This document shows positions 1 to 41,147 of a stretch of 41,147 nucleotides of DNA, piece after piece. Below the pieces are notes generated by a model that made no database searches, was not told the origin of the DNA, and saw nothing but the letters and a program-made list of their open reading frames with translations. The position numbers and the translations under genes were made by a program. Source of the DNA: an uncultured Clostridia bacterium (lineage in GTDB: Bacteria > Bacillota > Clostridia > Christensenellales > DTU072); the NCBI GenBank assembly GCA_944371785.1, contig CALVXZ010000004.1, forward strand, positions 1 through 41,147, given 5' to 3'. Each line of letters begins with the position of its first letter. Position 1 is the stretch's first letter.

Positions 1-2
1 TG

Positions 3-311
3 AACTCCGCGTCGGCGTATACGGTGCGTTTTGCCGTGGTGATATTGCTGAATTATTATCTGGACAAAGATTTCCGCAGGGAAGTGCCCGCATTGCTTGC
101 CGCTTTCGACAGCGGCGAATATTACGTCAATATGGCGATCGCCTGGTATTTTTCGGCGGCGCTTGTAAAACAGTACGACGAAGTCATATCATTTTTTACG
201 TCATATTCCTTCAAAAACGTATGGGTACGCAACAAATCCATACAAAAAGCCTTGGAAAGCCGCCGCATATCCCCTGAAAGAAAAGCGTTTTTGAAAACTT
301 TGAAGGTTTAA
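3..311 (+). CDS. DNA alkylation repair protein (AlkD-like), 3' part, truncated by window start
   Basis: Frame is open from the window edge; motifs YTVRFAVV, EYYVNMAIAWYFS and NKSIQKALESRRI resemble the C-terminus of the DNA alkylation repair family. Confidence 0.8.
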   Translation, partial: NSASAYTVRFAVVILLNYYLDKDFRREVPALLAAFDSGEYYVNMAIAWYFSAALVKQYDEVISFFTSYSFKNVWVRNKSIQKALESRRISPERKAFLKTLKV

Positions 312-350
312 TCGCCGAATGCGGAAGAAGGAAAATATTTTTAATCCGAT

Positions 351-761
351 TTACCGCTTTTCCCCGTCGTGTCCGCCGTTGCCGTCGGAGCTTCCGGAGT
401 TTTCCGAGGAGTAGAGGTTTTTAAGTGCCAGAGCGTTGACCGTCAGCGAAATTATGCCCGTCGTTATGATTATCAAGCTGATGACCGCGCCTACGGAAGC
501 TATCGATTCCCATAAGCTGTCGCCCGCTTCGAATGCCGCGATTATCGAAACTTGCAAGGTCAGCACGGACATCAGCGCCGTCACCAAAGTGATGTTTCTT
601 AACCCTCGCGTCACGGGATCTTTATAAGCTATCGCGCGAACGAACTGAGAAATTGCGGACACGCATTTTACCGCGGCGAATACTGCGTTGACCACGACAT
701 CGGATATTTCCCCGGGCGGATAGGTGCCTACCGCCATCTGTATGACGGGAGCGGATACGGC
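351..761 (-). pseudogene. 5'-truncated integral membrane protein
   Basis: About three hydrophobic segments. The hydrophobic frame continues upstream of the 737 ATG (AVSAPVIQM) to ~759, then becomes non-coding-like. No SD before the ATG. Confidence 0.55.
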
Positions 762-952
762 TCCGCGCCGCCGCGCTTTCGGTTTGGTTTTCCGCGTTGT
801 TCTTGTTTTCTTTTTCGCGGCGTGTGCTTGGCTGCGGCGAGCGCAGCGAGCCGCACTTGTCTATGCAAAGCTCACGCCACGGTGCCAAAGTAGTTTTTCG
901 TTGTACAAATCGTCAAAAATTATTTTCTGTAATTTACTTTATGCACGCATTA

Positions 953-996
953 ACTCTTGCATTTTCGTTGAAAAAAGAGTATAGTATTATCAACGA
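953..996 (+). promoter_or_regulatory. Sigma-A promoter of TA operon with overlapping inverted repeats
   Basis: TTGCAT (957-962) N17 TATAGT (980-985); inverted repeats TCGTTGA (965-971)/TCAACGA (990-996) and ACTCTT (953-958)/AAGAGT (975-980). Confidence 0.6.
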
Positions 997-1005
997 GGTG
1001 TTGCT

Positions 1006-1620
1006 ATGATCAGACCTAATTATCTTAGCGAAATTAAAAGTCGAATATCCGCTTACGAAAACGGCGCTGTTTTTGTCGCCGCAGATTTTACAGATATCAC
1101 CGACAAAAAGACAGCAAGCGTCGGATTGACGCGGCTTGAAGCCGATGGGCTTCTCAAACGAGTGATCAGAGGTGTCTATTATAAACCGGAATATAGTAAA
1201 TTTTTGAAAGAGTATATTGCCCCTATTCCGGACAATGTAGCCCATGCAATCGCCCGCAATTTTGGATGGACGATTGTGCCATGTGGCGATGCGGCGCTCA
1301 ACTTGCTCGTCTTATCAACGCAAGTTCCTGCCGTTTGGCTTTACGTGAGCGACGGAACATATAAAGAATATTCTTACGATAATACCATCATCCGTTTCAA
1401 AAGGACGACAAATAAAGATATATCGAAATTTTCTTACAAGACCGCACTGACCATCCAAGCGTTAAAAGCGTTGGGAAAAGATAAGGTAGATAAAACCGTG
1501 ATTGAAAAGCTGCGGAAACTATTGTCTTCCGAGGAAAAAGCGACGATGTTGAACGAGGCGAAGATCGCCACTTCATGGATCTACGAATACATCAAACAAA
1601 TTTGCAGAGGTGAAAAATGA
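1006..1620 (+). CDS. DUF6088-family protein, AbiEi-like type IV antitoxin
   Basis: N-terminal wHTH-like LTRL..G.L.RV.RGVYYKP; G..ALN.L.LSTQVPA motif; SD GAGGTG; ATGA overlap with the toxin gene. Confidence 0.85.
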   Translation: MIRPNYLSEIKSRISAYENGAVFVAADFTDITDKKTASVGLTRLEADGLLKRVIRGVYYKPEYSKFLKEYIAPIPDNVAHAIARNFGWTIVPCGDAALNLLVLSTQVPAVWLYVSDGTYKEYSYDNTIIRFKRTTNKDISKFSYKTALTIQALKALGKDKVDKTVIEKLRKLLSSEEKATMLNEAKIATSWIYEYIKQICRGEK

Positions 1621-2621
1621 GAAATATTGCAAAAATCAATGAGCGCGACAGAAAAGCCCTCTTTCAAAATACGGCGGCTAAAATGGGCATGACGGACGCC
1701 GTTGTCGAAAAGGATTTTTGGGTATGCTATATGCTCGACTATCTCTTTCACCGCTGCGCTTGGAAAGACAAGATCGCATTTAAGGGTGGGACGAGTTTAT
1801 CAAAGGCTTATGGCCTTATAGAACGGTTTTCGGAAGATATAGATTTAATCCTCGATTGGCGCGTTCTCGGATACGGTGTTAATGAACCGTGGGAACAACG
1901 CAGCAACACTAAACAGGATGCGTTCAACAAAGAAGCGAATGCCCGTGCTGAAGTGTTTTTGCGCGATATGTTTCTTCCAGCGATCGTTTCCGATCTGACT
2001 GCCGAGCTCAGCGAGAATCTCCGCTGCTTTATGGACGGTGATGACCCGCAAACTGTAAAGATCATATATCCGAACAGCTTTTCCGATACATCGATCCTTC
2101 AGGAGATACGCCTTGAAATAGGCGCACTCGCTGCATGGACTCCCGTCAAATACGCGACGATCACGCCTTATGCCGCCGAACAATATACAAGGCTTTTTGA
2201 GCAGCCATCAACAAAAGTTCTGACCGTTTTGCCGGAACGCACTTTTTGGGAAAAGGTCACAATTTTACATAGAGAGGCGTTTCGCCCCGAAGAACGCCCC
2301 TTCCCGTTAAGATATTCGCGGCATTATTACGATCTATATAAAATGGCTCGTACCCCTGTGAAAGACAACGCTTTGCAAGATAACGATTTGTTGGAACGCG
2401 TCGTACGGTTCAAAGATAAATTTTACCGTTGTCCGTGGGCAAGATATGACCTTGCAAAACGCGGAACAATGAAATTATTGCCACCCGAATATAATGTCGC
2501 GAAGCTCCGTTCTGACTATGAGCATATGCAGAATATGCTATTTGGGGAGAAACCTGCATTCAACGAAATATTAAACGAAATGGTACAGCTCGAAACTGAA
2601 ATTAACAAGGCGCATGAATGA
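1617..2621 (+). CDS. AbiEii/AbiGii-family nucleotidyltransferase toxin
   Basis: VEKDFWV, FKGGTSLSKAY, RFSEDID, ERTFWEK and SRHYYD motifs. Confidence 0.92.
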   Translation: MRNIAKINERDRKALFQNTAAKMGMTDAVVEKDFWVCYMLDYLFHRCAWKDKIAFKGGTSLSKAYGLIERFSEDIDLILDWRVLGYGVNEPWEQRSNTKQDAFNKEANARAEVFLRDMFLPAIVSDLTAELSENLRCFMDGDDPQTVKIIYPNSFSDTSILQEIRLEIGALAAWTPVKYATITPYAAEQYTRLFEQPSTKVLTVLPERTFWEKVTILHREAFRPEERPFPLRYSRHYYDLYKMARTPVKDNALQDNDLLERVVRFKDKFYRCPWARYDLAKRGTMKLLPPEYNVAKLRSDYEHMQNMLFGEKPAFNEILNEMVQLETEINKAHE

Positions 2622-2784
2622 CCAATTTAGAGATAAAAACATTCCTCGCTAAAATGTATTGATTCTAAAATTAATATCCAAGTTTATTCAGACAAGCAAA
2701 AATAACAGAAAAGTACGTATTTCCAAAGATAATTTAAAACGAAGTTTTTGAATAAATAACGCTATCTTTGAATAGTATTCTTTG

Positions 2785-3729
2785 TTATACATGTCTAATT
2801 AAGAAAGATTGGGCTTCCACGAACCAACTATCCGCTTCCATGACCTTTACCGCCGGATCTGGTATGATTAGAGGTGAGTAATCTTCTTGACTAATTCTGT
2901 TTAACTCAACCAAATACAAATAATATTTGTCTCCCTTCAGTCTAGCAATCTCATATTCTTTTTTCGACCAATAAAAGCCAGCGTCTGATACAGCTTTGAC
3001 CTCAATAAATCGATCTGGTTCTTGAGATTGGAGTGATGCGAAAGAAACAATGTCATATCCCGCTTCAACATCTATTTCTGAGATTCGTCTAACTTTTTCA
3101 GATAAAGGCATTCCTAGCCTCTTTTTTTCATATTCCAGAACAAAGAGCTCTGCTTTCTCGCCCGCCAATTCATTTAAATGAAGTTGCCTTTTAAGTTTGT
3201 CTAATGATAATTGTTTACGTTGCTCTTTGCAATATCTAGCAATGAGCGAATCATATAAAGAAGAAATATAGAATCGAGTCCCTTGAGCATTTCTAAGAGG
3301 AACGAAAAAGCCCTGACTAATCAACGTATTTCTCACCACAGACAAAGAAAGCGGCAGCATCTCGTTTTTGAAGAAATAACTAAATTGGATTGAGTCGTAA
3401 CAGAACATCTCTGAATCCAATAGATTTTCCCTAAATAATTGATTTACCGTAGATTCGATGAGCGCATCGTTCAATTTGGCTTTGTCATTTAAAAGCTTAG
3501 CGATAGAAGGGGACACGGAGATAATTTTATCGGATAACTCTATCCAGCCAAAAGTCGCGCAATAACTAATTAGGCTTTCTAAAGCGAGATAGCATTTCCC
3601 GGGTGCATAAGAGCAAAGCACTGCCGCATCCGATATTTTTCTTTGACTAGTTCCAATCACATCGCAAAGAAAAAATAAAAGCCCATCCTTACCACCGTAG
3701 TAATTAAGATTTTTTAGTTCGTCTAACAT
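2785..3729 (-). CDS. DUF3883 (NOV_C) PD-(D/E)xK nuclease-domain protein
   Basis: C-terminal GEKAELFVLEYEK...GYDIVS...RFIEVKA...FYWS..EY..A...Y.LYLV pattern; N-terminal ~180 aa unassigned. Confidence 0.85.
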   Translation of the reverse strand: MLDELKNLNYYGGKDGLLFFLCDVIGTSQRKISDAAVLCSYAPGKCYLALESLISYCATFGWIELSDKIISVSPSIAKLLNDKAKLNDALIESTVNQLFRENLLDSEMFCYDSIQFSYFFKNEMLPLSLSVVRNTLISQGFFVPLRNAQGTRFYISSLYDSLIARYCKEQRKQLSLDKLKRQLHLNELAGEKAELFVLEYEKKRLGMPLSEKVRRISEIDVEAGYDIVSFASLQSQEPDRFIEVKAVSDAGFYWSKKEYEIARLKGDKYYLYLVELNRISQEDYSPLIIPDPAVKVMEADSWFVEAQSFLIRHV

Positions 3730-5686
3730 AATCTTTTATCAACGCCTTTATATCCTCATCACCTAAGTCTTCGGAAACATTATTAAACAAGGGAATGGGC
3801 ATGCTTTCCATAATTTCAGTCATACGCCGTTCCTTTTCGGTTAGCCGTGTATCGATTGTTTCATCGACAGTATCTTGGGATAAAATATAGTAATAGTTTG
3901 TAACTGTACCCGACTTTAATCCATAACGGTGAATACGGTCTTTTGATTGTACGAAATGCGCTGCATTAAAGGATCGTTCAACATATATAGCGTTATGGCA
4001 TGCTTTGTGTAATGAAATAGACTCTGCAACCGCAAAGGGGGTAGCAATAATAACCTTAAACGGGCAATCTGTCTGCTGAAATGCCTTTACAATTTTTTCC
4101 CTAGTGAGAATAAATTCGTCTTCGTCATCGCTTTCCCTTTCAACAGGTGTTGCACCATACAACTCCTGACAAGGGATTCCCTGATTTTCAAGATATTCTT
4201 TCAGGTCATGGATAGTGTGGATAAATGTTGCCCAAACAACCGCCTTACCGTCACTAGCCAGAATATCATCAAGCAACCGTTTTACAGCAACATATTTGGC
4301 AGGCACTTCATTTGCTTCATATTCGAGAATAGACTTCAAAACATCAGAATCATCAATTGCCTGATATTCTTCTATTGAGAATTCTTCATCTTCAAAAAAG
4401 TCACGAAGAGGCGCTTTAAGCATGGCTGGATTAGACGCAGCCTGCATTAGACGAATTATCCTAGCTTGTGCCAATGCTGCTTTGAACCGAGAAGATGTAT
4501 CTGTACCACCATCTTTCATAAATTCGTCCATATATTTCTTTTCGATAAAGCTATAGATTCTTTGTTGAAGCGGCCCCATTTGCACATAAATCGGCGGGTG
4601 GCTAGTTGCAGGCGGGATATTTAAATCACTTTTCTGAATTCGCATAAAATACGGAGAAATATTGTCAATCAAGCGACTAACTCTTGTTTGATCTCCTGTC
4701 GCCGTAATATCACGAAGCTGATTAACCTCAAAGCCCATAACGTTTTTATTAGGCCAAATGAATTTGAACATGTTGTAGATATCTTCATATCCATTGGGTG
4801 CAGGAGTCCCAGTAAGAACAATACGAGATTTACTATACTTTGACATTTCAAGTATAGCTTGTGCGATGACTCCTCCTGATGAATTCTTAGCTTTGTGTGC
4901 TTCATCAAGTACTACCATAACTTTGTTGTTTCTAAGGAAAAACCCAATTTCTTTTTGCAATGAAAGCAGAGAGGCATATGAAATCAAAGTCAATTCCGCA
5001 GGATATTTTGAAATCAAATAATCTTGCTTATCTTTCTTATTGACCCCGCCAACGAGCCGTTTTGAGTTGGCTTTACGACCAAAACATTCTTCATACTCCA
5101 GCTCCCAAGGACCAAAAGAACTTAGCGGTCCAACAATTAAAAGACACTCGACATGCTTAGGGTCATCTGCAAGAAGGTTGTGCAAATATGCATAAGCCCC
5201 ATAAACAATGCTCGTTTTGCCTGCGCCAGGTACCGAAAAGTTACATGCATTTTGAGAGAAAGCCATGTGATAGGCTGACAGAAGTTGGAGCGGATATAAA
5301 GATCTTGCTACAAGATTTTTAGCCACAGACTGTGTAAATCGTTCAAATTCACCCGCATCACATTCGTTGTTGCGAATATGGAGTGCCTTCTTTGAAAACT
5401 CTGCAAAGCGTTTTTCTTCCTCGTAATATTCTTGAACGACTTTTTCTGAATTTTCACTTTGCACCTCCGAAAATCCATATTTTGCAAGCATAGAGCTGAT
5501 GTTTGACATCACAGAAAATGTATCGTTGTTATCAACAGGAATAATAATACAATCTTCTGATATAATTGGATGTAAGAAGTCCTTTACATATCTCCAGGCA
5601 AAACGGTTTTTTTGTAAGACCGCGATATCCCCAAGTAGGTATATTTCACTTTTTACTGAATCGAAATCTATAGAGATATTTGCCAC
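3704..5686 (-). CDS. SNF2-family helicase/ATPase
   Basis: Walker A PGAGKT, DEAH, LTGTP, ESISL, QSKDRIHRYG. Probable GTG start at 5686 after GGAG (ORF track extends to 5725). Confidence 0.9.
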   Translation of the reverse strand: MANISIDFDSVKSEIYLLGDIAVLQKNRFAWRYVKDFLHPIISEDCIIIPVDNNDTFSVMSNISSMLAKYGFSEVQSENSEKVVQEYYEEEKRFAEFSKKALHIRNNECDAGEFERFTQSVAKNLVARSLYPLQLLSAYHMAFSQNACNFSVPGAGKTSIVYGAYAYLHNLLADDPKHVECLLIVGPLSSFGPWELEYEECFGRKANSKRLVGGVNKKDKQDYLISKYPAELTLISYASLLSLQKEIGFFLRNNKVMVVLDEAHKAKNSSGGVIAQAILEMSKYSKSRIVLTGTPAPNGYEDIYNMFKFIWPNKNVMGFEVNQLRDITATGDQTRVSRLIDNISPYFMRIQKSDLNIPPATSHPPIYVQMGPLQQRIYSFIEKKYMDEFMKDGGTDTSSRFKAALAQARIIRLMQAASNPAMLKAPLRDFFEDEEFSIEEYQAIDDSDVLKSILEYEANEVPAKYVAVKRLLDDILASDGKAVVWATFIHTIHDLKEYLENQGIPCQELYGATPVERESDDEDEFILTREKIVKAFQQTDCPFKVIIATPFAVAESISLHKACHNAIYVERSFNAAHFVQSKDRIHRYGLKSGTVTNYYYILSQDTVDETIDTRLTEKERRMTEIMESMPIPLFNNVSEDLGDEDIKALIKDYVRRTKKS

Positions 5687-5691
5687 TACAC

Positions 5692-6987
5692 TCAACTCCG
5701 TTCCAATATTTTTTTCATTTCCCAAGTGATTTTACTGATTTCTTTAATCATTTCCCTAATGTGAGGATCCTCAGTAAAACTGCTTTGTTCGCAATTTACC
5801 GACCTAAGGGCACTGAGGGCTCTCTCGATAAGAGCTGCAGGTTTTGTTGCATCACGCTTATCTTCAAGTTTCCGTGTAAAACGATTAAGATTCCCTTTTA
5901 GTTGCCCTTTTGCTTGTTCAATCCATGTATTATCACGCTGTCTGAGCAACAAACTAAGATCCTCACCAGGACAACGCTCTCGCAATTCTTGAACTGTCTC
6001 TTCATCAGTAGGAGTATTTTTTTGATGCTGTTCTAGGAAATCCTCCCACAAGTCTTTATAAAAAAAGATACTTCCTTCTTTTCCTGTCTTTGCAATATCT
6101 CGAAACTCTTTCCCTTCATACCTCGCCCTAATGTAATCGAAGCAAACAAGTTTTAACGCCGAAATATCCACATCGGTGTATGCCCAATCCGCATTTCGAA
6201 CATTTGCACCACGTTTAGTATATGAATCCAGATAACCTGCCAAGTCAACAAAGGGACCTTCTGTTTTCTCAAGCCTTGTATATATTCCATCGTAGTCGTA
6301 CTCTTGCAAATAATCTTCCATTAATGCCAAAATGCGCAACCAGTCTTTAATCTGGCTCGGCTTCTCACTCATAAATCCCGCAATATCTTCTTCCGAAAAG
6401 CCCAACCGTTTTAATTCCTTACATTTTAGATACTTCTCAATAGGATTGTAATCCAGCTTGTCATCCTCACCCATCTGATATATTGTCTCGAGTTGCTGGA
6501 TGTCTCTTTCTTCCGCATCGTCAGGGAGAATAATTGCAAAAAAGTATTGACAGTGCTCTACTTGATTATATGAATATCCAAGATTTTCCCGCTCATGAAA
6601 TAGGCGGTTTAATAACATAGCTCGCCGATTACCATCAACAATAATTCCGTCAGATGTCACAATTCCATATCTCTGTTGACCGTTTTTCAGCAAGCTGTCC
6701 ATAGTAATTTTATTACGATCAATCTTGGATTCGTACAAGAATTTTTCAATTATCTTTCGATCTGAATCCTCTTCTGCATTAAGTTCGCCATTTTGTTTTT
6801 CGTATGACAAAACATCTGAGCCAATTCTCCCATTATATTTGTTATAAATGAGATAAACCAGTGGTATTTTCCATACGATTGCATCTCTTGTTTCGCCCTT
6901 ATAACGCAGGGGGATGCCAGTCATTTTTTGATTTAACTGATTTTGTTGTAATTCTTGTAATTTGATTTTTCTTGTCGTAGTATCCAT
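5692..6987 (-). CDS. ParB/Sulfiredoxin-fold domain protein
   Basis: GQQRYGIVT.DG.IVDGNRR motif, followed by KLDYNPIEKY and an HTH-like GFSEEDIAGFM segment; SD GGAGG; TAATG coupling to the MTase gene. Confidence 0.75.
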   Translation of the reverse strand: MDTTTRKIKLQELQQNQLNQKMTGIPLRYKGETRDAIVWKIPLVYLIYNKYNGRIGSDVLSYEKQNGELNAEEDSDRKIIEKFLYESKIDRNKITMDSLLKNGQQRYGIVTSDGIIVDGNRRAMLLNRLFHERENLGYSYNQVEHCQYFFAIILPDDAEERDIQQLETIYQMGEDDKLDYNPIEKYLKCKELKRLGFSEEDIAGFMSEKPSQIKDWLRILALMEDYLQEYDYDGIYTRLEKTEGPFVDLAGYLDSYTKRGANVRNADWAYTDVDISALKLVCFDYIRARYEGKEFRDIAKTGKEGSIFFYKDLWEDFLEQHQKNTPTDEETVQELRERCPGEDLSLLLRQRDNTWIEQAKGQLKGNLNRFTRKLEDKRDATKPAALIERALSALRSVNCEQSSFTEDPHIREMIKEISKITWEMKKILERS

Positions 6988-8603
6988 TACTGCAGCCCTC
7001 CCATACGATTAATCAACTTTGATAGAACATAATAGCCAATAACAGTTGCAATAGGCAACCGCTTTGGTTCTCCTGTTATAGAAATGTATTGTTTCTGCTC
7101 CTCAGGTGTAAGTAATGTATCTATTAAATTCCTAACATCGTCCAGAAGTTCATATGGCCCGATGAACTGCTGTTCTGCTTGTTCTTGTGATGTCATGCAA
7201 TAAACAATTTGAAACCCGTTCATCCCTGGCATTCTGTTTTGAGTCGCTCTCAAGAAAGATTCAATCGTGTTGCGGTATTGTTGGGGAATATGATTCATTT
7301 CAATTTTTGGAGTGTACACCTTAGCCTTATTCCTCCCTTGACTATAGTGTACTTCCACATCCCACCTGAATTTTTTGTTTTCAAAGTCAGAATGATAATT
7401 TGTGAGTTCCACACGATATGCATTAATTATTAGATATGGAATATGATATTTAAATTTAGCAACATCCCTACGCCGCTGCTCTTTCTTAATCTCGAATGTC
7501 GTTCCATCAAGGTTCACAAAATCAATTGTTTTGTCATGTACTATCATCGGATAATGTTCTGGTATCGGCTCATTCTCTGTATCTGCAATGGCTTTAGCTA
7601 TCGCATATGACATTTTAGGGGGAACCGCATTTCCAACAAGTGTGTGTTTAGTAGCCTTCGTACTTCCGTAAAACCAATAGTCTATCGGAAAACTCATCAT
7701 ACAAGCCGCCTCCCTAACTGTCGGTAAACGATACATGTTTTCTCCATATTTAAGAATCATGGCCTCGCGAGAACTTGTTGACATTGTCGCCATCACAGTC
7801 CTTGCCGGCTTTTCTGTGTTTTCTGGAAATGACATTTTCCCCATATAACCTTTATCTTGTTTGAGACGCTTTGCAGTTTTCCATTCAAAATCAGCCAATT
7901 CATAAATATACCCATGATCCGTCATCTGCTGTCGTTTAAGTGTTAATTCTGGATAATTAACATCGGTTATAATATCATTCTCTGCATTAAGCGGATCCCC
8001 CAAAGAATCAAGAACCATCTGCAATGTCGCCACATCATTATCACTCTTAGTTGCAATGGGTTTTGGAAACTCTCCGCATAAATAGCGTTCTCTATTTGTA
8101 GGTGCTCCAAAATATTTAGCGTTGTACTTCCCTGATGCACCATCATGCGGTCTTAAAATGAAATCTCCTTTTAATCCTAATTCTGCAGCTTTGTATTCTT
8201 CTTTTATATACTCTTTCACTGCTGGGACATTTTCTAAAACCCAGTACTTCAGAACTGAATTCTTCTTGAATTTTTTCCGTGCTACTATCCTCAAATATGC
8301 TTCAATGAGTTGGATACCAATGGATTTATCTGCACTGCCAGATTTATTCGAATGCGAAAATGACTGACACGGCGGTGATCCTATTATCACCTCAGAGTCT
8401 GGAACTAATGTCTCAAATTCTTTGTCTGGTAATTGAGAAATACGAATAACATCATCTAGAACAACATTAACTCCAGGCTTATTTCCTTTATATGTATTTA
8501 CGGCCGGAATCCATTTGTCAACAGCGAAAACGATTTCAAAACCTGCTTGACGAAAACCTTCCGAAAAACCTCCAGCACCGCAAAAAAAGTCTGCCACCCT
8601 CAT
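6987..8603 (-). CDS. dcm: DNA (cytosine-5)-methyltransferase with ~200 aa C-terminal extension
   Basis: Motif I DFFCGAGG, IV GSPPCQSFS, VI ENV, VIII RER, IX TVREAA, X GNAVPP. Probable ATG start at 8603 after AGAAGGTG. Confidence 0.93.
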   Translation of the reverse strand: MRVADFFCGAGGFSEGFRQAGFEIVFAVDKWIPAVNTYKGNKPGVNVVLDDVIRISQLPDKEFETLVPDSEVIIGSPPCQSFSHSNKSGSADKSIGIQLIEAYLRIVARKKFKKNSVLKYWVLENVPAVKEYIKEEYKAAELGLKGDFILRPHDGASGKYNAKYFGAPTNRERYLCGEFPKPIATKSDNDVATLQMVLDSLGDPLNAENDIITDVNYPELTLKRQQMTDHGYIYELADFEWKTAKRLKQDKGYMGKMSFPENTEKPARTVMATMSTSSREAMILKYGENMYRLPTVREAACMMSFPIDYWFYGSTKATKHTLVGNAVPPKMSYAIAKAIADTENEPIPEHYPMIVHDKTIDFVNLDGTTFEIKKEQRRRDVAKFKYHIPYLIINAYRVELTNYHSDFENKKFRWDVEVHYSQGRNKAKVYTPKIEMNHIPQQYRNTIESFLRATQNRMPGMNGFQIVYCMTSQEQAEQQFIGPYELLDDVRNLIDTLLTPEEQKQYISITGEPKRLPIATVIGYYVLSKLINRMGGLQ

Positions 8604-8636
8604 AAATCGATACACCTTCTTTATGGAATATTTCTG

Positions 8637-8812
8637 CTACGTCGCTATGCCGGATTTCAACTAAGCATTTACTTCGTTGACCTTAAATTAAGGCGTCCGA
8701 TTTTTGCGACGGGCATACTTTTATCTTCTATGCAAGCGAGTACGGTATCACGGCTGACTCCAAGATATTCGCAAAATCATTTCATTGAGTACCCACGCTC
8801 AATGTTAAAGCC
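8637..8812 (-). pseudogene. Pseudogene of excisionase-like HTH (HTH_17/MerR-like) DNA-binding protein
   Basis: Manual translation IERGYSMK*FCEYLGVSRDTVLACIEDKSMPVAKIGRL /frameshift/ FKVNEVNA*LKSG; stops at 8777-8779 and 8661-8663. Confidence 0.8.
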
Positions 8813-9157
8813 AGTTGCTCATCCTCGCTTTTCGATTATTATACTTAAACAAATATAGTATAACACAATTTTCTATCCCAATCAAGGATAAATGCGGATT
8901 TATAAAGGAAATACAGGAAAATTTCATTAAAAACTCTAACTAAAAAATATAGTTGAAATGTGTTTATAAGAACATCAAAGGGGAATAAAATATCATTACA
9001 GCCACATATTCTATCAGACGCTACACACACGCGATTAACCGTATCTTCAACCGAAACATCCGGCCGCATCTCTCCCAACCGAAAATTTAAAAATACACAA
9101 TTTCTCTGCCCGTTTGTTTGATTAGAGCATACTAAGTGTCCATAAAATTATGTGACA

Positions 9158-9232
9158 GTGTATATGTTCGACAGATTCGCCCGCAATCGCCGCGACAGTA
9201 TTATGTATAAAGAAATGCTGAAACAAGATTAC
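9158..9232 (+). pseudogene. Serine recombinase (resolvase domain) internal fragment
   Basis: VYMFDRFARNRRDSIMYKEMLK matches the VYxxDRFxRNxxDSxxYKxxLK motif of large serine recombinases. Confidence 0.75.
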
Positions 9233-9379
9233 GGCAGACAGCTTGTCCGCGACAAGACGGCTTTCGCCACCGATTCCGGAATGGGCGGAGTAATGATATG
9301 GCATTTCGGCACCGATTCGTTCGATCCCGAACTGTCGCTGATAAACGTAATCGACGAAGTCGTCGGTTCCGGCAGCTGA
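9233..9379 (+). pseudogene. C-terminal remnant of glycoside hydrolase family 18 (chitinase-like) gene
   Basis: GRQLVRDKTAFA...GMGGVMIW...D....SLI matches the GH18 terminal K..(Y/F)....GLGG.MIW...D motif. Confidence 0.7.
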
Positions 9380-9430
9380 CCGCTTACGTTTACGGCTCAA
9401 ATACCGCCGAGGCGACGCGGCGGCTTGTAT

Positions 9431-9460
9431 TTGACAACGGCGGCTTCGGAATGATAGAAT
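9431..9460 (+). promoter_or_regulatory. Sigma-A promoter
   Basis: TTGACA N18 TAGAAT with extended TG. Confidence 0.65.
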
Positions 9461-9486
9461 GATTGAAAAGGAGATATTTTTCCGTC

Positions 9487-9969
9487 ATGAACGAACAAGA
9501 AAGAAAACATCGAATCAAACGAACCGTTCTGCGCGTCCTGGGCGCAGCGTTGGCTTTGGCGGGATTAGGCTGCTCTATCGCCGGTTTCGTGGACCTCGCG
9601 AAGGCGTTCGGCGAACGCAGAATGCCTATGTTCTGGCTGTTTTTTATCGGCTTCCCGTTGATAGGAGTCGGAATTTTTCTGCTAAGCGCCGGTTTCCACA
9701 GGGCTATTAACAGATATATAAAGGACGAGAACGCTCCCGTATTCAACGAAATGGGACACCAGATAGCTCCGGGACTGTCGGCTATATCCGAAGCTTTGAA
9801 AACAGGCGGCGAAAAGACGGTCTGCCCCAAGTGCGGAGCCGATAACGATAAGGACGCCAAATTCTGTAAATCCTGCGGCGCTGCCCTCAGCCGCGTCTGC
9901 CCCAAGTGCGGAACGCCGAATTCCGCCGACGCCAAATTCTGCGATAACTGCGGCACGCCTTTGGCGTGA
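9487..9969 (+). CDS. Membrane protein with C-terminal double zinc ribbon
   Basis: Two TM helices and tandem CPKCG..N..DAKFC..CG repeats. Start moved to ATG 9487 because it lies downstream of the promoter and AAGGAG. Confidence 0.85.
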   Translation: MNEQERKHRIKRTVLRVLGAALALAGLGCSIAGFVDLAKAFGERRMPMFWLFFIGFPLIGVGIFLLSAGFHRAINRYIKDENAPVFNEMGHQIAPGLSAISEALKTGGEKTVCPKCGADNDKDAKFCKSCGAALSRVCPKCGTPNSADAKFCDNCGTPLA

Positions 9970-9987
9970 CGAATCAGCCTTTATCCG

Positions 9988-10023
9988 GAAAGCTCTTCCC
10001 GAACGGGCGGAGTTTTTCTTTTT
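9988..10023 (+). terminator. Probable intrinsic terminator
   Basis: Imperfect stem-loop followed by a T-rich run. Confidence 0.45.
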
Positions 10024-10060
10024 CGGAAAGGTTTTCGGGATCTGACCCGGGAGGATAAAT

Positions 10061-11407
10061 ATGCCTGAAATATACGATCTTGCGATAATCGGCGGAGGAC
10101 CTGCCGGGTACAAAGCGGCGGAACTTGCGAAAAACCGTATGAAAACGGTGATTTTCGAGGAGAAAAAAGCGGGCGGAGTCTGCCTTAACGAAGGCTGCGT
10201 TCCCACAAAGACGCTGTTGCACGTCGTAAAGGACATAGTCGCGGCGAAGGCTTTGAAAAACTACGGTTTTACCCTGACGGGCGCACCCGACTTGAATAAG
10301 ATCGCCAGGCAGAAGGACAGGGTCGTCAGGATACTGCGCGCCGGCGTCGCCGAGAGCATAAAAGGCGCGGATTATTTTAACGAAAGGGCGGAAATCGCCG
10401 GAGTTTCGGACGGAAAATTCGTCGTCCGCTCCCCCGAAAGAGAGATCCTGGCGGATAAACTGCTGATCGCGACGGGATCGTCTGCGGCTCTGCCGCCCGT
10501 TCCCGGGCTGAAAGAGGCTTTTGAAAAAGGCGTCGCGGTAACCAGCACCGGGGCTTTGGAAATAAATTCCGTACCCGAAAAATTCGTCATAATCGGCGGC
10601 GGCGTGATAGGCGTTGAAATGGCGTCGATATATTCGGCTTTGGGTTCGGAGGTGACGCTGATAGAGGCGGAATCCGAATTGTTGCCGCAATCGGATAAAG
10701 ATCTGGGCGGGTACGTCAGGAAGGCTTTCGAACGCGGCGGAATAAAAGTCCGCACCTCGACGAAAGCCGTTAAGATTACTCTGACGGAAGAAAACAACCT
10801 GCTGACTCTGGATGCGGGCGGAGCCGCGGAAGACATAACTTTCGACAGGCTTCTGGCAGCGGTGGGCAGAAGACCGAACGTCGCCGGAATAGGCTTGGAA
10901 AACATTTCGGTCAGAATCGATCGTGGAATAGTTACCGACGAATATATGCGTACTTCGGTTCCCAAAGTGTGGGCTGCGGGAGACGTAAACGGCAAAATGA
11001 TGTTGGCGCACAAAGCATACCGCGAAGCCGCGGCAGCCGTTTCGGATATGTTGGGCAACCCTTATAAAGTGCGCTACGACACCGTGCCGGAGGCGGTATA
11101 TTCCATTCCGGAAGTAGCTTCCGCGGGCGCGAAAGAAGGACAGATCGAAGGCGCCGTCGTAAGGAAGATCCCGGCTTCGTATTCGGCGCGTTACGTCGCC
11201 GAAAGCGATTCCAGGGACGGATTTGTAAAGACCGTCGTTTCGGAAGGCAGACTTGTCGGGGTACAGCTTGCTGTGCCGTATGCCGCGGAGATCGTTTCCG
11301 CTGCCTCCGTGATGATAGAAAAAGGTATGACGGAAAGCGAGATAGTCAGGCTCTGTTTCCCTCATCCCAGCGTTTCCGAATTGTTGGGGCACATACCTCG
11401 GGAATAA
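10061..11407 (+). CDS. lpdA: Dihydrolipoyl dehydrogenase
   Basis: GGGPAG FAD motif, GGVCLNEGCVPTK redox disulfide, GGGVIGVE NAD motif, C-terminal HPSVSE. Confidence 0.88.
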   Translation: MPEIYDLAIIGGGPAGYKAAELAKNRMKTVIFEEKKAGGVCLNEGCVPTKTLLHVVKDIVAAKALKNYGFTLTGAPDLNKIARQKDRVVRILRAGVAESIKGADYFNERAEIAGVSDGKFVVRSPEREILADKLLIATGSSAALPPVPGLKEAFEKGVAVTSTGALEINSVPEKFVIIGGGVIGVEMASIYSALGSEVTLIEAESELLPQSDKDLGGYVRKAFERGGIKVRTSTKAVKITLTEENNLLTLDAGGAAEDITFDRLLAAVGRRPNVAGIGLENISVRIDRGIVTDEYMRTSVPKVWAAGDVNGKMMLAHKAYREAAAAVSDMLGNPYKVRYDTVPEAVYSIPEVASAGAKEGQIEGAVVRKIPASYSARYVAESDSRDGFVKTVVSEGRLVGVQLAVPYAAEIVSAASVMIEKGMTESEIVRLCFPHPSVSELLGHIPRE

Positions 11408-11480
11408 TATTTATCCGCCACGAAAAGATACTAAATGTAAAATTAAGTTTATATACGCGATACGCACGGCTAACCGAGGC

Positions 11481-11509
11481 TTGAAAAACGGCGGACGGTT
11501 TGGTACAAT
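11481..11509 (+). promoter_or_regulatory. Sigma-A promoter, probably giving a leaderless mRNA
   Basis: TTGAAA N17 TACAAT with extended TG; ATG follows 6 nt later; no SD. Confidence 0.65.
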
Positions 11510-11515
11510 CAGAAT

Positions 11516-12232
11516 ATGAACAGATACGATAAATTTTCGGAAAGATTGGCACTGACGATAGCAATGTTGCTTCTGGCGTGTTACGTCGTCGTTATGGGCG
11601 GCGCGGCTTTTATGCGCTTCAGACGGGGAGAAAGCATATATCACGATGTTAAAGTTTCCGTCTTTGCGCGCGAAAACAAAGACGAACCCAAGGGCGGCGT
11701 CGTTTTCGCCGGCGATTCCATAACAGATTTTTGCGACCTCGATAAATATTATCCCGGGCTGGACGCAGTAAACAGAGGCATAGCCGGCGATCTGACGGTG
11801 GGGCTTCAGCGGAGAATGAACGAATCGATATTCGATCTGGAGCCGCGCCTGGTAGTCATTCTGATCGGAGTCAACGACCTTGGCAGAAGGGCAAAGCCCG
11901 AAACGGTGATCGCAAATATCTTCGACATTGTTTCCGAGATCCGTGAAAAACTTCCCGAAACGCGCATTGTGCTGCAATCGGTGTACCCCGTCAGCGAAAA
12001 GTGGGGCAAAGCCTATTTTAAACGCGTGTCACCCGGAGTCGTCACCGTCAATAAAGCTCTTTCCGCCGGCGAAGCCGAATACGGATATACTTATGCCGAC
12101 GTCTATTCGGTGCTTGCGGACGAAAACGGCAGACTGCCCGACGCCCTGACCGAGGACGGATTGCATCCGAACGCCGCGGGCTACGAGATCATCTCCGCAT
12201 ACCTGTATCCCATAATAAAAAGTTTGATCTGA
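11516..12232 (+). CDS. SGNH/GDSL hydrolase with N-terminal membrane anchor
   Basis: GDSIT, NRGIAGD, GVND and DGLHPN blocks. Confidence 0.9.
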   Translation: MNRYDKFSERLALTIAMLLLACYVVVMGGAAFMRFRRGESIYHDVKVSVFARENKDEPKGGVVFAGDSITDFCDLDKYYPGLDAVNRGIAGDLTVGLQRRMNESIFDLEPRLVVILIGVNDLGRRAKPETVIANIFDIVSEIREKLPETRIVLQSVYPVSEKWGKAYFKRVSPGVVTVNKALSAGEAEYGYTYADVYSVLADENGRLPDALTEDGLHPNAAGYEIISAYLYPIIKSLI

Positions 12233-12279
12233 CGGCGGTTTCGCGGCGTATAGCCGATACCGCATAACGCCGTTACCGG

Positions 12280-12302
12280 AAAAGGCGCCGCGCGCCTTTT
12301 TT
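12280..12302 (+). terminator. Intrinsic terminator
   Basis: AAAAGGCGC-loop-GCGCCTTTTTT. Confidence 0.75.
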
Positions 12303-12407
12303 ATTAAATAAATTTCCGTCGTTTCGTCCGCCGTTCCTCTTTCGGAGCGCCCGTACGGCGCCCGCACGCGCGCTGTTCTTTATAATATTCCGTAAAACCG
12401 CATACTC

Positions 12408-12501
12408 AGAACAATTATACAAACATTTTGCATATAACTATAAAAATATTCATAATTATTGCCTTTGTTTTGTTGATTTATGCAAACGAAGGGGCTATAA
12501 T
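12408..12501 (+). promoter_or_regulatory. arg operon promoter with candidate ARG boxes
   Basis: TTGATT (12473-12478) N17 TATAAT (12496-12501); degenerate TGMATWWWWATKCA-like sites at 12408-12421, 12429-12452 and 12471-12484. Confidence 0.6.
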
Positions 12502-12529
12502 GTATGTATAAAATCCGGAGGCACGATTC

Positions 12530-13753
12530 ATGGATAAGAAAATCAAAAAAATAGTACTTGCATATTCGGGCGGCTTGGACACGTCGATAATAATCCCCTG
12601 GTTAAAGGAAAATTACGACAATCCCGAGATTATTGCCGTCAGCGGCGACGTCGGTCAGGGAACCGAACTCGACGGGTTGGAAGAAAAAGCCATTAAAACG
12701 GGCGCTTCCAAACTTTACGTTCTGGATCTGAAGGAAAAATTCGTTACCGATTACGTTTTCCCGACTCTGAAAGCCGGCGCCAAATACGAAGAATATCTTT
12801 TGGGAACGGCTTTTGCGCGTCCCATAATAGCCAAAGGCATAGTCGACATCGCCCTGAAGGAAGGCGCCGACGCGATTTGCCACGGCTGCACCGGCAAAGG
12901 CAACGACCAGGTCCGTTTCGAACTGACGATAAAAGCTTTTGCGCCGGGTATGAAGATAATCGCTCCATGGCGTATATGGGACATAAAGAGCCGCGAAGAA
13001 GAAATCGCCTATGCGGAAGCGCATAACGTGCCTTTGAAAATAAACCGTGAAACCAACTATTCGAAGGACAAGAACCTTTGGCACCTTTCGCACGAAGGTC
13101 TTGACCTGGAAGACCCCGCGAACGAACCGCAATACGAAAAGAAGGGATTCCTCGAAATGGGAGTCAGCCCGATAGACGCTCCCGACGAACCAACTTATGT
13201 ATCGATAGACTTCGAAAAGGGTATTCCCGTAGCCATAGACGGAAAGAAGACCGATCCCGTTTCGTTGGTATACAAACTTAACGAATTGGGCGGCAAGAAC
13301 GGCATAGGTCTGTTGGACATAGTCGAAAACAGATTGGTCGGAATGAAATCCAGGGGCGTGTACGAAACTCCCGGCGGAGCCATTCTGTACAAGGCGCACG
13401 AAATATTGGAAACGATATGCCTGGATCGCGATACCGCCCACTATAAGGCGATAGTCGCTCAACAGTTTGCCGAACAGGTGTATTTCGGAAAATGGTTCAC
13501 GCCGCTGAGGGAGGCGCTGTCCGCATTCGTGGACAAGACCCAGGAAAACGTCACCGGCACCGTAAAGCTGAAACTTTACAAGGGCAACATCATCAACGCC
13601 GGCGTTACTTCTCCGTATTCCCTGTACAATCCCGAATTCGCGACTTTCGACGAGGACGAAGTTTACAACCAAAAGGATTCCGAAGGATTCATCAATCTGT
13701 TCGGATTGCCGCTGACCGTCCGCGCGATAATGGAAAAAGCGCAGAAAAAATAA
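12530..13753 (+). CDS. argG: Argininosuccinate synthase
   Basis: [40 protein letters not shown]. Confidence 0.98.
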
Positions 13754-13788
13754 GTTTATGTAGCTATAGCTACGGAAAAAGGAGTTAT

Positions 13789-15159
13789 ATGGGAGATCTT
13801 TGGTCGGCAAGGTTCCAAACCTCACCCGATGAAAAGTTAAAGGCGTTCAACTCATCGATATCCGTCGATGGGTTGATGTATATTGAGGATATCGAAGGTT
13901 CCCTGGCGCATGCTGCGATGTTGGCGGAACAGGGAATCATTTCCGCAGACGACGCAAAAGCGATAGAGGACGGGTTGAAGGGTATTCTGTCGGATGTACG
14001 TTCGGGCGCGCTGAGTATAGATCCCGACGCCGAAGACATCCATATGTTTATCGAAGGGGAGCTGACCAAACGTATCGGCGAACCCGGAAAAAGGCTGCAT
14101 ACCGCAAGGTCGCGTAACGATCAGGTGGCTACGGACATCAGGCTGTATCTGAAAAAACGCGCCGAAAACGTGTGCGACGGGATACGCGGTTTCGTCGACG
14201 CCCTGTACCGCACGGCGGCGGCGCATACCGATTTCGTTATGCCGGGATATACTCATCTGCAACGCGCTCAGCCCGTAACGCTGGCGCACCATCTTGCGGC
14301 TTATGCGGAAATGTTTATGCGCGATTATTCGCGGTTTACCGACGCCGTAAACAGGATGAACTACTGCCCGTTGGGTTCGGCGGCTCTGGCAGGGACGACT
14401 TATCCGATAGACAGGCGGCTTACGGCAAAGCTTCTGGGATTCACCGCGCCTACGGCAAATTCCCTGGACGGCGTTTCGGACAGGGATTTCGCGGCGGAAC
14501 TCGCCTTTGCGGCGTCGCTTGCGATGACGCATCTGTCCAGGCTTTCCGAAGAGGTCATACTGTGGTGTTCGTGGGAATTCAAATTTATGGAACTTTCCGA
14601 CGCTTTTTCGACGGGATCGTCGATAATGCCGCAAAAGAAAAATCCCGACGTCGCAGAATTGGTCAGAGGCAAAACCGGCAGGGTCTACGGCGATCTTATC
14701 GCGCTTTTGACGATGATAAAAGGTCTGCCGCTTGCGTACAACAAGGATATGCAGGAGGACAAAGAGGCGGTATTCGACGCTTTGCGGACGCTGTCGGACT
14801 GCCTGGAGATATTTGCTCCGATGCTGCTTTCCGCGCGGTTCAACCGCGAAAATATGCTGAACGCCGCGAAAAAAGGTTTCATCAACGCCACTGACATGGC
14901 GGATTACCTGACGAAAAAGGGCATGCCGTTCCGTTCGGCTTATAAACTTGTAGGGGAATTGGTATTCAAAGCGCAGGAAAAGGGCGTCGGATTGGAAGAT
15001 TTTTCCCCGGAAGAATTAAAGGCGCTGTCGCCTCTGTTCGAAAAGGACGTGTATGACGAGATAGCTTTGAAAAACTGCGTTTCGAAACGTTCCTCCGAAG
15101 GCGGACCGGCGGATATAGACAGTCAATTAAAACGTATCGGGGAGTTTTTGAATGCCTGA
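13789..15159 (+). CDS. argH: Argininosuccinate lyase
   Basis: HTARSRNDQ, MPGYTHLQRAQP, STGSSIMPQKKNPD; ATG 13789 after AAGGAG. Confidence 0.97.
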   Translation: MGDLWSARFQTSPDEKLKAFNSSISVDGLMYIEDIEGSLAHAAMLAEQGIISADDAKAIEDGLKGILSDVRSGALSIDPDAEDIHMFIEGELTKRIGEPGKRLHTARSRNDQVATDIRLYLKKRAENVCDGIRGFVDALYRTAAAHTDFVMPGYTHLQRAQPVTLAHHLAAYAEMFMRDYSRFTDAVNRMNYCPLGSAALAGTTYPIDRRLTAKLLGFTAPTANSLDGVSDRDFAAELAFAASLAMTHLSRLSEEVILWCSWEFKFMELSDAFSTGSSIMPQKKNPDVAELVRGKTGRVYGDLIALLTMIKGLPLAYNKDMQEDKEAVFDALRTLSDCLEIFAPMLLSARFNRENMLNAAKKGFINATDMADYLTKKGMPFRSAYKLVGELVFKAQEKGVGLEDFSPEELKALSPLFEKDVYDEIALKNCVSKRSSEGGPADIDSQLKRIGEFLNA

Positions 15160-16066
15160 GATTTTTATAGACGGTTGGCAGGGTACAACGGGTCTGCAGA
15201 TCGTACAACGTTTAAAACAAAGGGACGACCTGAAAGTCGTCGTGTTGGAAGGAGAGGAACGCAAGTCCCTCTTTTCGCGCATAGCCGCGATAAAAAAAGC
15301 CGACGTGACGGTGCTTTGTCTGCCGGATTCCGCGGCGAACGAGATAGCCGGTTCCGTCCCCGAAAGCGCCAGGATAATAGACGCTTCGACGGCGCACCGC
15401 ACGAATCCGGAATGGGCTTACGGTATGCCGGAACTAGGTAAGGAATTCAAGGACAAGATCGCCTCTTCCAATCGCGTGGCAAATCCCGGCTGCCACGCTT
15501 CCGGCGCGATCGCCATATTGTATCCGTTGATAAAAAACGGAGTTCTGGCTCCTGAAAGTCTGATATCGGTAACCTCTTTGACGGGTTATTCGGGAGGCGG
15601 CAAAAGTATGATCTCCGATTACGAACAGAAAGGATATTCGTACTCCAGGGCGTACCAGCCGTATCAGACGCACAAACATTTGCCTGAAATTTGTTATGTG
15701 ACGGGGCTGAAAAACGCACCGGTATTCCTGCCGGTGGCGGAACCGTTCTATTCGGGGATGATGGTAACGGTGCCTCTGCACGTCGGTACGCTGAACGGTA
15801 TCGGATCGCCGGAAGAACTGAAAAAACTCTATTCGGAATTTTACGTCGACGGAGTGATTTCCGTGGGCGAAATTTATCAGGGGGGATTCGCCGACGCGGG
15901 ATCGAAACACGGGCGCGACGATATGACGATATCCGTGGACGGCAATTCCGAAAGGCTGACGGTGACGGCGGTGTTCGACAACCTCGGCAAAGGCGCGTCT
16001 GGCGCCTGTATACAAAATATGAACATAATGCTCGGAACAGACGAAAGGAAAGGATTAGTTTTATGA
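15152..16066 (+). CDS. argC: N-acetyl-gamma-glutamyl-phosphate reductase (short type 2 form)
   Basis: FIDG..GTTG, IDASTAHR, ANPGCH, GYSGGG, DNLGKGASG. Confidence 0.95.
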   Translation: MPEIFIDGWQGTTGLQIVQRLKQRDDLKVVVLEGEERKSLFSRIAAIKKADVTVLCLPDSAANEIAGSVPESARIIDASTAHRTNPEWAYGMPELGKEFKDKIASSNRVANPGCHASGAIAILYPLIKNGVLAPESLISVTSLTGYSGGGKSMISDYEQKGYSYSRAYQPYQTHKHLPEICYVTGLKNAPVFLPVAEPFYSGMMVTVPLHVGTLNGIGSPEELKKLYSEFYVDGVISVGEIYQGGFADAGSKHGRDDMTISVDGNSERLTVTAVFDNLGKGASGACIQNMNIMLGTDERKGLVL

Positions 16067-17286
16067 TTGAATTTACGGAAGGCGGCGTAACCGCTCCGAA
16101 AGGGTTTTCGGCGGCAGGTATCCACGCAGGTATCAGGAAAAACCGTTCGAAACGCGATATGGCGCTGATTTTATGCGACGTGCGTGCGGCTGCGGCTGCG
16201 GTCTATACGACGAACCTTGTGAAAGGCGCGCCGCTGACGGTAACCAAAGAACATATCGCCGACGGCTACGCGCGCGCGATATTGTGTAATTCCGGAAACG
16301 CCAACACCTGCAACGCGAACGGAACAGAGATAGCCGAACAAAGCTCCGAGATCCTGGCGAAAACGCTGGGCATTTCCGCCGACGACGTCATCGTCGCTTC
16401 GACGGGGGTGATCGGTCAGCAAATGAACATTGCTCCCTTTGAAAGCGGCATACCGATGCTGAAAGACGCGCTTTCTTATACGGCGGAAGGCTCCGCGGAC
16501 GCCGCCGAAGCCATAATGACTACGGATACCGTCATGAAATCGGTGGCGGTAAAGACGGAAATCGGAGGCAGGGAAGTCAGGATAGGCGGTATCGCAAAAG
16601 GTTCGGGAATGATAAATCCGAATATGGCGACAATGTTGGTGTTCGTCACCACGGACGCCGCCATCACGCCCGCGATGTTGCAAAAAGCCGTGTCCGAAGA
16701 CGTGGCGGATTCGTTCAATATGGTGACCGTGGACGGCGACACTTCCACAAACGATATGTTCGTCGTAATGGCTTCCGGGTTGGCTGAAAACCCCGTCATA
16801 GACGGCGAGGGCGAAGACTTCGCGGCGTTCAAAAAGGCGCTTGCGTCGGTGACCGTGAAACTTTGCAAGATGTTGGCTACCGACGGCGAAGGCGCGACAA
16901 AGGGTCTTATTTGCCGCGTTACGGGAGCCCGAACCAAAGAAATTGCGCGCGTCGCCGCAAAAGCCGTCGTCGGCAGTTCGTTGGTGAAAGCCGCATTCTT
17001 CGGCGCGGACGCGAATTGGGGAAGGATCTTATGCGCGTTGGGTTATTCCGGCGCGGACATAGACGTCGACAAGATAGACGTTTACTTCGGATCGGCGGCG
17101 GGCAGGATACCCGTATGCAAGAACGGGCGCGGCGTCGATTTTTCGGAGGAGCTGGCAAAAAAGATACTCAGCGAACGCGAGATCCATATCGACGTCGAAT
17201 TGAATTCGGGGGACGAACAAGCCGCGGCATGGGGCTGCGATCTTACTTACGATTACGTTAAAATCAACGGAGATTACCGTACCTGA
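16063..17286 (+). CDS. argJ: Glutamate N-acetyltransferase / ornithine acetyltransferase
   Basis: NSGNAN, IMTTDT, KGSGMINPNMATML, DGDTSTND, DGEGATK, WGCDLTYDYV; ATGA overlap with argC. Confidence 0.97.
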   Translation: MIEFTEGGVTAPKGFSAAGIHAGIRKNRSKRDMALILCDVRAAAAAVYTTNLVKGAPLTVTKEHIADGYARAILCNSGNANTCNANGTEIAEQSSEILAKTLGISADDVIVASTGVIGQQMNIAPFESGIPMLKDALSYTAEGSADAAEAIMTTDTVMKSVAVKTEIGGREVRIGGIAKGSGMINPNMATMLVFVTTDAAITPAMLQKAVSEDVADSFNMVTVDGDTSTNDMFVVMASGLAENPVIDGEGEDFAAFKKALASVTVKLCKMLATDGEGATKGLICRVTGARTKEIARVAAKAVVGSSLVKAAFFGADANWGRILCALGYSGADIDVDKIDVYFGSAAGRIPVCKNGRGVDFSEELAKKILSEREIHIDVELNSGDEQAAAWGCDLTYDYVKINGDYRT

Positions 17287-17297
17287 ACGGAGGAAAT

Positions 17298-18149
17298 ATG
17301 CAGATATCTAACGCAGACAAAGCCGAAATTTTATTGGAAGCTCTGCCGTACATCAAAAAGTACGCGGGCGAAACCGTCGTCATCAAATACGGCGGCAGCG
17401 CCATGATCGACGAAAAGTTGAAAAAGATGGTCGTAAACGACATCGTTTTGCTGAAACAGATCGGCGTCAAACCCGTCGTCGTACACGGCGGCGGTCCCGA
17501 AATATCGGCGACTTTGAACAAAATGGGCGTTCAGTCCCGTTTCGTAGACGGTCTGAGAGTTACCGACGAAGAAAGCGTCGGCGTGGTGCAGATGGTGCTG
17601 GCGGGAAAAATAAACAAGGACCTGGTGGCTCTGTTCGGTTCGATGGATTCGAACGCGATAGGGCTGTGCGGCATCGACGGCAAACTGATAGAGGCTGAAC
17701 CGCTGAACGCGGAATTGGGATATGTCGGCGGAGTCAAAAAGATCGATCCGAAGCCCGTCGAAGACGCTTTGGCTTGCGGATACATTCCCGTCGTCGCGCC
17801 GATAGGCATTGGCGACGACGGAAAAGTGTACAACATCAACGCCGACACCGCGGCAGCCAGGATCGCCGGAGCTTTGCACGCCAAATCCTTCATCAACATG
17901 ACCGACGAAAAGGGTATTTTGAAAAATAAGGACGATGAAGACAGCCTGATACGCGAAGTGTCTGCTTCGGAAGCGGGAGAGCTGATATCCGAGGGCATAG
18001 TTTCCGGAGGCATGATGCCGAAGGTGCGCTGTTGTATAGACGCCATTCGCCGCGGAGTCGAAAAGGTGTTTATAATCGACGGCAGAGAGCCGCATTCGCT
18101 GCTTATCGAAGTGCTTTCCGATCAAGGTATCGGAACCATGTTCTATTGA
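17298..18149 (+). CDS. argB: Acetylglutamate kinase
   Basis: VIKYGG, VHGGGP, NINAD, GGMMPK. Confidence 0.97.
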   Translation: MQISNADKAEILLEALPYIKKYAGETVVIKYGGSAMIDEKLKKMVVNDIVLLKQIGVKPVVVHGGGPEISATLNKMGVQSRFVDGLRVTDEESVGVVQMVLAGKINKDLVALFGSMDSNAIGLCGIDGKLIEAEPLNAELGYVGGVKKIDPKPVEDALACGYIPVVAPIGIGDDGKVYNINADTAAARIAGALHAKSFINMTDEKGILKNKDDEDSLIREVSASEAGELISEGIVSGGMMPKVRCCIDAIRRGVEKVFIIDGREPHSLLIEVLSDQGIGTMFY

Positions 18150-18157
18150 GGTGAAGG

Positions 18158-19072
18158 ATGAAACATTTATTGAAACTCGGCGATCTGACAGCCAGGGAAA
18201 TTACCGATATATTAAATCTTGCCGACCAGCTGAAGTTCGAAAAATACAACGGCGAAAGAAAACCCTACCTTGCCGGCAAGACTTTGGGAATGATATTTAC
18301 GAAGGCTTCCACCAGGACCAGGGTGTCGTTTGAAGTGGGTATGTACCAATTGGGAGGTAACGCGCTGTTCCTCAGCGGCTCCGATATGCAGATCGGCCGC
18401 GGCGAACCCGCGGAGGATACCGCCAGGGTGCTTTCCAAATATCTGGACGGCATAATGATCAGGACCTTCAAACAGGAAGAAGTCGAAAAGCTTGCGGCTT
18501 TCAGCGACATACCCGTCATAAACGGGCTGACCGATTATTGCCATCCCTGCCAGGTGCTGGCGGACCTTATGACGATCCGCGAAAGGAAAGGTTCCTTCAA
18601 GGGCAAGAAACTTACCTTTATAGGCGACGGGAACAATATGGCGAATTCGTTGATAGTCGGCGCGGTAAAGACGGGAATGGAAATAGCCGTGGCTTGCCCG
18701 AAAGGTTACGAACCGGACGCCGATATTATCAAATGGGGATCCCAAAACGGCAAAGTTATGATAACGGACGACGTCAAAGCCGCCGCCGAAGGCGCCGATA
18801 TAATGTATACCGACGTGTGGGCGAGCATGGGTCAGGAAGGCGAAGCTCAGCTGAGGAAGGATAAATTCAAAGGCTTCTGTATCGATTCGGATCTGATGAA
18901 ACTTGCCAAAAAAGACGCTATGGTACTGCATTGTCTTCCGGCTCACCGCGGCGAGGAAATTTCGGCGGAAGTTCTGGAAGCGCACGCCGACGAGATCTTT
19001 GCCGAGGCGGAAAACAGACTGCACGCTCAAAAGGCGGTCATGGTGACTCTGATGGGTCAGAACAGGCAATAA
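18158..19072 (+). CDS. argF: Ornithine carbamoyltransferase
   Basis: STRTR, HPCQ, DVWASMG, HCLPAHRG, AENR. Confidence 0.97.
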   Translation: MKHLLKLGDLTAREITDILNLADQLKFEKYNGERKPYLAGKTLGMIFTKASTRTRVSFEVGMYQLGGNALFLSGSDMQIGRGEPAEDTARVLSKYLDGIMIRTFKQEEVEKLAAFSDIPVINGLTDYCHPCQVLADLMTIRERKGSFKGKKLTFIGDGNNMANSLIVGAVKTGMEIAVACPKGYEPDADIIKWGSQNGKVMITDDVKAAAEGADIMYTDVWASMGQEGEAQLRKDKFKGFCIDSDLMKLAKKDAMVLHCLPAHRGEEISAEVLEAHADEIFAEAENRLHAQKAVMVTLMGQNRQ

Positions 19073-19129
19073 GGCGATTTGAACGCATTTAATTCGCCGG
19101 GCAGCGCGCCCGGCGTCAAAGGAGAAAAC

Positions 19130-20194
19130 ATGGATAAATACCTCGTCCTGGAAAACGGAAACGTCTATAAAGGAAAGGCGTTCGGAGCAGAAGGCGACTC
19201 CGTGGGCGAATTGGTGTTCACCACCGGAATGGTGGGATACACCGAAACGCTGACAGATCCGTCCTACTACGGGCAGATAATAATGCACACTTTCCCGGAG
19301 ATCGGGAATTACGGCATTATGTACGAAGATATGGAATCGGACGGAGTGGCTGCCGCGGGATACGTCGTTCAGAATTACTGTCTGCACCCGTCTAATTTCA
19401 GAAAAGATACCGATATCGATTCGTTTTTAAAGGAAAAAGGCGTAGTCGGCTTGTACGGCGTGGATACCAGGGCTTTGACCGCGGCAATCCGCTCCGCCGG
19501 GGTAATGAACGCCGCAATAGTTTCCGATCCATCGAAAGTCGATTTGGAAAAGCTGCGCGGCTATAAAATCAAAAACGCCGTGGCTGCGGTTTCGTCCGCG
19601 GCGGAGGAAGTTTACGAACCCGAAAACGCCGAATTTACCGTGGCTTTATACGATTACGGCGCAAAACGCAACATAATACGCACTCTTTTAAAGCACAACT
19701 GCCGCGTTATCAGCGTGCCGTCGGATACTCCGGTATCCAGGATAAAGGACATCGCTCCGGACGGCATAATGCTGTCCAACGGACCCGGCAACCCGGCTGA
19801 ATGCAAAAAAGAAACGGCTCTGATAGCCGAGCTTATGGGATATAAGCCGATCTTCGGCATCTGCCTGGGGCATCAGCTTGCGGCGCTTGCCGCCGGAGCA
19901 AAGACGGTAAAATTGAAGTACGGTCACCGCGGAGCCAATCAGCCGGTGAAAGAACTTGCCACGGGCAGGACGTTCATCACCAGCCAAAATCACGGGTATG
20001 CCGTGGACGCCGATTCGGTAAAGACGGGTAAAGTAAGTTATATCAACGCCAACGACTTTACTTTGGAAGGGATAGATTACGACGATATCGGTATGATCAC
20101 GGTGCAATTTCATCCGGAAGCCTGCGCCGGTCCCAGGGATATGCGCAGACTTTTCGACGATTTCGACAATTTGATGAAAGGAGGTAAACGCTGA
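19130..20194 (+). CDS. carA: Carbamoyl-phosphate synthase small subunit
   Basis: TDPSY, SNGPGNP, GICLGHQ, SQNHG, QFHPE; ATG 19130 after AAAGGAG. Confidence 0.96.
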   Translation: MDKYLVLENGNVYKGKAFGAEGDSVGELVFTTGMVGYTETLTDPSYYGQIIMHTFPEIGNYGIMYEDMESDGVAAAGYVVQNYCLHPSNFRKDTDIDSFLKEKGVVGLYGVDTRALTAAIRSAGVMNAAIVSDPSKVDLEKLRGYKIKNAVAAVSSAAEEVYEPENAEFTVALYDYGAKRNIIRTLLKHNCRVISVPSDTPVSRIKDIAPDGIMLSNGPGNPAECKKETALIAELMGYKPIFGICLGHQLAALAAGAKTVKLKYGHRGANQPVKELATGRTFITSQNHGYAVDADSVKTGKVSYINANDFTLEGIDYDDIGMITVQFHPEACAGPRDMRRLFDDFDNLMKGGKR

Positions 20195-23100
20195 TGCCTC
20201 GCGATCCTAAAATTAAAAAAGTATTGGTGATCGGTTCCGGTCCGATAGTGATAGGTCAGGCGGCGGAATTCGACTACGCCGGCACGCAGGCGTGCCGCGT
20301 GCTGAAAGCCGAGGACATAAAAGTCGTCTTGGTCAATTCAAACCCCGCCACGATCATGACCGACGCGGCTTTGGCGGACGCCATTTACACCGAGCCGCTG
20401 ACTCTGGAAACGGTAAAGCGTATCATAATCAAAGAAAAACCCGATTCGGTTTTGGGAACTTTGGGCGGACAGACGGGGCTGACGCTTTCGATGCAACTGG
20501 AAAAAGAGGGCTTTTTGAAGGCGCACAAAGTACGTTTGATCGGCACCGACGCCGATTCTATCTGTCTTGCGGAGGACAGGGAACTTTTCAAAGAAACGAT
20601 GGAATCGATAAATATGCCCTGCATACCTTCGGATATCGCTTCCACCGTCGAACACGCCTTGGAGGCCGCGGAAAAGATAGGCTATCCCGTCATAGTGCGC
20701 CCGGCATTCACCCTGGGCGGTAACGGCGGCGGCGTCGCTTATTCGGCGGAAGAATTAAAGACGGTGGCGGCGGGCGGCATAGAAGTTTCGCCGATCTCGC
20801 AGATCCTGGTCGAAAAATACATCTACGGTTGGAAGGAAATAGAATTCGAAGCCATACGCGATTCGATAGGCAACACGATAGCGGTGTGCAGTATGGAAAA
20901 CGTCGATCCCGTCGGCGTGCATACCGGCGATTCCATAGTCGTGGCGCCCGCGCTGACGCTTTCGGACAAAGAATACGAAATGCTGCGTTCGGCATCGATA
21001 GACATAGTTTCGAAGCTGAACATAATCGGCGGATGCAACTGCCAATTCGCGCTGGATCCCGATTCTATGCGTTTTGCGGTGATCGAGGTAAACCCGAGGC
21101 TGTCGCGTTCGTCCGCGCTGGCAAGCAAGGCGACGGGATATCCCATTGCGAAAGTCGCCACCAGATTGGCTTTGGGCTACACCCTGGACGAGATCAAAAA
21201 CGAAGTTACCGGCAAGACGTGCGCTTGTTTCGAGCCCGCGGTAGACTATGTGGTGTGCAAATTCCCGAAGTGGCCGTTCGACAAGTTCGTCTATGCTGAC
21301 AGGACGCTGGGAACGCAGATGAAAGCCACCGGCGAAGTCATGAGCATAGCGCCTTCGTTCGAAGCCGCCATAATGAAAGCCGTCCGCGGCGCGGAAATAG
21401 GCGTGGACACTCTGAATATGCCGTCGATTGCGGATTACGATTCCGAAAAGCTGATGGCGGCTTGCGACGACAGAAGGATTTTCGCGGTATTCAAAGCGCT
21501 GAAGGAAGGCATTTCCCCCGACCGTATTTTCGAGATCACAAAGATCGACAGGTTTTTTATCGAGAAGCTGAAAAGGCTTGCCGATTTCGAAAAGGAGATC
21601 GAAGGCAAACCTATCGACGGCGAACAATATCTTACCGGCAAACGGTTGGGGTATACGGATAAGGCTTTGGAACGCATTTCCGGGAATAAGGTTCCCGAAC
21701 ATCGTAATGCGGTATACAAAATGGTAGATACCTGCGCGGCGGAATTCGACGCTGAAACGCCGTACTTCTATTCTTCGTACACCGACGAGAACGAAGTTTT
21801 AAGGCATATCGACCGTTCCAAAAAATCGGTGCTGGTATTGGGATCCGGACCTATCAGGATAGGTCAGGGCATAGAATTCGATTATTCCAGCGTGCACTGC
21901 GCCTGGGCTATCAAACGCGAAGGCTACGAGGTCAGTATCATAAACAACAACCCCGAAACCGTTTCCACCGATTTCGACGTGGCGGACAGGCTGTATTTCG
22001 AACCGCTGACTCCGGAAGACGTCGATAACGTCATTGCGGTGGAACAACCCGTCGGCGTGGTCGTGGCTTTCGGCGGACAGACGGCGATAAAGCTTACGAA
22101 ACATCTTGACGAAAAAGGCGTAAAGGTGTTGGGGACTTCCGCGGACGGCATAGACAAAGCCGAAGACAGGGAACGCTTCGACAAGCTGTTGGAAGAAGTC
22201 GGATTCAAACGTCCGAAAGGGTATGCCGTTACGAACATGACCGACGCGATACAGGTAGCCGAAAGCCTGGGGTACCCGGTATTGGTCAGACCCTCCTATG
22301 TTATCGGCGGTCAGAATATGACGATAGCATACAACGAAACCGACGTCGAAGAATATATGGGGCTGATACTTGCTAACGGCGCGGATTCTCCGATACTCAT
22401 CGACAAATACCTTATGGGCACCGAATTGGAAGTCGACGTGATCTCCGACGGCGATGACGTTTTGATGCCCGGGATTATGCAGCACATAGAGCGCGCCGGC
22501 ATCCATTCCGGCGATTCGATAGCCGTATATCCTCCGTATAACATCGGCGACGTAATGCGCGAAAAGATAGTCGATTGTTCGACAAGGCTTGCGCTGTTGT
22601 TGGGAACGCGCGGCCTGGTGAACATTCAGTACGTAATTTACGAAAACGAACTTTACGTCATCGAAGTCAACCCCAGGGCTTCGCGCACGATCCCGTATCT
22701 GAGCAAAGTCACCGGGATACCGATGGTGGATATCGCCACGCATATTATGCTGGGCGGTAAGCTGAAGGACCTGGGATACGGCAGCGGACTTGCAAAGACC
22801 GTGCCTTACGTCACCGCGAAAGTGCCCGTGTTCTCCTTTGAAAAACTCAGAAACGTCAACTCGATCCTTGGTCCGGAGATGAAATCGACCGGCGAAGTGC
22901 TTGGAGTGGGAAAGACGTTGGTGGAAGCATTGTTCAAAGGTCTGACGGCGGCAGGCTTTAAGATCGATATCGGCAAGGAAAACCGCGGAGTGTATATGTC
23001 CGTACGCGACGTGGACAAATACGACGCTTTGAAACTTGCCAAAAAGTTCTTGGATCTGGGAATAACCGTCTACGCCGACGGCGCGGCCGCCGAAGTAGTC

Positions 23101-24207
23101 CACGAACTTGGTTCCGATTGCGTGGAAATAAAAGGCGAGGAGATATATTCTCTCCTGGAAGAAGGCAGGATCGATTACATAGTTTCCACCGTTTCCAACG
23201 CCAGAAGCTCCGTGGATAAATATATAAAGCTCAGGACAAGGGCGATACAGCTTGGAGTGGCTTGCATGACTTCGTTGGATACCGCCAACGCTCTTGCAGA
23301 TATTCTGGCTTCGCGCTTTACGGAAAGGAACACCGAATTGGTGGACCTGAACAAGATGAGAAAGGACAGGCTGAAGATCGCTTTCACAAAGATGCAATCT
23401 TTGGGTAACGACGGGGTCTATATCGAAAACTTCAATAATTCCGTAAACTGTCCCGAAAGCCTTGCGATCCATTTTGCCGACAGAAACTTCGGCATAGGCT
23501 CCAACGGGCTTGCGGTCATCGGAAAATCCGACGTCGCGGACGCAAAGATGGATATATTCAACAAGGACGGTTCCGACGGCAAGACTTCGGGCACTTCGTT
23601 GATCTGTACCGGAAAATTCCTGTACGACCGCGGCATAGTAAACAAAACCGATATCACGATCGAAACGCAATCGGGTATCCGTAAATTGGGACTGTACCTT
23701 TCCGACGGCAAAGTTTCCGGCGTGACCTGCGATATGGGAATGCCGGGGCTGAAACCCGCTGATATACCTTGCGCGCTGGAAGGCGATTCGGTGGTGAACA
23801 GGGAAGTCGAGATCCGCGGTAAAAAATATAACGTCACCGTAATTTCGATCGGCAATCCGCATCTTATCATATTCGTGGACAGAGTCGACGACGTGGATAT
23901 AATGAAGTTGGGACCGCTGTTCGAATACGCACCCTTCTTCGGCGACAGAACCAACGTCGAATTCGTGCGCGTAGTCAATTCGGGCACTCTGAAAATGCGC
24001 GTATGGGAAAGGGGCAACGGCGAAACTTTGGCTTCCGGTTCGGGTGCTTGCGCCGCAGTAGTCGCCGCCACTCTGAACGGCTTTATCCCCGAAGATACGG
24101 ATATCACCGTAAAAACGCGCGGAGGCGACGTCACCGTCCACTACAAAGATTCGGTTTCGCTGACGTCTTCGGCGCACCTGGTCTACGAAGGCGTTATCAG
24201 GATTTGA
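20194..24207 (+). CDS. carB: Carbamoyl-phosphate synthase large subunit fused to a C-terminal DapF-fold domain
   Basis: GSGPIVIGQAAEFDY and GSGPIRIGQGIEFDY duplicated ATP-grasp halves, then an MGS-like region; from ~23371 FTKM...GND, DRNFGIG, GNPH, TNVEF, RVWERG.GETLA. Confidence 0.96.
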   Translation: MPRDPKIKKVLVIGSGPIVIGQAAEFDYAGTQACRVLKAEDIKVVLVNSNPATIMTDAALADAIYTEPLTLETVKRIIIKEKPDSVLGTLGGQTGLTLSMQLEKEGFLKAHKVRLIGTDADSICLAEDRELFKETMESINMPCIPSDIASTVEHALEAAEKIGYPVIVRPAFTLGGNGGGVAYSAEELKTVAAGGIEVSPISQILVEKYIYGWKEIEFEAIRDSIGNTIAVCSMENVDPVGVHTGDSIVVAPALTLSDKEYEMLRSASIDIVSKLNIIGGCNCQFALDPDSMRFAVIEVNPRLSRSSALASKATGYPIAKVATRLALGYTLDEIKNEVTGKTCACFEPAVDYVVCKFPKWPFDKFVYADRTLGTQMKATGEVMSIAPSFEAAIMKAVRGAEIGVDTLNMPSIADYDSEKLMAACDDRRIFAVFKALKEGISPDRIFEITKIDRFFIEKLKRLADFEKEIEGKPIDGEQYLTGKRLGYTDKALERISGNKVPEHRNAVYKMVDTCAAEFDAETPYFYSSYTDENEVLRHIDRSKKSVLVLGSGPIRIGQGIEFDYSSVHCAWAIKREGYEVSIINNNPETVSTDFDVADRLYFEPLTPEDVDNVIAVEQPVGVVVAFGGQTAIKLTKHLDEKGVKVLGTSADGIDKAEDRERFDKLLEEVGFKRPKGYAVTNMTDAIQVAESLGYPVLVRPSYVIGGQNMTIAYNETDVEEYMGLILANGADSPILIDKYLMGTELEVDVISDGDDVLMPGIMQHIERAGIHSGDSIAVYPPYNIGDVMREKIVDCSTRLALLLGTRGLVNIQYVIYENELYVIEVNPRASRTIPYLSKVTGIPMVDIATHIMLGGKLKDLGYGSGLAKTVPYVTAKVPVFSFEKLRNVNSILGPEMKSTGEVLGVGKTLVEALFKGLTAAGFKIDIGKENRGVYMSVRDVDKYDALKLAKKFLDLGITVYADGAAAEVVHELGSDCVEIKGEEIYSLLEEGRIDYIVSTVSNARSSVDKYIKLRTRAIQLGVACMTSLDTANALADILASRFTERNTELVDLNKMRKDRLKIAFTKMQSLGNDGVYIENFNNSVNCPESLAIHFADRNFGIGSNGLAVIGKSDVADAKMDIFNKDGSDGKTSGTSLICTGKFLYDRGIVNKTDITIETQSGIRKLGLYLSDGKVSGVTCDMGMPGLKPADIPCALEGDSVVNREVEIRGKKYNVTVISIGNPHLIIFVDRVDDVDIMKLGPLFEYAPFFGDRTNVEFVRVVNSGTLKMRVWERGNGETLASGSGACAAVVAATLNGFIPEDTDITVKTRGGDVTVHYKDSVSLTSSAHLVYEGVIRI

Positions 24208-24230
24208 TTCCCGAAAAACCGGCGTCTATC

Positions 24231-24260
24231 AAAAAGCCCGTACGGCGTACGGGCTTTTTT
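24231..24260 (+). terminator. Intrinsic terminator of arg/car operon
   Basis: AAAAAGCCCGTAC-loop-GTACGGGCTTTTTT. Confidence 0.88.
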
Positions 24261-24357
24261 GCGCGGCGCAGGCAGATGACGGCGCAGGCGGTCTGTTTTT
24301 CCGGCGAAAAGGAATTATCGCTTTTATCCGCGGTAGAAGATGTGGTATGATAATATT

Positions 24358-24819
24358 ATGAAAACGAATGCGATAAGGATACTTGAACAGAAGAAGGTTG
24401 AATTCGAGGTCATAACCTTTGCCGCCGAAGAAGCCGTTTCGGGCGTGGAGGCGGCGGCGCGTATGGGCTTGGACGTGGAAAACGTTTTTAAAACTTTGGT
24501 CACGGTAGGGAAATCGGGCGCTCATTACGTTTTCGTCGTGCCCGTGGCAAAGGAATTGGACCTCAGGAAAGCCGCAGTCGCCGCCGGCGAGAAAAACATT
24601 TCCATGATACATTCGAAAGAGCTGCTGCCGCTGACGGGATATATACACGGCGGCTGTTCCCCGATAGGTATGAAGAAGGCTTTCCCGACGTTCGTTGACG
24701 CTTCCGCGGAAGACCGGGAGTTCATCGTTTTCAGCGGCGGCAGAATAGGACTGCAGATAAAGATGAAGCCGGGCAGTCTGATAAACGCCGTAAACGCTTC
24801 CTATAAGGAATTGGTTTGA
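24358..24819 (+). CDS. ybaK: Cys-tRNA(Pro) deacylase, YbaK/EbsC family
   Basis: MKTNAIRIL, VFKTLV, LTGYIHGGCSPIGMKK, SGGRIG. Confidence 0.93.
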   Translation: MKTNAIRILEQKKVEFEVITFAAEEAVSGVEAAARMGLDVENVFKTLVTVGKSGAHYVFVVPVAKELDLRKAAVAAGEKNISMIHSKELLPLTGYIHGGCSPIGMKKAFPTFVDASAEDREFIVFSGGRIGLQIKMKPGSLINAVNASYKELV

Positions 24820-24823
24820 TCGG

Positions 24824-25936
24824 TTAATTTCGGATTTTCGGAAAATAGCTGTAAAAAGTAGTTTCGATTTCCGCGTTGTATAATTTTCTCCGTTTGTCGG
24901 CTTTCCCCAAAGCGCGTTCCAAACCCGGATATGCCGAAATGATCCCGAAGGTAAATCCCGGGAGTCTTTTTTTGCCTGCGGCAAGCTCCGCATATATTTT
25001 TTTCAACTCCTCGCCGTCGCCTAGCCGTATGCCGTAAGGGGGATTCGTAACGACGTGTCCCGATTTGAAACGGGAACTCAGTTCGGAAACGGGACGCACC
25101 TGAAAATGTACTTTTCCGCTAAGCCCGGCCGCTTTCAGATGCGCCTCCGCCATGGACACCGCGGACGGATTGACGTCGTATCCGGCAATGTCGGGTTTCA
25201 CGTCGGCGATTTTTGCCGTCAGCTCCTCGCGCAGTTCGCGCGTGATCTTTCCGTCGAAGACAGGATAGTTTTCGAAAGCGAAAGTTCTTTTCAGTCCCGG
25301 CGCGGTGTTCGTGGCTATCAAAGCCGCCTCGACGGGAATGGTCCCCGAACCGCAGAACGGATCTATCAACACTCCGCCCCTGTATCCCGTCAGCAGCAGG
25401 AGCGCAGCCGCAAGAGTTTCCGACAGGGGGGCTTCGCCGACCATTTTCCTGTAACCGCGTTTATGCAGGGCGTCTCCCGAAGTGTCCATCATGAAATTAA
25501 GGACGTCGTCGCTGACGTCCGCCGTAAAACGGTAGGTTTCCCCCGTTTCCGGTAACGTCCCTCCCATAGCGTCGGCAACGGCGCGCTTTGCGACCTTTTG
25601 CAGCGCGCTCAGCGCGAACAGCTTCGATCTGTGCGAAGAGGCGTTTACGATTATTTTTGCGTCGTGAGGTATGAAATCGCTGAATGGCAGGGCGCGTATC
25701 GCGTCGTATACGTCGTCGAAGGTTTCGGCTTTGCACGAGGTCAGATCCAGGTACACGCGGTTCGCCGTCCTCAGCGTCATATTCAAACGCGCGGCGTCCG
25801 TCAGACCGCCTTTGAACGGGATGCGTCCGTATGACGCGCCGCCGGGTTCGAAACCTTGTTTTATCAGCTCACGCTTAACGACGGCTTCCAATCCGGAAGC
25901 CGCCGTCACGCATAAGTTTTCGAAAATATCGGGCAT
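24824..25936 (-). CDS. THUMP-domain SAM-dependent RNA methyltransferase (RlmL N-half / YpsC-like)
   Basis: GLEAVVKREL, LRTANRV, DTSG..LHKRGYR, APLSETLAA, DPFCGSGTI, TNPPYG. Confidence 0.9.
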   Translation of the reverse strand: MPDIFENLCVTAASGLEAVVKRELIKQGFEPGGASYGRIPFKGGLTDAARLNMTLRTANRVYLDLTSCKAETFDDVYDAIRALPFSDFIPHDAKIIVNASSHRSKLFALSALQKVAKRAVADAMGGTLPETGETYRFTADVSDDVLNFMMDTSGDALHKRGYRKMVGEAPLSETLAAALLLLTGYRGGVLIDPFCGSGTIPVEAALIATNTAPGLKRTFAFENYPVFDGKITRELREELTAKIADVKPDIAGYDVNPSAVSMAEAHLKAAGLSGKVHFQVRPVSELSSRFKSGHVVTNPPYGIRLGDGEELKKIYAELAAGKKRLPGFTFGIISAYPGLERALGKADKRRKLYNAEIETTFYSYFPKIRN

Positions 25937-25953
25937 ATACGGGTGCGGAAAGT

Positions 25954-27732
25954 CTATTTTCCGTCCGCGTCGGAATCGTCCGCGGGATCGTCGGAATTTT
26001 GAATTTCGTTATCTTTAATTTCGGTTTCGGTATCCGAAACGTCGGTTTTATCTGCCTGATTATTGATTATTTCACCTATCGAATCAGAATTCATTATGGC
26101 TGCCGCTTCGTCCTCGGTGATAGCGCCGATAGAGGATTTGCCGATCTCTTCGTCAAGGTTGTAAGCGCCTTCCGCACGGCTCTTTTCGGCGAGGGCTTCG
26201 ACTATCTTCGCGTGCTCTTTTTTGTTCAGCTTATAGAAGAACAGAGTGACCAGCATCAATGCCGCCGAAACAGCGGATACGATGAACGCCAGGTTGAAAT
26301 AATTCAACGCGTTGTCGATCTGCGTCTGAGTGGGATCGGTAACGCCGCCGTAGAAGTAGCTGGGTTGGTAATCCATTCCCTGTTTGATGTAAGCCATTAC
26401 CACCAATCCGGCGTTTGTGAACACCAGCACCAGCGCGTACAGGAAAGTCTGGATAAAGCCTTCCAGCCGTTTTCCGGTGAGGTATTGCTGGTAGTCGCAC
26501 AGTTCCGCCATCATCAGCGGCTGCAGCGAAGCCAGCGCGTTGAACAGCGAAATGAATCTTAACAGGGTGATGACCACGGCGGATACGGTGCCTTGTTCGA
26601 TGTTCTGCAAGCCTATAAGACCCAACAGCATATAACCGAAAGCGTTGCAGCCCATCCATATCATCAATATGGTGCGGTTGGTCATCTTTCTGGTCATCAG
26701 AGGCAACAGGATCATATTCGGAGTGACTGCGAATCCGGTGATCAAAGTCAGCGCGCCGAATACCTGAAGCCCGGTGTCGATATCGGAAGCATAACGCAAT
26801 CTGCCGATGACCTCGGCGTCGACCTCGACTACGGTACGGCTGGAACCCAAAACCAAAGCCAAAGTAAAAATCAGCAGCGGCTTGTTTTTCATTATCATCC
26901 TCATGCCTTCGAACAAGCCGACTTTTTCTTTGTTTTCCACAGTCGGAATGACGCGTTCTTTGACTTTGAACAGGCACAGCAACAGGACCAGACCTACCGC
27001 CGCGTAAATGAAGCCCATATATCTGTAAGCCAGGTATTCCTGACCCAGATCGTAGAAGTAACCCTTTATGGCGTTACCCAATACGTTCATAATAGTGGGG
27101 GAGAAGCCTATTACCAATCCGATAGGCGACCAGACGTCGGCCCTTTCCTGTTGGTTCGGGGTGATGACGCCGGGAAGGAGATAGAACGTGTTCTGCACCA
27201 GGTTCCACAGTATCAGCGTGGGGGTGCAGATCAGGTACGCGTATATGGTACGCGCGTTCTCGGTCATACCTTGCGGCTGCCACGTCGCGGCGATGGCAAA
27301 GACCGCCAGAATGGGGGCAAGCACCAGAATGAACGGTTTGTATTTGCCGTATTTGGTGTTTGTGTTCTGGATCAGCTTCCCGAATATCGGTTGGATGATC
27401 AGACCGATTATACTTGAAAGGAAACAGATCCAGGCGCCGTGGATGACGTCGATGTCGTAAATGCCCGGGATCTGCGTCGCGGTTATCAGACCGGAAACTA
27501 TGGTAATGATCGTGCTGACGCCGAAAGCCGTTCCGCCCAGGCACAGAATCTCTTTCAGATTAAGATATCTGCCCTTCGGGGGATTCTTCCAAAATACCTT
27601 GATTTTAGCGGGTAAAGTTTTAAAAAACTCCTTAAAATCAAACTTCGGTTTTCCTTTCGGCCCGTTGCCGGGGGAAAGCTCCGGTTCGGTTGCGGGAGTC
27701 GTTTCCGGGGTGAAATCCGTATTGTTATCCAT
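25954..27732 (-). CDS. MFS transporter, glycoside-pentoside-hexuronide (GPH) family
   Basis: About 12 TM helices; TKYGKYKPF, ITPNQQER, DYQQYLTGKRLEG; ATG 27732 after GGAAGGAGG; acidic tail. Confidence 0.85.
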   Translation of the reverse strand: MDNNTDFTPETTPATEPELSPGNGPKGKPKFDFKEFFKTLPAKIKVFWKNPPKGRYLNLKEILCLGGTAFGVSTIITIVSGLITATQIPGIYDIDVIHGAWICFLSSIIGLIIQPIFGKLIQNTNTKYGKYKPFILVLAPILAVFAIAATWQPQGMTENARTIYAYLICTPTLILWNLVQNTFYLLPGVITPNQQERADVWSPIGLVIGFSPTIMNVLGNAIKGYFYDLGQEYLAYRYMGFIYAAVGLVLLLCLFKVKERVIPTVENKEKVGLFEGMRMIMKNKPLLIFTLALVLGSSRTVVEVDAEVIGRLRYASDIDTGLQVFGALTLITGFAVTPNMILLPLMTRKMTNRTILMIWMGCNAFGYMLLGLIGLQNIEQGTVSAVVITLLRFISLFNALASLQPLMMAELCDYQQYLTGKRLEGFIQTFLYALVLVFTNAGLVVMAYIKQGMDYQPSYFYGGVTDPTQTQIDNALNYFNLAFIVSAVSAALMLVTLFFYKLNKKEHAKIVEALAEKSRAEGAYNLDEEIGKSSIGAITEDEAAAIMNSDSIGEIINNQADKTDVSDTETEIKDNEIQNSDDPADDSDADGK

Positions 27733-27778
27733 GGCTGCCTCCTTCCATAAAAGGCGTGCGCAATACACGTTATTAAAA

Positions 27779-27807
27779 ATTATAACTTATGCGCGCGCAG
27801 TAGTCAA
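27779..27807 (-). promoter_or_regulatory. Sigma-A promoter of MFS gene
   Basis: TTGACT N17 TATAAT on the minus strand. Confidence 0.75.
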
Positions 27808-27877
27808 CCTTTTCCGACATAATAAAACGACGGTAAAACTCGGAATCCGAAACGCGCGCCGTAAAGAACCTCCCGTG

Positions 27878-27906
27878 TTGACATCGGGCGCCGCAAATGA
27901 TATATT
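27878..27906 (+). promoter_or_regulatory. Sigma-A promoter of punA-add
   Basis: TTGACA N17 TATATT with extended TG. Confidence 0.75.
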
Positions 27907-27929
27907 GAACTCGGAAAGAAGGTGAACGT

Positions 27930-28757
27930 ATGCAGAAAGATCCCGAAAAAGAATATCAAAAACTGCTTGTTGCCGAAGCCGAATTGGAAAAGCGGTTAAA
28001 CGACAGACCCGAAACGGCTGTAGTCCTGGGTTCGGGGCTCGGCGGCTTTGCCGAAGATTTTCCGTTAAAGATCCCTTATACGGAGATACCTTGGCTGAAA
28101 CCTTCCACCGTCAGCGGTCACGAAGGCGCTTTCGCCTTTGGCGAAATAGGCGGCAAAAAGGTGCTTGCGATGACGGGCAGGGTGCATTATTACGAAGGTT
28201 ATTCGGCGGCGGAAGTCGTGCGTCCGGTCAGATTGGCGGCGATGCTGGGCATAAAAAAGCTGATCCTGACCAACGTATCGGGAGGCATCAATCCGGATCT
28301 TCCGATAGGCAGTCCCGTAATGATTTCCGGGCATATCGCCTGTCTGGTGCCGTCGCCGCTGAGGGGCGAAAACGCGGACGAATTGGGAGTAAGATTCCCG
28401 GATATGAGCGAAGTTTATTCGTTTCGATTCCGCGAAACGGCAAAACGCATATACAAAGAACACGGGAGCGAGTACCGCGAAGGAGTGTATCTGCAGGCAC
28501 CCGGTCCGCAATACGAAACTCCGGAGGAGATCTCGGCTTTCCGCATTTGGGGCGCGGATATGGTGGGAATGTCCACGGCGATAGAAGCCGTCGCCGCAAA
28601 GCACGCCGGTATGGAGATCGCAGGCGTCAGCCTGATCGCAAACGCCGCCGCCGGGCTGAGCGATAAAAAGCTGAGTCACGAGGAAGTGAAAGCCGCCGCG
28701 GCGTCCGGCGCCGTGCGGTTCAACGCGCTGGTCACGGAACTGATAAAACGGATATGA
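27930..28757 (+). CDS. punA: Purine-nucleoside phosphorylase (trimeric PNP/XapA type)
   Basis: VLGSGLG, GRVHYYEG, GPQYETPEE, GADMVGMST, LSHEEV. Confidence 0.93.
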   Translation: MQKDPEKEYQKLLVAEAELEKRLNDRPETAVVLGSGLGGFAEDFPLKIPYTEIPWLKPSTVSGHEGAFAFGEIGGKKVLAMTGRVHYYEGYSAAEVVRPVRLAAMLGIKKLILTNVSGGINPDLPIGSPVMISGHIACLVPSPLRGENADELGVRFPDMSEVYSFRFRETAKRIYKEHGSEYREGVYLQAPGPQYETPEEISAFRIWGADMVGMSTAIEAVAAKHAGMEIAGVSLIANAAAGLSDKKLSHEEVKAAAASGAVRFNALVTELIKRI

Positions 28758-29707
28758 TAGAACTGCATCTGCACCTGGACGGGTCGTTATCGGAAAGCGA
28801 ACTGAACGAGATCAAACGGAAATTTTATGCTTCCGAAGACGTTCCGTATACTCCGGTGCGGTTTGACGGCAGAGGCGGACTAGGCGAATATTTAAAGTGT
28901 TTCAGGTATCCGTTATTGTTATTAAGGAAACCCGAAAGCGTATATTTTGCGATATGCGCTTTGTCCGAAAGGTTGCACGCGCAGGGCGAAGAGTATTGCG
29001 AGATCCGTTTTGCTCCGGCACTGTCGGCAGGTATCGAAGGCGTCGCGGAGATCGCCGACGCCGCCGAACGCGCCGCCTGCGATCTGAACGGAAAGGGCGT
29101 ATATACGGGGATCGTTTTCTGTTGTATGCGCGGCGCTCCGGAAAAAGAAAATCTTGCCGTGGCAAAGACTGCCGCCGACAAAATACGGAACGGCAAAGGC
29201 GTGGTCGGCGTCGATCTTGCAGGCGACGAAGGCAGGTATCCGAACGAGGACTACTCCGGGATATTCGCGTTTTTAAGGGAATCGGAAACTCCGTTTACCG
29301 TCCACGCGGGGGAGGCGCGCGGCGCCGAGAGCGTCGGTTCGGCGATACTTTTCGGGGCGCGCAGGATAGGGCACGGCGTCGCGGCGGCTTCCGACGAACG
29401 CGTTATCGCCATGATGCGCGAAAGGGGAGTGCTTGCGGAGATGTGTTACACTTCGAATCTGCAGACGGGAGCCTGGAAGGGCGGACGGGAAGGATACCCG
29501 TTGCGGAAATTCATTTCCGAAGGCGTCAAAGTTTCGCTGAATTCGGACAATACCACGGTTTCCGGGACGGATTTGAAGAGGGAATATTCGCTGTTGGGAA
29601 TAAACGGGGAGGAAGCGCGGATATTGTATTCCCGCGCTTTCGAGGCGGCTTTTCCGAATGCGGCGGCAGCGGCTTTTTTCGTAAACCGCGGAAAAGGTCA
29701 TCTATAA
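28754..29707 (+). CDS. add: Adenosine deaminase family protein
   Basis: ELHLHLDGSL, EIRFAP, DLAGDE, TVHAGE, RIGHG, NSDN. Confidence 0.88.
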   Translation: MIELHLHLDGSLSESELNEIKRKFYASEDVPYTPVRFDGRGGLGEYLKCFRYPLLLLRKPESVYFAICALSERLHAQGEEYCEIRFAPALSAGIEGVAEIADAAERAACDLNGKGVYTGIVFCCMRGAPEKENLAVAKTAADKIRNGKGVVGVDLAGDEGRYPNEDYSGIFAFLRESETPFTVHAGEARGAESVGSAILFGARRIGHGVAAASDERVIAMMRERGVLAEMCYTSNLQTGAWKGGREGYPLRKFISEGVKVSLNSDNTTVSGTDLKREYSLLGINGEEARILYSRAFEAAFPNAAAAAFFVNRGKGHL

Positions 29708-29724
29708 AACCGACGGATATTTAT

Positions 29725-29756
29725 AAAAAACGGCTCCCTTCGACGGGGAGCCGTTT
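29725..29756. terminator. Bidirectional terminator between convergent genes
   Basis: AAAAAACGGCTCCC-loop-GGGAGCCGTTT. Confidence 0.8.
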
Positions 29757-29776
29757 CAAGTCGGGCGTGTTTGAAA

Positions 29777-30646
29777 CTATTTGAAGATTCTCAAAACGTT
29801 ATGGACAATGCGGCAGTCGATGACTTTGTCGGAAATGACTTCGCCGTCGACCTCGGTGCAGCCGTCGTCCAGGACTTCGATTTTTACGCTGTCCGCCAGA
29901 TACTCCTCGGTGTAGGGGGAATCGATGTGTTTGCCGCCGTTCAGGAACTTGATAAGCGTCGGCAGGATCTTGTATTTCGGCATCTCGTTTATCAAAACGA
30001 CGTTCATCTTTCCGTCGTCGGTTACCGAATGGGGGGAGATTTTCATACCGCCGCCGATGCAGGTGCCGTTTGCCGCGGCTATCATAAACACCGATTTTTC
30101 CTGTCTTTTGCCGTCGATCTCCAACGCTATCTTATGGAATTTGCATTCTATCAGCGTGATCAGCAGCGACGCGTAATATTTGGCTACTCCCTTGAAAGCC
30201 TTCATCTTTCCGTAGCGCACCAGGACGTCCACGTCCATTCCCGCGCCGGTGCAGTTTATCGCGCGGCGATGTCCCAGATCCAGGTAATCGCTGTAAACGA
30301 CGTTGTTTTTCAATATAAGGTTGATGGCTTCTACGGGGTCTGACGGTATGCCTGCCGCGCGGATGAAATCGTTTCCGGTGCCGCAGGAGATGATCCCCAC
30401 GTTGATCTTTTCGAAATCGGTGATGCCGTTCAGGACTTCGTTCAGGGTTCCGTCGCCGCCCATAACTATCAGGTCGGTATGCTCTTTCTTATTCAATTCG
30501 GAGGTGATTTCCTTTGCGTGCAGGGGGTGGTCGGTATGGTGCACGGTATATTCAACGCCGTTTTCGTCCAGGACGGCTTTGATTTTTTCGAAAGCCAGCT
30601 GACTGCCGCCTTTTGCGGAAGTCGGATTTAAAATTATATCGAACAT
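29777..30646 (-). CDS. Diacylglycerol/lipid kinase (DagK/YegS family)
   Basis: ILNPTS, GGDGTLNEV, GTGNDF, GGG, DDG, EVDGE. Confidence 0.92.
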   Translation of the reverse strand: MFDIILNPTSAKGGSQLAFEKIKAVLDENGVEYTVHHTDHPLHAKEITSELNKKEHTDLIVMGGDGTLNEVLNGITDFEKINVGIISCGTGNDFIRAAGIPSDPVEAINLILKNNVVYSDYLDLGHRRAINCTGAGMDVDVLVRYGKMKAFKGVAKYYASLLITLIECKFHKIALEIDGKRQEKSVFMIAAANGTCIGGGMKISPHSVTDDGKMNVVLINEMPKYKILPTLIKFLNGGKHIDSPYTEEYLADSVKIEVLDDGCTEVDGEVISDKVIDCRIVHNVLRIFK

Positions 30647-30791
30647 ATCTCAATCTCCTTTCGAGTATGCGATAAGTATATAACATATTTTGTAAAAAAT
30701 CAATATCGGCGGTCAATTTTCCGAAGACATACTCCGGGCGAGTTGACAAAAAATACTGTACAACCTTATAAGCAGGCTGTATAATAGCTAT

Positions 30792-31193
30792 ATGGAGTTA
30801 GTAAGAGTATTGACGTCGGCGGATAAAGTCGTCGTGATATCGGAAGGAAAGGGATTCGGACTGTCGGGCGAAACCGCCGTGGCTTTTATGGATATTTTCG
30901 AAAGCGTGACCGCAGACGGATACGAGATGCCGGCGCTGGGAGTAAGTCTGGACGCTCTTGTCAAAAAGGATATGGAAAGCGGAGTGTGGCTGAAGTTTTG
31001 TTTCGGCGGCACAAGGGTTCACCGCGAAATGCCGTTCGACGAACTTGCCGTGCGGTTGATGCCCGAATATTGCGGATTGGAATTTATGCGCGGCAACGGG
31101 GGAGTATACGAAGGAAGGGACTATTATTACTGTCTGAAAAAAGGTCAGACCGCCGCTAAATTGTACGACTTCGCTTCGGCGGCTGTCAGATAA
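30792..31193 (+). CDS. Hypothetical protein
   Basis: Fills the intergenic gap with host-like codon usage; TATAAT (30780-30785) 6 nt before the ATG. Confidence 0.7.
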   Translation: MELVRVLTSADKVVVISEGKGFGLSGETAVAFMDIFESVTADGYEMPALGVSLDALVKKDMESGVWLKFCFGGTRVHREMPFDELAVRLMPEYCGLEFMRGNGGVYEGRDYYYCLKKGQTAAKLYDFASAAVR

Positions 31194-31256
31194 GCGGAAG
31201 CGTATCCGGATCTAAGTTCAGGGGACGATCGTGGATTTAAACAGAGGTATCGAGAT

Positions 31257-32609
31257 ATGAGGATCATCGTTGTAGGAGCGGGAAACGTCGGCAAAGAGTT
31301 GGTTTCCAGGCTCTCTAAAGAAGGTCACGACATAGTCGTCGTGGACTCCAGCGAAAAACGGCTGAAAGAATTTATAGACAGACACGACGTCATGGGCATA
31401 TCGGGAAACGGCGCCGATTTCGACGTTTTGGAGGAGGCGGGCGTCAATACCGCAGATCTTTTCGTGGCGTGTACTCCGAGGGACGAACTGAATATTCTGT
31501 GTTCGCTGGTGGCTAAAAAACTAGGTGCTAAGGATACCGTCGCCAGGGTGCGCTCGCCCGAATATTTCGAACTTTTCAAAGAACACGACCTGGGATTGTC
31601 GGTAATGGTGAACCCCGAATTCGAAATGGCGCGGGAGATAGCTTCGGCGCTGAAATATCTTTCGGCTATCAGGATAGAAACTTTTGCCGGCGGAAAAGTC
31701 AGTCTTGCGGAGGTGAAAGTCACCGCCGAAAGCGGTTTGGGCGGATTGGAACTGAAGAATCTGAAAAGCCGTTTTTCGGTAAAGCTGTTGGTATGCGCCG
31801 TGGAAAGGGAAGACGGCAACGTATATATCCCGCGCGGCAATTTTACTCTGAAGGAACGCGACACCGTATATGTGGTTACGGACAGCGGAGATATAGGAAC
31901 GTTTTTCAAGGAGATCGCCGGCGCCAGGCTGATGAAAAGAGTTATGATCGCCGGCGGCGGCAGGATATCTTATTATCTCGCGCGCGCTTTGGGCAAAATG
32001 GGCGTCAAGGTAAAGATCATCGAATCCGACGAACAAAAATGCAAGGTGCTCAGCGAGGAACTGCCGAAAGCCGAAATCATCTTCGGCGACGCATCCGATC
32101 ACGAACTGCTGTTGGAAGAAGGGTTAAAGCGTACCGACGCGTTCGTTTCGTTATGCACGTTGGACGAACAGAACATAATTTTATCGTTGTATGCGCGCGA
32201 AAAAGGCGCAAAGAAAGTCATAGCGCGCGTCGAAAAAAGCACTTATTACGAACTTTTACAAGATTCCGGCGTCGATTCGATAGTTTCTTCGAAAGCCATC
32301 ACCGCCGATCTTATCGCCCGTTACGCCAGAAGCCGCAGCGGAGCGCGCTCCGGCGGTTCCGTCAAAAAGCTCATCCGCATAATGAACGACAGGGCGGAAA
32401 CGCTGGAATTCAACGTGGAATCCTCTTTCAAAGCGTTGGATACGCCGTTGAAGGACGTTCAATTGCAGGACAACGTGTTGATAGCCACTATAATCCGCGA
32501 CGGCGAAGTATTCATTCCCGACGGCGATTCCGTGATAAAACAGGGCGATTCCGTCCTGGCGGTGACAACGAACGAATATACCGACGAGCTGAACGATCTG
32601 GTGAAATAA
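31257..32609 (+). CDS. trkA: Trk potassium uptake system NAD-binding subunit
   Basis: Two RCK repeats, GAGNVG and GGGRIS, 450 aa. Confidence 0.95.
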   Translation: MRIIVVGAGNVGKELVSRLSKEGHDIVVVDSSEKRLKEFIDRHDVMGISGNGADFDVLEEAGVNTADLFVACTPRDELNILCSLVAKKLGAKDTVARVRSPEYFELFKEHDLGLSVMVNPEFEMAREIASALKYLSAIRIETFAGGKVSLAEVKVTAESGLGGLELKNLKSRFSVKLLVCAVEREDGNVYIPRGNFTLKERDTVYVVTDSGDIGTFFKEIAGARLMKRVMIAGGGRISYYLARALGKMGVKVKIIESDEQKCKVLSEELPKAEIIFGDASDHELLLEEGLKRTDAFVSLCTLDEQNIILSLYAREKGAKKVIARVEKSTYYELLQDSGVDSIVSSKAITADLIARYARSRSGARSGGSVKKLIRIMNDRAETLEFNVESSFKALDTPLKDVQLQDNVLIATIIRDGEVFIPDGDSVIKQGDSVLAVTTNEYTDELNDLVK

Positions 32610-32610
32610 T

Positions 32611-34113
32611 ATGATGAATTACAGAATGACCGCATATATCCTGGGGAGCATCGCAGTCATAACGGCGGCTTTGATGACGGTGCCGTTCATTATGACTTTC
32701 GGGTTCAGGGAAGATTATGCGAGCACGACTTTCGCTTTCGGACTGACGATAGTTTTGCTGTTGGCGGTAGGTATCCCGTGCATAGTCAAAAAACCTCAGA
32801 ACACGCATATAACTTCCTCCTGCGGTTTCGTTACGGTGGCTTTGGCGTGGATATTGATGAGTATCGTCGGCGCTATCCCCTTGTGCGCCAGCGGCGTCAT
32901 TCCCAACTTCGTCGACTGCTTTTTCGAAATGGTATCCGGATTCACCACCACCGGCGCAACCATAATGACAAATATAGAAGGGGCTCCGAATTCGATGCTG
33001 TTCTGGCGTTCGATGACGCATTGGATAGGCGGTATGGGGATCCTGGTGTTTGTGGTGGCTCTGCTGCCGAAATCCAATCCTGCGGTAGTCCACCTGATGA
33101 AAGCCGAAGTGCCCGGTCCCGAATTCGGAAAACTCGTCAGCAAACTGCGTTTTACCGCGCGGATACTGTATTGTATATATCTTGCGCTGACGGTTCTGGA
33201 AGTCGTTTTGTTGGTGGCTTCCCCGAAAATGACCCTTTTCGACGCCGTAGTGCATTCGATGTCCACCGCAGGTACCGGAGGTTTTTCGAATAAGAATCTG
33301 TCGGTAGGTTATTTTAACGACGTATACATAGATATCGTCATAACGGTGTTTATGATGCTGTTCGCCACGAACTTCAACGTATTCTATTTCGTGTTGATAG
33401 GTCACGTTTCCGCCGCGTTAAGGAACGAGGAACTGCGCACGATGTTCATTATTTTCGGTTTCGCCACGCTGGCTATCACTCTCAGCCTGACCTTGAACGG
33501 CATTTACGAAAACTTCTGGGTCTCGTTAAGGTATGCGGCATTCCAGACGGCTTCGCTGATGAGTACCACCGGATTCGCCACGGCGGATTTCAACAATTGG
33601 CCCACGTTATGCCACATTCTTTTGCTTGGAGTGATGTTCGTCGGAGGCTCCGCCGGCAGCACAGCCGGAGGATTGAAGGTGTCGCGCATAATAATCGGCG
33701 CGAAGAGCAGCTTCGTCAGTATGAAAAAAGCCTATTCTCCGCGCGGAGTATTTACCGTAAAATTGGACGGCAGACCCGTTTCGGACGATTTGAGGCTGTC
33801 CGTAGCCAACTATTTCGTGGCATACTTTTTCATTACCGTGATATCGCTTATTCTGATATCGCTTGCGGAACCGACTTTGCCGCCTTCGCTGCAGGCAGCC
33901 GATTCGGGATGGTTCGTAGAAAACTTTTCCGCCGTTGCCACCTGTATAAACAACGTGGGTCCCGGTCTGGGTTCTTTCGGTCCGATGTACAACTTTGCGC
34001 ATATGACGTATTTTTCAAAGCTGGTGCTGTGTTTCGATATGCTGGCGGGCAGGTTGGAAATAGTGCCGATGCTTTTGCTGTTCTATCCCAAAGCCTGGGT
34101 GCCCGCGAAATAG
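32611..34113 (+). CDS. trkH: Trk potassium uptake membrane subunit
   Basis: SGFTTTGA, WIGGMG, TAGTGGFS, STTGF, GSTAGGLK, NNVGPG, GRLEI. Confidence 0.95.
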   Translation: MMNYRMTAYILGSIAVITAALMTVPFIMTFGFREDYASTTFAFGLTIVLLLAVGIPCIVKKPQNTHITSSCGFVTVALAWILMSIVGAIPLCASGVIPNFVDCFFEMVSGFTTTGATIMTNIEGAPNSMLFWRSMTHWIGGMGILVFVVALLPKSNPAVVHLMKAEVPGPEFGKLVSKLRFTARILYCIYLALTVLEVVLLVASPKMTLFDAVVHSMSTAGTGGFSNKNLSVGYFNDVYIDIVITVFMMLFATNFNVFYFVLIGHVSAALRNEELRTMFIIFGFATLAITLSLTLNGIYENFWVSLRYAAFQTASLMSTTGFATADFNNWPTLCHILLLGVMFVGGSAGSTAGGLKVSRIIIGAKSSFVSMKKAYSPRGVFTVKLDGRPVSDDLRLSVANYFVAYFFITVISLILISLAEPTLPPSLQAADSGWFVENFSAVATCINNVGPGLGSFGPMYNFAHMTYFSKLVLCFDMLAGRLEIVPMLLLFYPKAWVPAK

Positions 34114-34130
34114 GCGGAACAAATATAATA

Positions 34131-34158
34131 TTGACATATACCGCAGCGATGATATAAT
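34131..34158 (+). promoter_or_regulatory. Sigma-A promoter
   Basis: TTGACA N16 TATAAT. Confidence 0.8.
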
Positions 34159-34164
34159 TGTGGT

Positions 34165-34256
34165 ATCAAAAGGGAGTAGTCTGAAAGCGCGCGGGTCGTC
34201 AGTACGACGCAGTATGCGTCCGGTTCGCGCCACCGAAAGGTAGCCAAGACTTTTGA
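34165..34256 (+). ncRNA. yybP-ykoY manganese-sensing riboswitch
   Basis: TCAAAAG-GGAGTAG ... GTCGTCAGTACG ... CCGG ... CAAGA-CTTTTGA; P1 closure; lies upstream of a P-type ATPase. Confidence 0.88.
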
Positions 34257-34284
34257 CGCATTACGCCGCCGAAAGTCTTTTTTT
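34246..34284 (+). terminator. Riboswitch expression-platform terminator
   Basis: AAGACTTTTG...CGAAAGTCTT followed by a T run; its 5' arm overlaps the aptamer P1 3' strand. Confidence 0.8.
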
Positions 34285-34342
34285 AATCAACCGATCTGCC
34301 GGATCGACCGAACGGCGGCTGCCGCCGTAAAGGAGAAGCACA

Positions 34343-36997
34343 ATGAATTATTACTCCGAAAACCTTTCCGAAATAATGGAATCGCTTGGAACTTCGGAAG
34401 AGGGACTCAGCCCGGAAGAAGCCGGAAAAAGGCTGGCGGAACACGGCAAGAACGCCTTGCAGGAAAAGAAGAAAAAACCGCTTATCGTAAAATTTTTCGA
34501 ACAGTTCAAGGACGTTATGATAATCGTGCTGATCGCCGCGGCGATAATATCCGCCGCGTTGACCGTTTACACGAAAGAATACTCCGAATTGATCGAATCG
34601 GGGCTGATACTGCTGATCGTCATAGTCAACGCCGTGATAGGCGTAGTTCAGGAAAACAAGGCGGAATCGGCTCTGGAGGCTCTGAAGAATCTGAACAAGC
34701 CGTTTTCAAAAGTCATCCGTGGCGGCGCGCTGATACAGATAAAGAGCGAAGAAATCGTCCCCGGCGACGTCATACAATTGGAAGCGGGCGATATCGTGCC
34801 GTGCGACGTCAGGTTGTTCTCGTCCGCGTCCCTGAAAATCGAAGAAGCCGCGCTTACGGGGGAATCGGTTCCCGTAGAAAAAGATTCGGAAGCCCAAATT
34901 CCCGAAAAAGCGCCGCTTGGCGACAGGAAGAATATGGCTTACGGTTCCGGTATAGTGTCTTACGGCAGGGGCAGAGGTATAGCCGTTCATACCGGTATGG
35001 AAACCGAAGTCGGCAAGATCGCAAAGATGTTGGAAACGGGTACCGACGATTCGACGCCGCTGCAAAAACAGTTGAACAAAACCGCCAAAGTGCTGTCGGT
35101 ATTGGTGTTGGCGATCGCCGTTGTCATATTTGCGGTTTCGCTTGCCGACGACACCAGCCAATGGATAAACGCGTTCATGACCGCAGTCGCTATCGCGGTC
35201 GCGGCGATCCCCGAAGGACTGCCGGCGGTAGTCACCGTCGTTTTGGCTATCGGCGTACAGCGTATGTCGAAACGCAACGCCATTATCAGGAATCTGCCCG
35301 CAGTCGAAACTTTAGGCTGTTGCGAAATAATCTGTTCAGACAAAACGGGCACGCTGACTTTGAACAAAATGACCGTAAAGCGTCTGTACACCGCTTCGGG
35401 CGGTATGATCGGCGACGGCGAATATTCCGCGGAGAACGAGGACGCGGCGTTGCTGGTCAGGGCGATGACGCTCTGCAACGATACCGCGGAGGGAGTTTCC
35501 GGGCTGACGGGAGATCCCACCGAAACGGCTTTGGTGGCGTTTTACACGGATAAAGGCGGAGATTTCGCCGCGCTGAAAAAAGAGTGGCGGCGCGTGGACG
35601 AAGTGCCTTTCGATTCCGTCAGAAAGATGATGACGACGGTAAACGAATGCGACGGACGCCGCGTGGCTCACATAAAGGGCGCCACCGACATAATGTTGAA
35701 AGAATGCAAAAAGATCGTCGACGGCGGCAAAGTCAGGAAGATCACTCCCGAAGACGTCGAAGCTATCCGTTCCGCCAACGCGGCGATGGCGTCGCACGCG
35801 CTGAGAGTTTTGGGCGTCGCCGTGAAATACGACGACGTTTCCGATATCGAAAACATCGAAAAAGATATTGCGTTCGTGGGATTGGTCGGGATGATCGATC
35901 CTCCCAGACCGGAAGTAAAAGAGGCGGTCAGAGTGGCTATAGGCGCGGGGATGCGTCCGATCATGATCACCGGTGACCACCGCGACACCGCCGCAGCGAT
36001 CGCCAGGGAAATAGGGATACTGCGCGAAGGCGACAAGGTCATGGAAGGCCGCGAAATAGACGCGCTGTCCGACGAGGAGTTCAGAAACGTCATATCGGAA
36101 TATTCCGTATTCGCAAGGGTAAGCCCCGAAAACAAGGTCAGGATAGTCCGCGCATACCGTTCTTTCGGTCACGTCGTGGCGATGACGGGCGACGGAGTCA
36201 ACGACGCGCCTTCCATAAAAGAAGCCGATATCGGCATAGGAATGGGGATAACGGGGACGGACGTTTCGAAAGGCGCCGCCGATATGATCCTGGCGGACGA
36301 CAACTTCGCGACGATAGTTTCCGCAGTCGAAGAGGGCAGGAAGATCTTTCAGAACATCAAAAAAGCCATACAGTTTCTGCTGTCGGCTAATATCGCCGAG
36401 GTTCTGTGTCTGTTTATAGCCACGGTGTTTTTGAAGATAGAATTCCTTACTCCGATAATGATCTTGTGGGTGAACCTGGTCACGGACAGTCTGCCGGCGC
36501 TTTCTTTGGGTATGGAAAAAGCCGAATCCGACGTTATGTCCAGACCTCCGAGGAAGACGGGCGGAAACCTGTTCCGCGGCAAGATGGGCGCGGATATAAT
36601 CGTTCAGGGCATCATTCAGACGGGATTGGTAATGCTTTCCTTCTGTTTGGGGCATTACGTTTTGGACGCTTCCAACGAATACGTCGGAATGACTATGGCG
36701 TTTATCAGCCTGTGCATAATACAGCTTTTCCACAGCTACAACCTGAAGCGTCAGGACAACAGTATCTTCCATAAAGACGTGTTCGACAACAAATGGCTGA
36801 ATATTTCGTTCATAGTCGGAGCGGGTTTGGTGCTTCTGATAACGTTGATACCGGCGTTCCACGGTATTTTCGACATAGCTTCGCTGAACGCCGCCGAATG
36901 GTTCATAGCTTTGGGCTGCGCGTTTGCGGTGATACCGTTGGTGGAAATAAAGAAACTTATCGAAAAACTCATTGCAAAGGCGAAGAAAAACAAATAA
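34343..36997 (+). CDS. P2A-type cation (Ca2+/Mn2+) transporting P-type ATPase
   Basis: TGES, AIPEGL, DKTGT, KGA, MITGD, MTGDGVND, ILWVNLVTD. Confidence 0.95.
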   Translation: MNYYSENLSEIMESLGTSEEGLSPEEAGKRLAEHGKNALQEKKKKPLIVKFFEQFKDVMIIVLIAAAIISAALTVYTKEYSELIESGLILLIVIVNAVIGVVQENKAESALEALKNLNKPFSKVIRGGALIQIKSEEIVPGDVIQLEAGDIVPCDVRLFSSASLKIEEAALTGESVPVEKDSEAQIPEKAPLGDRKNMAYGSGIVSYGRGRGIAVHTGMETEVGKIAKMLETGTDDSTPLQKQLNKTAKVLSVLVLAIAVVIFAVSLADDTSQWINAFMTAVAIAVAAIPEGLPAVVTVVLAIGVQRMSKRNAIIRNLPAVETLGCCEIICSDKTGTLTLNKMTVKRLYTASGGMIGDGEYSAENEDAALLVRAMTLCNDTAEGVSGLTGDPTETALVAFYTDKGGDFAALKKEWRRVDEVPFDSVRKMMTTVNECDGRRVAHIKGATDIMLKECKKIVDGGKVRKITPEDVEAIRSANAAMASHALRVLGVAVKYDDVSDIENIEKDIAFVGLVGMIDPPRPEVKEAVRVAIGAGMRPIMITGDHRDTAAAIAREIGILREGDKVMEGREIDALSDEEFRNVISEYSVFARVSPENKVRIVRAYRSFGHVVAMTGDGVNDAPSIKEADIGIGMGITGTDVSKGAADMILADDNFATIVSAVEEGRKIFQNIKKAIQFLLSANIAEVLCLFIATVFLKIEFLTPIMILWVNLVTDSLPALSLGMEKAESDVMSRPPRKTGGNLFRGKMGADIIVQGIIQTGLVMLSFCLGHYVLDASNEYVGMTMAFISLCIIQLFHSYNLKRQDNSIFHKDVFDNKWLNISFIVGAGLVLLITLIPAFHGIFDIASLNAAEWFIALGCAFAVIPLVEIKKLIEKLIAKAKKNK

Positions 36998-37009
36998 AAG
37001 GATAAAAGG

Positions 37010-37684
37010 GTGCGGAATATGTTGAACGAAAGCGATTGCCTGAAGATACTAAAATGCGTAGACCACACCGAATTGTCGCCCCTGGCGACGGAGGCCGATA
37101 TCCGCAGGACGGTGCGCGAAGCCGTACGGTGGGGAGCGGGAGCCGTTTGCATACCTTCGTCGTTCGTGCGCGAAGCCGTTTCGGAAGCCGCCGGCGCGAC
37201 GGCGGTGGCGGCGGTCACCGGCTTTCCGAACGGGTACGATTGCTCCGCGGCAAAGCTGAAAGAAACGGAGTACGCTTTGGAAAACGGAGCCTCCGAAACC
37301 GATACCGTGATAAACATAGGGAAGTTCCTGGGCGGAGATTACGGATACTGTCTGAAAGAACTCGGCGAATTGAAGCGGCTGTCGGGTAAAAAGGTGCTGA
37401 AGGTGATAGTGGAATGCTGTTACCTTGACGAAGCGCGGAAAATCGACGCCTGCAAACTCGTTACCGATTCCGGCGCGGATTTCATAAAGACTTCCACCGG
37501 CTTCGGCAAAGGCGGAGCCGTCATAGACGACGTAAAACTTTTCCGCGCGCACATAGGTGCAGGAGTAAAAATAAAAGCAGCGGGCGGTATCCGCGATTTC
37601 GAAACCGCCGCCGCTATGATCGCCGCCGGCGCCGACAGAATAGGCGCCAGCAGGCTGATAAAGATTCTGGAGAGCCGCAAGTAG
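37010..37684 (+). CDS. deoC: Deoxyribose-phosphate aldolase
   Basis: DHT.L, GFPNG, LKVIVE, GADFIKTSTGF, KAAGGIR, RIGAS; start may be 37019. Confidence 0.95.
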   Translation: MRNMLNESDCLKILKCVDHTELSPLATEADIRRTVREAVRWGAGAVCIPSSFVREAVSEAAGATAVAAVTGFPNGYDCSAAKLKETEYALENGASETDTVINIGKFLGGDYGYCLKELGELKRLSGKKVLKVIVECCYLDEARKIDACKLVTDSGADFIKTSTGFGKGGAVIDDVKLFRAHIGAGVKIKAAGGIRDFETAAAMIAAGADRIGASRLIKILESRK

Positions 37685-37748
37685 CCTTACGGAGCGTTTT
37701 TCAACGGCGAAATTTTCGTAAAAATTTATCGTTATCGGACTTTTCATC

Positions 37749-37777
37749 TGCCCGGCAATGAGCCGGGCATTGCTTTT
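37749..37777 (+). terminator. Possible terminator hairpin
   Basis: TGCCCGGC-N5-GCCGGGCA followed by TTGCTTTT. Confidence 0.5.
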
Positions 37778-38090
37778 CCGCGTTCGCTTGATTTTGCGAT
37801 AAAAGGCGTCCCTTGTCGTTTTTTGTCGGTAAGCGATATTTTTTTCGTAACAATGCGTTCGGTTAATTTAAAGCTAACCGAAACGAACGTATGGTTCGAT
37901 TTTTTATAATTTGGGGTAAAATGTTTGGCATAGCTTGTATTCTCGTAATATTATGTATAAATAAAATAACCTGAGCGCGCGTAGTTTTCCTGTACCGTTT
38001 CCGCACGAAGACCATAGACGCGCAAATTTTTTGAAAATTCGGCGAAAATTGTCGAAACTATAAGATAAAGGGAACGAAAACGAATACCCT

Positions 38091-38882
38091 TTGAACGAGG
38101 ATATCGAGGTGATGAAAAAAGACGTCGCCGCGCAGGCGGAAACAAAACTGCTGTCCGTCGAAGGACTGTGCAAGAAATATAAAAGAACAAGTTCCGTATA
38201 TGCGGCAAAAAATATTACGTTTTCCGCGGAACGCGGCGAAGTGGTAGGGCTTTTGGGCGCGAACGGTGCCGGGAAGACGACTACTTTGAAATGTATTACG
38301 GGAATGATACCGATAACGCAGGGCGAGGTCTGCGTATCCGGGTATTCCATAAAAAGAGAACCGGTAAAAGCCAAATCCGAATTTTCTTTCGTCACCGACA
38401 ACCACAGCGTTTTTTTGAAAATGACGGGTAAGCAATACCTTGATTTTATGTGCGACGTTTACAAAGTGCCCACCGAATGCAGGAAAGAACGCTATCTGAA
38501 AGCGGAGGAAAATTTCCGCCTGGGCGGCGCTGTCGGCGACGTCATCTCCGGGTACTCCCACGGAATGCGTCAAAAAATATGTATGATGGGTTCGCTGATG
38601 CACGAACCGAAACTTTGGATATTGGACGAACCGATGCTGGGGCTGGATCCGGAGACCCAACAAAGCGTGATGAGTTTCATAAAAGAGTACGCCGCATCGG
38701 GGCATACGGTACTGTTTTCTACGCACAATCTGTACGTCGCGTCGGAAATTTGCACGAAAGCCGTCATCATATCGAGCGGCAGGATATCGAAGATCCTGGA
38801 TTCCGAGGAGATCCGTTTGGGCGGAAGACGGCTTATGGAATATTGGTATCACAGCGATAATAGCGATCGGGAGGAGATCTGA
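38091..38882 (+). CDS. ABC transporter ATP-binding protein
   Basis: GANGAGKTT, YSHGMRQK, ILDEP, STH; start uncertain (38091 or 38112). Confidence 0.93.
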   Translation: MNEDIEVMKKDVAAQAETKLLSVEGLCKKYKRTSSVYAAKNITFSAERGEVVGLLGANGAGKTTTLKCITGMIPITQGEVCVSGYSIKREPVKAKSEFSFVTDNHSVFLKMTGKQYLDFMCDVYKVPTECRKERYLKAEENFRLGGAVGDVISGYSHGMRQKICMMGSLMHEPKLWILDEPMLGLDPETQQSVMSFIKEYAASGHTVLFSTHNLYVASEICTKAVIISSGRISKILDSEEIRLGGRRLMEYWYHSDNSDREEI

Positions 38883-40537
38883 TGTACGGCGTCCTGCTGA
38901 AGAAATCGATCCGCGAAAGATTTTCGTTCGATAAAAAGCGCGCCGACGTTTCCGGCGCGCTGCTGTCGTTATTGCTGACTGCGGCTCTGTTGTTCGCGGC
39001 GGTGACGGTGATATCGAATCTTTCCGTGTTGTATGCGGATATCGAAATGGACGGGATCGCCGACCGCGACGCGCGCGTGACGGAACTTCTCAGCTTTATT
39101 TACGCCGTGATTTTCGTAATAGGAGTCGGCGACGGCATTAAAAACATCAATTTCGCTCTGTTCGAAAACGAAGACCGCAAGATCCTGATGACTCTGCCGG
39201 TGAAATCTTCGACCATATTCTACAGCAAACTCACGTCCGTGTACGTCAGACAGCTTTTTGCCGTCGCGGTGATGCTGATACCCGTAAACATAGCTATGGC
39301 AAACGCGGCGGAAGCGGACGCGGTATATATAGGTATGACGATACTTGCGATTCCGCTTTTCCCGGGACTTACATTGTTGGCGTCGTCGATACTGTGTTTT
39401 CCGGTATACATCCTGAAAAGGATGCTGAAATCCAAATACCTTATCAGCCTGATCCTGGCTACCGCCGTTCTGGCGCTTCTTTTTTACGGGTACAAATATA
39501 TTCTCGAATTCATACGCGAACTGTTTACGACGGGCAACATAAGATTTTTCTTTGACGACGACGTTATGAATTTTATGATCGCCTTCAATAAATATGCTTA
39601 CCCCGTGAACCTGATAGCAAAGCTGATGATAGGGGCGGAGCTCACGAAAAACATCCTGATACTTTGCGCGGTCACCGTTGCGGCTTTCGCGGCGGGATTC
39701 GGAGTGGTGGCTCTGTTGTATAACAAGGTCCAGCTGATGAGAGCTTCCTCTTCGAAGCACGCTTCCTCGTCTCTGAAAAGGGCGGGCAGAAGAAAAAGCG
39801 TTTTCAGCGGACTGTTCGCAAAAGAATTTTTCCAGATATACCGCACGCCTTCCTACGCTTTTCAATACTTTTCGGTGGCTGTGATAATGCCGCTGATGGT
39901 GTATTTTTGTATGGGTATCGGCGAGGATCTGTTAAAACAGCTGATAATGGCGGACGCTTCGGCGGAACTCGGGTTGTTTTTGGTGCTGACCTTCGGCGCG
40001 CTGACGAACACATTCTCCGCGACGAACATTTCGCGCGACGGCTATGCGTTTTATACGCTGAAGGCAATGCCCGTGAAACCGTCGATGATCATAAACGTCA
40101 AAGTACTGTTTTCGGCGATGATAGCCGTTTTGTCGATACTGATCAGCGCCGTCGTTCTGGTCGTCGCCGAATTCGTGACGGTTGGCGAGGCGACGTATAT
40201 ATTCTTTGTGGCGCTGTTCATGGCTTTGGCGCAGATCGCGTTCGCCACGGGGAAGGATCTGAGGCATCCTTCGTTTTCCGCGGAAGAAGATAACGAAGTG
40301 CGCGAATCTACGCAAACGGTTTCCCAAATAATTATTTTAGGTTTACTGACAGGGCTGATTTTGGGCGGCGGCTCGTTGTTTGTTTCAGTGTTCCTGTCGG
40401 GCGTGACTCCGGCTGCGGAAAGCTATGTGAAGGCAGGTTCGCTGGTGCTGTCCGCGATCATTGCGGCGCTGTCGTTCGTCTATTTGTATAAGGGGTTACC
40501 CGAAAGACTTTACAATATGTCGGAGGGTGAGAATTGA
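38882..40537 (+). CDS. ABC exporter permease subunit
   Basis: Many TM helices; L..LPVK...IF.SKL and ISRDG...LK.MPV motifs; coupled to the ATPase gene. Confidence 0.85.
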   Translation: MYGVLLKKSIRERFSFDKKRADVSGALLSLLLTAALLFAAVTVISNLSVLYADIEMDGIADRDARVTELLSFIYAVIFVIGVGDGIKNINFALFENEDRKILMTLPVKSSTIFYSKLTSVYVRQLFAVAVMLIPVNIAMANAAEADAVYIGMTILAIPLFPGLTLLASSILCFPVYILKRMLKSKYLISLILATAVLALLFYGYKYILEFIRELFTTGNIRFFFDDDVMNFMIAFNKYAYPVNLIAKLMIGAELTKNILILCAVTVAAFAAGFGVVALLYNKVQLMRASSSKHASSSLKRAGRRKSVFSGLFAKEFFQIYRTPSYAFQYFSVAVIMPLMVYFCMGIGEDLLKQLIMADASAELGLFLVLTFGALTNTFSATNISRDGYAFYTLKAMPVKPSMIINVKVLFSAMIAVLSILISAVVLVVAEFVTVGEATYIFFVALFMALAQIAFATGKDLRHPSFSAEEDNEVRESTQTVSQIIILGLLTGLILGGGSLFVSVFLSGVTPAAESYVKAGSLVLSAIIAALSFVYLYKGLPERLYNMSEGEN

Positions 40538-41147
40538 AAAAGAAAGTTATACTGCTGATAATAGTTCTGCCTTTGGTGTTTATGCTGACGCTGTTTACGA
40601 TAGGCGCGGCGGTTTCCGTGATGATAGCGGTGCCGGTATCCGGCATAACCATCACCACGCCTTCCGAAGACGGCGTTTTGACGATAGACATATCCGATTA
40701 CGACGCGGCGAACCTGCCTCTTCTGAACGCTTCGGTGGAGCCGCTGAACGCCGCGAACAAAGAATGGAGCTATTCCGCCGAAGGCGATTCCGTCAGGCTG
40801 ATCCCCGCGAAGGAAGGATATCTGATAAGCCCCGAAAACGTAGGGACCACTAAACTGACGGTACGTTCGTCGGACGGAGGATACACCGATTCTCTGACGG
40901 TGGAAGTCGTCAGCGCCGAGCTTTGGGACCTGGAGCCGACTGTCGAATACGACGAGACCGCGGTTCAGATGACAAAAACCGATCTGAACAGGTATTCTGT
41001 CACGTTGGACGCGGCGGCGGGACGCCGCTACCGCTTCGGAGCGGACGCGGTCCCGGCTTCGTTCGGCGGAGCCGACGTCGAATGGGGATCGGCGCAGGAA
41101 AACGTATTGAAAGTAGACCGCTACACGGGCATAGCGATACCTGTTTC
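40534..41147 (+). CDS. Membrane-anchored Ig-like (Big_2-type) domain protein, truncated by window end
   Basis: TTG start overlapping the permease stop, after GGAGG; MKKKVILLIIVLPLVFMLTLF..., VPVSGITI, ASVEPLNAANK..., GTTKLTVRSSDGGYTDSLTVEV; missing from ORF track. Confidence 0.8.
   Translation, partial: MKKKVILLIIVLPLVFMLTLFTIGAAVSVMIAVPVSGITITTPSEDGVLTIDISDYDAANLPLLNASVEPLNAANKEWSYSAEGDSVRLIPAKEGYLISPENVGTTKLTVRSSDGGYTDSLTVEVVSAELWDLEPTVEYDETAVQMTKTDLNRYSVTLDAAAGRRYRFGADAVPASFGGADVEWGSAQENVLKVDRYTGIAIPV

Follow-up and report, generated by a model that had tools for sequence, protein, structure and literature searches.

The window analysed here, the whole 41,147-nucleotide stretch of DNA, carries four co-oriented minus-strand genes with overlapping or near-abutting ends at positions 2785–8603, in a chromosomal contig and flanked by housekeeping genes and an AbiE pair. 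In order of transcription they encode a C5 cytosine DNA methyltransferase (6987..8603, 538 aa; ORF list and PF00145), a ParB/Srx-fold protein that has an HTH in the middle and a helical domain at its C-terminus (5692..6987, 431 aa; AlphaFold2 and Foldseek), a SNF2-family ATPase/translocase (3704..5686, 660 aa; SNF2-rel_dom and Helicase_C) and a DUF3883/NOV_C PD-(D/E)xK nuclease (2785..3729, 314 aa; NOV_C). The stop codon of the methyltransferase gene and the ATG of the ParB-like gene share base 6987 (TAATG, 6985–6989), 5 nt separate the ParB-like TGA (5692–5694) from the GTG start of the SNF2 gene at 5686, and the SNF2 and DUF3883 genes overlap by 26 nt (3704–3729). A promoter-like site lies 5' of the methyltransferase gene on the same strand (8857..8885, TTGATT-17-TATACT with a TG), and is a weak candidate since the consensus scan that found it returned 25 sites in the region against 21.4 expected. 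In 1-kb bins, GC content is 0.37–0.41 across 2001–9000 compared with 0.49–0.57 across 9001–41000. Next to the cassette in this low-GC island lies, on the plus strand and convergent with it, a type IV toxin–antitoxin pair (1006..2621) of AbiEi (1006–1620; AbiEi/DUF6088 1.4e-34 in Pfam, 9e-61 in PADLOC) and AbiEii (1617–2621; 4.2e-38 and 1.2e-106, respectively).

The methyltransferase is a two-part protein. The ORF list opens its gene at GTG 8615, and a start at ATG 8603 yields MRVADFFCG, the N-terminus of all 21 homologues in alignment A3. Residues 1–343 form the methyltransferase domain (PF00145 9.7e-39 over residues 5–343; TIGR00675 3.8e-29), with PPC79 and E124-N-V invariant across the 22 sequences of that alignment, and this protein is the sole PF00145 match in the 93%-complete assembly. 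Residues ~345–538 (window 6990–7571) form a conserved 195-aa C-terminal domain that, among the loci analysed, is confined to class-A methyltransferases and occupies the place taken in other variants by a restriction endonuclease. Its predicted structure is a four-strand sheet with helices, with pLDDT means of 78–96 in 10-residue blocks over residues 371–530 apart from one block at 65. The domain had no match in Pfam, PHROGs or PDB sequences, and profile comparison showed no likeness to REase-like proteins from the other variants.

The ParB fold of the second protein is visible in its structure, whereas searches with Pfam, NCBIfam, PADLOC and PHROGs did not detect it by sequence and returned only HTH_ParB at E 0.11. 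The AlphaFold2 model (pLDDT 92.8, pTM 0.87) found its best PDB matches by Foldseek in Spo0J (1vz0, 7.4e-4), KorB (8qa9, 1.2e-3) and pNOB8 ParB (5k5d, 2.3e-2). Residues N49, N52, R54, G119-N-R-R122, E167 and Q171 are invariant across the 41 sequences of alignment A1. At E<=1e-3 the protein has 2168 homologues in 90% clusters and 1161 among 50%-identity representatives; none of the 120 listed from the 90% clusters is named, and one neighbouring cluster bears the Atlas label 'ParB/RepB/Spo0J family'.

The SNF2 protein combines an N-terminal domain of ~145 aa without assigned function with a helicase core (SNF2-rel_dom 2.7e-23, Helicase_C 4.1e-6 in Pfam) in which Walker A G156-K-T158, D261-E-x-H264 and the QSxDRIxRxG motif are invariant (alignment A5, 28 sequences). 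It begins at a GTG, and its MANISID N-terminus is conserved in class-A homologues. The NOV_C match of the DUF3883 protein (6.2e-13, residues 194–275) contains D226 and E243-V-K245, invariant in the 33 sequences of alignment A4, and nothing else in the cassette diverges as much as its ~185-aa N-terminal domain; the protein averages 52.6% identity to class-A homologues, the ParB-like protein 77.5%. Together these analyses reproduced the four ORFs, junctions and protein families proposed in the initial annotation and upheld both its ParB/Srx-fold assignment and its description of the catalytic motifs as intact. Its call of a C5 methyltransferase with intact motifs stands as well, with the C-terminal domain as a feature that it had not noted.

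The cassette is conserved as a unit. Across 31 related genome loci all four genes occur in the same order and strand in 24, and none of the remaining seven, where a contig end interrupts the locus or another C5 methylase is present, contradicts this synteny. The syntenic loci cover Clostridia, Negativicutes, a Bacteroidota MAG and Actinomycetota, and the four proteins vary together in identity (Spearman 0.81–0.86; n=22 for methyltransferase and ParB-like protein, n=44 for the other two pairs). The window's flanks share no similarity with any locus, which identifies the cassette itself as the unit, and AbiE does not stand beside the cassette in any of the 31 loci, which sets the AbiE pair apart from the system. 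The family occurs rarely and patchily, in 3 of 400 further genomes from this phylum, and the flanks of the 31 loci carry Mrr_cat, AspBHI, MutH, ResIII, Schlafen/AlbA_2, Fic and AAA_21 genes. The synteny that the initial annotation proposed to check is borne out, and the gene neighbourhoods resemble defence islands. Of the 20 class-A loci with downstream sequence, 7 have the DUF3883 gene followed by a gene for Vsr, a nuclease in the repair of m5C deamination, which precedes the REase in seven class-B loci; Vsr was not found in the window's own genome (assembly 93% complete).

Beyond this four-gene form, what is conserved is the ParB-like + SNF2 pair, which is joined to no fewer than five further types of methylase-bearing system. 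An extended C5 methyltransferase is its partner at 25 loci and a BanI/DpnII-like REase at 23, of which 20 also have a C5 methyltransferase and three are cut by contig ends. The other partners are a MutH/Sau3AI-like enzyme with a C5 methyltransferase (four loci, plus the Priestia plasmid L074), a BglII/BamHI-like enzyme with an N6_N4 methyltransferase (two loci), Type III Mod+Res with the pair directly downstream (six loci), and a sigma70-like protein (three loci). At L026, L030, L035, L057 and L074 the neighbours of the module are Sau3AI/MutH-type R-M pairs. Wherever the contig reaches far enough a methylase lies at most three genes away, except at the three sigma70-type loci. The nuclease also varies, being a separate DUF3883 protein in the window and class B and an N-terminal PLDc_2 domain fused to SNF2 in L074; swappable nucleases are usual for restriction effectors, which supports reading the module as one.

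We consider it reasonably probable, at about 0.6, that the window holds a horizontally acquired R-M-type defence operon with a module of ParB-like protein, SNF2 and nuclease, AbiR-related in architecture, as its effector, and the cassette is best read as a methylation-gated, NTP-driven restriction module. The m5C methyltransferase would mark host sequence, as its intact motifs and the Vsr genes beside its homologues suggest. On DNA lacking the mark, the ParB-fold protein may act as a nucleotide-gated clamp or loader that engages the SNF2 ATPase, a role suggested by its fold, by its HTH and by GNRR and E..Q, which are invariant. The ATPase would then translocate on DNA and bring the DUF3883 PD-(D/E)xK nuclease to cut, and we infer a division of labour in which the ParB-like protein is the sensor, SNF2 the motor and DUF3883 the cutter. 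The C-terminal domain of the methyltransferase would be the likely reader of the unmethylated site or the coupling point to the module, the weakest step of this scheme, drawn from the domain's position and conservation.

Most other variants possess a conventional REase of their own, with a complete R-M pair directly upstream. Attachment of the pair to such complete systems makes a methyltransferase with three restriction subunits only one possible reading of the window, and the module may not be the primary methylation-sensitive cutter. The partners moreover span m5C, m6A or m4C, and Type III chemistry, which argues against the module reading the mark itself and would be tolerable to a generic end- or complex-sensing device. 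These observations favour a post-restriction amplifier, blind to methylation, that loads on the breaks or stalled complexes left on foreign DNA by the linked restriction enzyme and extends one cut to processive destruction. The first cut in the window would then fall to a cryptic endonuclease fused to the methyltransferase as its C-terminal domain, where invariant charged residues (E375, K383, K385, E399, E417, H419) lie on predicted strands. We regard this alternative as unlikely, however, because that domain resembles no nuclease in Pfam, PDB, PHROGs or profile comparisons and because the ParB-like tree groups by partner type (C5-extended clade 99, RE310 clade 100, Type III clade 99), which suggests specific coupling over generic sensing. 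The partner label needs 11 changes on this tree against 32.5 in shuffles; the tree was built quickly, its branches are long, and related sequences in it share labels. The toxicity of AbiR without its methylase, described in a review (PMC13064643), also speaks against the amplifier, implying direct sensitivity to the mark if the endonuclease was absent there.

It is improbable that the cassette is a defence system in its own right, found alongside R-M genes in islands and operons but responding, in the style of abortive infection, to some phage cue that has nothing to do with methylation. Defence genes do cluster, AbiR is classed in the literature as abortive infection, and HEPN_Swt1–ParB-like fusions (L064, L071) are typical of Abi-type effectors, but the overlap of the methyltransferase stop with the ParB-like start, the proximity of a methylase at all but the sigma70-type loci, among those with enough contig, and the methylase dependence of AbiR reported in PMC13064643 speak against it. 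A mobile-element function, whether partition or maintenance through the ParB-like protein or anti-restriction or epigenetic protection in transfer, is highly improbable: class-B cassettes do lie at predicted prophage ends beside HTH_3 + Peptidase_M78 pairs, the distant class C (Type III) and sigma70 forms occur on enterococcal, lactobacillus-group, lactococcal and other Bacillota plasmids (60 of 66 mobilizable or conjugative), and polyvalent phage and plasmid proteins are described that combine ParB, SNF2 and MTase domains (PMC5512222), yet the cassette has no ParA partner, its nuclease is intact, invariant and conserved, its ParB-like and DUF3883 proteins have no PHROG match, and in the window it sits in a chromosomal contig.

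The methylation-gated restriction reading can be set against several known systems. The cassette contains no DISARM, Zorya or type I–III subunits, as the initial annotation had stated for DISARM and types I–III: ZorA/B/C and DrmA/B/C are absent, and likeness to ZorD, DrmD and DrmMII is limited to generic helicase or MTase cores. The PADLOC matches of the SNF2 protein (ZorD, the best, 5.2e-25), the methyltransferase (DrmMII and DruM) and the DUF3883 protein (PD-T4-1 and TmtA, 2.4e-13) cover the helicase core, the generic MTase core and the nuclease domain only. Type III R-M (Mod + Res) likewise unites a methylase, an SF2 ATPase and a PD-(D/E)xK nuclease in NTP-dependent restriction, whereas the cassette has a C5 enzyme rather than an N6/N4 Mod, an SNF2-type ATPase, a separate nuclease and an added ParB-fold protein. 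In the BREX-related (DUF499) Type-1 BR systems, SNF2 and a DUF3883-type nuclease similarly form the restriction arm of a methylase-bearing system, where the SNF2 helicase and a PD-(D/E)xK REase, noted as DUF3883 in 2013, make up one fusion protein (PMC3710099, PMC12839542); the cassette lacks their DUF499/BrxC-like ATPases, N6 MTases and TUDOR–SNF2–REase fusion, and has a ParB-fold protein where those systems have none. DndB, DpdB and the DUF262/GmrSD N-domain are described as ParB-fold NTP-binding proteins embedded, like ours, in modification-dependent defence loci (PMC12839542, PMC3632139). Pfam, NCBIfam and PADLOC detected no sequence relation between them and the cassette protein, whose GNRR, HTH and fold are nearer the Spo0J/KorB partition/repressor type.

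The closest parallel is lactococcal AbiR (pKR223; AbiRa/i, AbiRb/ii, AbiRc/iii; with the LlaKR2I R-M system, an isoschizomer of Sau3AI), in which, as in the cassette, a ParB-like protein is followed by a Snf2-family ATPase, a nuclease is included and there is a genetic tie to an R-M DNA methylase. A review describes AbiR, a phage-resistance system, as made up of a sigma70-like protein, a ParB-like protein and an endonuclease–Snf2 protein; by its account AbiR interferes with the replication of phage DNA, depends on M.LlaKR2I and becomes toxic when this cognate methylase is missing (PMC13064643). R-M systems often accompany AbiR (Makarova 2013). The same review superimposes AbiRii on PDB 5K5D, a structure also among the Foldseek matches of our ParB-like model. 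The window differs in lacking the sigma70-like gene, in encoding its DUF3883 nuclease on its own, where AbiR has the nuclease at the N-terminus of the Snf2 protein, and in placing the methyltransferase, with its extra C-terminal domain, inside the operon. No PADLOC 2.0 model matched the ParB-like proteins of the window or of the AbiR-architecture loci, and the four-gene form is named neither by any PADLOC 2.0 model nor in the literature searched. The initial annotation's reading of an undescribed system calls for correction, as the cassette is not without precedent: the window's ParB-like and SNF2 proteins are homologous to pairs in the published AbiR layout, found fully at L034 (sigma70-like + ParB-like + SNF2; HMM matches of 2e-36 for the ParB-like protein and 1e-123 for SNF2) and partly at L064 and L066, with ParB-like identity of only ~27%. 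The cassette thus appears to resemble AbiR, a relation of matching architecture in which AbiR is represented by its published layout.

The four genes at 2785-8603 appear to form a new version of an AbiR-like, restriction-modification (R-M)-coupled ParB-SNF2 module, one whose breadth seems under-appreciated. ORF calls place them head to tail on the minus strand: a C5 methyltransferase (MTase) of 538 aa with its ATG at 8603, a ParB-like protein of 431 aa (6987-5692), an SNF2 protein of 660 aa with a GTG start at 5686, and a DUF3883 protein of 314 aa (3729-2785), the MTase and SNF2 starts being backed by N-termini conserved in homologues. The MTase stop and the ParB-like start have one base in common (TAATG), 5 nt separate the ParB-like stop from the SNF2 GTG, the SNF2 and DUF3883 genes overlap by 26 nt, and the four-gene form is compact at 5.8 kb. 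ORFs, junctions and Pfam domains agree with the four-gene description in the initial annotation, and the AbiEi/AbiEii pair that it reported is present at 1006-2621, on the strand opposite to the cassette (Pfam, PADLOC). The NCBI names for the cassette proteins are 'DNA cytosine methyltransferase', 'hypothetical protein' and 'DUF3883 domain-containing protein'.

The window is a complete 41,147-bp contig from a 1.54 Mb assembly that is 93% complete. In 1-kb bins its GC content is 0.37-0.41 at 2001-9000 against 0.49-0.57 at 9001-41000, and from 10 kb on it carries arginine and pyrimidine biosynthesis and other housekeeping genes. A repeat search found no att-like repeats at the island edges, and promoter and terminator scans of the region stayed at background level. 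Directly upstream of the MTase, at 8669-8776 on the minus strand, lies a 35-codon HTH_17 (excisionase/MerR-like) remnant (Pfam HTH_17, 1.6e-4, profile positions 8-34 of 51) that is preceded by an in-frame stop, lacks a start codon and may be left over from the element that delivered the cassette. At the GC-rich edge of the island, a 168-aa plus-strand ORF (9463-9969) holds two zinc-ribbon units from a 75-nt tandem duplication (repeats at 9820-9954) containing an exact 18-nt repeat. A 1337-aa plus-strand ORF at 20194-24207 joins CPSase_L_D1/D2/D3 and MGS domains to a C-terminal diaminopimelate epimerase domain (PF01678, 1.3e-47), and represents either an unusual carB-dapF fusion or a missed stop.

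The cassette is real, far beyond chance. A scan of one genome per species yielded 31 loci, and tblastn found the four genes with order and strand kept in 24 of them; the contig ends within the cassette in four others (L012, L018, L025, L031), and the remaining three (L026, L028, L030) are a distant branch at 46-55% identity with another C5 MTase preceded by a Sau3AI/MutH-like endonuclease, L028 and L030 being additionally cut by a contig end. Synteny, which the initial annotation had named as a check, is thus conserved, with cut contigs or the distant branch accounting for all seven departures. The hosts comprise several Clostridia families, Megasphaera, a Phocaeicola MAG and Actinomycetota, and a sample of 400 other genomes from across the phylum contained the family in 3. 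In the four-gene form the ParB-like protein keeps 60-86% identity across bacterial families; the identities of the four proteins co-vary (Spearman 0.81-0.86), with mean values ranging from 52.6% for the DUF3883 protein, the most divergent, to 77.5% for the ParB-like protein, the least divergent. The window's flanks matched none of the 31 loci, and AbiE adjoins the cassette in the window only. With synteny kept while hosts vary, dissimilar flanks, co-varying identities and a rare family, the distribution is what one sees for a mobile cassette that is passed on whole.

The ParB-like protein gave no usable match in Pfam, NCBIfam, PADLOC 2.0 or PHROGs (HTH_ParB reached only E 0.11), a PDB profile search returned coiled-coil noise only, and none of the 120 ParB-like matches listed was a named member of the family, which comprises 2168 clusters at 90% identity (E<=1e-3). 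An alignment of 41 diverse members revealed invariant N49, N52 and R54 (YNxYNGRI), G119-N-R-R122, E167 and Q171, and the AlphaFold2 model built from it is confident (pLDDT 92.8, pTM 0.87). Since the best PDB matches of this model in Foldseek are Spo0J (1vz0), KorB (8qa9/8qa8) and pNOB8 ParB-N (5k5d), each with probability 1.00 and a TM of 0.5-0.56 on the target, the ParB/Srx-fold assignment made from sequence in the initial annotation is supported, as it is by the invariant GNRR, which we take to be the equivalent of nucleotide-binding box II of ParB. In the model, the predicted ParB N-terminal fold, GxxR-type motif and following HTH are those that define the ParB/Srx superfamily. The neighbouring SNF2 protein contains SNF2-rel_dom plus Helicase_C (Pfam), with GKT158, DEAH 261-264 and motif VI invariant in 28 sequences, and its N-terminal 145 aa had no Pfam match when residues 1-162 were scanned. 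NOV_C/DUF3883 occupies residues 194-275 of the 314-aa protein (Pfam), D226 and E243-V-K245 are invariant in 33 sequences, and a Protein Atlas search with the N-domain gave leads below threshold only (BpuJI_N cluster, 0.78). Split SNF2 genes occur in the distant-branch locus L026 (9304-11259, ORFs of 423 and 118 aa) and in L059 (6204-9306, ORFs of 221 and 409 aa parted by a 353-aa opposite-strand ORF), and look like decaying or insertion-disrupted copies.

We searched further genomes, viral contigs and phage and plasmid records with the family profile, and labelled neighbours by our own iterated HMMs, using Pfam and PADLOC assignments as anchors. Over the 70-odd loci covered, the core that is conserved is the ParB-like and SNF2 pair, and the methylase-bearing systems beside it differ. 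The window belongs to class A, in which an extended C5 MTase precedes the pair and DUF3883 (25 loci, plus L008, L020 and L031 from the 31-locus comparison). Class B (23 loci, including Streptococcus phage Javan191) combines the pair and DUF3883 with a conserved protein of ~310 aa with similarity to BanI/DpnII and PADLOC REase_II, and its C5 MTase, upstream or convergent downstream, is seen in 20 loci, the other 3 ending too early. Class C couples the pair to a Sau3AI/MutH-like endonuclease and a C5 MTase (L026, L030, L035, L057 and the Priestia plasmid L074), class D to an N6_N4 MTase and a BglII/BamHI-like endonuclease (L065, with NOV_C, and L072), and class E to Type III Mod and Res (6 loci, including a Lactococcus lactis plasmid). 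In class F a large sigma70_r4/RNAP-alpha-CTD protein lies beside the ParB-like gene (L034, with SNF2, L064 and L066), before it only in L034 and L066 and after it in L064; tblastn also found this protein in 49 enterococcal plasmids. Outside these classes, L071 places a C5 MTase next to a HEPN_Swt1-ParB-like fusion. HEPN_Swt1 is fused to the N-terminus of ParB-like members at L064 6404-8140 and L071 943-3057 (579 and 705 aa).

On the Priestia megaterium plasmid pBP01R2b (L074, 7536-10088) the SNF2 partner is an 851-aa protein with an N-terminal PLDc_2 nuclease domain, and a dcm gene and a MutH/Sau3AI endonuclease flank its gene. The module can thus carry a nuclease of either the PLD or the DUF3883 type. 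In the sigma70-like protein at L034 4353-6959, residues 636-825 of the C-terminal part resemble annotated MutH/Sau3AI-family endonucleases, including that of the Priestia plasmid at 10225-11763 (tblastn 3e-8; Pfam MutH is silent on this part), which suggests that the sigma70-like protein may read GATC-type sites. An MTase lies in the operon of the window and at most three genes away in all non-sigma loci whose contig reaches far enough. In a quick maximum-likelihood tree of 61 sequences, made without bootstrap and having long branches, the ParB-like proteins cluster according to their partners (99 for class A, 100 for class B, 99 for class E), and the partner label changes 11 times against 32.5 in shuffles; a further limit of the tree is that related sequences share labels. 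Vsr is a repair nuclease and the usual companion of active m5C methylases; among the 20 class-A loci whose sequence continues downstream, 7 have it after the DUF3883 gene, and in 7 class-B loci it stands ahead of the REase-like gene. Class-B loci (L036-L056) also carry a conserved HTH_3 (125 aa) and Peptidase_M78/ImmA-like (220-236 aa) pair ~200 bp past the convergent C5 MTase, and many of these cassettes sit within 1-3 kb of the end of a predicted-prophage contig, either as prophage cargo or as neighbours.

Where classes B, D and E have an endonuclease and class F has the sigma70-like protein, the window has the C-terminal domain (CTD) of its MTase. PF00145 covers residues 5-343, with PPC79 and ENV invariant in homologues, and Foldseek with the whole MTase model returned C5 methylases only. 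Residues ~345-538 form a conserved domain that the initial annotation had passed over, modelled as a four-strand sheet plus helices (10-residue block means of 78-96 over 371-530, with one block at 65) and bearing the near-invariant block AKFKYHIPYLI..AYRVELTNYHSDF....W..E.HYSQGK. It matched no family, PDB sequence or neighbouring protein in family, PDB-profile and neighbour searches, and Pfam and PADLOC detected no REase family in the window. The idea that the CTD derives by fusion from the REase-like proteins seen in the other variants was supported neither by hhalign, which gave no similarity to the ~310-aa BanI/DpnII-like family or to BglII-like proteins, nor by the PDB search, nor by a search of the collected loci, where the domain occurs in class-A MTases only. 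A four-chain complex prediction (MTase CTD, ParB-like protein, SNF2 N-domain and DUF3883 N-domain) returned 'no answer' with a score of 0.00 and bears neither way.

With a probability of about 0.6, we read the cassette as an R-M-type defence operon in which methylation shields self DNA and the ParB-like, SNF2 and nuclease module attacks unmarked DNA. Linkage, motifs and folds come from the present data, methylase dependence comes from the AbiR literature, and we infer the protein roles: the ParB-like protein would be a clamp or loader gated by NTP, SNF2 would supply the motor, the DUF3883 protein would do the cutting, and the MTase CTD would serve as a reader or coupling point. In the main rival reading, the module amplifies restriction after a partner enzyme's first cut; this would account for a single module working with m5C, N6/N4 and Type III partners, would need the window's CTD to be a cryptic nuclease, and seems to us rather unlikely. 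Given that the genes are translationally coupled and that linkage to a methylase is near-universal, mere co-location of the module with R-M genes is improbable. A role in mobile-element maintenance is more improbable still, because ParA is absent and the nuclease is intact.

Beyond the R-M-type defence operon reading of this one cassette, we tentatively raise the possibility that the ParB-fold and SNF2 pair is a universal R-M add-on, a nucleotide-gated clamp plus motor. Under this reading the pair has been coupled repeatedly to site-reading partners of six or more unrelated kinds (three type II REase families, Type III Res, sigma70/MutH-like proteins and the C5-methylase-fused CTD), and where these recognise unmarked DNA locally, the pair would follow with processive destruction over long range or with replication arrest. 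Were this true, the MTase CTD would be a novel unmethylated-site reader or nuclease, and AbiR a single branch of a family of >1000 50%-identity clusters. The window cassette and the AbiR-layout loci belong to a single large family, with 1161 representatives at the 50% identity level, whose common denominator is the ParB-like and SNF2 pair joined to methylase-bearing systems that differ widely in chemistry. A functional coupling would provide a new way for ParB-fold NTP switches to act outside chromosome segregation and a general mechanism for strengthening or rewiring restriction-modification. Compact, highly conserved and spreading among gut anaerobes, the cassette offers a tractable cloning model.

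Among known systems, DISARM is rejected, as its DrmA (DEAD helicase), DrmB (DUF1998) and DrmC (PLD) are missing from the cassette: the DrmA match is partial (9.7e-6, helicase C-domain), DrmD matches are weak (PADLOC), and DUF1998 and PLD genes are absent among the four cassette genes, which bears out the initial annotation. Zorya type I is likewise rejected, since the ZorA/ZorB membrane motor and ZorC are missing (no PADLOC match among six scanned proteins) and the match to ZorD, which in Zorya type I bears a fused Mrr-like nuclease, spans only profile positions 471-903 of 1071. Type III R-M does not apply because the MTase is PF00145 (C5) and not an N6/N4 Mod with an EcoP15I-type C-domain, and the ATPase and nuclease are separate genes and not fused as the ResIII helicase and endonuclease of Res are; the absence of standard Type III subunits had been correctly called. 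PADLOC 2.0, a check proposed at the outset, left the four-gene system undetected and gave the partial ZorD and DrmA matches to helicase regions, and the ParB-like proteins matched none of its models; defence-system censuses built on PADLOC 2.0 therefore probably miss the cassette. In the parts of the 2013 HEPN and 2026 BREX surveys that treat DUF499 systems (PMC3710099, PMC12839542), a DUF3883-type REase fused to an SNF2 helicase is the restriction arm.

The closest parallel is AbiR of the L. lactis plasmid pKR223, known since 2000, whose mechanism a 2026 review still calls 'unclear' (PMC13064643). As its AbiR section describes, the system is encoded around the LlaKR2I R-M system and hinders phage DNA replication; AbiRi is sigma70-like, AbiRii is ParB-like and superimposed on 5K5D, AbiRiii combines a Snf2 ATPase with an N-domain that resembles an endonuclease (7CLG), and the LlaKR2I methylase is needed, with toxicity in its absence (PMC13064643). 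AbiR is also reported in a 2013 survey to be frequently linked to R-M systems (Makarova et al. 2013). Plasmid and protein searches returned no Lactococcus AbiR record, and the class F layout is that described by the 2026 review for lactococcal AbiR; L034, which has this layout, is homologous to the window family in its ParB-like (HMM 2e-36) and SNF2 (1e-123) proteins. The cassette is thus related to AbiR by its architecture and by homology to AbiR-layout loci, a relationship traced through those loci rather than through AbiR sequences directly. The claim of an undescribed system holds to the extent that no name for a C5-MTase, ParB-like, SNF2 and DUF3883 system was found in the literature searched, but is too strong for what is an AbiR-like, R-M-coupled ParB-SNF2 module. 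In both AbiR and the cassette, a ParB-like protein is followed by a Snf2-family ATPase, after a gap of 5 nt in the cassette. AbiR depends on its methylase according to the literature, and what the cassette shows on this point is genetic linkage to an MTase. AbiR has a sigma70-like AbiRa/i in its three-gene operon, whereas the cassette and its flanks have no sigma70-like gene. The Snf2 protein of AbiR carries an endonuclease-like N-domain, and in the cassette the nuclease is the separate DUF3883 protein.
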